DNA of 64,000 nucleotides from positions 36,830,001-36,894,000 of the forward strand of contig NC_086097.1 of NCBI RefSeq assembly GCF_963921235.1, written 5' to 3'. The position numbers and the translations under genes were made by a program. Source of the stretch: Mobula hypostoma. Lineage: Eukaryota. Below the pieces are notes generated by a model, which was not told the DNA's origin, did no database searches, and worked only from the letters and a program-made list of their open reading frames with translations. Every line of letters starts with the position of its first letter. Within the stretch, counting starts at the first letter, position 1. Shown here piece after piece: positions 1 to 64,000 of this stretch.

Positions 1-480
1 AAAATTGGTTTGATGATAGGTGGCCATCATAGAAGGTTGGTGTCTTCAGATTGGACATCTGCAAACAGCAGTAAACTGCAGGGAGCTGTGCTGGGACCTT
101 TGTTGTTTGCCATATATGTAAATTATTTGTGTGAGAGTGTCCATGGCCTGCTAAGTAAGTTTTCTAATAACACAAAGATTGGCGGAGCTGTAGATAGCAA
201 GACAGGTTGCCCAAGTATACAGTGGGTCATGGATCAGCTGAAAAGTTGAGAGGAGCAATGGCACATGGAGCTTAATCCAGACAATTGTGAGGTGATGCAT
301 TTTGGGTCATCTAATACTTGCAGGACATATTTGGTAAATTGTAGGAATCTTAGAAGTATTAAGGTACAGAGGGACATTGGGGTGCAAGTTCATAGCTCCC
401 TGAAACTGGTGGCACAGATTGATTGGGTAGTGAAGAAAGCATTCAGCTTGCTTGTCTTTACATTTAGGCGTATGGAGCTG
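1..480 (+). mobile_element. Decayed CR1 LINE ORF2 reverse-transcriptase fragment
   Basis: ORFs 10..249 and 265..501 give QGAVLGPLLFAIYVN, SKFSNNTKIGG (degenerate FADD) and CEVMHFG...QRDIGVQVHSSLK, collinear with the CR1 RT at 59104-60219. Confidence 0.9.
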
Positions 481-485
481 GGTTA

Positions 486-1620
486 TCAAAGTGCAAAGTA
501 AATTTATTATGAAACTACATATACTGTGTGTCACCAGGTACAACCCTGAGATTCATTTTCTTGCAGGCATTTAAGGTAAATACAAAGAAACAACAAAAAC
601 AGCAAGATAATAATAAATAAATAAACAATAAATATCAAGAACATGTGATGAAGAGTCCTTGAAAGTGAGTCCATAGGTTGTGGGAACAGTTCAGTGTTGA
701 GGTGAGTGAAGTTGTCCGCTCTGGTTCAAGAGCCTGATGGTTGAGGAATAATAGATGTTCCTGAACCTGGAGGTGTGGGTCCTGAGGCTCCGTTACCCCC
801 TGCCTGATGACAGTAGTGAGAAGGGAGTATGGCCTGGATAGCAGAGATCTCCAATGATTGATGCTACTTTCCTGCGACAGCTCTCCATGTAGATGTGCTC
901 AGTGGTGGGAAGGGCTTTACCCATGACGGACTGGGCTGTATTCACTATTTCATGTGGGATTTTCTGCTCAAGGGCATTGGTGTTTCCATATCAGGCAAAG
1001 ATGCAACCAGTCAACACACTCTCCACCACACATCTATAGAAGTTTCTCAAAGTTTTTGATTATGTGCCGAATCTGTGCGAATCTCTAAAGAAGCAGAGAT
1101 GCTGCCGTACTTTCTTTGTAATTGCACTTGCATGCTGGACCCAGGACAGATCCTCTGAAGTGATGTCACTGAGGAATTTAAAGTTGCTGACCCTCTCCAC
1201 CTCTGATCCTGCATGAGGACTGGCTCGTGGACCTCTGGTTTCCTCCTTCTTAAGTCAATAATAAGCTCCTTGGTCTTGCTGACATCGAGTGAGAGGTGGT
1301 TGTTGTGGCCCAACTCAGACAGATTTTCAATCAGATATGGCCCTTGTGGCTAAAGGGATCAGGGGGTTTGGAGGGAAGGCTGGTGCAGGGTTCTGAGTTG
1401 GATGATCAGCCATGATCATACTGAATGGCGGTGCAGGCTCGAAGGGCCGAATGGCCTACTCCTGCATCTATTTTCTAAGTTTCTATCTCCCACCAAATGT
1501 TGATTCATCACCACCTTTGATTTGGCCAATGACAGTGGTGTTGTCAGCAAATTTAAATAAGGCATTGGAGCTGTACTTAGCCTCATGGTCATAAGCATAA
1601 AGCAAGTAAGTAAGGGGCTA
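486..1620 (-). mobile_element. Rex1/Babar-type LINE 3' part (RT C-terminus + 3' UTR), interrupted by a CR1 tail
   Basis: Minus strand gives FKFADNTTVIGQIKGGDES and NNHLSLDVSKTKELIIDLRRRKPEVHEP; homologous to the plus-strand copy at 28500-29200. Confidence 0.88.
1331..1486 (+). mobile_element. Short CR1 3' end inserted into Rex1
   Basis: Near-identical to 60157-60316; ends in a TTTCTA-type tail; the host Rex1 sequence resumes after it. Confidence 0.9.
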
Positions 1621-2527
1621 ATTGCTGATCACGTATCAGAACTGTCTAGACTTCAGTTACTTGGATATACAGGGCTGTGGCCAAGTGCTAGAAGATGTGA
1701 TTAATACGGATGGTTGCCCACGGGCTGGCATTCATACAGTGGGCTGAGTTGGCCCATTCTCATGCAATAGGATGCTAGGGCTCTATGCCATAGCTTGGGC
1801 AATGCCGATGCCCGCCTCTGATCTTGAGAAAGTGAGTGGGGTTGAAGGAGAAATCGTTAAATGTGTAAACAAGTCCAGCCAGTTAAATGGGGGTGCTGGT
1901 GAAGGAGAACTCATTGGGCGTTGGTTCACAGAAGAACGAGAGGGACCTCGAGCTATCCTGATGTCACATGGGAATGTAGGGGGGTGGGATTCATATGTAC
2001 ATGGCGAAGGCAAACTGATTGTGACCAGGAAATTAGAAAGGTTGAAAATAGAAGGCATCTTTCTGAGAAGAGGCTTGGAAGCCCATGAAGTTATAAGGAA
2101 AATGTGCAAAGTCCATTAAGGCAGAATCTGAGGTCATGATCAAAACTGAGTCCTTGAGGCTGTGAGGGAGCAGGACTAATTGCTGTGTTATGTTCAGCTC
2201 CTGTTTTCTGTTTTCTAGAACTTATGTAGTTTCAATGTTCTACAGGTGGTGGTGAGCTCCCTTGGACTCTCAGGCTTTTGCACATTCAGATTATAGCTGG
2301 CATGAGTACGGTAGTAGATTTGAGATTGGGAGAATGAGCAGAAAACAAGAAGAAGCACTTTGTTGGAAGGAGAAGAAAAAAGGTGTGAAATCGCCTCAGA
2401 CAGAGAATATATTCATATAGGGTGTTAAATGTGTATCAGGTCCCCAGGGTTTCATTCGTATTGCTGTCTGCACCCACTGCCTTCATGACCGTCTGCCCAG
2501 AAGTTTTCCTGGGCCTATATGGATGGG

Positions 2528-2850
2528 CTGGGTACACAGTAGCATAGGGTTAATGTACAGAACTGCTACCCAGAGGTCTGCACTGTAGAGACACAAGTAT
2601 AATCAATCCCACCATGCCATTTGGAGGATTTAGTAATTAAATAAATCTAAAGCACAAATCTGCTACATAATATAATAAATTGCTGTAAGAAATGGACCTA
2701 CTCACCAATGTTCTTTAGGAAAGGAAACCTGATGCCTTACCCAGGTCTGGCCTGATGATAGCTCCAGACCACATTATGATTTGCCCCGAACTACCTTCTG
2801 AAGAGTCCAGACAAGCTAGCCAGTGATGTTCAAATCCTGTGAGAAATTAT
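2528..2850 (+). mobile_element. Old tRNA-derived SINE (putative)
   Basis: Degenerate tRNA-like head, then ggaaaggaaacctgatgccttacccaggtctggcc, a middle domain resembling chondrichthyan SINEs; heavily diverged. Confidence 0.4.
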
Positions 2851-3422
2851 TTATTTCAATAAGTCCCTCTATCTCCAATGGAAAATCTTAACATCCTCTC
2901 CCTGCCTTGTGTTCTCTATTAGAACACAATATTATTAACATTACCATCTGGAGTGGTCTTTTGGCCTTACTTCTCTGTTCATCGAGGTCATGGTCAATCT
3001 TCATCGTCAGCTCCATTTTCCTACACTATTCATAGTCCTTTAATTCCTCCAATGTCCAGAAATGTATCGACCTTGGCTTTAAATGTAAGAAAGTGGCATC
3101 CATCATCAAGGACCCCCAACATCCAAGCCATGCTCTCTTCTTACTGGTGCCATCGGGAAGGAGGTCCCACATCATCAAGTTCAGGAGCAGTTATTTCCCT
3201 TCAACCATCAGGATCCTGTACCAGCGTGGACAACTTCACTCACCTCAACACTGAATTGATTGCAGAACACTGAACACAACCTATGGACTCACTTTCAAGT
3301 GCTCTACAAGTCATGTTCTCAGTTCTACTTTTTGTTTATGTATGTTTTTTTTGCACAATTTGTCTCCTTTTGCACATTGGTAACTTATCTGTCTTTGCTT
3401 TTATGTAGTTTTTCATTAATTC

Positions 3423-3993
3423 ATTAATGGGTGTATGGGGTATCGGGGGGGTAGCACCTCTGGTGGAGGAACATGTCGTGTTCTTTTCAGGGCGGTTAGT
3501 TCACCTTTGGTCCCTACCTGGCACTCAGTTCTCACCTGTGGCTCCCCGTAGCTGTTTGCATGCGACAGCGGCCACAGCCCGGGCAATGGCTTCGACAAGC
3601 CAGCTAAACCAGGTGAAGGTAGCCGATGGGTCTCAAAACCTCGGTGAGATAGGGGGTTGTCTATCCCGGCATGTGAAGACAGATTCCGGCGGATTGAGCA
3701 GACGAGACCAATGGAAGGTCCAACGGTCAAGAAGGCGGTCTCTTGCAAGCATCGTGGAATGTGTAGAGCATGACTAGACACAGAAGACATCCTGGTCATC
3801 CACTGCGCCTAGTACCACTTCCAGCCGTCTCGACTCTTGTCTTGCCACTGGATCCAGATGGGAATTGGGAAGAGAGAGTGAGGCTGACGCTGCGCAACTC
3901 TCCCTCACTTAAATCCAAATCATGCGCTAGTCTCGACACCATCATCATCATAATGGTGTCGAGGTCTTCATCGATGACGACGATGGACAAACA
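3423..3993 (+). mobile_element. RTE-derived non-autonomous retroposon (family A)
   Basis: 9-bp TSD cattaattc (3414-3422/3994-4002); gcatcgtggaatgtg encodes ASWNV, the RTE endonuclease start motif; (GAC/GAT)n-like tail; homologous to 20341-20854. Confidence 0.75.
3429..3616 (+). ncRNA. Candidate HDV-like self-cleaving ribozyme with an L3 hairpin insertion
   Basis: P1/P2/P3/P1.1/P4 elements and a GCUAA J4/2 occur in HDV order (see findings); hand-folded only. Confidence 0.5.
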
Positions 3994-4334
3994 CATTAAT
4001 TCTATTGTACATATTTCTTTGTTCTATTTGAAAGTCTGCAAAAAATTTCAGGGTAGTATATGGTAACGTGTACTTGATAATAAACTTACATTGATTTTTG
4101 AATGGACACAATAACTGATCATCTATCATGGTCCATGGTAGGACATTCAAAAGATACACCATAAAATAAGTAAAGAAATTTCTCCTTGGCTCCATCCTAT
4201 ACAATTTGACCTTTTTCTGACACCGTCACCTCTGGTTCTAGACTCCTTAGCTAGAGGGAAAAAAGGAAATATCCTGTAAGAAATTATTTCCATGAGATCA
4301 TTTTTCATTCTTGCAACTCGTAGAAAATAAAGAT

Positions 4335-4815
4335 CAAAGTAAATTTATTACTGAAGTACATATATGTCACCATATACAACCCTGATGATTCATTTTCTAC
4401 AGGCACTTACAGTAAATCCATAATAGAATAATAACCATAAAACTGCACCAAATGGGCATTCAACCAGTGTCCAGAAGACAACAAACGATGCAAATACAAA
4501 AAGAAATAATAATAATAAATAAATCAGCAATAAATATTGAGAAGGTGAGATAAAAAATCCTCAACAATGAGTCCATAGATTGAGGGAACAGTTCAGTAAT
4601 GGGGCAAGTGAAACTACCCCACTGGCTCAAGAACCTGACGGTTGAGGGGTAATAACTGGTGGTGCAAGTCCTGAGGCTCCTGTACCTTCCTCCTAATGCA
4701 GCAGCGAGAAGAGAGCATGGCCTGGTTACTGGGGGTCCCGGGTGATGGATTCCTGCGACAATGCTTCGTGTAGATGTGCTCAGTGGAGGGATGGCCTTGT
4801 CTTTCCAACCTCTCC
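4335..4815 (-). mobile_element. Rex1-type LINE 3' end
   Basis: Minus ORF HHPG...CSLLAAALGGRYRSLRTCTTSYYPSTVRFL resembles the Rex1 ORF2 C-terminus; 3' UTR matches 486-720. Confidence 0.8.
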
Positions 4816-5619
4816 TCAAGCAAACATGCCCTCCCAGGAATCAGTCTGCTGAATCTTCATTGTACTCCTTCTAGGACAATTATGTCCTTCCTTAGATATG
4901 AAGATGTCTGCCCGATCAGAGTTCCAGGAGCTGCCCAACAGCAATGCACCTTTTAAGTGCAGGCTGGTTTTAATTAGCATCGACTTTAAGTGGTGCTCGC
5001 CAGTCAGGTTATCGAGCCCCCTGCTGAGTATCTGTCCACTGAACAATGTGGTTAGATCTGGCTGAAAGCAGCAAATATATAAATGATCAGACAACAAGGT
5101 GACATTCTGTCTTCATTTAATAAAAGGCACAGGCATTTTAATTGCTGTATCCATTTTTAAGAAGTATTGAATTTAGTCCCACAGCATTCAGAAAACCTGT
5201 AATTGGTAGAATTTCATAGAAGCTTTGCAGAAGTAGTTGTAAAACAAGCTGTGCTATAAGGCACGGCGACTTTTAAAGCCTATTTCTAAATGTTCAGCTT
5301 CACGAGACTGTGTCACATCTAGTTATGTTAGTTGTCAGAAAGTAACATATGATTTCTCTTTAGCACTGCAATCTAATATTTCGTTAAAGAAAGTGAAGGT
5401 GGAAATTTTAACTCCTTACTGCTTAAAGGTATAATTTTGACAGGACATGTAAGAATGCACGAAGACAAGGGCGGATTGACAAATGAACTGCGCCACTCTG
5501 AGCATACTGCAGGCCAAGAAAGAGTAGAAAGATAATTGAGGGTGACGTACCCAGGAAAATTACAAAAAAAGTGCATTAATAACAGAGTAGCTTTGTGTGA
5601 TTAATCTACACCCATTCCA

Positions 5620-7700
5620 ATTATGGTGGATGGTAAATTACCAGTAATAGTCTGCCAAAGGGAATGTAGCAGTTGAGGCAAGAAAAAAGTATTTTGGCAG
5701 CAAGTTCATGGCTGTTTCCTCAATTGAAATGTTGCTGCTCCAATAAGAAAGGAAGGAATACTTGACCTGGTTCTGGGCAATGAGCTTAAATTGAGTGAGT
5801 GACCCAGCAACAGCAGTGAAGTAGTGAATATAATAGAAATCGGATCGCTGTATGAACAGGTTAGTAAAGAGAAAAGTCAAAGTAAAGAGCACTTGGTTAA
5901 AATGGAAAACAAACAAGCATATGAAAAGAGACCCTCTCCAGGTTAAATGGAATCAGCAAATATTTTGTAATTTGAAATAGCTAAACAAGCAGTAGAATGA
6001 CCACAGAAACACATTAAATACAAGAGTTCCACAGTGGAATTAAGTAATTATGTCAAATTCAAATTTAAGATGTAGTTATAGGGCAGATTCTTAAAAAAAA
6101 TGTTGGTACATAGCCAGTAAGTCAAAAGCATACATTCCAAGTCAAAGAATAAGATGTTCTCTGAGGCAAAGAAGATCGATTTTTTAAGGAGGTGAAAGTT
6201 ATTGATGACTGTGGCAGCCTAAGTGAGAAACAGGGAAAATACAACACAAGGGGTCAGAGAGTTCCAGGGGCTTTTGAAATATGGAAGACGGAGACAACTT
6301 AAATATAATGGAGAATTGTAATTCGGTACTCTGTGAACCAAATGCTAATGACGATCAGAAGTGGAGGGAAGAGAGTGTTGGCTGTAGAGTAGGATGCAAG
6401 GTGTTTAAGATAAGTTCGTGTTTATAAAGAATAGAAGATTAGATTAGATTAGATTCAACTTTATTGTCATAGTGCCGAGTACAGATACAAAGCATCTGAC
6501 GGAAGGTTACCAAGAAAAGATTGGAACAGTCAAGACCAGATGCCTAAAAACAAAGATTTGGGGGATGGGGGGTGTTGTTCAGCACTAAATCTGAGCAAGG
6601 CACAGTGACTGGTGGTGCTATTAATATGGAAGGAGATAGTTTTTTGTCATGGAAAGTGTACAAACTCAGGTTCTCAGCTTAGAGTAAAACGGACTGCCAA
6701 GAATGTGCAGGCTCTAATTTAGCCTAAACCAGTGGTTGGAGTGGGATTAATGAAGGTTAGATCACGTCTAACTAATAACAAGGAAGATATGAACAAGGTG
6801 CAGAGGATAAGGACCAGTAATCAGACGATACACAGGACATTCAAAATAGCGAGCAAAAAAACATAGTCATGGAAAAGAGCCACATCTATAGACCAAGACC
6901 CTGAGTGACATGTCCCGCAATTTGATGGTACTGTTTCTGGCAATCCAGCGTATCATTCTACTGATCGAACACTGGAGGGCAGCACCGAACGGAAAGGCCA
7001 GCTCCCAACCGAACACGGTGGCCATGCTACGCCGCCTTCAGAGTCTCCTCAGCTGGACTGCAGCCGTAGGCAGGTCGTTGGCTTGAGGCCTAGTCCTCGC
7101 TGCAAGCGAGGCAACACAACTCCCAAGCAGCCTGTCTGTGGCTCTGAAGCATGTGGTAATTGGTTTAACTCAGAACCTTTTTTGACAACATTAATGACTT
7201 CATGAGCAAAAAAGAAGCAAAATCTTCAGGTTATAGATGACATAAAGTTTAAGACTCATTATATTAAGCTTGGGGAAGGAATCCACAGATAGACATAATC
7301 AAAATGATTGATTAAAACTGAGGTAGATGGAATTCAGAAGTGTGATACACAGGACTGACAACAAAAAGACTGAAATACTTTCAGAGAGACAACCAGTGAG
7401 GAATTGTAGAACACCAAATAATTATGGATCACTATTATTCAAGTCACAAAAGGCTAGTGCTTAGGGACAAAAAAAACCCACAAATGAATTAAGGCTGCCA
7501 TTCTAATGAACTGTGGAATGTGCAGATTTACAAGAAATATCATCAGAGTTTAAAGTAGTAAGTTATGAGGGCAAGCTGATAAACGTGGCTGACTTGTCCT
7601 TTAATCAGGAAAGCTAAGGCAAGATCTAATTGCAATATTTAAATAATGGGTGGATTTGATAGGGCAGATTCAAAAGAGCTGTTTCCTTTGGTAGGATAAA
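5620..7700 (+). mobile_element. Very old, fragmented CR1 LINE with embedded short repeats
   Basis: atacttgacctggttctgggcaatgag encodes ILDLVLGNE (CR1 endonuclease); degenerate RT-like segments at about 7200-7690. Confidence 0.5.
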
Positions 7701-8380
7701 TCAATCTTTCAGAATAACATGACTGTCTTCAACTGCACCAAAGAGGCAACACCGCTCTTTCATTTTAAAAAAGAGGGTCACCTATAGAGGGAACTTCCTA
7801 ATCACCGCCAAGTGATTCCTTCATTTTAGTACACTTTAGAAGTAAAAACATTTTAACCACCTACAAACATAGAGTATAATTCTCCACAAGAATTATGAAG
7901 GGAATCATGCCCTTTCCCTTGCCCTTGCTGCTTTTATGTTGGCTTTCTTTTTGTGTTCAATCCAAGAGGAAACAACTTTACGAACTTTCCTAGATTTACT
8001 AATCATTGTGCCACTCCTTGGTGATAACTTATAATGTATGTGATCTCTCTGTCCTCATCTCCGAATTTTGTTAATGTAGGAGGGGATTTTTGTATGGGCC
8101 GGGATGCGAAGGGGTGGAATAATTGAAGCTGGGAACTCTTAAACTGAGGCGATGCTTCTGTCTCTCTGGAGGTGACTCATTTCCTATTTGAGGAGAAAGT
8201 AGAGCGAGGAACTCCATTTTCTACCATACACAGGCAAGCTATGTTTTGCAAGTTGCCTCATAGCTCAGGAGAAAACAACTGCCATCAGTCTAATGCACAT
8301 CCTGCTAGATGTCCCCTCATAGGTTCATTGGAGACGGAAGGAAAACATACAGGAGGAAGAAGAGGCATGATGCAACGAGA

Positions 8381-8538
8381 ACAACAGGAATTCTGCAGAT
8401 GCTGGAAATTCAAGCAACACACATAACTCTTACTAACTCTTCCTTCAGTTAGTCCCGACGAAGGGTCTCAGCCTGAAATGTCGACTGTACCTCTTCCTAG
8501 AGATGCTGCCTGGCCTGCAGCGTTCACCAGCAACTTTG
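8381..8538. mobile_element. Penelope-derived short element with internal inversion and degenerate hammerhead
   Basis: 14-bp TSD atgatgcaacgaga (8367-8380/8539-8552); pieces match 41672-41820 in opposite orientations. Confidence 0.8.
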
Positions 8539-9769
8539 ATGATGCAACGAGAGCAAGGACATGATGTTTGTAGCCTCATTACTGCAAAGATCAGTTAACA
8601 GCTTCTGGAACTGAGTGGTCCTTTGTGTGCAGCCTTCCAAAATCTTCCAATACCTTTCTTTTAAAGATTAAAGATTAGTGTTATTTGTCACATATAGATC
8701 GAAACACCGAAACAAAAAAAACAGTCCAACGATGTGCAAGCTTTTGGCACCAACATCATATGCCTACAATTTAATAACCCCTCCGTCTATGGAATGTGGA
8801 AGAAAATTGGAGGACCCAGAATAAACCCATGCAGTCCTAGGCAGAATGTACAAACTCATGTTGCTTCCTTGGTTTTTGTTGAAAAAAAAATACATTATCT
8901 TTGGGGTTACTCTCATTGTTCTAATCCAGATCCCATCAGCAAATCGTTATCCAAAACTTGTTGGATGCATGTTCTCACCAGGCTGAAGGAAAAGCAGCTG
9001 TAGATATTTCAGCAAGTCTCAGCCATGAGATAGCATGCACGGCAGTACCACAATTTACTTCCCTCTCCTTATTCCCCAGTACTAAGAGATTGTGCAAAGG
9101 GACACCTGCTGGAAAAAAATAACTCAAGTGTACTGAGGAAGATTGGCTGGTTCACAGCCATGTACTATGCATTAGCAAACATTCAACCACAGCAGTACTA
9201 GCAGTGGTAAATCTGTTGACCAGGATATTCTACCTGTCAAAGTCAATAACACAGCCATCAATACTGGATCAAATAAAGTTGGATTAACCTTTGAATCTCA
9301 TGAGTCTTGAAATGTTTGTAGAAAAGGACTGCTGCATATTTTTATCTGTTTGAATTACACTACCCTCTTTCCTAAGTTTAAAAATGGTGGTTTGGAATGC
9401 TTCACTACTTCCCACGCAATTTAATATTACCAGGAAATGTGAAAAGTGGCTCCCAGTTATTTTGTTTAAGGACAAACTCAACGTCAACTGAGAAACAGAA
9501 CAAGTCAGCAGAAAGTTCTGAAGGACAAGTGCTGGATCAGACATAAACTTATAACAGAAATGAAGAGCTTAATGAAAGGAAGTAGCAAGTTGATAATATA
9601 GGAGATTATTTTTAGTGAACTTTCGGAGATCTCTGATTTAAGATACTACCTGGAAAAGCGGGGAGAATGATGCCACCGGACTAGAGAGAGTATGGCCTCA
9701 TGACTAAGTATTTGGAGTGATCCAATTATAGGAACAAACTGCTCACATCTGTGTGATGGGATCTTTATT

Positions 9770-9910
9770 TTCATAATATTAGTAAGGGTGTCAAAGATTA
9801 CAGGGAGAAGGCAGGAGAATGCGGTTGAGAAGGAAAGTAAACTAGCCATGATCTAATGGCAGAACAGACTCGATTGTCCAAAAGGTCTAGTTCTGTTCCT
9901 AGATCTTACA
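9770..9910 (+). mobile_element. CR1 3' tail fragment
   Basis: agggtgtcaaagattacagggagaaggcaggagaatg...gaacagactcg resembles the other CR1 3' UTRs in the window. Confidence 0.65.
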
Positions 9911-9959
9911 ACCAAAACAATCTAGGCTTAGTAACTGGAAGGCAGGTTTTATATCTGTT

Positions 9960-10130
9960 GCAACACACACAAAATGCTGGAGGAGCTCAGCAGGCCGGGC
10001 AGCATCTATGGAAAAAAATACTGTCGACATTTCGGGCTGAGACCGTTCAGCAGCTGCCTGGCCTGCTGAGTTCCTACAGCATTTGGTGTGCGTTGCTCGA
10101 ATTTCTGGCATCTGCAGATTTTCTCCTGTT
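9960..10130. mobile_element. Penelope-derived fold-back element
   Basis: 44-bp inverted arms 9960-10003/10053-10096 enclose a degenerate hammerhead on the minus strand. Confidence 0.75.
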
Positions 10131-10849
10131 TGTGATTTTATATTTGTTGTTAGTATTAAATTATATGGGGAATCGTAGAAATTTCCAAACTAACACATTT
10201 AAGATGATAGGAGACTTTTGCAACTCAAAGCTGAAAAATGTGAGCCAATGCATTACGGTGAGCTTTTCAAGCCCTACGAGACTCCAAGATATCTGCTTCC
10301 TCCTGCTCTGTCCTCTTGTTAATCCAGTTTTAATTTCTCTATCATTGATGGCTGCTAGGATTTTCTGAGCTCTAAAATTTCCTCTGTGAACTTTTGCCTG
10401 ACTCTTTCCTCCGTCAAGACGTTTAAAGCCTATGGCTTTGACCAGGCTTTTCTTCATCTCCCTTAATATTCAATTTGGTGGCTGGGTGTCAAATTTTGTT
10501 TGATTGTGCTATTGTGAAGCACCTTGGGAGGTTGTTGCTTGGACTGAGGGATTATAGCTATGAAGCGAAACCTGAGAAGCCTGTGCTTTCTTCACCAGAG
10601 GTAAGAAGGTTAAGGAGTGATAGAGGGCTTTGGGTTTGTGATAGATCATGAAGTGTAAACAATGATCAGTTGTTTCCACGGGTTGGCAAGACGACAACAA
10701 CAACAGGGTACACACAAACCTAGGTAATGACTGAGAGTCAGGAAGAGGGAAAGAAATAGAGAAATGGTTGTCAGTGAAAATTCTTCATCTAGAACTTAGA
10801 TTGCAACTTAATTTTGGTGGACTAAAATATGGCTGAGGTTAGACCTCAG

Positions 10850-11600
10850 GGGGTGGGGTGGACATTAGGTAAATAGAACCAGATGGTGGTAGAGACAACG
10901 GCTCAGAGTTAGCAGGTGGAACTAGATAAGGTAGGGATGGTGGGCAGATGGAGCCAGGTGGAGAAAGAAGAGGGAAGAGTGCCGAGAGAGGACAACTGGT
11001 GATCATTGAAACCAAATAAGGGAGGGATGGTGGGCAGATAGAGCCCAAGATGAGAAGGATAGGATAGGTTAACCAAAGGAGGAAGAACCTAGCCGACAAG
11101 CATGTAAGTGATTAACGCTGGGCAGAGACAGTGATGGGTTTAGGAAAAGAGAGGGAGAAGCCAGGTGGAAGTTTTGGAGTGGGAAAAGAACACAGAGGGT
11201 GTACAGTACCCGAGAATGGATAATTCAATATTCATACCCTTGGGTTTGCAGGCTACTCAATGGAATTTAAGGTCTTGTTCTAGTTTGCGCTTGATCCCGC
11301 TGTGGCAGTGGAGAAGGGAGGATGACATGGGAATGGGAAGGAGAGTTGAAATGGCACACAACCATAAGATCTAGATGGTCACCGTGGACAGAGTGCAGTT
11401 GATCTGCCAAATGCTCACTTGGTCTACACTCGGTCTCATTAATGTAGAGGAGGCAAGCACAAGCACAATAGACAAGGTTGCAGGAGGTGCACCTGGAAGA
11501 ACTGTTGAGGTTCCTGAATGGTGGGGAGGGAGCAGGGGTAGGAATAAGTGCTGCACCGCCTGCAGTAGCAAGAGTAAGTGCTGGGTACAGGAAGGGTTCT
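10850..11600 (-). mobile_element. Penelope-like element remnant (GIY-YIG region + pyrimidine-rich 3' region)
   Basis: Minus strand at about 11385-11455 reads CLLYINETECRPSEHLADQLHSV, a decayed LYIGET..RL.DRF.EHL.SV GIY-YIG motif; the downstream part parallels 51840-52300. Confidence 0.7.
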
Positions 11601-12744
11601 CATTAGAAATTTACCTATCTCTGTGGCAGCAACCTCTCTCCATTCACATGGAATCAGAAGGTAGATTCCAAACCTGCTAGAAAATTAATGCTTCATGCCT
11701 GGACTCCATACATCAGAAGAAACAGCAGTAAATACTTCCTAGGAAGTTCAGGAATTTTGCATTCACACATACTTACCTGGTAGTCCAAGCACCCAGCCAC
11801 ATAAGTAGGAAAGTGTTAGCACTTCCATACAGAACTGGCAACTTTTCTTCAGAAAGTATGGACCAACAGCAAACACACATATACTCTCTCTTTGATTGTA
11901 GCCCAATGTACAAAATATTTCCTTTGATTAGACGAGAATTTATTTTAAGGGATGGCACTGAAGGAACATTCTGCTTGTGGATGAATGGAAGAACAATGGT
12001 TCTCTATATCTGTGCCAAAATGAAAATTCCCTTTTCTGCATTGACAGAAAAGCTATTTGAAATGATATGCAAACACTAAAACTGCACCGAGCTCAACCTA
12101 GTTTGTGTTTTCACGGGACACATTGGGCTCTTTCAGTAGATTAAGACAGTTGCATACCTGCATGCTCTTTCATATCTGACACTTTGACTGCACATTGAAT
12201 AACTTCTTTCTCTATCAACACTTTGAGTCAAGTCTGTGACAGCTGTTCCCTTTTCTAGTTTACCAGTGTTTGAGCAAATATCTTGGTTATACGCTTCAAT
12301 TAAAAGTATGAATGTTAAAATCAAAACCAGATTTTTTTCTTTCAAATCGAGGAGTATGCTGGTGTTGATAGAACCACATTGGTATAGTGCGTGCTTTAAC
12401 TCAGCTCCACTTTTTTTCAGAATCAGGACCAGACAAGGTTCTTACTGGAATCCAATCAATGTCTGGTTGACCCTCATCAAGGAACTACTTAAAATGCCAG
12501 ATATAGATCAATGTAAACTTCACCATTTAGACATTGCTCAGGAAACTAGATCACAATGGATGTGCAGTAATCCTGACCTAATTTGCCCGAGGAAATGCAT
12601 GGATAATAAAGGATTGGTAGTGTTATTCTTCCAGACCTAGTTGATTGGAGAATTTCCTGAAGGTGTAATTTTTCTCAGAACTGTAACCTGTTATTGTGAT
12701 CAGTCCATGATAGTCTAGTTTACAATGAAGCTTCTCCATAACTT

Positions 12745-13070
12745 GCAGTAAGACGCGGCCAGTAGAGGCAACGTCTCATAGCTCATGGGATCTAGGTTCA
12801 ATTCTGACCTCTGACCCTGTCTGTGCAGAGTGTGCACACTCTCCCTGTGACACAATGAGTTTCTCTGGGTGCTCCCGTTTTCGCCCTCATCCCAAAGATT
12901 TGTGGCCACTCTAAATTATCCCAAGTACATGAACAAGTGGTAGAATCTAAAGGGAATTCATGGGAATGTGGGGAAAACAAAATGGGATTAGTATTTTCGT
13001 AGGCTTGATGGTTGGTGCATACTTGATGGGCTGAAGGTCTTGTTTGTGTTCTGTACAAGTATGACTCCAT
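12745..13070 (+). mobile_element. HE1-like V-SINE (tRNA head, V domain, CR1-like tail)
   Basis: B-box ggttcaattc; V-domain-like gtgtgcacactctccctgtgac...tttctctgggtgctcccgttttcgccctcatcccaaaga; CR1-type tail gggctgaaggtcttgttt. Confidence 0.75.
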
Positions 13071-13689
13071 ATAAGATGAAACGATGCCGGGAATAGACTG
13101 CAACATAAACTGGAGAGATACCAAGCTTGATGTCATATTAATCCCTCCAATAGCTTGTGCTGATTAGTGTAAAAATGTGAAAATTAATCTTTAAAACACA
13201 TGTTTTTTTAAAATCAGAATCAGGTTTACTATCATTGACATATGACCTGAAATATGTTGTTTGGTGGCTGCAATACGGTGCAGATGGAGTCATGTTCTGG
13301 TGCACAAAAGATGATACTTATTTTTATTATAGTATGCAATATTTTCATCGTCCCCAGCCTAGAAATTGGAGTTCACTCATTTTCTGCATTAGACATGCTA
13401 AATCAATATAACCAGTTGTTTCATTTCCTGGTGACACTACACTCATTAATTTTGTTGACCATTTCAACGTGTCATGCACATTACAGCGGTTCCTGTGCCA
13501 AACCTGTGACTGATGACACCACTATTCACATAACATCTCCAGTGTCATGTTAGAGTATTCAGCCTCCAATGCTTTGTTCACATCAATGAGCTATACATCC
13601 AGGGATTTTGATCAATTTCACTGAGAATATTTATTTGTGAATAACATGCCCCATTTTTCAGAGAAGAGCCCCCCCAGGGGAAATCGTAA

Positions 13690-15103
13690 AGAATGAAAAA
13701 ATAAAAATTCAAAACTGAAATGTCAGCAGTTCAAGTGTATTCATCACCACTTTGCTCAGCACTTAGATGAGTCATCTTTTGCAGTTATTACAGCCAGTGG
13801 TTTTTTTGGATAAGTCTCCATTAGTTTTGCACAATGTGATGGAGCAAGATTTGCCCATTCCTCCTTGTAAAATTTCTCATACTGTGCCAGGTTAGTTGAG
13901 GAATGGCAGTGGATAGCAATCTTGAGGTCTTGCTGGAGATGTTCGGTCAGTGACTCTGACTGGGCCACTCAAGGACATCAATTTTCTTCATTTGAAGCCA
14001 TTCCATGGTTGCTTTGGCAGTGTGCTTTGGGTCATTGTCCTGCTGAAAGACAGACTTCCTCCCCAGTTTAAACTTTCTGGCAGAGGTTAGCAGGTTTTTA
14101 ATCCAGGATCTCTCTGTATTTAGCAGTATTCATCTTCCCATCAATCCTGACCAGATTTCTAGTCCCTGCTGCTGAAAAGCATTCCCATAGCATGATGCTA
14201 CTTCCACCATACTTTCCAGTAGCGACGGTGTTACCTGGCTGATGGACAGTATTAGATTTATGCCACAGGTACCGCTTAGTGTTAAGGCCAAAAAGTTCCA
14301 CTTCAGTCTCATCCGACCACAAGACCTTCTTCCACATCTTTTACATATGCTTCACAAAGGCTTTATTGGCAAGAATATGCTTTTTTTTAGCCAGGGCTTC
14401 TCCCTTACCACTCCTTCTTAAATACCATTTTTGTGCATTTTTAGAGATTGTGGAGCCATGAACTTCATCTCCAGTTGCAGCCACTGACTTCTGCTGCTGA
14501 CTCAGAGTGACTGCTGACATTTTAGTAGCCAATTTTACAAATGCCCTGACTTTTCCAATGGTCTGACCTTGGCAGTATGGCTGTGGTTTCATATTTTTTT
14601 CACTTTCTTATGCTCAGTGCCTTTGAGATGGTCTTGCACCCTTTTCCTCAGATTTGCGCTTCTCTATTAGCCTTTCCCGAACTTTCTTGAATGCTCGTTT
14701 GTCTTTATTGTGGTTTGGTCTGTGGAAAATCTACCACACTGTTAGACATTACAGAGAGAGGGTCCATTTACAGTATTCTTATGAATTCAATGTAGGTGAT
14801 CCTCTGATTATCTACATCAACAAATTGGGTGAGTTGATAAGGTAATATATTGCTATTGAAGAAAGTTAGCATACATGACAAAAACATTACAAAGCGGGTG
14901 GATACTTTTTTAGCTTCACAATCTTGTTTTATAATTTTTAGCAAATTGTTGACAGGTTTTGGATTTTTTCTTTTGATTTGACATGATGCCCAATTTTTTA
15001 TATATTACCTCAAAAGTCCTACTTCAATATATTTTAAGTTTAGAAAATGACACAGTAAAATGTGAAAATAATTGTGGGGGCTGAATATTTTTTCAAGGCA
15101 CTG
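13690..15103 (-). mobile_element. Decayed Tc1/mariner transposon with frameshifted transposase (about 14710-13756)
   Basis: [49 protein letters not shown] and EEWANL...LMETYPK motifs; right TIR reads cagtgccttgaaaaaatattcagcccc on the minus strand next to a TA (15104-15105); outer left TIR not found. Confidence 0.92.
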
Positions 15104-16351
15104 TATTTCCTACCATTAGTGAGTGGCATCTAGTAAAATAGAAGACTGCAGGATAGGGTCTTCATGGAAGAGGATCAGTGGAGCAAGGAGAACATGGTGA
15201 CACTTTCATGCTTTTATTGCTAATTGAAGACATATTCTGCAGATTGCGACATCTGTGAGAGGGACTGCAGAAATCACAGCAGGCTGAAATATACGCTGAT
15301 TATCTGCTGACAAGCTCACTCAATTGATGCCTCTGTGACGATTCCTCCGGCAACACTCCATGAACAACCTTTGTAGCCCAAGGTATGGCAGAATAAAAGA
15401 GATAAAGATTAGCTTTATTTGTCACATGTACATTGAAACATGCAATGAAATGCATTGCTTTCATCAAACCAAATCAGGAGGATAGTGCTGGGAAGCCCAC
15501 AACTGTCACTACCTTCCGGTGCCAACAGAGCGCGCCCACAACTCGCTAATCCTACCCCATACACCTTTGGAATGAGGCAGGGTCAGCAGCATAACCAGCA
15601 GCTGCTTCACCAGTGTCTCTTATCTCCGAGGAATGAAGCACTCAAGTTGCTCCAAATGAACATAGACTTAAATAATGATCATGCATCCAGAAACATTCGT
15701 AGCCACAAAAGAACTCGAATCATACTAAAATTGAAAATTATTACAATTTCACCTGAGTTTAAGCAGGCAAGGCACTTGGGTTTTAACAGCTTGATATGCG
15801 GGTTTTGTGGTCCCGGTGCCATCGGTAACATCTCAGAGGTCTGGTTAGAAATTGATCTGCTGGCTCTGAGCCACTTCACCTTCACATCCAGTGCTGACCC
15901 GCTCGACAGAAGCCGAATATGATCCTGGCTGACCCTGCATTATCTGAGCAAGGACCCTACCCACCACGAAGAGCGGTGTGTACGTAGTAGGAGATGGGGC
16001 AGGAAAGGATGAATGTCTCTGTTTCTGCGGAAGAGACATCAATTCCAAACCAACATGTCTCTGCTCTTCAAGGACTGCAATCTGCTCATATTCAGCATTT
16101 CTCTGCTCATGCGGGAGACTAAACTGCTGACATACACCATCACTTTGGAGATTCTACCAGTTTAGGAGGAGAAGAAATAGAGGGGGCCACCCATCTCCCA
16201 ATAGTCAGAGGAATTACTGAGCCCCCAAACCCAACCACATAAAGTCCATAAATGACCAACTATGCTTCAGAGCAATGAGATTACAGCAACTCTTTATCTG
16301 AGCAGCCTTGCAGGTAGTCTTTCTCCATCTACTGTCCTGTTGCCTAAATAA

Positions 16352-16873
16352 TGGTTGCCAAGGTTGTCATGGACAGGGGTGGTAATGGGGACATTCTCCC
16401 ACTACCTATTAAATGCCCGCAGTGGCCTGCACCTCAAAGAGCCTCTGACAACCAAGTCCAACTCCTGGCCTTCATGTATGACTTAGCTACTAAACCAGGT
16501 GGAACTGTTTATACTGACAGGAGAAAGGGCAAAGGCAGGTTACTCAGCTCATCTCGGAGAAGGAAAACTCTGATCTCAAACTGCCACTGCCTTGGGGCTA
16601 CACCCACTCATGGGGAAGGCTTCAGGAGTAAACCCCGAGGGAAAAATCCAGAGCTGAAGTCCCTATGTTGAGTTCAACACTGATGGGCAACTCTTGCAAC
16701 GCTGCTGGTGCCAAACTGTATCAGTCTCTGACGTTCCTTTGGGTTCATCAGATGTGTGGAGAGGGGGAGCTTGCTATATGGTCAACAGCTTGTTCTCCAT
16801 ACTGCCCAGGCTTGCTTATCTAGACAACCAGGATGCAACATCCATGGTTGACCATGACCAATGGAGGCCAACC
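16352..16873 (+). mobile_element. Non-autonomous retroposon, probably RTE-derived (family B)
   Basis: 12-bp TSD ttgcctaaataa (16340-16351/16874-16885); ggagaaggaaaactctgat resembles RTE 5' UTRs; no ORF. Confidence 0.65.
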
Positions 16874-16964
16874 TTGCCTAAATAAAAATGCAGAAGACAT
16901 CAAGTGGCCTTTTCTGTGTAGCAATGAGAAAAAGACACTAGCTCTTAAAATTCTCTGGAAGCTT

Positions 16965-17665
16965 GACATGTGTTTGTGTCTGTATATTCATGAACATCTG
17001 CATGTGTGTATGAGTGTCTGTGTGTCTGCAAGTGTGTAGGAATGTTTGTGTGATTGTGTACATTCAGTGCAGAGAGCTGGTCTCCCAATCTCATTCATTG
17101 CAGGAGTGATATCTCTCTTTCTCTCACGAGTGAGGGAGAGCCTGTCTGAGATGTCAGTGTAGGGATAGACTGTAGTTTTTTGATGGACCCTAGATCATGG
17201 TCTCGTTAGGGACTTTGCTATTGCTTGCATGGTGGGGTGATGGTGGAGTGTTGACACTTTTGCTGCTTGCTTGTGCATCCGACAGGGAGGGGGTCTTTGG
17301 GGTTCTAATGTTTCTGACATTCATTCTTTGTTTTTTTCCCTGTTTCATGGATGTCTGCAAAGAGTAAGAATTTCAGGCTGTATACTGCACACATTCTCTG
17401 ATATTAAATTGAACCACTTGAATATCTGCATGTTTGCCAGAGTGTGTGTGTGTGTGTCTCTGTGAAAATTGGCATGCATGTCTCAGCACCTCAGAATATA
17501 TGCACGCATGTGTGAACATCTGTACATGTGTAAAAGCCAGTGAAAATTTGCATTTGTGCGACTGTGTGTGCACATGTGTATCTGTGTGCATGTATGAATA
17601 TCTGCATTTATGTGTAGAGCACATGTTTGTGTGTGTGTGTATATATATACCTGCATGTGTGTGAG
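16965..17665. repeat. Degenerate (TG/CA)n low-complexity region enclosing a short Rex-tail repeat (about 17065-17420)
   Basis: Runs of gtgtgt/gcatgt; the inner segment ends attaaattgaaccacttgaa. Confidence 0.75.
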
Positions 17666-18699
17666 GGAGGGAGCAAGTGACTAAGAGAAAGAGCACAAGA
17701 GAGCTTGATGGAAACAGGGAGTGTCTAGCTATCATGGGGGGGGGTGGCGGTGGAGGGAGGGGTTGCATCTTTAAGTGCTAATGCTTTGTCTCATTCTATA
17801 CAGAAAAGTGTCTGCTACTGCCCGAGCCTGGTCCCACTGGGAATCCCGCAGGTCCTGTTTTACCACAAGCTTCTGGGTGTCATGTTGCGGTTACTGATTC
17901 AGGTGCCGGCTGCTGTGTAGAAGGGATGATAACATTCCGGCCACAAGTGAGCAGAAAACCAAACTCTACATAATGAGCAGTGAGTGCCAGAAACAAGGTC
18001 ATCAGCGGAGTGCAGACACGGTCTCTCAGACGGGATGAATCTGCCAGCAAAATCTGGACACACAAAGCTGGAAATATTGATGTGATTTATCGTAGCCGGT
18101 GCCACAGATTAAAATAAGTGCCTTTTTGCCTGATCCTTGCTTCAAAGAAGAACTCCGAGGGCTCATAAAACTGCAGAGTACAAATAGGTGCCTCTGTGTT
18201 CCAGTTATAACTCCATGCCCCACAAGTATTGAGACATATAATCAGTAAAACATCAGCTTCAAAGCTCCGTGCAGATCAGTGTCAACCCTGACCTCTGACT
18301 CTGCTCTCCTTGGGGTGTCCAGACTCCCAGCCAGGTGTTTTAAATAAGAGCATTTTATTTGCAGAGATGCAATCAGGAGCTTTGCAATCTATGTTCAGGA
18401 AAGCAATATTTAATTAGGAATATTTTGTCTTTCTTTCTCATGTCTTCATATATTTCCTTCTGTCTTACCTCTAGCTTTCTGCTTCCTGGATCAAGCATGG
18501 TGGCATCAATCTGTTGCAAAGGTCAAGACCTACAGTAACACAAGCATTAGAAGCAAAGACCTAGAAGACATGGCAACATACCAGACCCAGGGAATTGTTC
18601 TTTGCAGTGCATGCATTTGATTCTTCTTGTAATTTATACGGAATAACTTTAAGGTTAACTATTAGCAAATTACTTTAGGATGTGTTTACTGGATTTCGT

Positions 18700-18942
18700 A
18701 GCTCACTTTCAAGGACTCTGTGACTCGTGTTCTCAGTGTTATTTATTTACACATTTATTATTATTGTTTTGGTATTTGCACAGTTTGTCCTTTGCACATT
18801 AGTTGCTTTTCAGTCTGTGTTTGTGTGTAATTTTTCACTGATGCTGTTTCATTTCTTTGTTCTACTGTGAATGCCTGCAAGAAAATGAATCTCAGGGATT
18901 CATATATGTACTTTGATAATAAATTTACTTTGAACTTTGAAT
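18700..18942 (+). mobile_element. Rex1-type 3' UTR
   Basis: ctcactttcaaggactc...gaaaatgaatctcaggg...aataaatttactttgaactttga, reverse match to 486-620. Confidence 0.8.
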
Positions 18943-20340
18943 TAAAAGCAGCAAGATGAAGTAATTTCAATAACTTGCACCCCACAACAGACCTTGTTAA
19001 AGAAATTACTTTATAATTAAGCTCCCAAACAGCCTCAGATTAATCCAGTATTTAAATTAAGATGCAAGAAATCTTCATTAGGAATTGTTACAATCAATAA
19101 CTTCTGTTTTACTGTCCTCATAAGGCAAACATAAGTGAAGTCACTTAAACAGCACCAAAACCCTGTGTAAGTTAGCAGAAGCCATGCATTAACATAGTAC
19201 GGCTAGGGGAAACATTCAGCAAGATGTCACACGGCAAATACAGCTCACGGTGGCTTTGAAGAAACAACAACAGCATGGCTTCTGAGGGCAGAACTGATAG
19301 GGGCAAGCAAAATATTTCAAAAAAAAATCCTGTGCAACCTTCCCCACCCCTATATCAAAATGACCTCACTTCCAAGCAAATAAAAGTCATCTCCTAGTCT
19401 CCCAAAAACTGTGGGCATGTACACAGTCTATATCCTGTAGAGGGCGCTCTAGGTCCAAACATAACAATAGTAACTGATGCAGAAGCAATTGCACTTCAAT
19501 AAAGGCACAGCTCACATTTCAATGAAATAACTATTAGAATCTGCATTTGAGCTTTGCTGGGGAATATCTTAGGGAATTAACTTACTATTATTCAGTCAGG
19601 CAGACATCAATTACCTCCTGTAAGTAGTTCATTAAATAGTGCTTTAAAGGTGCTGAGCGTCTGAGCAATTGGCTTCTGTATGAGAAGGTATTTCTAGATA
19701 TATCTCAGTAGGCCGGTCGATTTGATTCATCTCTCTCTGCATGTTTAGGCGAAGGGCCTCTTGCTTTCCCCTGGAAGAACACCAAACTTGACAGTTGCAC
19801 TTCAGGCCCCCCCCCCCCCCGTTGTGTCGGATCTGGTGGGATGGGACAGGTAGCTACTTGTCTGTGGTTAAGGCAATGCAAAAGTCAGTTCAAAGGCCTG
19901 TCAGATCTTTAAAGAAGCCTACTTCAAAGAACTTGCTAGAATTCAGGCTGCACAGAGTTAGATTTGCCTTATTCAGTAACCATGGTTACAAAGCAAAAAC
20001 TTGGCTTTTCAATTCTAACAACTTTTTACAATACCAAAATCACCAGTATGAAAGTATGATCAAAGCAGATACAAAAACAATAAAATAACCTGCTTGAAGA
20101 AACTGGTGAAATAGATACAAGACTTCGCACACAGGGAGAGTCTCCCACTTGTCCTCCGCAGATGCGGTGGGATGCAGCCGAGACTCCACACATAGGTAAA
20201 TAAAAAATCACCACAGGAAAATCTGCGGAAATTCACTCATTAGTCTCAGTAAATTTTGAAGATGCATTTAAACATTCTGTATTATCTATATTTTTCAATT
20301 TTCAGATTTGCCTTTTTTTTCCTTACAGTATCCCCAATGT

Positions 20341-20854
20341 AGGAGTATGGAGTGTCCAGGGAGGGGTAGCACCTCTTGAAGAGGCTTGTTATTGTCCATT
20401 CTGGGGCAGCTCACTCACCTATGGTCCACACCAGACACTTTGCTCTCACCTGCAGCGCCAAGTAATTGTTGGCATGCGACAGTAACCGCACCCCAGTACA
20501 CTGCTTCGGGCTAAACCAACCAAGGGTAGCGGTGGACCTCGTATCCCGGAGAGGTAGCGACATGTCACGTGAAGTCAGCTCTGGTGGACTGGGTGGATGA
20601 GGTCAGCAGCGAGATCTAAAGGCCAGGAAGACGGTTCTGCAATGCTTTGTAGAGAGCAAAGGGCATGATAAGGTTCAGAAGAAGTCATGGTCATCCACTG
20701 CAACCAAGGAAGACCCCAGCTTGTGACAACTACTCGTACACTGGACCTGGACTTCGAGGTTGGAAGAGTGGAACTGCCCAGTGCAACAGCCTTTCCATGT
20801 TAAAAACTCCCCAGCACGGAGACCTGTCACTGTTGGACATGACAGACAAACGAC
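20341..20854 (+). mobile_element. RTE-derived non-autonomous retroposon (family A-related, older)
   Basis: 11-bp TSD atccc(c/a)aatgt (20330-20340/20855-20865); aligns along its length with 3423-3993. Confidence 0.75.
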
Positions 20855-21668
20855 ATCCCAAATGTTAATTTTAAAACAAAAATTATATTTTAACTTAGCC
20901 TTTTTTTCAGATAAGGAATGGTGGGGAGTATAGCGTAAGATTTGAGCTCAACTTTGTAATGTAGAAATAGAAACTGCTCACAGTCTCGTTTTCTACATCT
21001 CACAGTCCATTCACCCAGCTAGATGTCTGAGATACTGGTGATTTCATTCACACAAATTTATCAAATTGAAGTTGAATTTAGCCTACTTTTAGCAGGAAAA
21101 TCAACTTCAAAGCCAAAGTCAAAGTCACGACATGAATAACATGTGTTAATTTCAACTTGCGCCCACACATTGACAGATGTTCTATAAGCTGCATCACATA
21201 GTGTGCAGAAGCTGCTTTGTCACTTGGCTTCTTTCTGTTTCTCTCCTTGAGGTGTCTCTTCTCAATTGCCGGTGGAATTGGGAGCCACACTAGGAGTCAG
21301 GTATTCAAGTGTCCATGCTTGACGACTAAAGCCGCTGTGTTCATGTTCACGTACACCACCCAATGAGGCTTGCTTGCAAATATTACAGCACAAAACATGT
21401 ACAAAAGGGTTTGAAAATAGGCTAAAAATGAAAATACTCACTGTGGTAAAATATAAAGCCATAGAATTGTACAGCAAAGAAAGTAGGCCCTTTGGCTCCT
21501 ATGCTAATCCCATTGGACTACATCAACTATCTATTCACTTCTTTTCTATCCAAGAACCGCTCCAAATGCCTTTTAAACATTGTCATTATACCTGTCTCTC
21601 CCAACTCCTCTGACGGCTTGTTACACCTCTCTGTGAAATAAAAAGAACATCAAGAAATAACTCTGGTT

Positions 21669-21720
21669 CAGGGGTTCTCTACCTGAGGTCCATGGCATAA
21701 TAGAAGGTTGGGAACCCCTG
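21669..21720. mobile_element. 52-bp hAT-type MITE
   Basis: TIRs caggggtt/aacccctg; 8-bp TSD ctctggtt/ctccagtt; relative at 62668-62737. Confidence 0.7.
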
Positions 21721-24537
21721 CTCCAGTTCATCAAGGGAATAATTGGTTCCTACCCTAGCAATGAGAAGTTTTACACAAGCAAAGAAATGATTATATTTAA
21801 ACATATTTACAGAGTCATGAAATAATTAGCTGGCCCTTTAAGAATTATCGAGCTCATTATAGTAAGGCCAATTGCATTAATTTTTTACATAAAGACAGAT
21901 ACAAACTTGGAACAGTAGATGGCGAAAACATTACATTTTCCAACATCATTGTAGTAAGAGCTCCAGAGGAGTGTCCAGACTATAGGAAAGTGAGTTTTTA
22001 CAAAACAACATATTTTCTCTCCAAAAACGCTGCAACATTTGGAGAAAATAACTAGACCCCAGAAAATTAACTTTTATTATATTCTTGTTAACTCTAATCT
22101 CACGCTATGGTGAATGTGCCAGGGGCAGTCATTGCCATCTTAAAGATAATAACCAAAATGACAAGACCTCAATTAGGGACAATAAGACATGAGGTCAGTA
22201 AATCCAGGGACTGATCCTTTCCAAATTCATTTGCAGACCTCACACTAGCATAGGGCAAGCCAATATTCTAGTCCAAGGGCTGAAAGCAAGTATTACAGCT
22301 GCAATGCCTTTGTGTATTAAAGTATTCCTAATTTGGAAATTTAAAAAAAATCTGCTTAAAGGAAATCTATATATAAAGGGAATCTTCCTTATGCAGTTTT
22401 GAAATTATCTAATTTTTGAGGTCGAGGTAGACATTAGAAACGTTATGTATTCATGGAAATGACCTTTTCCCTTTGGATTTGTGATTGCCAGCAACCCTGG
22501 GGCGAAGAAGCAAGGTCAATGACAAGAGTGCACATACCACATGTTCCAAAAGTTAACCTCGCCTACAAAACCGTGAATATTTTTCCAGTGGATAGTGGTA
22601 GGCAGAAACTATTCTAATAGGTATGGTTTTTTTCTTGAAGTCCAGACTAGTATGCCAAAAAAATATGGTATTGGACAAAACAAGGGCCTTTTGTGCAGTG
22701 CTCAACAAATCTGCAAAAAGGTTAATAATTGAAGACAGACAAGAATTAGTTGAATAGGAAGCATTAGCCAACAAAAACAGAACTTGTTTCCATGCTAAAT
22801 GCAAAAAAAAATGTTCAACTAATTTGCTTTCATACTAAATGTTTGAACTCTGACTACTAAAAACAGAATTTCTAACTTTTACTAAGGAAAAACAGTCTTC
22901 ATCTAGTTTGCCCAGTCAAACTTCCATTAGCTGACTTACTTGCCAGGAAGCTTTAATGGCTTCACCAGGGTCAGAGCATGTTTCTCCTTGGGGAAGGTGG
23001 GGAGGAAGGAGCCAATCTACATCCTAAACATGGAATACATCAAAAGTTATTACTTTACAAGCCTTTCTTCTGCAAGTACAGTCTCAGCTTAAAATGCTGT
23101 CATTACTGTCTGCCAGAAGTAGCAAATCGGGGTGTGGAAATGAAACCAGGAGGTGATAATTTCATGTACTTTCTCCCACCAAATCAGTCGTAGAAAAATT
23201 ACAATTCTTCGCCTCTGCCATACTTAAACAAACTTGCTTTTCAGTTCTACATAAGGATTGTTTGTGCAAGTAATTAAAATAGCACCTGATAAGAGGAATT
23301 ATGGAAAATCCTTCTTCCTAGTTTACTTTAATGCTTCATATTTCTGCCATAAAACAGTTCCCATCTAAGGACAAGTATCTCACAGTCCAAGCAAGATCTA
23401 GCAATTCACATGAACTGCTGACCGATGAACACTTACACTTCCTCGGAATTCTTCCTCTCTGTTGGCATTACTTATTTAATTTAATTTTTATATATACCTC
23501 TTGTTGTAATTTATATTTTTTATTATTATGTATTGCAATGTACTACTGCCACAAAACAACAAATTTCACGACATTTGCCAGTGATACTAAACCTGATTCT
23601 GATTTATCTCCGTACTGAACACATTTGCAAAAACAAGCACAGCGAGGGAAAAGGGCAAAAAAAAAATCAGCAGGCTAACATCGAAGTGAAGATAATGAAA
23701 ATACGAGATATAAACAAATTTTACTTTTTTTTCCATTACCGAATCAACATTGGTTAGTCATCAACAAGTTGGACTTAAGAAATCAGAAAATCTTTTCTTG
23801 TTCAGTCTCCTCCAGAAAGAGAATAGTGTATCACTGTGATCTGCTCAGACACCAACTTTTAAAATGCTGGCCTGCTTTTCACTTGGATGCTGATTGGATT
23901 CTCATATATTTCCAGTAATATCTTTATTTTAAATTCACACCATTTGGCTCTTCATCTGTAGTACTGAAAAGCAAGGCTTATATCTAAGAAAAATTCTAGT
24001 GATCATTGACTTAATCTAAACATCAGATGTAGCTATCTATCAATCCACTTTCATACTCTCATTTATAGGTCACTTCACGCCGTCACTGACAATGAGTTAC
24101 TGAACAATAACCAAGCCTTCCACATTACAAGCACAAATTTTGGCACTATATATTACAACCAAATCCCAGCATTGACTCGCTGCTGCTTTAAAAGATACAA
24201 CTAATTATTCAACACATTTGAAGACTTGATGATGCAAGTAGCAGAGGGAAATATTGTATTAGGTGAAAGTTTCCTTCATGGCTTCATTGCATTTTAACGA
24301 TAGATTTATCAATGATTTCTACGAGGAAGATAATTTTATTAAAATATGATGCAAAACAACTCATGAAACTAAGTATTCTTTTCCTATTGGCAATAAAAAC
24401 AAAAGTTTTAGAGGTGGTTGGGGTGGAAGGGAGGGTGTGATCGCACTACAGAAATGTCCAGATCTAACATGTTACAGTACTTGGAATCATTAGACTCAGA
24501 AGCTACTCCAACATTTGATTCATTTCTCTTTGTTACA

Positions 24538-24650
24538 TAGCTACATTACAACAGTGAAAGCACTTCAAAAAGTAACTCTTTGGCTGTAATGTGCACTGGG
24601 ACGCCCCGAGGTTGGAAGAGTACTGTAAAATTGCAGAAATTTCTTCTGCC
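24538..24650 (+). mobile_element. DeuSINE (AmnSINE/SacSINE-like) 3' remnant
   Basis: ctacattacaacagtgaaagcacttcaaaaagtaactctttggctgtaa...tgggacgccccgagg resembles the recalled DeuSINE 3' end. Confidence 0.55.
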
Positions 24651-25399
24651 TTGCTAGCAGTTCGTGATTTTAAGATCAATTTTTTAAAAAATCAAATTTA
24701 GGTAAATCTTAAACAAGTCATGGTTGAGATCTATGGGTCATAGACCAGCCTCAGTGTTGTCTCTGACCAAGATTTAAAACCAACTGACCAATATCTGCTG
24801 TGAAAGTTGTGGCAACATGATCCTGATGTGAGCTTCATTAAGCACATTCCACGAGAACTTTTTAGCACTCAGTCTGTAACTATGCTCCCTGCTAATGAAG
24901 GCCTGTACGCTGTTCAAAGGATCTCTTCATTTTGGACTCTAACTGTTGACAAATGGTCACCCATCCTAAAGTGCAACTATGATTATTTTTCACAAAAAGG
25001 TTGCTTTGATCAAGTTCTTTGTGGGTAAGTATTATTTTGGGAAGTAATAATATATTGTTATCAACATTTTGCACAGAGCATCTACCTTTCCAAAGACCAT
25101 TTGTGCTGGGTTTTAGTGCTCTATCAAAAAAAAGACTAAAAACAGAATTCACTGGGACATTAATTCAATAAATATTTCATTTATTAAGGAAATATTAGAA
25201 AGAAACAATGCAGCTTTAATTGTAAAGAAGGAACAGATGCCTCTTCTAACCTTTAACCTTCAAGTGTTATGACTTATTGAATTTAGAATCAATATGAGAA
25301 CAGGGTCACTAAGTTGGTATTAGGGATTTCAGAAGTCTGCAATTGTGCCTCGATTGGGGAGACGATGACGTGACTGCTAAGAAAATGTCTGCCATGATT

Positions 25400-28300
25400 T
25401 GACAACAAGGCTTCATTCCAAAATGACCACAATGCCTTCTATGTTCACTTTGACGGACATAACATGGAGGAACCTTCACAAACACCCACAGCCCCCGATG
25501 ACCCTGTGACTTCAGTCTCTGAGGCCGACCTGAGAATATCCTTCAGGAGGGTGAACACATCGAAAGCACCTGGCCCAGATGGGATACCTAGCCAAGTACT
25601 AAAGACCAGTACTGATCAACCAGCTTGCATGTTCACCGATATACCCATATAACTACATAACCATATGATGTCTTGCATCGGCAGTCTGAGGTACCCACCT
25701 GCTTCAAGCAGGCTAAGAAGAACACGGTAACCTGCCACAATATCTATCATCCAGTAGCACTTCTGTCCACCGTGATGAAGTGTTTTGAGAGTTTGGTGAT
25801 GAAACCCATCAACTCCTGCCTGAGAAGCAGCTTGAATCAGCTCCAATTTGCCTACCGTTACAACAGGTCCACAGCAACTGCCATATCATTGGCTCTTCAA
25901 TCAACCCTGGAACATCCGGACAGCAAAGATGCATACATCGGGATGTTCTTTGTTGCTGACTATGGTTCAGCATTCAATATTATCATCCCCTCAAAACTAA
26001 TCAATAAGCTTCATGACCTTGGCCTCAAGACCTCCTTGTGCAATTGGATCCTGGATTGCCTCACTTTAAGTATGACCATAAGACATAGGAGCAGAATTAG
26101 CCCATTTGGCCCATTAAGTCTGTTCTGCCAACCATCATGGCTGATCCTTTTCTTCCCCTCCTCAGCCCCACTCCCCAGCCTTCTCCCCATAACCGTTGAT
26201 GCCATGTCCAATCAAAAATCTATCAAGCTCTGTCTCAAATACACCCAATGACCTGGCCTCCATGGCTGCCTGTGGTAATAGATTCCATAAATTCACCACC
26301 ATCTGGCTAAAGAAATTTCTCTGCATCTCTGTTTTAAATGGACGCCCCTCTGTCTTGAGGCTGTGTCTTCTAGTCCTAGACTCTCCCACCATGGAAAACA
26401 TCCTTTCCACATCTACTCTGTCTAGGCCTTTCAACATTCAAAAGGTTTCGATGAGATCCCCCCGCTCATCCTTCTGAATTCCAGCAAGTACAGACCCAGA
26501 GCTATCAAACATTCCTCATATGATAACCCTTTCATATCCGGAATCTTCCTTGTGAACCTCCTCTGAACCCTCTCCAATGCCAGCACATCTTTTCTAAGAT
26601 GAGGAGCCCAAAACTGTTCACAATACTTAAGGAGAAGCCTCACCAGTGCTTTATAAAGCCTCAGCATCACATCCCTGCTCTTGTATTCTAGACCTCTTGA
26701 AATGAGTGCTAACATTGCATTTGCCTTCCTCACCACCAACTCTATCTGCAAGTTAAACTTTAAGGTGTTTTGCATAAGGACTCCCAAGTTCCTTTGCATC
26801 TCAATTTTTTGGATTTTCTCCCCTTTTAGAAAATAGTCTGCACATTTATTTCTACTACAAAAATTCATGACCATTCATTTTCCAACATTGTATTTTATTT
26901 GCCATTTTCTTGCCCGTTCTCCGAATCTGTCTGCAGTCTACCTGTTTCCTCAACACTACCTGCCCCTCCACAAATCTTCGTAACATCTGGAAAACTGGCA
27001 ACAAAGCCATCTATTCAATGATCAAAATTATTGATATACAGCATGAAAAGAAGTGGTCCCAACACCGAGCCTGAAGAATACCACTACTTACTGGCAGCCA
27101 ACCAGAAAGGGATCCTTTTATTCCCATTCACTACCTCCTACCAATCAGCCAAGGCTCTAACCATGCCAGTAACTTTCCTGTAATACCATGGGCTCTTAAC
27201 TTGGTAAGCAGCCTAATGTGTGGCACCTTGTCAAAGGCCTTCTGAAAGTCCAAATATACAATATCCACTGCATCCCCTTTATCTATCCTACATGTAATCT
27301 TCTCAAAGAATTCCAACAGGTTCATCAGGCAAGATTTTCCCTTAAGGAAACCATGCTAACTTTGTCCTATCTTGTTCTGTGTCACCAAGTATTCCATAAT
27401 CTCATTGTTAACAATTGACTCCAACGTCTTCCCAACCAATGAGGTTAGGCTGACAGGTCTATAATTTCCTTTCTGCTGTCTTTCTCCTTGCTTAAAGAGT
27501 GGAATGACATCTGCAATTTTCCAGTCCTCTAGCACCATCCCAGAGTCCAATGATTTTTGAAGATCATTACTACCAGTACCTCTCTCAGAACCCTACGATG
27601 CAGTTCATCTGATCCAGGTGACTCTCGTACCTTCAGGTCTTTCAGCTTTTTCAGCATCTTCTCCCTTGTAATAGAAACTACACTCACACCCTTCAACATC
27701 TGGCACACTGCTGGTGTCTTCCACAGTGAAGACTAATGCAAAATACTCATTTAGTTCATCTGCCATTTCTTTGGCCCCATTACTATTTCTCCAGCCTCAT
27801 TTTCTAGCAGTCCTATATCCACTCTTATCTCTTTTATTTTTTACATACTTGAAAAAGCTTTTACTATCCACTTTGATATTGTTTGCTTGCTTGCTTTCGT
27901 ATTTCATCTTTTCCCTCCTAATGATTCTTTTAGTTTCACTCTCTAGGTTTTTAAAAGCTCCCCAATGCTCTATCTTCCCTCTATTTTTTGCCCTCTCTTT
28001 TGTTTTTACATTAGCTTTGACTTCCCTTGTGAGCCACCGTTGTACTATTTTGCCATTTGAGTATTTCTTTGTTTTTGGAACACATCTATCCTTCACCTTC
28101 CTCATTTTCCCCATAAACTCATGCCATTTCTACTCTGCTGTCATCCCTGCCAGCACCTCCTTCCAATTTATTTTGGCCAACTCCTCTCTCGTACCACTGC
28201 AATTTCCTTCACTCCACTGAAATACTGCTATGTCAGACTTTACTTTCTCCCTATCAAATTTCAAGTTGAACTCAATCATATTGTGATCACTGCCTCCTAA

Positions 28301-29205
28301 GGGTTACTTTACTTTAAGCTCCCTAATCAGCTCCAACCTCAATACCTCCTTGTGCAATTGTATCTTCGATTTCCTCTCTTTCAGACCACAGTCAGTTCGG
28401 ATTGACAACAATATCTCCTCAACAATCAAAATCAGCCCAGGTCCACCACAAGGATGTGTGCTTAGTCCCCTGCTCCACTCACATTACACTTACGACTGTG
28501 AGGCTAAACACAGCTCCAACGCCATATTTACGTTTGCTGACAACACAGTTGTTGTTGGCCAAATCAAAGGTGGTGACAAATCAATGTAAGGGAGGGAGAC
28601 TGAAAATCTGCTGAATGGCGCCACAACAACAACCTCTTACTCAACGTCAGCAATATCAAGGAGCTGATTATTGACTTCAGGAGGAGGAAACTGGAGGTCC
28701 ATGAGCCAGTCCACATCAGGGATCAGAGATGGAGAAGGTCAGCAACTCTAAATTCATCGGAGTTATCATTCCAGAGGACCTGCCCTGGGTCCAGCCCATA
28801 AGTGCAATTACGAAGAGAGCACGGCAATGCCTTGACTTCCACAGAAGTTTGCGAAGATTCGGCAAGGCATCTAAAACTTTGACGAACTTCTACAGATGTG
28901 TGGTGGAGAATATATTGACTGGTTGCATCACAGTATGTAAATGCCAATGCCCTTGAATAAAAAAATTCTATAAAAGGTAGTGGATATGGCCCAGTCCATC
29001 CTGGGTAAAGCCTTCCCCATCATTGAGTACATCTACATGGAGCGCTGTCACATCCACCATCAGGACTTCCCCTCCCCAGGCCATGATCTCTGTTTTTTGT
29101 GCCATCATGACGGTGGTACAGGAGCATTACGACTCTCACCACCAGGTTCAGGAACAGTTATTACCCCTCAACCATCAGACTCCTGAGCCAATTGGGATAA
29201 CTTCA
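25400..29205 (+). mobile_element. Rex1/Babar LINE ORF2 (RT), decayed, split by a CR1 insertion
   Basis: KAPGPDGIP, YHPVALLSTVMKCFE, QFAYRYNRST, DYGSAFN (25464-26067), continuing [37 protein letters not shown] (28382-28950). Confidence 0.93.
26068..28336 (-). mobile_element. 5'-truncated CR1 LINE, frameshifted
   Basis: Minus ORFs NYRPVSLTSLVGK, YLDFQKAFDKVPH, LYKALVR...QFWAP, RNFFSQMVVNLWN; 3' UTR at 26068-26160. Confidence 0.95.
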
Positions 29206-29209
29206 TTAA

Positions 29210-29370
29210 TTTAGATCACTTTGTAGAGATCTATTTTCACTTTGACATGAAAGAGACTTTTTCTGTTGATCAGTGTCTAAAAAGCCAAATGAAATCCACT
29301 GTGACTCAATGTTGTAAAATGATAAAACATGAAAACTTCCGGGGGGGGGGGGGGTTGAATACTTTTTATA
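29210..29370. mobile_element. Tc1-type terminal inverted repeat fragment
   Basis: Ends gggggttgaatactttt, similar to the Tc1 terminus at 15040-15103. Confidence 0.55.
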
Positions 29371-32300
29371 GATCCTGCAGGAACAGAATTAGGCCATTTG
29401 GTCCATTAATTCTGCTCTGCCATTTCATCATGGTTGATCCATTTTCCCTCTTTGCCCCAATCTCCTGCTTTCTTCCCGTATCCTTTCATGCCCTGACCAA
29501 TAAAGAATCTAATTTCCTGAGTATGCCTGCTAGAAAACGAATCTCAAGGTTGTATATTGTGACATAAACGTACTTTGATAATAAATTTACATTGAAATTT
29601 GGAATTGTTTCAATTGTGGAGTCTTGATGATCAAGTTGTTTAAGCGAACTACAGTTCAGTAAGATCCAATTTGTACATGAGCTCAGCCGGCAGAAGCCAG
29701 TTGTTGCCTTGAACTTCTTAAAATATGTGTCTCCTTACTTCACTCCAAGGGCTAGAATATGCAGTGCTCAGGGAGAATTATCCAAAATGATACATTTCTA
29801 AATTTTATTTCCAATTAATAAAAGAATTACAAAATGGAAAGAGCAAATTATTTTGACAGTTAACACCTACCATCGTTTCAAATTAATACACGTACATTGG
29901 AGACTATAAGTCATTTGCAGTCCTCCTAGATAACGGGGCGAGTAAACTGATTGATGTGGCTGTTGTTTAAAGTGGCAGCATCATCATGAACATCACAACT
30001 TCACACTGGTTTTCTGAAATATTCTAAGCATCTCGACCTGAAACGTTGACTGTTTACTCCCTTCCATAGCTGCTGCCTCACTTGCTGAGCTTCCCCTTGA
30101 TTCTGAAATATTCTTTTAAGTGACTATAACATTGAAGGAGTATATACCCAGTCAACCTAATGCACAGCAGAAAGCTTACCTGAAGTCCACATTTCATAAT
30201 TAGGTTGGGTTGGCTTCCTCAGTAAGAACCCTAAGACTACTCGAACAATCACACACAGACAAGGGCTGATTTTAATTCCCGGACAAGAGTGCAGAATAAA
30301 TTCCACTGCTTGTTCAATGAATTTTAGACTGCTATCCCATGTACACAGCAGAGACTAGGTTTTAACTTGTTAGTAAGTATCCTGTCTTCTTATCTGGTAT
30401 AAGATGTGTACCTGGACATTCTGAGGTCAGATCACATGGATTTGCATAATGAACACGTTAACCCCCCCCCCCATTCCCCACCGGCCCATCATGGGAGGTG
30501 GAGAAAGACAGTTACCACCAAGGCCTGTCTCTGTTTCCACCATCCAAACTGTAAGCACCGAGACAAAATGGATGAATGGATATTTTAAATCCAGAACCTT
30601 GTGTAACTGTGTTGATCTATAAAGAATACTTTACAGAGATCAGATACACATTAATGCCAGACTCGCCACCATTGTTATCTCATCCCTTTAACTTTTTAAA
30701 ATATTTTGGAACACATGTCAGATTATTTTAACTATGCAGGTACTTTATTGCTGAACCATAAAGAGGAAGGCAGTTTGATTGCTCCATCACAATCATTAAA
30801 ATAGAAATGAGTCAACTCTGGCCATCCAGCATTGAGCATGTGCTCTGGAAGGTATCAAGCTGTTTCAGGATAACCTGGCTCGTGCCTGTTTCAGTGCATG
30901 TTTCACTCCGTAACCTACTTACGTTGCTGAGGGAGGAAGGACCTCTTTCCGGTGACTTATACCCAGCAGCCGGGACATGGTGTTGGAGAAAGCTGGCTAC
31001 GGACCATTCCCCACACCCCTGGCAGCAGTGTGCTCCTTGCCACCCGTCCATCAGGGAGCCAATTCCGTTTCATCTCCCTATGCTCCGGACGGATGAGGGT
31101 TAAAACTCATCCTGCTCTGGGCCTTCTGTTTACTTCAGCACTATGAAAACACTTTGGTCATATGCCTTCAGTGCCTGCCAGGGAATTCTCACTTGACCTT
31201 TGCAGGAGGAGCACAGCTGTGCCAGTCGGCTAACGAAACAGCAGATGAAAGCAGCAACCACTGAGTAACTAATGAGGGGATCGTTTGCTAGTCTATGCTG
31301 ACATCACAGAAACCAGCATATCGCAGCCACACTTGCCAAGTTCTTCTAATTAGGTTTATACAACTTCTTTAAGCAGCTGATAGGGTTATACCTTCCATCA
31401 CTCCCTGTCACATTCATAAGAACATCAAAGCAGAATTCGTCTTCCAAAGAATTGCAACAGCACTGGCCAGTGAATAAAAGAACCCATTCTGCACTCTAGT
31501 GAAATTCAGTAAAACATTCCTGCAGCACTTACAATGATCCACTATTTTTTATTGTGGAAGGAAGTAACTAATATGCTTTCAAATAAAACACTGCATTTCA
31601 CATTTTAGGAAGTTCCTTTACGCTTCTAATAATAATCTGACTGAAAAAGCAGGGGGCTGGTAAACAGCAGTTTATTTCACTGAATCGTTACTATGTGAAA
31701 CTACCAGGATCTCCATAAAGATAATGCAGCTGCAGTCATGCATGGAAGATCCATGGCAAAGTTGGCCATTAAGCCTTAGGCTGCTCCACAGAGATTCTAC
31801 GAGGTATTCAGATCAGCTTTCAGGAGACCTGAACACACCTGAGTGACCAGGGGGCTTTCGGTGTTTTGATTATTAAAGCACTGCGGACAACTGATTCTAA
31901 AGTGCGTACTTCCATTTATTCTGCTGGGTATGAATTTAAATGATAACTGTCCTTTGGCTGGGAACATGCAAAAAAATACTTAAATCTGCCTTTGGTTGAA
32001 TGCTGACACTACAACAAGTGACGCATAGCTTATATTTGGGTTTGAAGTTTCCAGTGTTCCTTTAGAGGGTTGTCAGTTTTCTTTTTGGGAGTTATTCACT
32101 TTAAAAAAAACTTCAGTGTTTCCTTATTCAAAGACATTGCACAAACAGAACGTCAGATTAGGCATCTAGTAAAGGTGACAGTAATAGTAAAGAAATTGAG
32201 ACCATGTTTATCTTCTTGGTTATAACTTCTCTGTTACAGTTTGAGATCGTTCTTAGGGTGAATATTTCATTAGCTTCCTGTTTGGGAATTGTAAATTGGC

Positions 32301-32409
32301 ATTTTTAGCACACTCAGATTACAAATTTTTACTTTGGGTAGTTTATCAGCTGCCAGTTTCAAGTCCAAAACCAGATGGAATTGAAATACGTTGCAATATT
32401 TATTTACTT

Positions 32410-33110
32410 ACTTAGAGATACAGACCCTTCCGGCCCAACGAGCCGCACCGTCCAGCGACCCACCCAGTTCGTCGTCGTCGTGGTTATCCCTCGAGGTCGA
32501 GGATGATGGTCTTTGTTCTGAAGAAGTGGCCCACAAAGTGACGACGCCTGTGCATGTATTTGTTTAACGTGCACTCCAAAAAGCACACGATACTTCACAG
32601 ATCAACCAACTGATTCCAATGGCATGGAAACCATGACGATTGGAGCTGATGGATTTGTTGCAGTCTTCATCCACCTTCACAGCCATTGAGTTCAAAGTAA
32701 CTTCATCCGCCTGTTCCACCATTGAGGTCTTGGTTGGATTGTTCTTTGTCAGGGACCTCACCCTCGACCTTACCGCCATGGGTGACCCTACCAGGAGCAT
32801 AGCTCCAGACGGCATTGCTCTCGGGATCACAGGACCACACAAGCTTCTCCACCACGACAAGGTGACAATCCACGGAGAAGAGCCCACCCAGTTAAAGCTA
32901 GCCTAATCCCAGGACAATTTTACAATGGCCAATTAACCCACTAACTGGTACATCTTTGCACTGTGGGAGGAAACTGAAGCACCCGAAAGAAACCCATGTG
33001 GTCACAGGGAAAACGTAGAAACTCCAGACAGGCGGCACAGGAATTGAACTCTGAACTCCGATGCCCGAGCTGTAAAGTGTTGCACTAGCTGCTACGCTAC
33101 CCTGGTGCCC
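32410..33110 (-). mobile_element. V-SINE split by an RTE-derived insertion
   Basis: Minus strand: head ggtagcgtagcagctag, B-box gagttcaattc, V-domain gggtttctttcgggtgcttcagtttcctcccaca, tail gggccggaagggtctgt. Confidence 0.75.
32470..32882 (-). mobile_element. RTE (Rex3/Expander/BovB-like 5' UTR) non-autonomous element (family C)
   Basis: 11-bp TSD cccacccagtt (32459-32469/32883-32893); minus 5' end cttgtcgtggtggagaagcttgtgtgg...ggtagggtcacccatggc; (GAC)n tail. Confidence 0.8.
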
Positions 33111-33962
33111 TATGTTAATTTCAGTTTACCAAATAACATTTTGTTAAATGACACAGTACTTTATTTCACTTTCCATTGAGTTCCATTAATCAAGGTGACC
33201 AAAGGAAACCTTCTGATCTGAAATATATGGGACCGCCCCCCCCATGATAATTCATATGGTTACGCAGGTGAATGGGTTATGATTACATCTGCAGTGGTGG
33301 GTGCTAGCAGAAGATGGCAGCAGCAGGAAGGAGAAGGAAACAGTCCTATGCAAGGTCTTAAAAGAGCAAGGGGAGCAAATGGGTATTGTGGAAATGGTGC
33401 ATCTGTGGATTTGATTAGGAACGGTAAATTCATGTGAAAATAGAAGTAAGAGAAAGTGTATTGACTCATTACCACACTACCACAGACATCAATACTATTC
33501 TGCAATCTTTTACTGATGCTGACTTCTCATCCTCTCCTGCAGCCGAGACTGGCAGCTTATATACTAAGTCCATCACCCAATATACGTAGCCTATTATGAG
33601 AAGTACAAGCCAACCATAAAGTCCCCATTTTAAATGATTGGAATCTCACTGACAAAGGATAAACTGTACTTCAGCATGTATATGTGGAATTCCACTCATA
33701 TTTAACCAACACTAGACCAACTGTTACCCTGAAGGAATACTGTGTACTCAGAAGAATCCTGCTTTAAAAAGCTTCATTTAGGAAAGGCTACATTAATATT
33801 GCAGACATTATTCCCAGCAACACAAGGGTGATATTTATAATACTGGTGGCTGGATTTAGGATAGTTAAGATGTTGCAGCTGCATATGTTGGGATGTAGGA
33901 TCAAACCTCTGAATAGACTCCTTCAATCGGTGACTTACAGACACAGGGTGAATTGAGTCTTA

Positions 33963-34803
33963 GGAGACTGCAGATGCTGGAATTTGGATCAATGCGCTAG
34001 ATGTCAGAGGAACTCAGCCGGTCAGGCGGCATCTATGGGGAGAAATGGCCAGTTGACACCTTGGATTGAGAGCTTTCGTCTGGACTGAAAGGTGGCGATC
34101 TGGATATCCACTTTAGTGAGGTGGGGTGGAGCAAGAGTTGGCAGGCAATAGAAGGATCCAGGTAAGAGGAAGTGATGGCTAGATGAGGGAGGGGGAGTAG
34201 GAATGGTGTCAGAAGTCGGAAAGTGATATGTGGGAGTGACTAAGGGCTGAAGACGTTGGAATCTGATAGAAGAGGAAGATAGAGCATGGTATTAAAGGAA
34301 GGAGGTGGGGACAGCAGAGGGGAGGAGAACTGGTGGGGGGGGGGAGCTTGTCCATGATAGACAGATGGAGACTGTGGGGAGTTGAAATAAGTATGGTGAT
34401 GGAGGCAAGGTATGTCAGCAAAAGAGAAAGAAGAAATGTTGAGGAAATACAAATTAGTGGAATGATCCATCATTCATTGACTGGGTAGTTTACAACCTGA
34501 TATCATGAATATTGAATTTCCCACCTTCTGCTAACTGCTCCCTCTCCTGAACCACCTGACCCCTTAACACCATGACTCATTCCCTTCCTCCATCCTCTCC
34601 ATCAGATTCCATCACCTTCAGCCCTTTGTCACTTCCCAGCTTCTGATGCCACTCCTGCTCTCCCCTCTGTATATCACCTCTGCTCACCTGGATCCACCTA
34701 TCACCTACCTGTTCTCTTGGTCCACCTCTTCCTTCCATCTTTCAGTACAGATGAAGGGCCTTGATCCAAAATGTTGGCTAGCTACTTCTTTCCATTGATG
34801 CAG
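33963..34803. mobile_element. Penelope-like terminal region in inverted arrangement
   Basis: Minus-oriented terminus at about 33963-34470 joined to a plus-oriented GIY-YIG C-terminus (LGSLQPDIMNIEF) and terminus; degenerate hammerheads at about 34051-34086 (-) and 34744-34780 (+). Confidence 0.7.
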
Positions 34804-36099
34804 AAGGTGAAATGAGTCAGGATAGAATATGAACAGGTAATGTTAACTGTGAACAGGGGCAGAAGGTTCAAATGCCAATGAGAAGGATGTTGGAGTGGTT
34901 GGATGTCGCGGGTATGATTAAGAGTTTGAGCAGCGGACATGCTGACATGGATATGAAAAATTTGTGGTCAAAGTTCAGACCATTAGTAGGTTGCTGAAGT
35001 GGTAACAGGTCTGGTCTGTCCAAGGTAACGGACAAAAAGACAAAGCAGGACGTTCAGCATTTTGCTAATGTTTGTGCTATGCAAATCTTGACCGTGGGGG
35101 TCAGAATATGAGCTTTGTTTGAGGAATAGTGGAAAAATATACTGCTTACATTTCTGCACCCAAGACAAGAGTTAACGTGGTGAAAATGGGACGAGGCTAC
35201 AATACACAAGACTTGTGATGCAGTGAGAAGCTGAATGATTCTCTGCATCAGAGAACCCATAAGTAAGCACAGTAAGATTTCCACTTATTATTATTTCTTC
35301 CAGTTACCAATGGAGTTTCAAAAGTGGCACCAATACATTTTTTTCTGGATAGACTTGACATTTTCTTCTGATATTCACTGATTAGACTGGCAAAAAAAAG
35401 CATCTTACTACATACCTGGTTGGTTTCTCATCTCAGGTGTTGTTGGGAAATTCACTCAAATTACCATTCACGACAAATGGACAGGCTTAATCTCCAAACC
35501 AAACTGTCTAGGATATGAGGTGTTCTATCTGACCTCTTTGGAATACATGTTCGTTCACTGGGATTACATCTTCTCAGCTGGGAGACATTCTTTGACTAAG
35601 ATCCATTCCTCAATGTCCATCAGTGGTTTGTCAGTCAACAGGCAGCTACTGAAGGTTAGCCTGATTCAAAAGTTCTGCGGTCAAGGGTGGGAGATGCCTC
35701 AGTCTCTGATCCTCTGAATTTCCACTGACAATAGCTGGCAATTGGACAATTTATCTGTGCGGGCTTAAACATCCACAGGGTTCAAAGAAATTTTGCTGCA
35801 AGTCAACCATGAAACGCAATTCTGTAACATAAGATCACATATCCAGCACCTTCTTGAATCCATTAGACAAAATTTCTTCCATTACTCTAAGCTTCAGTTC
35901 ACCAAATGAGTGAATTGGAGTATGGGGCTATGTTTCTGAATTCCACAGCAGGATCACTGACTACACCCTTCTGCACTTCAGTCCAATCTATCATCAACAG
36001 TTCCTTGACATGGCGCAATGTTTTATGGTCAGTATTTTCCTTATTACTGAACTGAACTGATTACTCAACACTCAACACTGAACTGATAATTGAGCACAA

Positions 36100-36333
36100 C
36101 TTAACAACTCACATTCAAGGACTCTACAACTCATGTTCTCAGGACTATTTATTTATTTATCCACCTATCTATATTTTTGTATTTGCACAGTTTGTCAGTC
36201 TTTGTGTGTAGTTTTCACTGATTCTATTGTACTATACTTCCTTACTCTACTGCTGATACCTACAAGAAAATGAATCTCAGGGTAATATTCGGTGACATAT
36301 ATGTACTTTGAAATTAACTTTACTTTGAACTTT
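36100..36333 (+). mobile_element. Rex1-type 3' UTR
   Basis: Same 3' UTR as 18700-18942, ending tttactttgaacttt. Confidence 0.8.
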
Positions 36334-37607
36334 ATTATGGTTAGGCACCTTGCCCCTAACTATTCATGCATGAGGGCATTAGACCATTCAGACGTAACAG
36401 CTGACCTCTACCACTGCCAACATCTTTCTCATACTTAAAAAAAACATTGGCTGAGTACCTGGCTGCATTTGCTTTTTACAAAGTTGCTGCTAAATTCAGC
36501 ATTTTTCCCAATTATCTCCCACTCATCATGGTGTTTTTTCCTGTATTTCATTCCTCCAAATGAGAAGAGTCAGTAGATGGCCACAGATACGCAGTTGCAA
36601 GGTATATATATCACTGTTGCTGCATGATTACACTTTATTGCAGAAAGACAACAAGAAAAATGCTAATAAATCTGGCCAAATACTTAATGTCAATTAAATT
36701 GAAGAGAAAAAGGAAATCCTTTACTTCCAATGGGAATGAAACCTTCTCCAATAGCCAATAGTCTGGGCAAATTCACAAGGAGAGTGCAGTGCGGACTTTG
36801 TATCAAAAGTGGAGTGACTTTCTAGTCCCAGACAGTTCTGATAACCAAAGGGGGCAATGTAATTGTCAAATTGAAACTCAATTCTAGTTAATTCAACCAC
36901 TTTTCCTTTCTGTGCCACTCAGAGTACAGACATCCGGAGCTCATTAAAGTAGACTGCAGTCAACATCAATTTAGTCTTAAAATGGAATTTGGTAGTTTAC
37001 TCACGAACAGTGTCCTTTACCAAGCACTCTTAACTGTGTGCAGAAGACATCCAAGCTGTAACACTGAACACTGCACTCAAGGAGGGGGACAAGTTTCCCT
37101 CTTGGAGGGCACTTTGATTGCACTGCAAATAACCTACATGAAGCCTGCAATTATTCACACTGAAAATTTTCCACAGAATCTTAGCTAATAAAAAACTGAT
37201 AACAAGTGAATCATTGTATGCAAAGCGAATCAAACGCATCTAATGTTGTATATGACTAACTCAGACATATGAAATATGGAAGTTCTTTGATACATCTTCA
37301 ATATTTGAAACACTTTCTTGCATAGCTTCCTTCCTCAAATGGGATAATTTCTCCAATACAATGCAGAGGGAGTTCTTTTTTATCTTAAAGTCATACTTAG
37401 TAATTGAATCAAGTTTCAGATGGGAACAATTAGTTCAATTAGTGTGTTAGCAGCAACATAATGTCCTATACAAGTATTTAAGCAAATCTCCTCAGAGAGT
37501 CACAGAATATTACAGCACAGACACAGGCCCTTTGGCCCATCTAGTCCATGCCAAACCATTAATCTGCCTAGTCCTATCGGCCTGCATCCAGACCATAACC
37601 CTCCCAT

Positions 37608-37987
37608 GTTGGTTCATTCATTATGTGCCATGTCATGTGACATAGGTGATCATGATGTTTCCATGATTACAATAGTTCTCAACAAATTTTTCAACACAAC
37701 TGGTTTGCCATTGCCTTTTTCTGGGCAGTATCTTTACAAGACAGGTGACTCCAGCGATTATCAATACTTTTCAGAGATTGTCTGCCTGGCATCAGTGGTC
37801 ACATAACCAGGATTTGTAATATGCACCCTCTGCTCATATGATGATCCACCACTTGCTCTCCTGGCTTCATGACACCCTGATCGGGGGGCTCAGCAGGTGC
37901 TACACTTTGCCCAAGGGTGACCTGCAGGCTGGTAGAGGGAAGAAGCGCCTTACACCTTCCGGAGAGACGCATCTCCACCACACCACA
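37608..37987 (-). mobile_element. RTE-mobilised short element with Bov-A-like segment (family D)
   Basis: TSD ctcccat (37601-37607/37988-37994); minus-strand aaggcaatggcaaacca resembles the BovB/Bov-A motif; homologous to 47937-48305. Confidence 0.75.
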
Positions 37988-39372
37988 CTCCCATCCATGT
38001 ACCTATCCAAGTTACTCTTAAATGTTGAAATCAAACTCACATCCACCACTTGCGCTGGCAGCTTGTTCCACTCTCACTACTCTCTACGTGAAGAAGCTTC
38101 CCCTCATGTTCCCCTTAAACATTTCACCTTTCACTTTAATCCATGACCTCTAGTTGTAGTCTCAGCCAACCTCAGTGGAAAAAGCCTGCTTGCATTTACC
38201 CTAGCCCTCATAATTTTGTACACCTCTATCAAATCTTTCCTCGGTCTTGGTCCTCCAAAAATGCAACACTTCACACTTGTCTGCATTAAATTTCATCTGC
38301 CACTTTCAGCCCATTTTTCCAGCTGGTCTAGATCCTGCTTCAAGCATTGATAGTTTTCCTCACTGTCCACTACACCCCCAGTCTTGGTGTCATCAGCAAG
38401 TTTGTTGATCCAGTTTGCCATATTATCATCCAGATCATAGATATAGATGACAAACAACAATGGCACTCCACTGGTCACAGGCCCCCAGTCAGAAAGGCAA
38501 TCATCTACGTCTACTCCTAATCCAATGTTCTATCTCATCTTGGATGCCAAGCAACTGACCCATCTTGACCAACCACCCATGCAGAACCTTGTCAAGGATC
38601 TTGCTAGGGTTGAGATAGATGATATCCACTGCCTTGCCTTCATCAACATTCCAGGTAACTTCCTCGAAAGTATCTATAAGATTGGTTAGACGTAATTTAC
38701 CACGCACAAAGCCATGTTGACTATCCCTAATTAGTCCTTGTCTATCCAAATAATATATCCAGTCCCTAATAATACCTTCAAACACTTCCCCACCACTGAA
38801 GTCAGGCTCACAGGCCTATAATTTCCTGGCTTATTCTTACTGCCTTTCCTAAACAACAGAACAACATTAACTATCCTCCAATCCCCCATCAACCCCCTGT
38901 GGCTAAGGATGTTTTAAACATCTCTGCTAGGGCCCCTGCATTTTTGGCTAGCCTCCCACAGGGTCAGAGAGAACACTTTGTCAGGAATGAGTATTTATCC
39001 ACCCTAATTTGCCTCAAGACAGCAAACACATCCTCCTCTGCCATCTCTATGGGGTCCATAACCTTGCTGCTGCTTTGTCTCACTTCGACAGACTCAGTGT
39101 TCATCCCCTGAGTAAATACAGATGCAAAAAATGCATTTAAGATCTCCCCCATGTCTTTCACCTCCACACATAGTTTACCATTCTGATCTTCCAGAGGACC
39201 AATTTTGTCCCTTGCTATTCTTTAGCTCTTAATATATTGGTAGAAGCCCTTAGGATTCAACTTCAGCTTGTATGCTACAGAAACCTCTTACTGTCTTTAG
39301 CCCTCCTGATGTTCTTCTTAAGTGTCCTTTTGCAATTCTTATACTCAAATACTCAAATGACCTACCAACCTA

Positions 39373-39973
39373 GGGAGGAGGAGAAGATGGCGGCGTGACG
39401 CAGCGCGCGGTCTCTCCGGCGAATGATATCTGTATTTGTCAAGTAGGATACCGTGCACAATCCTGATTTGATGGACATAGACATGAGAAGCACGGAGTAA
39501 CATCTGGAGAAACTTCTGAAATGCCCGCTTCGCTGCCGATGCTACTGTGCGATCGAGAATCTCCGGAGGGGGAGGCCCCGAATCCTCGGCTTTGCCTGGT
39601 GCTTGGCGGCCGGGGCCGGGGTCGAAGCGCTCGGCAGAGATGGTGCTCGGTGCTCGGTGTCGGAGGGCTGGTCGGAGGCTCGAAGTTTTTGGATGGACTC
39701 AAGAGTCGGCTGTGGTTGGGTGCTTCCAGGGTGCTGAATCGCCAGGTTTGCGGCGCTGAAGGTTCATGGCAGGGAGAGTTTTGCTGCCAAATTACAGTAT
39801 TGCTTTGCACTGTTGTAACTATATGTTATAATTATGTGGTTTTTGTCAGTTTTTTAGTCTTGGTCTGTCTTGTGTTTCTGTGATATTATACTGGAGGAAC
39901 ATTGTATCATTTCTTAATGCATGCATTACTAAATGACAATAAATGAGGACTGCGTGTCCTCATAATCTAATCT
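39373..39973 (+). mobile_element. CpG-rich non-autonomous retroposon with Rex-type ends
   Basis: TSD aaccta (39367-39372/39974-39979); 5' AAGATGGCGG; 3' aaatgacaataaa...(aatct)n tail. Confidence 0.75.
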
Positions 39974-41671
39974 AACCTATACTGTACTTGCTTTGTACCT
40001 CCTTTTTCTTAACTAGGGCCTCAATATCTCTCAAAAACCAAAATTCCTTAAACCTGTTATCCTTGCCTTTTACTCTGATGTGAACACACAAACTCTGTCC
40101 TCTTAACATTTCTCTTTTGAAGGCCTCCCATTTACCTTGTACACCATTGCCAGAGAACAAACTCCGAATCCACACTTGCCAGATCATCTTTGATACCAAC
40201 AGAATCGCCCTTTCTCCAATTTAGAATCTCAACCCAATAACCCAAGAACCAGACTTATCTTCTTTGCAGATTTACTTTGAAACTAATGGCACTATATTCA
40301 CTGGATGCAAAGTGTTCCCTTACACGATCTTTTGTCACCTGCCCTGTATCATTCCCTAATAGAAAATCATGTATCACATAATCTCTAGATGGGATATCTA
40401 TGTACTGATTAAGGAAACTTTCCTGAACGTATCTGACAATTTTTTTCCCATCTGGCCCTTTTATAGTATAGGAGACCCAGTCAATATGTTGAAAGTTAAA
40501 ATAACCTGCTATCACAACCTGATATTCCTTGCAATCTCTCTACAAATTTGCACCTCTAAACCAAGCAGACTGTTGGGTGTCTACAATATAACCCATTTAA
40601 TGTGGCCATGCAGTCCAGGTGCAAACAATCCCTCTGTACAGGTCCCACCTTTCATGGAAGAGAGCCCAATGATTAAAAATCTGAAGCCCTTCCTCCTAAA
40701 AACCAGCTCCTTAGCCACGTGTTAGATGGTATGTTCTTCCTGTTTTTGACCTCACTAGCACATAGCAGAGGCAGCAATCCTGAGATCACAACCCTGGGAG
40801 TCCTGTCCTTTAACTTAGCACCTAATTCTCTGAACTCTCTTTGCAGGACTTCTCCGAGCCATGTCATTGGTACCAATGTGGACCACACCCTTTGGCTGCT
40901 CAACCTCCCACTTAAAAATGCTGTGGACTCAATCTGTGATGTCTCTGATCCTGGCACCCGGGAGGCAACAAACCGTCTGGGAATCTCATTTTCATCCACC
41001 AACGAATCCCCTATCACCGCAGATTGCTTCTTCTCCCCCTTCCCTTCTGAGCCACAGAGCCAGACTCAGTGCCAGAGACATGGCCACCATGGCTTTCCTC
41101 TGCTAGGTCACCCTCACAGCTGTACCCAGAGCAGTATACCTGTTGGAAAGGTGACCGGCCACAGGGGCACTATGCACTGGCTGACTATCCCCTTTCTGCC
41201 ACCTTGCGGTCACCTGCGTCCTGCCCTTCGGGTGTAACTACTTCCCTGTATGTCCTGTCTATCAACCCGTTAGCTTCTCAAATAATCCATCAAGTTCCTG
41301 TTCCGGCTCCTTAACACACTCTATCAGAAACTGCAGCAAGAGGCACGTCTTGCAGGGTAGTTGTCAGGGACACTGGATGTCTCCCTGCCTTCCCAGGTTC
41401 AACAAGAGGGGCATCCCACTATCCTGCCTGGCATCTCTACTGTCCTACATGTGCAGTGGTAAGAAAGAGAGGATAAATAATGAAAGAAATCCTGGAATTT
41501 GTTTGTTGGTAGACAAGAAAAGCAAGAGATCGTTGAACACAAACTCTTCTCTTCAAGAATAAATGGAAAAAAAGATCCAATGAGAGTAAAGAGAATGGTC
41601 AAAAAGAGCAAAATTAAATAAAGTGCTGTAATTCAAAGTGACAAGAATACTTGGGCAAAATGGGGAAACTA

Positions 41672-41820
41672 GCTCTTCTTTCAGTTAGTCCTGACGAAGG
41701 GTCCCGGCCCAAAACGTCAACTGTACCTCTTCCTAGAGATGCTGCCTGGCCTGTTGCGTTCACCAGCAACTTTTATGTGTGTTGCCTGAAATTCCAGCAT
41801 CTGCAGATTTCCCCGTGTTT
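41672..41820 (+). mobile_element. Penelope-derived short element with minimal hammerhead (41687-41722)
   Basis: AGTC-CTGACGA-AGGGTCCCGGCCC-AAAA-CG-TC-AACT followed by the common terminus ...ccagcatctgcagatt. Confidence 0.75.
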
Positions 41821-44800
41821 GTGATATGTATTCTCCTCTGTTTTACTCACCTTCTGTACTAAAGGTACTAAGTCATGATAAAGCAATGATTATGTGGCCT
41901 GCAGTGCTCCTTCTGTGTCTGTCCCACATGGATATTGCTCATGATGATGAGCTACTGCAAACTATTTTTCCATGTAGTCCATCCTTATCAGGTTCAGATT
42001 TGTTCTTAGTGAATGCAAAACTCAGTATCTCACATACAGCAGATACTCTTTCCCTTTCCACTATTTTCATATCATGGCTTGTCCATAGATCAGCCATGAC
42101 TACGAACGTCATAAAAAACTGCAAATACTGGATTTCTGAAATAAAACGGGAGATTTTGGAGATATGCCGCAAGTCAGGCGGCATATGCAGAAAGAGTCAA
42201 ATAGAATTAGAATTTCAGGTCACTGACCCTCCATCAGAACTCTGAAATGTTCATGTTCTGTTAATTTTCTGTTTATCTTTCACCACGGATGCTGCATGAC
42301 CTGCTGAAAATCGCTAGCAATTTCTGCTTATAATTTTAACCATGAATCCTAGGTAGGAAAGCTGTTTTCACTTAATGTAGCTCCTTTTTCCTGCCATCTC
42401 TTTTATGGCACAGCCTAAAGTCTCTCAAGAGACTAGGAACTCAACACGTGGGGAAGTGTGGGAACAAAACCCATCCCATCAACTTGTGTATCCTTAGCAT
42501 TTTGCTGTATCAATGAGCTGCATCACTGGGACACATAAAGTTAAATTTTCACATCCAAAAGCTATAAATGTATAAATGACAGCACAGAAATGTTAAGCCT
42601 GTATGTCTTTCATTCTCCCAAAGGAACAGCTTGTGATTTTTTTTAAAAAATGCTGTTGATTGCACATATATCATTGGAGAATAATCTTGGAGATTTCCAC
42701 AGCAGAAAGACAGTGATCCAATATTTTCTGTACTGTATTCCAAAAGTACATTTCAATTTGAATAACACATTTAACAATGGGAATCTTCTGGTATATTGGA
42801 TCATTACCGAAGCAGTATGAAGTAACAATACTATTCTGTAGTTTTGTTTTATATTTACATCATAATTTTGAGATTTTCCAGCAATATTAGGTGGGGCAGA
42901 CTTGATGGATCAACAGCATTTTATTTTTATCTAACGTTTTCATTTGTTTCATCTCCTTTAGACAAATGATTTACATTTATAACTCCATTTATAACACTCC
43001 AGTTGTGTATTTATTAATCCCACCATCAACACTGATATTTTCTACATCATATTGATTAATTATGTTCCTACATATCCATAAGAGGACTATGTTCTCCTTT
43101 GCTGTTACTTTTAACTGTAGCAGCATTTCAAATTAGCTATAGCAGGATCCAGATGCAGTTTACAAAATCCCATACTCTACCCTGAGGATATATCTTAATG
43201 CCAACCATAGATGACTAATCGTCACTTTGCAGACACAATTGTTTTCCATTTCCTATAGCACCGATATCAGTGCCTCTTTGTGTGCGACTGCCAAATTTAA
43301 TTCCAAATTATAAGCAATTTTATGTTCTTAATTCCTGCATGCTGGAATGTGATTAGCACAACTTAAAGTCCATTTAAAAATGGCCCCATTAACAGCTTGT
43401 AGCAAGACAACAATTTGCTAGTCTGAGCAAAATTCAAAGTTATGTTAAAGTGAAACCTGCTCACTGCATTCTGCAGCTGTTTATTATCCACAAACACATT
43501 GAAAATTTCTTATGCATTGCATGATAGAAAGATGCAAGTCCACATTGTGGAACCCTTTCAAATTTCCTGGCACAGTAATGCAGGAAGTGCATTCAAGTAA
43601 AGGTTGGATTGGAATTTTTTTTCTTGGATCAAACTTCCCATTTGACATGTTTTCCAGCTTTCTCTTTCACATTATGACTGACCCGCTTTAGATTTCCAAC
43701 AGTTCTGAGGATTTTTATACAAATATGTATAGCAGATTTTTTTTTAACTTTTTTAAATTTACTTTTCAAGTAAGTCATTTTCAATGCAGTGCTTCTTACA
43801 AGTTGAACAGTATTAGTATCTCCGATCCAGTTCATAAGCAGAAAAAAATGAACAAATCTAGAATGGTAAGAAGTTCAGGACAAAGAATTATTGTTTTGTG
43901 GCAGGAAATTTGTTTTTATTTAACCAGTAGTTTTTAATTGGTATTTTAAATTTAACTTCAAGGATAAATTTAAAATAAACAGATTTTTTTCTATGTGTAA
44001 ATTTTACGGCAAAATTGTTCTCCTGTTGGCCGAGAATCAAAAAATGCAAGACACAGACATTTAATGACCACAGCAGAAATGAACTAAAACAAAAAAGCAC
44101 TTCAATAACTATAACATTTCATGGTTGCCTACAGAGAGTAATTTTCCATCAAAGGTAGGCTGTACATTTAAAAGTAAATCTTAGAAGCATGTAATAGCAT
44201 TTTTATAATGTGTACGGTTCTGCATTTGCAAGCAGCAGCTCATAAAAATTCTTGAGAAAATTTATTGCGATTAACTCAACTTTTTCCTTCAGAAAACAGG
44301 AGGTTTAAAGCTGGCACTCAACGAGTCTCAGCTTTTTGCAGTGTAGTTTTCTAAAAACTGAGCTGGCTTAGTCATAAAGTCACCTTTTCATCCGAACTAA
44401 CTCAAACCAGATGCTTAGGCTCCACGAGGACCAAAGTCACCTCAGACATCCCGTCAGAATGCATCCCCTCCCCACCCCCACTTCCTTGTCTTCTTTCCCT
44501 TCTCATTAATTTGATTCTTTTTTCCCTAAAGGCTGCAATGTTTATATTTTAACTTTACAATATTTTACACTGCAGAAGTGCTAATTAAGAAACAAATTTC
44601 TACTGAGTAATCAGTTTAACTCTTTAAAAGATGCTTTTTGGGAAACATGGCTTTTTTTTTATTGCAGCTCAGCCAAGACTATTGCTTGAAACATGTCAGT
44701 AAAGCTCCTGGAGATGAGAACTTCTGTAATATTAAAAACAAAAACACTCAGCAAGTCAGGCAGCATCTGTGAAAAGAGAAAGGGTTTAATTTTCAGGTCA

Positions 44801-47259
44801 AGTACCCTTCAATGGACTGGAAGAGAAAACAAGTTAAAATCGAGCTGCTGGAAGATTGAGGAAGGGGTAGAGAGATCATGCCTACTCTCTGCTCAATAAT
44901 GAAATTTATAATTGCAGGTAACTCACTTCTCTGTCAGTACCACAATAGACCAGACCATCCACCTTTGCACTGGCACACCCTGGCTACCTACAAATTTCCT
45001 ACAGTGCTACATTTTGAAAATGTTACATTCATCCGTTTGCATTCTCTCTCTAACTGTTCTTAGTTCTCATAGTTAATGAACAAAGGGTCATATTCTCTCT
45101 TCCCACATGCTCCCATTAACCCATTGACCAGATGACCCCATTTACAGCTTGTCTTCAAGCTAGCCCTACCTCACCCTAAAAATGATATTTCCTATGTCCT
45201 ATCTACCCCCTCGCACCCCCAGGTAGCTCAATACTAAATTCTTTTATTTCCCTCTTTCCCAATTATGGCACAGATCTTTGACTAGACATTTTAATTCTCA
45301 TCTCCTTCCACAGATGCTGCCTGACCTGCCAAATGCTCCCAGGAGTTTCCACATTTTTTGCAGCTTCCAAAATGAGTGTAGTTTTTTTGTGATTTTTACT
45401 TACTGTAGAGAACTCCTGCAGTCTTTCTGAACAGCAGGGGCTATATCTTAGGAGTTCACTACACATTCCTAATGAAGCTTACAGGCAAAGCAAAATCAAA
45501 GGTGATTGAGAAATGAGATTAGTGACAACACCGACACCTTTACAAATTACTAGTTACTTTATTGACCTATTTTACAGCACTGTACATAAAAATTAAATGC
45601 AACTCTAAAGTAAATATGTCAGCTTGCATTTATTTTTCCCCAGTCACTGGTAATTGAAATGTTATTGTATTATTCTATTCCCAAATTCTCACGTCAACTG
45701 AAGTACATGCAAATTACTTGAGCACACTGCAAAAGAAGCAGGCCTCCCGAAATAGTTGGTCCAATTTATGTTCATCTAGGTTAAATATTACAAAAGCAAA
45801 ATTAATATATAGTTGCTTACATCAATCTGTTCTAGACTTTTCAGCAGGTGACAGTGAATCTATCAGTGTCTATAACTCCTGCACATGCTGACAAATTTTA
45901 GCTCCAGATTAAACAACGACTTTTATAATTTCTCCATAGTACTGCCCTTTTGATCTTTTTATCATTCCCATATGATAATCTATTTTCAATGAGTTACTGA
46001 AAACTTCTACTCTGAAACTCTATATACTATTGAGGCCTATACTCTTGAGACACTATATTCAACCTTTCTACCTCCAGGAAAGTTCTTTAAAACCTACGTC
46101 TTTGGCTGATGTTTTGGACATCTTTCCTTATGTCATAAAGTTATTAAATATAAAGTATAATAAAGTATAAAGTTTGTTCATTACTTGCCTTAGCAATAAT
46201 TGTTATATGACTCTGTAATGCACCTTGGATTGTTCTTATATAATAACAATGCTAAATTAAATAAGTGGAAGTTGTTTTCATTCAGATGGATGGGGAAGGG
46301 TATTTGAAATTGTTCAGCGTGTACTAGAAGGGCCGAAGGGCCTGTTTCTGTGCTGTTACGATTCTATGACTCTATGACTATGGCTATATAATCTGGACAT
46401 TGACAATTTGTCATCCATGGAGTTACACACTGTCCTAAGCAATCTGTTCTCCCAGAAACCACCAAAACAATATCCTTTCAAAAGACTTGGCATGATAACA
46501 GATGTAATGCTGGAAGTTTGAGCACCTATTCAAAAGACTGAAATACTTCCAATGAAATGCAATTTAATTTGCAATGCCATGTCAAATCATAATTATTGCC
46601 AGGCATACTCCCTGAAAATATATTTCACAAGTTTTTCATTCTCTCAGCTTTTAATTACTATTATTGCTCTTTTAGAATAAACAAGTGTTTCCGGAAAAGA
46701 GAATGGCCTGTCTTTACCATCTATTGCCTAACAACTTGAGCATCTTTCCCTCCCGGCACTTTCTTATTCTTGTTTTCTCCCCCCGTTTCCAGTCTTGGCT
46801 CAAAACGTTGACTGTTTATTCCTCTCCACAGTTAGTGTTGGCACGTGGCCAAGTGGTTAAGGTGCTGGTCTAGTGATCTGAAGGTTGCTAGTTCATTTTA
46901 TTTCACACCCATTCCTCCAGGTTTTAATTACTGTTGTTATTTTGGATTGAACAAGCTTTTTGTCCAGACATCAGAATGGCCTGCTTTAAATTTAGGCTGC
47001 TTCCAAACGGACTGATGTGATGTATTCCAGGTCAGTAAGTGGATTAAACGGAAAACAAAATTGCAAAGAATCTGACCATGATTGTTCAAACTCCTAGAGA
47101 TCCAGGCATGATGGCTGAGGAGTGAAACCTTACAAATGTTGCACCTTTATTCAGAAGTGGTGGAGGGCTGTGCCCAGAAATTCCAATTTAACCTCTTTGG
47201 TTGGTAATAAATAATGAAGGATATAATTAGCAATCAATTGCTTGAGTGTGGAAAGAATG

Positions 47260-47881
47260 AATTCAGATTAAGATTTCTTTATCACATGCACATTGCAAAT
47301 ATACTGAAATATGTCATTTGCGTTAACAACAAGGATGAAACTGTGGGCAGCCGCAAGTGTCACTACACATTCTGGCACCAGCACAGCAGAACAGAACAAG
47401 CAGCAAGGACCTCTGACTTGGGACTCACAGACATGGGGATCACTGGTCTCTCGATCCGACCTCCTGCATCGCTGACCTTCGACCATGGAGCACTCTGACC
47501 TCAAATTCCAGACTCGTGCTTACTTCCAATACTTAGTATACTTGCATACAGTATACCCAGTAGACCTTGTGTCCCCCACCCTCACCAGCCTCCTACTTGG
47601 AACTTGCTGATCTGGGGAACTTGGTTTCCTCAATATTCGTCTTCTCAACACCTGCCAACCGGACGTCCAGGATCGCTGACCTTCAACCGTGGAGTGCCGC
47701 GACATGGACTACTGACGCTGGCTCCTGCTTCTATTTATTCTCCCTCTTCCCTGTCGCTAAACCCTAAACTGACCCCCTAACTCTTTCTGTTCTTCCCAAA
47801 ACCATCCCCACGAACAAAAAAATCTAAAACTGAACTGCAGCAACAGTGGATGTCACAGTTCAATGCCATCTGGACCAGAAG
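47260..47881 (-). mobile_element. Non-autonomous retroposon with Rex-type ends
   Basis: Minus 5' end cttctggtccagatggc; 3' end gtgataaagaaatcttaatctgaa. Confidence 0.55.
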
Positions 47882-47936
47882 ATGGAATTGTTAAAAGCAA
47901 CTAACTTGTTAAGTTTTTTGACAAATTAACTAACAG

Positions 47937-48305
47937 GGTGGCAGGATAGAGATACGCCTCTACTAACGGAGGTGTAAGCCACTGCTTCCCTCCACCAGCC
48001 TGCAGGTCACCCTTAGACAAGGTGTAGTACCTGCTTATCCCTCCCCGGTCAGAGTCATGTGAAGCCATGGGAGCCGGTGCTGGATGGTCGATGTGCAGCT
48101 GGTGCATATCACAAGTCCTGGTTATGCCCAGCAGACAGTCTCTGAAGAATATTGATAATGGTTGGAGTCACCCGTCGTGTAAAGACACTGCCCAGAAGAA
48201 AGCAACAGCAAACCACTTCTGTAGAAAAATTTGCCAAGAACCATCATGGTCAAGGGAAGACCATCATTGGCTACATCTTACGACACAGCACATAACGAAC
48301 AAACA
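47937..48305 (+). mobile_element. RTE-mobilised short element (family D)
   Basis: Reverse homolog of 37608-37987; gaagaaagcaacagcaaaccacttctg; (GAAC/AAAC)n tail. Confidence 0.75.
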
Positions 48306-48714
48306 AGCAGACTGGGTCAGCAAGGGAAATGCTGTTGCTGTGGTATCAATGGACTTCCAAAAGACATTTCAACAGGGGCCACAAAATAGATATGCCTTCA
48401 GAACTGGAACAAAAGGAGGTATAACAATATGAATGGAAAATTGTTAACTGGAAGCAAAGCAGTGGTGAAAGATTGCTTTTCAGACTGAAAGGAAGTGTAT
48501 TGTGGATTGTCTCAAAGGGGTTCTAAGACCACTATTTTCCATAATATATTTCTATACGTTAAGCTTGAATGTACAGAAGACAAATTCCAATTTGCAGATG
48601 ACACAATGAACTTTGGGGAAGAGTAATAGAATTTAATGAGTTATTGACAAGTGATGAAGTGGGCAGATGCTGAAAAATAAAATGTATTGCTGGCAAGTGT
48701 GAAGTCATAGAACA

Positions 48715-49015
48715 ATAGAGTCATACTCCATGGAATTTTGGCCCAAGTCCATACTGACCGTAAGGCACCCATTTACGTTAACCCTCATTAATCCCATCTT
48801 ATTCTCCTCATACTCAAACTCCGCTCCATTACCTTTGAATGTATATGAGCAGCAATTTATAGCAGCCAATCAATCCATTGACCCACACATCCTTGGGTTA
48901 TGGGAGGAAGCTCACAGGGAGAACATGTAATCTCCACCCAAATGGCACCAGAGATCAAAATTGAACCCAGGCTGCTCGAACTGTGACAGAACAGCTCGGC
49001 TGGCCGCACAACTCT
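48715..49015 (-). mobile_element. HE1-like V-SINE
   Basis: Minus strand B-box gggttcaattt, V-domain-like segment and CR1-type tail; parallels 12745-13070. Confidence 0.6.
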
Positions 49016-49709
49016 GTTCACCTGAAGTTGCACTTTTTATTAGGAATTATTAGCATAACGGAGAAGAGCAATAAAGCCAAAGAACACAATTCCGAAAGGA
49101 GTAATGGAACCAAGAGATCAGGGTTGCAGGTGCAAATTTTGAAATGATGTGGCAGATTGAGAAAGTAATTTTAAAACAGAGGAGATCATGAGATCTATAA
49201 AAAGGAGCACTGAGTCCAGGAGACAAGATTCAAAATAAACAATTCTAAAACACTGGCGTGACCACCAGTTCTGTGCGCTAAATTTTAGGAAAAGTGTTAG
49301 AGGGGCCACAAAAGACATTTACTAAGATGATTTGATGGAGGGCTTTACAGAAGTGAATAGACTGAAGAAGGTCAGGTTGATCTCCTCGGAACAGAAGAGG
49401 TGCAGGGGGATAAAGTTGGTTAAAATCACAAACAGCTAAAGGTAAACTATCCTCATTGAGAGAAAGATCAAAAACTTTGGGAGTGAGAATGAAGATTGTT
49501 GGCAAAAGAACCAATTTTTTTTTATATAGTAAAATGTTATTCTAGACAGAAAGTGGTAATGATCTGGAATGTGCTTCCAGTGATAGTTGTGCAGGCAGAT
49601 TTAATGGTTATATTCCAAAAGAGAGCTGGATATATACCAGAGAGGAACAAATGTTCATGGCCTTGGAGAGAGGGTGGGGAAATGGGACTAGCTGAATAAC
49701 TTTTACATA

Positions 49710-49935
49710 AGCAACACACAAGGCCCTACAGGAACTTAACAGATCATTCAGCATCTATGGAGGGAAATTGACGCTGAGGTTTTGTGTTGAGACCCTTCAC
49801 TTGGATCGAGTACCAATGAACGGTCTGATGTAAAACATCACCTGTCAAATTTCCCTCCATTGATGCTGCCTAACAAACCAAATTCCTCCTGTGTGTTGTG
49901 TGTTGCTCCAGTTCTCTGCATCTGCAGTCCCGCGT
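49710..49935. mobile_element. Penelope-derived fold-back element (older)
   Basis: Inverted arms agcaacacacaa...gcatctatggagggaaattgac / gtcaaatttccctccattgatgc...ttgtgtgttgct. Confidence 0.65.
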
Positions 49936-50226
49936 CTTTAACTTTTGCATAAAGTTGATACAGACTCGATACTGAATGAAATAGTTTCCTTCCATTCAAT
50001 AACCAGACTTTAAAAATGTTTTGATTATAACGGTGTATAAATGTTTAGATTCAAGGTGAATGTATTCACATTTTTGACACAAGTAAAGATTAACCCATCT
50101 TTATGGATAATTTACAAGTGTTGTAATTTTATGTAGGAAGAAATTTTCTGATTTATAATCTTGCAGTATTTAAAAATGATTTGCCCAGGGAATAGAATTG
50201 TGACCATGAATATCCAAGTACCATAC

Positions 50227-50642
50227 TTACTGCCACTGGCATTTAGGGGAAGCAATGAAGGTCCTCCATCTCTGGTGGTGTTCTGGGCTTCCTTTATCAT
50301 GTCAGTAGCTTCTTCTTGGTTTTCATTACAGTCAGACATGCGAGTCCTAGGTGGAGACTCAGGAATACCATCAAATTCAGATGTAGAAAGAATCTTCATT
50401 GCTGTTTCCGTAACGATTCTGTTTTACCGGTCAGGGTTGTCAGCCTTGAGCCGAATGCCCGAACCTCGAGGACCAGTGGACTTCCATTAGTCTAGCCTCT
50501 ACCCTTTGACCTATTTGGCATTGGTGACCCTACCAAGAGCCAAAGCATAAAGCCCTGACTCCAGCCAACATATGTAGCTCTCTGGGTCATTGAGGCATTT
50601 AAGTTTCCAAAACCTACGACAAGTTTGAGGTCCTCTTGGAGA
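50227..50642 (-). mobile_element. Bipartite RTE non-autonomous element (family E)
   Basis: Minus 5' end cttgtcgtagg...caatgacccagagagcta...ggtagggtcacc (RTE 5' UTR); 3' end encodes an AQN..RWRTFIA-like RTE C-terminus; probable 15-bp TSD 50212-50226/50643-50657 with 3 mismatches. Confidence 0.75.
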
Positions 50643-50884
50643 ATCCAGGTGCCGTACCCCTGGACAAGTTCAGATAAACCCACTTCGCACATTTTTTCCC
50701 CATATACCGTTTTGCCAGCTTAGCACTACAAAATCTGAGAGAAGTTAGAATAGTGGTCGATTGTACATTATGTATGAGATACAGAGAATAAAGTGTATGA
50801 ATAAATATATAGGAAAGCTATTTCAGTGTCTACTTTCAGTAGCTGATTTTGCCATTAGTCTTGTCACTTTAACAGTTTAATAAC

Positions 50885-51092
50885 AGATTCAACATTGCTA
50901 CAGATGGTTGTGAAGACCAGGTCATTGGTTGTATTTAAAGTGGGGATTGATCGGTTCTTGATGAGTCAGGGTGTCCAAGAATATGGGGAGAAGGCCAGAA
51001 AATGGTATTGCATAATAAATCAGCCATGATGGAAAGGCGGAGCAGACTCAATGGGCCGAATGGCCTAACTCTGCTCCTGTGTCTGATAGTCT
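50885..51092 (+). mobile_element. CR1 3' end
   Basis: gtatttaaagtggggattgatcggttcttg...gggccgaatggcctaactctgctcct. Confidence 0.85.
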
Positions 51093-51751
51093 TAAATGCA
51101 GAGGCTGCAGTCAATAATATCCTGCTGTTCACGGTAGTCTGGACTGATAGAATTGGCACAAAGACAGTCGTAATGAATGGAAGGTAATTAACCATCAGTC
51201 TTGCTCTAGGCAGACTTCCACAATTAAGATTACCAATTTTTAAATGGTATGATAATGGTACAATTCATTCTCATTCTCTTAAGATAACTAACACTGCACA
51301 TTTCTTATAAAATAAGAACCTTTTTAATACTTTGCTTTGTATCTTAATCCCATGTGTGCTACCTCAACAATGATCTGAATGTAGTTTTTTTTCTCTGTCT
51401 AAAGTTTCCTACTTTGCAAACTGGAGGGCTCAAAAAATGTCCTTCAATCAGCCTTCCTGCCACATACACGTCCTCTGTACGTGGTGTTGCACTGGTTCAG
51501 AACACAAAAAAAAATTGCTGGAGAAACTCAAGTCAAGCAGCATCTGTGGAGGCACGGGATGGCCGACATTTCGATGCAAGACCCTGCATCAGAAGTGAGT
51601 ATGTAAAGCCTGGTTGATAGTAAAATGCCACCATAAAGAGGACACCTCTTACTATTAATATACACTTAAAGAATATTTGTTCATTACTTCAATAGGATTA
51701 CAAAAGAAGCTTGCCCCTATTTATTTTTTAAAGTGTAGGCAAGCTTTGTAG

Positions 51752-52300
51752 CTCACACAAAATGCTGGAGGAACTTAGCAGGTCAGGCACCACCTATGGA
51801 GTCGATGGTTTGGACCGAGAGCCTTCGTCAGGACTGAAAAGGAAGGGGAAAGAAGCCCGGATGAAGGTGGGAGGAGGGAAGGAATAGAAGATAGCAAGTG
51901 ATGAGTGAAGCTAGGTGAGGGTGAAGGTTTATGGGTGGGGGAATGAAGTGAGAAGCTGCGAGATGATAGGTTGAAAAGTTATAGAGCTGAAGAAGAAGGA
52001 ATCTGATAGGATAGGAGAGTGGACCATGGGAGAAAGGGAAGTAGAAGGGACATTGGAGGGAGGTGATAGGCAAGAGTTAAGAAGAGGAGGGGGCGAAACG
52101 GGAGCCCGAATGGAAGATGAAAAAAGAGAGCAAGTGGGTGGGTAGAAATGATCAGAAATTAGAGAAACTGATGTTCATGCCATCTGGTTGAAGGCTACCA
52201 GGACAGAAATTGAGGTATTGCTCCTTCATCCTGAGAGTGGCCTCATCATGACAGTAGAGGAGACCATGGACCAACATGTCGGAACGGGAATAAGGAGTGG
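51752..52300 (-). mobile_element. Penelope-like element 3' region (GIY-YIG C-terminus, terminus with hammerhead 51800-51835)
   Basis: ORF 52152..52373 ends VHGLLYCHDEATLRMKEQYLNFCPGSLQPDGMNISFSNF; downstream AGTC-CTGACGA...CATC-GACT motif. Confidence 0.8.
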
Positions 52301-53200
52301 AATCCGTGGCTATTTTTATGGACACCTGATCTGGTTTAGAAACAGGAAATGTTGAAAACACAAAGTAGGTCAAGCCGCATCGGTGGAAAGAGAAGTAGTT
52401 AATACTTCAGGGCAACAATCCTTTATAAGAGGATTTCTGATGAAAACTGCTTGACCTGAAACATGGACTGTTTTTTACCCCGCACAAATTCTGCCTGACC
52501 TGCTGACTGTTTCTAGCATCTTCTGTTTTTATTTCTGTGGAAAAACATTTACTGTTTTATATCCGGGATCTTTCATCAGAAAGCAGACGTCAGGTTTCCA
52601 GCATCTGCAGTTTTTTTTTACTTTAAGGCTGTTTTTGACAACTTTTGACGGAATTCTTTTGGTTTGAAAAACGTGAGAACGACTTGCTTTTCTATTTAAG
52701 CATACATGAGACCACTTATTTTCACCTGACCTGTTGGCTGAGTGTCCAGTTAAATGTCATAACTACTGGCATTAGCCTTCAATGCACTTCTTAGATAACA
52801 ACTCAGACATTCAGAAGTTTAAATCAATCCACAATTTTCCCCTTGCTGCAAATGAATCTGAAGTTATTACAAAGGAGGAATACTGCTGGAAGTAAGAAAT
52901 AAACATTAAAACTTACAAGCTGTACCAAAACAGGATAATCATTTACAATCAGTGCAGTCAGAATAACACTGAAGTGAAGATACTATGTAAGCCATTTACT
53001 GGGTCTACAACCATTCTCTTCAATCACACAGTGATCTGGTTTTACATCAAAAATAGGAGCAGAAAAAGGCCACCTCTCCTGTTGAGCCCATTGTGCTGGT
53101 CAATAAGGTCATGACTGATCTGGCCGTGGTTTCACCCATCTGCCTTTCCACCATAATATTGATTCCCTGGTTATGCAAACATCTATCGGTGTCTTAACTG

Positions 53201-54355
53201 CACTCAGTGGCCACTTTATTAGGTACACCTACTTGCTAATGCAAATATCTAATCAGCCAATCCTGTGACAGCAACTGAGTGCATAAAAACATGCAGATAT
53301 GGTCAAGAGGTCCAGTTGTATGGCACTGACTTGGACCATGGGAGGATAGGGGAATGTCTACAGGGAACCCATCGCCATATAGCCTTAGGGCAGATACCTT
53401 GAATACTGGACTCTCCTCCTCCCTGCCACTCACCAAGCCTGTTCAGGGAATCCCTTATAGAACACTACAGCATAGTACAGGCCCTTGGACCCATGGTGTT
53501 GTGCTGATATTTTAACCTATCTCAAGATATTTTCGGGAGAATGAGGGGAGATCTCAAAGAAACATTCCAAATGTTAAAAGGTCTGAACAGATTAGATGTG
53601 GCAAAGGTATTTCCCATGGTAGGGGATTCTAGGACAAGTGGGCATGACTTCAGGATTGAAGGACATCCTTTTAGAACTGAGATGTGGAGAAATTACATTA
53701 GTCAGAGGGTGGTAAATCTGTGGAATTTGTTGCCACGAGTGGCTGTGGAGGCCAATCATTGGGTATATTTAAGGCAGAGATAGATAGGTTCTTGATTAGC
53801 CAGGGCATCAAAGGATATGGGGTGAAAGCAGGGGAGTGAGGATGACTGGATGAGGTGGATCAGCCCATGATTGAATGGTGGAGCAGACTCGATGGGCCAA
53901 ATGGCCTACTTCTGCTCCTAAATCGTATGATCCTATGGTCTTGTTCTTCAGACCAAACATCAGAATGGGGAAGAAATGTGATCTAAATGACTGACCGTGG
54001 AATGATTGAGGTGTCATTTGAGTATCTCAGGAAGTGGTGATTTCCAGGGATTTTCACGCACAACAGTCTCCAGTGTTTACAGAGAATAGTGCAAAAAAGA
54101 AACATCCAGTGCAGGGCAGTTCTCTTGGCAAAAATCTCTTGTTAATGAGAGAGGTCAGAGGAGAATGGCTAGACTAATTTGAGAGGAAGGTTACAGTAAC
54201 TCAAATAACTACACGTTACAAAAATGGTGTGCAGAAGAGCACCTCTGAACACACAACACATTGAACCTTGAAGTGAATGGGTTATAGCTGAAGACGACCA
54301 CGGGATACACTCAGTGACCACTTAATGAGGTACCTAGTAACAAGGTGACTGAGTG
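53201..54355 (+). mobile_element. Internally deleted Tc1 element, itself interrupted (about 53320-53940)
   Basis: TIR cactcagtggccactttattaggtac; transposase N-terminus MGKKCDL...GFSRTTVS.VYRE...VNERGQRRMARL; right end gactgagtg followed by TA. Confidence 0.85.
53538..53940 (+). mobile_element. CR1 3' end nested inside Tc1
   Basis: ORF MRGDLKETFQMLKGL...SQRVVNLWNLLP and CR1 3' UTR. Confidence 0.9.
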
Positions 54356-56109
54356 TACATTTAACGAGTCAGCATCTACTGCCTCTCTGAGCAGAGAATT
54401 CCACAGATTCACTACTCTCGGGGGGGAAAACAGTTTCTCCTTATCTCTGCCCTAAATCTATTCCCTCGAATGTCCCCTAGTTTTAGTTTCTAGTGGAAAC
54501 AATTTTCCTGCCTCTATCTTATTTATCCCTTTCATAATTGTATGTGATTCTATTAGAGCCTCTCTCATCCTTCTGAATTCCAGTGAGTATAGTCCCAGGT
54601 GATTCAATCTCCCATCTCTAAAATTAACCTTGTGAATTTCCTCTGTACTGCTTCCAAACCCAGGATATCTTTCATCAAGTAATGGGACTAGAATGGTACA
54701 CAGTACTCAACGTGTGGCCTCACCAGTACCCAGTATGGTTGCGGCATAACCTCCCTGCTCTTAAATTCAATTCCTCTAGCAGTGAAGGTCAAAATTCCAT
54801 TTGCCTTCTTGATAACCTGTTGCATCTGTAAACCAACCTTTTACGATTTATGCACAAACACCCCCAAATCCTTCCGCACAGCAGCATGCTGCAATCTTAC
54901 ACTATTTAAATAATAATCTGAATCTATATCTCTCTTCAGACTCTCCACATCTTTTGTACAATTTGCTTTTCCGCTCAATTTAGTGTCATCAGCAAACTGG
55001 TTTTGGCCTAGTTATGTTTCCTCAGGATTTAGCGGATTACCCATTTCCACATTACTCTTAATCCTCCCAGCTGCAAGGCCGAGCAGTTGATTTCCGCCTG
55101 TGAGTGATCTCTCTCCCCTTTGCCCTGCCAACCTGTGAGGTTCCTGGGATTTTCTTCATGGCTCTTGCTTTCTGCTCCACAAACTCCCAGTAGACTACAA
55201 AGTCATTATTTACTTTGCTAGCTGCCCCTCGCCAAATTGACTTTCTTTTCGCCCTGTGGTCATTTTGTTTTTCCTTTTTCAAACAGTTAGTCCTTTTTCT
55301 TTTTAAAAATCTCTCCTAGGAGAACAAAAAATTCTTCGAACTTTGAACACAATTCCCCTCGTCCCTAAGATGGGTGGCTTACATGTTTGTTACAATTTAC
55401 ATTCATTCCATAAGCTTGGTATTTTTCCCATGACATTTTCCTGTCTACAGCCCCTTCAAAATTGCTGAATCTGCAAAACAAAATTCTGTTGATGCAGCAG
55501 AAGTATTCTGCTGTTTCACGGTATAACGAACACAACCAGAGTTGCCTGCTTTCTATTCATATCCTCGTGGCTTACTTCATGGCACAAGCCTGCCGAAAAG
55601 AGCCCATGGTCTAATGTTGAACAAATTTAGTGTCTTCTTCTCAAAGTTGGAACAAACTGTGATGGCATTGCGTTCACTGTCCGCAAAGCCCTAAATTCAA
55701 AAAAAGATTTTAAGCCCTATCCAATATGGGTATCAACATGTACCCTCACTACGGGGAGATTATATTGTATTAGTCATCCTACTGGTCAAATATTAGCTTA
55801 CTTTCCTGTCCCTGTGGCAAGGTCTAGCTGCCAATATACACTACTCGAGTGGTGGGTCTATCCTCCCTACAAAGGAGGGGATACTTCCAGCAAAGAAAAT
55901 AGTTCAAACACAGTTTATTTTATTTTTACTGACATAGGTTAATTTTAGACAAGTAGTTCTTAACAACATCTAAAACTCAGAGGATTTCTGATCTATAAAA
56001 GATTTCCAAATTACAAAAGGTTTATAAGCTACAAAGGATTTCCAAATATAAGTGAAATACTTCTGAACTGAAAGAACACACCAACGAGTTGCAGGTGAAT
56101 GAGTCGTCT

Positions 56110-56665
56110 GCCACACCTGGAGTATTGTGTGCAGTTTTGGTCTCCAAATTTGAGGAAGGACATTCTTGCTATTGAGGGAGTGCAGCGTAGGTTCACGAGG
56201 TTAATTCCCGGGATGGCGGCACTGTCATACGTTGAAAGCTTGGAGCGACTGGGCTTGTATACACTGGAATTTAGAGGGATGAGAGGGGATCTGATTGAAA
56301 CATATAAGATTATTAAGGGATTGGACATGCTAGAGGCAGGAAACATGTTCCCGATGTTGGGGGAGTCCAGAACCAGAGGACACAGTTTAAGAATAAGGGG
56401 TGGGCCAATTAGAACGGAGTTGAGGAAAAACTTTTTCACCCAGAGTTGTGGATCTATGGAATACTCTGCCTCAGAAGGCAGTGGAGGCTAATTCTCTGGA
56501 TGCTTTCAAGAAAGAGTTAGATAGCGCTCTTAAAGATAGTGGAGTCAAGGGATATGGGGAGAAGGCAAGAACTGGATACTGATTGTAGATGATCAGCCAT
56601 GATCACAGTGAATGGCGGTGCTGGCTCAAAGGGCCGAATGGCCTACCCCTGCACCTATTGTCTAT
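56110..56665 (+). mobile_element. 5'-truncated CR1 LINE
   Basis: PHLEYCVQFWSPNLRKDILAIEGVQRRFTRLIPG...KNFFTQ; tail cctattgtctata. Confidence 0.95.
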
Positions 56666-58623
56666 AAACTGAAGGTTAAGGAATGAATTCTTGAGCTCTC
56701 CTTTCTGTCACCCTGTCTTTCTGTCGTTGTCCTTATCATTCCTAGCATTCTCCAATGTTTTCTAACACATAGTAACAGTGGGGATTATTACCTCTACTGG
56801 GACAAAGTAATTCACATAGATGGTCTAAAAGCTTCTGGGGACAGTAATCCGAGGCACCCAAAATTAATGCTGTGAGGGCTGATTCTGAGTACAAAAATAT
56901 CCCAACTTTTGATTGATTCACTAAACCTGTGACCATGTTTGTTGTGCTAAGTGACAAAATCAGTCTGCTCTGAACTCAGTCCCAATGGTGCAAATAATTT
57001 AGCCAGTGCTATCTTGTTTGATGCAATTAACATTGCCTTACCTTGATTAACCATGAGCTGCCATGATCTCACTGTTTACTTGTTTACAAGGAGCTGAGTA
57101 AGCAACATTTGTTGGAAGTTTAACTTCATTACAGCCAGTTCTGAGCCTTTGGAAAGGCAATGCTGCTATGCTAGAAAGCTGAGGTTCGCAATAAGCCTGC
57201 TGGGGCCTGGAAGGTGAGTATCTGTCACAAAACTGACCACCACATTTACCGCATTACAATAGCAGCTGCATTCCAAAAGGATATATCCTTTGAACGTTGA
57301 GCCTTCTCGGAAAAACAAAGCATTTCCAAGTGTTGAATAATTCCAAATCTTTATCTCTCTTACAGAGCAAGGTTATTGATGGTACCATCTGCTCTAAGAC
57401 TTAAATAGAAAGAAGAAAGAAAAAGTGACTGAAAAAAATTTTCAAGTGATGGCAAATATTTAGTGGAAATACAGTTGTTTTCTGCGTGGATTACAATTGT
57501 TAAAGTGTCTTTGAAGAGTGCATGGAAATGTAATTTTCATCAGAAATTTACTTTGCAGCAAAGGCCAGGAAATAGATGAGGCGCACAGCTTTCTGATTTA
57601 TTAAAGTACAGCTCATTGGTTAATAGTGGAGCTCAGCCAGACAGTTTTCCACTTGCAGTGGTGATATTTACTCTGGCTTGGAGTTCTGTAAATCGTAGCC
57701 ACGACATCAGTATTTTTCCATTCTGCCATGTTCATTCATTTTCCTTATTGTTTTTCCACACTATTTTATTGCTTTTTAAGTTTCCATTATCTCTCTGAAA
57801 TTCATTAGATGCTGTACCCATTGACCTATTCTTGCTTTCTGAACCTTGCCTCTTTGTATTAAAGAGCTCGCCTCTTTTCTGTTTGTTTTGAAGTTTGAAA
57901 TTTTCACCAAACACATTTCAGAAATCTTAAAACAAAGCTAGAAATAATAATTACCAAAACAGACAACTGATGTCATAATATTAGACATATTGAAAACTAC
58001 ACTGCGAGCAGTCCAGCTTCCCCTGAGAATGTTTTTAGCTGAAGATTAAATCACGCGGAAGCTTGTTCAGCAGAATGTTATATTTGTCATTCAAGGTTCT
58101 ATGCATTGTACCACAGTGGTCTCTCTTGAGAGGTTAACATCGTGGTAAAAAACTTCTTCAAAACTCCTACGTACAGTACATTAAAATTATCGGCATCCAG
58201 AGGGAGGTGTTCAGCCTCCTCCTAGATCTGATGTGGGATCGCTCAGTCAAAATTGCAGGAAGCAGGATATTTTGATGTGTAATTTTTCAAAGAGGGAGCA
58301 TGACCTATGACCCTCCACCCTTCTCCTAGAAAGAGCCTATAACTCTCCTTATGAGTTTTGCTTGTCACACTGATTGGCATATATAGTTGTTCAAACCAGA
58401 AGTAGAAGCAGTGCAGAGAGACAATTTGTCAATTCCAGACATAAAGCTGACTGAAAGAGCTGTGGAAATTTAGGCAACTGGAATCATACTGGATCATCTC
58501 TATTCCTGGAGGTCTTTTAAAATCAAAGGTGCTATTTCTTTCACTCTCTGCAGCCCTCCCATCTCAACAAAATTAGGCCTAAGGCCTGATATTAAGGTTT
58601 TATCAGGCCCATCAGTCTCAGCA

Positions 58624-60316
58624 GCTTGAAATAGCAGGGGACAGAGGGTCCAGTGAGATGGAGGAACTGAGCGAAATACATGTTAGTAGGGAAGTGGTGT
58701 TAGGTAAATTGAAGGGATTGAAGGCAGATAAATCCCCAGGGCCAGATGGTCTGCATCCTAGAGTGCTTAAGGAAGTAGCCCAAGAAATAGTGGATGCATT
58801 AGTGATAATTTTTCAAAACTCGTTAGATTCTGGACTAGTTCCTGAGGATTGGAGGGTGGCTAATGTAACTCCACTTTTTAAAAAAGGAGGGAGAGAGAAA
58901 CTGGGGAATTATAGACCGGTTAGCCTAACGTTGATGGTGGGGAAACTGCTGGCGTCAGTTATCAAGGATGTGATAACAGCACATTTGGAAAGCGGTGAAA
59001 TCATCGGACAAAGTCAGCATGGATTTGTGAAAGGAAAATCATGTCTGACGAATCTCATAGAATTTTTTGAGGATGTAACTAGTAGAGTGGATGGGGAGAA
59101 CCAGTGGATGTGGTATATTTGGATTTTCAAAAGGCTTTTGACAAGGTCCCACACAGGAGATTACTGTGCAAACTTAAAGCACACGGTATTGGGGGTAAGG
59201 TATTGGTGTGGGTGGAGAATTGGTTAGCAGACAGGAAGCAAAGAGTGGGAATAAACGGGCCCTTTTCAGAATGGCAGGCGGTGACTAATGGGGTACCGCA
59301 AGGCTCAGTGCTGGGACCCCAGTTGTTTACAATATATATTAATGACTTGGATGAGGGAATTGAATGCAGCATCTCCAAGTTTGCGGATGACACGAAGCTG
59401 GGTGGCAGTGTTAGCTGTGAGGAGGATGCTAAGAGGATGCAGGGTGACTTGGATAGGTTGGGTGAGTGGGCAAATTCATGGCAGATGCAATTTAATGTGG
59501 ATAAATGTGAAGTTATCCACTTTGGTGGCAAAAATAGGAAAACAGATTATTATCTGAATGGTGGCCGATTAGGAAAAGGGGAGGTGCAACGAGACCTGGG
59601 TGTCATTATACACCAGTCATTGAAAGTGGGCATGCAGGTACAGCAGGCGGTGAAAAAGGCGAATGGTATGCTGGCATTTATAGCGAGAGGATTCGAGTAC
59701 AGGAGCAGGGAGGTACTACTGCAGTTGTACAAGGCCTTGGTGAGACCACACCTGGAGTATTGTGTGCAGTTTTGGTCCCCTAATCTGAGGAAAGACATCC
59801 TTGCCAAAGAGGGAGTACAAAGAAGGTTCACCAGATTGATTCCTGGGATGGCAGGACTTTCATATGAAGAAAGACTGGATGAACTGGGCTTGTACTCGTT
59901 GGAATTTAGAAGATTGAGGGGGGATCTGATTGAAACATATAAAATCCTAAAGGGATTGGACAGGCTAGATGCAGGAAGATTGTTCCCGATGTTGGGGAAG
60001 TCCAGAACAAGGGGCCACAGTTTGAGGATAGAGGGGAAGCCTTTTAGGACCGAGATTAGGAAAAACTTCTTCACACAGAGAGTGGTGAATCTGTGGAATT
60101 CTCTGCCACAGGAAACAGTTGAGGCCAGTTCATTGGCTATATTTAAGAGAGAGTTAGATATGGCCCTTGTGGCTACGGGGGTCAGGGGGTATGGAGGGAA
60201 GGCTGGGGTGGGGTTCTGAGTTGGATGATCAGCCATGATCATAATAAATGGCGGTGCAGGCTCGAAAGGCCGAATGGCCTACTCCTGCACCTATTTTCTA
60301 TGTTTCTATGTTTCTA
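58624..60316 (+). mobile_element. Young 5'-truncated CR1 LINE; RT open except for one frameshift near 59090-59100
   Basis: ORFs 58658..59227 and 59104..60219: KSPGPDG, NYRPVSLT, SQHGF, YLDFQKAFDKVPH, GVPQGSVLGP, SKFADDTKL; (TTTCTATG)n tail. Confidence 0.97.
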
Positions 60317-61904
60317 TACCTTCCCTGCCTACTTGAAATTAGCCCTACCCACACCTTTTAGGGCTGACACAGAAATTTGGAGAGATATTAAAATCTACTT
60401 TCATTAATATGGAAATAGTAGGCAATAAGATCCCTCCTTCACGTTCATGCTGCCCGGAGCATTATGGTTTACATTTCTCATCTAGCTCTGAAAGTCTTCT
60501 GAATAACTGAAGAATTAAGAACTATTCTTGCATCTCACTGAACCATTAACATGGCTGCAATATCACACAGTATGGAAGGGGTCAAAGCCAAGTTTCTTGC
60601 AAACAATTACATTGAATTATTTTCAATGCAGTAATTTGTATTAAGTAGATGAATTAAGGCATAATTTGGCACGTAGCGTGACCCACAAGTAGAAACTTTG
60701 GCCAGTTTTTGCTGGTCCCAGCGTACTGCCCGAGATCACCACATTGATCAGGGTCAGATATGGAGGCTCAAACTCGCAGGTCTTTCTGCGTCTTTGTGTC
60801 TGGTGGCAAGATGGCAAAGCTCATGAGGTCGCAACCCTAAATTGACATTGACCAACCTTTAACTGGAAATAAATCTGTAGACAAAGATTGCCTATTGATT
60901 TCAGCCATTTTAAAAATCTCTAACAGATTGGAATGCTATTAAGATTGAAACAATTTTTTTTAAAAAAGCAAATTAAAACACACTAAAACACGTAACAACT
61001 GTAGCAAAACAATTTAAAAACAGATACTTCCTCTCCCTTTGCATCCTAGCCTGGAATTCTAAACTACCTGTCAAGTCTGACTGGTGCAGGATCTGAAGCA
61101 ATTCACAGTATAATTCTGGAAAATTGGAGCAAGGCTGCAACCGTGCCCTGGATTCCAATTCCAATAGCAGGGCAAGCTTGCCAATTCATCCTTCTGAGCC
61201 GGAATTCACATCTCATGTGTAAGCTGGGATTTACTTCAGTTCGAGGAAATGAGCATCATTCAGCCCGAGATGAATGAGCAGCTTGTTACTGGTGTTCATC
61301 TATTTAGTCTATTTGAATTTTTAATATTTTCCTAATATTTTCTCAATATTTGTTTTTATTTCACTTCAGTCATATATACTTGCTAATTCAACTCTGTGAA
61401 AAGATCACTTACCGAGTTAGAGAAAGATACTTATTTTTATATCCATCTGACTCCAACACTCAAAGAATATCTTTGTGCTAAAGAAAGATAAACGTACTTG
61501 GTGAATGGTTCCGGGACGCAAACTGCAGGGAGACACCAGGACCAGTGATGTGCTTTTGAACCAAGATTATTGTTTCCATAGCTGGGTATAATGACCCATT
61601 TATCGTCACATTAGTGTTAAAATATTACTCTTAAAATCATGTTCCAGGGAGGAGATTGTTCTTGTGTCTGTTGTCACAAATCACATTTAAGAGTTTCTAT
61701 GTTATCTATGGCCACTTACAAGTCCACAGGCAGAGTGAATTCTCCATGTAGTATCAAACACTGCAGCCTTGCTCTTCCTCAAGAACAGTCCTTCCTAATA
61801 AAGGATTCTCTTAGTACAGTTTGCAGTGTTAGCACTTTAAAATAGTGATGCTGGGTTAGACAGTTGAATTAAAACTGGTTGAATTTTAAAACTATACACC
61901 AGAA

Positions 61905-62585
61905 TCAGGTTAACTATTGAATGATCTTTATTGTCATTATACAATGAAACTTTGTTTGGCTTCCTCTCAAGCAATTAAATAAAGCGGTAGATAAAAACAA
62001 GACAGTAATAGAAAAACAGTAGTAAATCGATAAGTAGCAGAAAATAAGTTGCAGCAGCACCAGAATATCACAGTAATGCACAAAGTGCCGTTAGTACAAG
62101 TACTTAAGTCCTTGTGTGTGCATGTGTGTGCTCACAGTTTCAGTCGTTGTTCTGTGGGAGTGGTGTGATGGAGGCCACAGCTCTGGGATAGAAGCTGTTC
62201 CTCAGTCTATTTGTTCTGGTTTTTAGTGTCCTGAACCTTTTGCTGGACGGCAGCGGGTCAGACAGGGAGTGGCTGGGGTGTGTGGTGTCTCTTCCAATGC
62301 CCATTTAGAAGTTGGAAGCTGTTCCTGAATCATTCAGTGGGTGCCTTCAGGCTTTTATCACTCCTGCCTGATGGTAAAAGTGAGAACAAGACATGGCCTG
62401 GCTGATAGGGGTCCTTAAAGTTGGACGCTGCCTTTTTGAGGCATCGCTCCTTGAAGATGTCCTGGATACTACAAAGACCAGTACCCATGATGGAGCTGGC
62501 TAATTTTATAACTCTCTGCAGCTTACTTCGGTCTGGCCCCCTCCCCCCACTCCCTGTCATACCAGACGGTGATGCAGCCAGTTTC
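61905..62585 (-). mobile_element. Rex1-type LINE 3' fragments
   Basis: ORF 62330..62560 DRSKLQRVIKLASSIMG...KDPYQPGHVLFSLLPSGR; tail atgacaataaa on the minus strand. Confidence 0.8.
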
Positions 62586-62667
62586 TCTCATGTCTGCATT
62601 TTCACAAACAAATGAACATAGGAACAAAATTTACACATTCAACATTCCAGTCTGCTCTGCATTCAGC

Positions 62668-62737
62668 CAGCCTGGGGTCCATGGACCACTTGATTAATGG
62701 ATTTGGTCCATGGCATAAAAAAGGTTGGGAACCCCTG
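62668..62737. mobile_element. hAT MITE, left end degraded
   Basis: Ends ggtccatggcataaaaaaggttgggaacccctg, as at 21669-21720. Confidence 0.6.
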
Positions 62738-63233
62738 AGCTAGATCATGGTTATTTCATGTCTTATCTTCTTTATGCCATAAAACTTGATGTTCTTGTCT
62801 AATTGAATCTCAGACCTGAAAAAGAACAGTTTGACTCAGAAACAACAATAACATTGGGGGAGCAAATATCAAATGTCCCACCTCCTTTGTGTGAAAATTG
62901 CTTTTTTGTTTCACTACCAAATTGATCAAGCTCCAGATTTTCTGATAGTGGATTCTCCACCTGAGAATATAGTTTCTCTGTATGTACCCAATTTATTTCC
63001 TTTACCATTTTAAAGACATCAAATCAATAATCTGAGTTTTGTAACTTGAACTTCTAAAACCAGGTAATTCTTCTGGTGAATCCACATTACACTCCCTCAG
63101 GGCTAATGTGGCCTTCCAGAGCTTCAGAGACTAAAACTGAATTCAGCACTCCAGATGAGGTAAGACAATATTCTGTACAAATGAAGCATAGTGGGATATT
63201 GGGAATCACAGAAGTGAGGAACCTAGGAATGCA

Positions 63234-63365
63234 AACATGAGGAAATCTGCAGATGCTGAGAATTGAAGCAACACACACAAAATGCTGGTGGAACACAGCA
63301 GGCCAGGCAGCATCTATAGGAAGAGGTACAGTCGATGTTTCGGGCCGAGGTCCTTCATCAGGACT
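63234..63365 (-). mobile_element. 132-bp Penelope-derived element
   Basis: Perfect 14-bp TSD aacctaggaatgca (63220-63233/63366-63379); reverse homolog of 41687-41820. Confidence 0.85.
63330..63365 (-). ncRNA. Minimal type-I hammerhead ribozyme motif (Penelope-associated)
   Basis: Minus strand AGUC-CUGAUGA-AGGACCUCGGCCC-GAAA-CA-UC-GACU: intact core boxes and 4-bp stem I. Confidence 0.65.
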
Positions 63366-64000
63366 AACCTAGGAATGCATGTTTTTTTAAAAAAAGGACA
63401 AAGGAAACCAAATGCACAATTTTACAATTACACAAGGGCAAGACAGGATGAAGGAGAACTTCTTCTCTTAATAGTAAAATATTAACTAGATTTAATGCGA
63501 CAAGTTGAAGGATCGAGGGGAGATAAAGAAACATGTTTTCACCCAAGGACTTCAGTGCCAGAAGGAAGGCAAAAGTAGGTTCCATTTAATTTCCTCGACC
63601 TGCTGTGACCTACAAGGCTGCAGACTGACAAATAAAAAGTGGTGTTTTATCTAATGTTGGCACAATGAGTTGAATGACCTCCTTCTCCACTGTACATTTC
63701 AAAGATTTTACAAAACTAAGGCCAACATTCCAGTTGCTTTCCTGGTTATGCCAAACACAGCAGTAGGACTTTGGCCAGCTTCTGTATTTCCATCTAATCT
63801 GTTTTCAAGTTCACTTGGGGCAAGGCAAGGATCTGAGAAAGTTTATTTAATATAGTGCTCCCTGTTTATTGAACTTTGACCTTCCCAGTAAGTGAAATAG
63901 TTCCTTCCTTTCCACCCTGTCCAGAAGCTTCGCTTCCTCTCAATTAGCTCTCACCTCATCCTCACCTAATCTAAAGAAATTATATGGCCCTGTTCAGAGT

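Follow-up and report, generated by a model that had tools for sequence, protein, structure and literature searches.

The question raised by this locus is whether a short retroposon without a coding frame, whose 5' end looks like an HDV-like ribozyme with a hairpin inserted in loop L3, can cut its own RNA out of a host transcript. Below we take it up step by step for the window, that is, the whole 64-kb stretch of DNA analysed here. All features are given on the + strand, except the TSDs, to which no strand is assigned.

The retroposon and its autonomous relative

The element lies at 3429..3993 and is 565 bp long with a TSD on both sides. As the sequence-only reading had claimed, it has no long ORF: the longest ATG-started frame measures 74 aa on the + strand and 123 aa on the - strand, and the protein of the RTE relative L005 gives no match to 3429-3993 by tblastn. 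The left TSD, CATTAAT, is at 3422..3428 and matches the right one at 3994..4000, and the 3' end at 3993 coincides with a depth plateau and loose ends in public contigs. CATTAAT occurs twice in the left flank (3414-3428), and the TSD can be read either as 7 bp adjoining the element or as 9 bp (3414-3422, matching 3994-4002) plus 6 extra bases. The insertion target is an older repeat, with its left part at 3288..3415 and its right part at 4013-4103, both of which match 18702-18942 consecutively; public contigs run across the element and join the two halves.

A second copy, decayed and belonging to another subfamily, is located at 20341..20854 with an 11-bp TSD (20330-20340 / 20855-20865, 1 mismatch) and 65% identity to the 3429-3993 element. 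It is broken in P2', P3, P1.1 and P4, with the U20 equivalent and one P1.1 G lost and the L3 stem intact. In both copies the first base corresponds to P1 position 2, and the TSD closes with AAT or AATGT, a pattern that could reflect microhomology at the 5' junction or a target preference. Outside the window, parts of the element are found in 20 of the 24 public runs listed (12 studies), half or more of it in none; in four runs, 9775, 8181, 2584 and 564 contigs match a 751-base stretch, counts that include the flanking repeat and in which depth is not copy number. The ORF-less element is abundant in several organisms.

The 5' part of the element is homologous to L005, a locus detected in a metagenome. 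Positions 3505-3806 align with L005 1474-1770 at 73% over 306 columns (E 1.7e-35), and the alignment continues to about 3925, covering most of the body at 3621..3930 that derives from an RTE 5' UTR. L005 begins at 1387 and likewise has the doubled start and the fold, L3 hairpin included, followed by about 790 nt of UTR and then by the endonuclease ORF. The protein of this contig (P0002) is a single ORF of 1090 aa with PF03372/PF14529 (endonuclease) and PF00078 (RT). The names of its relatives point to sea anemone, lancelet, turtles, sawshark, bony fish, crustaceans, snail and tapeworms, and its matches include proteins named craniofacial development protein 2-like. Judged by the domain layout, the match names and motifs that we take to be those of RTE, L005 is RTE-type. 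The link to RTE proposed earlier thus holds through the homology with the 5' UTR of an endonuclease-RT element.

At the other end, of four RTE loci tried, only L017 has a 3' UTR that the RTE-like 3' tail (3953..3993) resembles; the local match is weak, with 1 of 300 shuffles scoring as high, and L020, L021 and L022 give no match to the tail. Since the 5' part is homologous to L005 and the 3' tail resembles an RTE 3' UTR, the element is best read, on its sequence, as a bipartite non-autonomous RTE derivative, which is a known kind. It has several traits of bipartite LINEs, namely the absence of an ORF, the TSDs, many dispersed copies, and a 5' end homologous to that of an autonomous LINE (L005). 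One such bipartite non-autonomous LINE with a ribozyme 5' end is NARTc. Directly 5' of the tail there is a long hairpin (3931-3970) that has a short arm rich in (CAT)n, and a 6-base deletion near 3940 is frequent in public runs. In addition, RTE-like animal retrotransposon sequence (L017-L022 and L024) turns up in GTDB, in contigs assigned to bacterial genomes and MAGs, where it is most likely host contamination.

The HDV-like fold and the hairpin inside L3

Every segment named in the sequence-only reading is verified at its place, and the helix order is confirmed as an HDV-type double pseudoknot by complementarity in both the 3429 copy and L005, with the nesting P1, P2, P3, L3, P3', P1', P1.1', P4, J4/2 and P2'. 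The 5' strand of P1, GGGTGT (3429..3434, positions 2-7), pairs with the 3' strand ACAGCCC at 3574..3580. Position 1 is G in L005 and, in the 3429 copy, T3428 of the TSD, and the predicted cut site is directly 5' of it. In L005, P1 (1387-1393) pairs 7/7 with P1' and starts at the element's first base, a purine, as in HDV-like ribozymes with their P1 of 6-7 bp, while only 5/7 pairs form in the 3429 copy. P2 was placed correctly at 3532-3539 (TCACCTGT) and 3608-3616 (ACCAGGTGA) but its extent was underestimated, as the extended 5' strand of up to 12 bp occupies 3528..3539 and the 3' strand, with one bulged C, 3608..3620, giving 11/12 pairs in the 3429 copy. A check of the sequence finds P3 as GGC (3540..3542) with GCC (3571..3573). 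For P1.1, GGG at 3581-3583 had been proposed; the place is right but only two of the G's (3581-3582) are used, and this GG, which forms with the following CAA the P1.1 and J1.1/4 segment at 3581..3586, is kept in L005. The P4 hairpin (3587..3602) has a z of -2.43 in the 3429 copy and -2.44 in L005. It is followed by J4/2, GCTAA at 3603..3607, which matches the CNRA of the published descriptor; C3604 is the equivalent of C75, and C3604 T A A is invariant in three sequences, namely the 3429 copy, the decayed copy 2 and L005.

Loop L3 is where the family departs from this pattern. The canonical part (3543..3550) begins with six bases matching TYYHCG, for which the published RNArobo descriptor, in the excerpt of PMC4870747, prints the L3 line as 'TYYHCG Y'. 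The equivalents of U20, C21, C22 (P1.1), C24 and G25 are 3543, 3544, 3545, 3547 and 3548, and the head with U20, G25 and P1.1 is present in both the 3429 copy and L005; G25 pairs with U20 and is required for activity (PMC13635239, in part). After the head come two more bases, the hairpin, one G and then P3'. The inserted hairpin with this G spans 3551..3570 and consists of a 6-bp stem (3551-3556/3564-3569) and a 7-nt loop. The whole L3 therefore takes up 28 nt (3543-3570) in the 3429 copy and 26 nt in L005, in place of the L3 of 7 and 8 nt that closes directly on P3' in the CPEB3/antigenomic and genomic HDV references. On sequence features, the 3429 family is HDV-like in everything except the length of L3.

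The L3 hairpin described earlier is also found in L005 and in the decayed copy 2. Its stem is paired in 16/16 cells of the three sequences, the decayed copy included, with one two-sided and one one-sided change, and in L005 it is short by one base on each side. Taken alone it is no more stable than shuffles (z -1.34 in the 3429 copy and +0.40 in L005). In antigenomic HDV, according to the consulted part of PMC3386971, C29, located after the G of the G-U pair and before P3', bulges out without making a specific contact and ranks with the least conserved loop bases; a hairpin projecting from the same spot is thus plausible. The consensus drawings in the available part of PMC8256844 confine expansion to J1/2 and P4, so we infer, by analogy with C29, that the L3 hairpin would be tolerated with the active site left intact.

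The loop of this hairpin contains the palindrome GCATGC (3558-3563), which is invariant in the three sequences. As 1 of 25 invariant 6-mers, with about 0.4 expected, it is not significant by count, and only its location in the loop is suggestive. Between two RNAs it would form a 6-bp duplex with a computed energy of about -8 kcal/mol. A GCATGT at 3669-3674 (L005 1632-1637) could also make 6 bp with the loop, and the predicted folds bury it elsewhere. The palindrome could thus serve pairing of two RNAs, pairing with the downstream GCATGT, or nothing but chance. It is a doubtful speculation, to which we give little credit, that an animal-wide RTE lineage carries an undescribed HDV-like subclass with a third expandable site within the catalytic loop, in which the invariant GCATGC would be a kissing loop that docks the ORF-less RNA onto that of the autonomous partner, whose protein it could then borrow. 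An RNA dimerisation step is known from retroviruses, and we know of none from non-LTR elements. The CPEB3 ribozyme also has a palindrome in the L3 region, but there, as far as the excerpt of the preprint tells (bioRxiv 10.1101/2022.09.22.508989), it has 4 nt, lies in the catalytic loop and yields inactive dimers, while here it has 6 nt and sits on a separate hairpin.

We then turn to the letters of the family in public contigs, which were taken from 40 of the 128 rows listed and are unlinked between positions. P1' reads ACACCCC in the family, with C at 3577 in 99.3, 98.4, 78.6 and 99.6% of depth (runs X1, X2, X12 and X15). At 3617 the family has G (95-99% of depth) and at 3529 it has C (97-99% of depth), and the family letters at these three positions repair or strengthen three imperfect pairs of the 3429 copy. 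The imperfect P1 remarked on earlier is therefore real in this copy, but its G3577 is private, the family having C and L005 a P1 of 7/7. Both sides of the first P4 pair are swapped by T3587>C (48-99%) and A3602>G (53-98%), again as unlinked letters. A loose-end consensus from X1 (98 records) represents a second subfamily with GG, another J1.1/4, a P4 of the L005 type, and a P1' ending in T, which would make the first pair G-U. Run X15 consists of contigs only guessed to be RNA, and thus shows neither expression nor cut ends.

Over 140 cells of the three full sequences, 87.9% are paired, a value reached by 3 of 500 shuffles and compared with 37-47% in slid controls; the structure was drawn from the same three sequences as were scored. 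Two-sided changes occur in 5 pairs, of which two are in P4 (against L005), two in the inner stem of J1/2 and one in the L3 stem. P1.1 has no two-sided change, and P1, P2 and P3 have one-sided variants only, in three sequences of which one is decayed.

Taking the fold as modelled, we consider with a probability of about 0.75 that intact members of the family self-cleave at the element's first base through an HDV-like double pseudoknot with an L3 hairpin, freeing RNA for the RTE protein. Read-through host transcription would yield the element RNA inside a host transcript, where it would fold co-transcriptionally into the pseudoknot, with U20-G25, P1.1 and C75 formed as in HDV. The C3604 equivalent would act as general acid, with Mg2+, and cleavage would release an RNA starting at P1, while the L3 hairpin would project from the spot of HDV's bulged last L3 base and leave the active site untouched. 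The RTE-type 3' tail would recruit the autonomous RTE protein in trans, and this protein would carry out target-primed reverse transcription, the first base often being lost.

An unlikely alternative, yet the one that survives best, is that the family descends from an HDV-like ribozyme whose L3 insert ended cleavage or changed its job to protein binding or translation start, the 5' end being set by an internal promoter. L3 is indeed part of the active site, but U20, C21, C22, G25, GG, C75 and the CNRA strand are kept between L005 and the 3429 family while the letters of J1/2 and P4 diverge. An internal promoter of L1Tc can overlap such a ribozyme (PMC3383444, in part); here, however, the 5' ends fall on P1 position 1-2 of the first repeat in 3/3 copies, in agreement with the predicted cut site. 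What else favours a switched-off ribozyme is that GT/AC pairs can lengthen P3, at the expense of P1 and P2, into a long rod of P2, P3 and the hairpin, as preferred by the nested MFE of L005, and that the ATG in the hairpin loop opens an upstream frame of 55 codons in L005 (1528-1695).

The P1 register and the predicted misfold of the 3429 copy

The register of P1 had been called ambiguous, and the reason is a second P1-like repeat, GGGGTAT at 3437..3443, which follows the first with a period of 9. J1/2 (3435..3527) was correctly described as long, but it is a structured hairpin of the P1.2 type rather than a mere linker. The second repeat forms its outer stem with 3521-3526, and in L005 the corresponding stem (1397-1402 with 1490-1495) has a probability of 0.93-0.98 in the predicted fold. 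Across the three sequences 17/18 cells of this stem are paired, and the fold z of J1/2 is -1.87 in the 3429 copy, -2.72 in L005 and -0.21 in copy 2. With the second repeat held in the outer stem, the first one is left for P1.

We regard it as still less probable than a switched-off ribozyme that an active one cuts in front of 3437, at the second repeat, or uses both repeats. For R2, a cut at one or the other of two duplicated P1 strands has been proposed (PMC3774820, in part), and in L005 both repeats pair 7/7 with P1' at -11.8 each; the first can also replace the second in the outer stem, the gap being about 3 kcal/mol in rough energies with pseudoknot penalties omitted (-82.9 for register 1 vs -80.1 for register 2). 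A cut at the second repeat, however, would lose the first in every cycle, yet all three copies keep it. In L005 the two repeats are interchangeable as partners of P1', but the J1/2 stem and the 5' ends favour the first register. In this register the second repeat would be held in the J1/2 hairpin, and the hairpin together with the long P2 would pinch P1 and P2 together, as in drz-Agam-2 of Anopheles gambiae. The drz-Agam-2 ribozymes head RTE elements. They share with the 3429 element the structured J1/2 (P1.2), the P2 extended to 12 bp and the HDV core, and differ in that the excerpt of PMC4908430 mentions no L3 hairpin and that the 3429 element has a doubled P1 strand. In the same excerpt (Webb et al. 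2016, PMC4908430), the structured J1/2 and 12-bp P2 speed drz-Agam-2-1 by nearly three orders of magnitude.

Within J1/2, a 4-nt bulge TAGC (3452-3455; L005 1413-1416) is conserved in all three sequences within a helix that itself varies. The bulge complements the first four bases of J4/2; it may bind a protein or make an inhibitory contact.

The 3429 copy itself is a poor representative of its family. Two pairs of its P1 fail, as position 1 is the last TSD base and G3577 faces a G. G3577 also makes P1' a twin of the 3' strand of the hairpin, so that 3551-3555 captures 3574-3578, and the predicted misfold pairs off the catalytic strand. In rough energies that omit pseudoknot penalties, the ribozyme fold of this copy has -67.6 and the misfold -77.6, about 10 kcal/mol apart, while in L005 the pseudoknot with -82.9 is compared with -74.8 for the best nested fold. 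The competing pairing TGTGGC/GCCACA, noted as a caveat in the sequence-only reading, is real (-24.9 vs -21.7 before P1 is counted) and is outweighed where P1 is perfect. As modelled, the 3429 copy is probably dead and the family probably is not; with this copy predicted to misfold, the claim of activity belongs to the family only. Two other arrangements were tried and rejected. An alternative P1 at 3490-3496 pairs 6/7 with the mutated P1', but it needs G3577 and gives no rescue (-66.7 vs -77.6), and if 3551-3553 closed an L3 of the canonical 8 nt, no P1' would remain on inspection.

Searches, known systems and meaning

Our own descriptor asks for a P2 of at least 7 bp with one bulge, a 3-bp P3 ending in C-G, an L3 starting with TYC..G, 7 nt, P1.1, a P4 of at least 4 bp and CNRA, P1 not being a filter. 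With L3 set to 6-9 nt it detects 0 sites on both strands of the 64-kb window, which bears out the earlier expectation that short-L3 descriptors miss the fold. With L3 relaxed to 6-40 nt, as had been suggested, it detects one site on both strands (3543), and among 35 retrieved loci only L005 matches. In 2852 block-wise dinucleotide shuffles of the window it finds 104 sites (0.036 per window), or 9 (0.003 per window) with P2 and P4 as strong as those of the real site; the descriptor was composed after the site had been seen, so these rates are somewhat flattering. It is hardly credible that GC-rich repeats of a structured UTR fell into this order by chance. The nested fold of 3429-3616 (188 nt) is indeed no better than shuffles (z -1.27), and Rfam at E up to 10, its HDV, CPEB3 and drz-agam models included, reports no ribozyme family for the 3429 stretch (5 matches) or L005 (1 match). 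Against chance, however, stand the few chance sites expected, the location of the site exactly at an RTE 5' end, where such ribozymes are known, and its conservation in a divergent autonomous element.

The DNA pattern scan of the metagenome gives 14 loci, of which 13 are chance and one is the homolog L005, and the viral scans give 2 and 11 loci, all chance. Protein-based scans find relatives in 0/4 and 0/194 viral stretches and in 0/46 of GTDB, and none of 8 RTE-like loci from a further protein-based GTDB scan has a matching 5' UTR. A covariance model of the three sequences recovers no further copy in the window or in six RTE loci (best other E 0.18).

HDV-like ribozymes are known at the 5' ends of RTE elements and in their non-autonomous derivatives (PMC5786205, PMC3774820 and PMC6765202, each in part), and RTE elements also use twister variants (excerpts of PMC8501958 and PMC7761336). 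With the HDV-like ribozymes of 7-8-nt L3, the 3429 family shares the location at the first base, the predicted release from a co-transcript, the CNRA in J4/2 and the TYYHCG head; it differs in an L3 of 26-28 nt with a hairpin of 5-6 bp. With RTESINE1/2, WALLSI3 and Bov-A (PMC5786205, in part) and the R2 SIDEs (PMC3414825, in part), it shares a ribozyme-type 5' end joined to a 3' tail, the lack of an ORF and, presumably, mobilisation in trans. Four short motifs of the family are absent from the supplement of PMC5786205. In full-text searches, which covered neither figures nor Ruminski 2011, we found no L3 hairpin in HDV-like ribozymes, and none is mentioned in the excerpts of PMC13708176, PMC4035085, PMC10879173 and the CPEB3 preprint. 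The L3 hairpin is thus provisionally new, as an addition to the known ribozyme-headed RTE elements.

That such ribozymes process the 5' end of RTE RNA is established. If the family is active, L3 would be a third site of growth beyond J1/2 and P4, and both descriptor and Rfam searches would undercount HDV-like ribozymes in animal genomes. Activity would also account for the defined 5' end of a short and very abundant retroposon that has no tRNA head, and would offer a new site for grafting aptamers beside the active site.

The window contains, in addition, a fairly young reverse transcriptase in two overlapping open frames at 58583-60219, presumably of the CR1/L2 type by its motifs; fragments related to it lie at 26071-27561 and 56029-56665.
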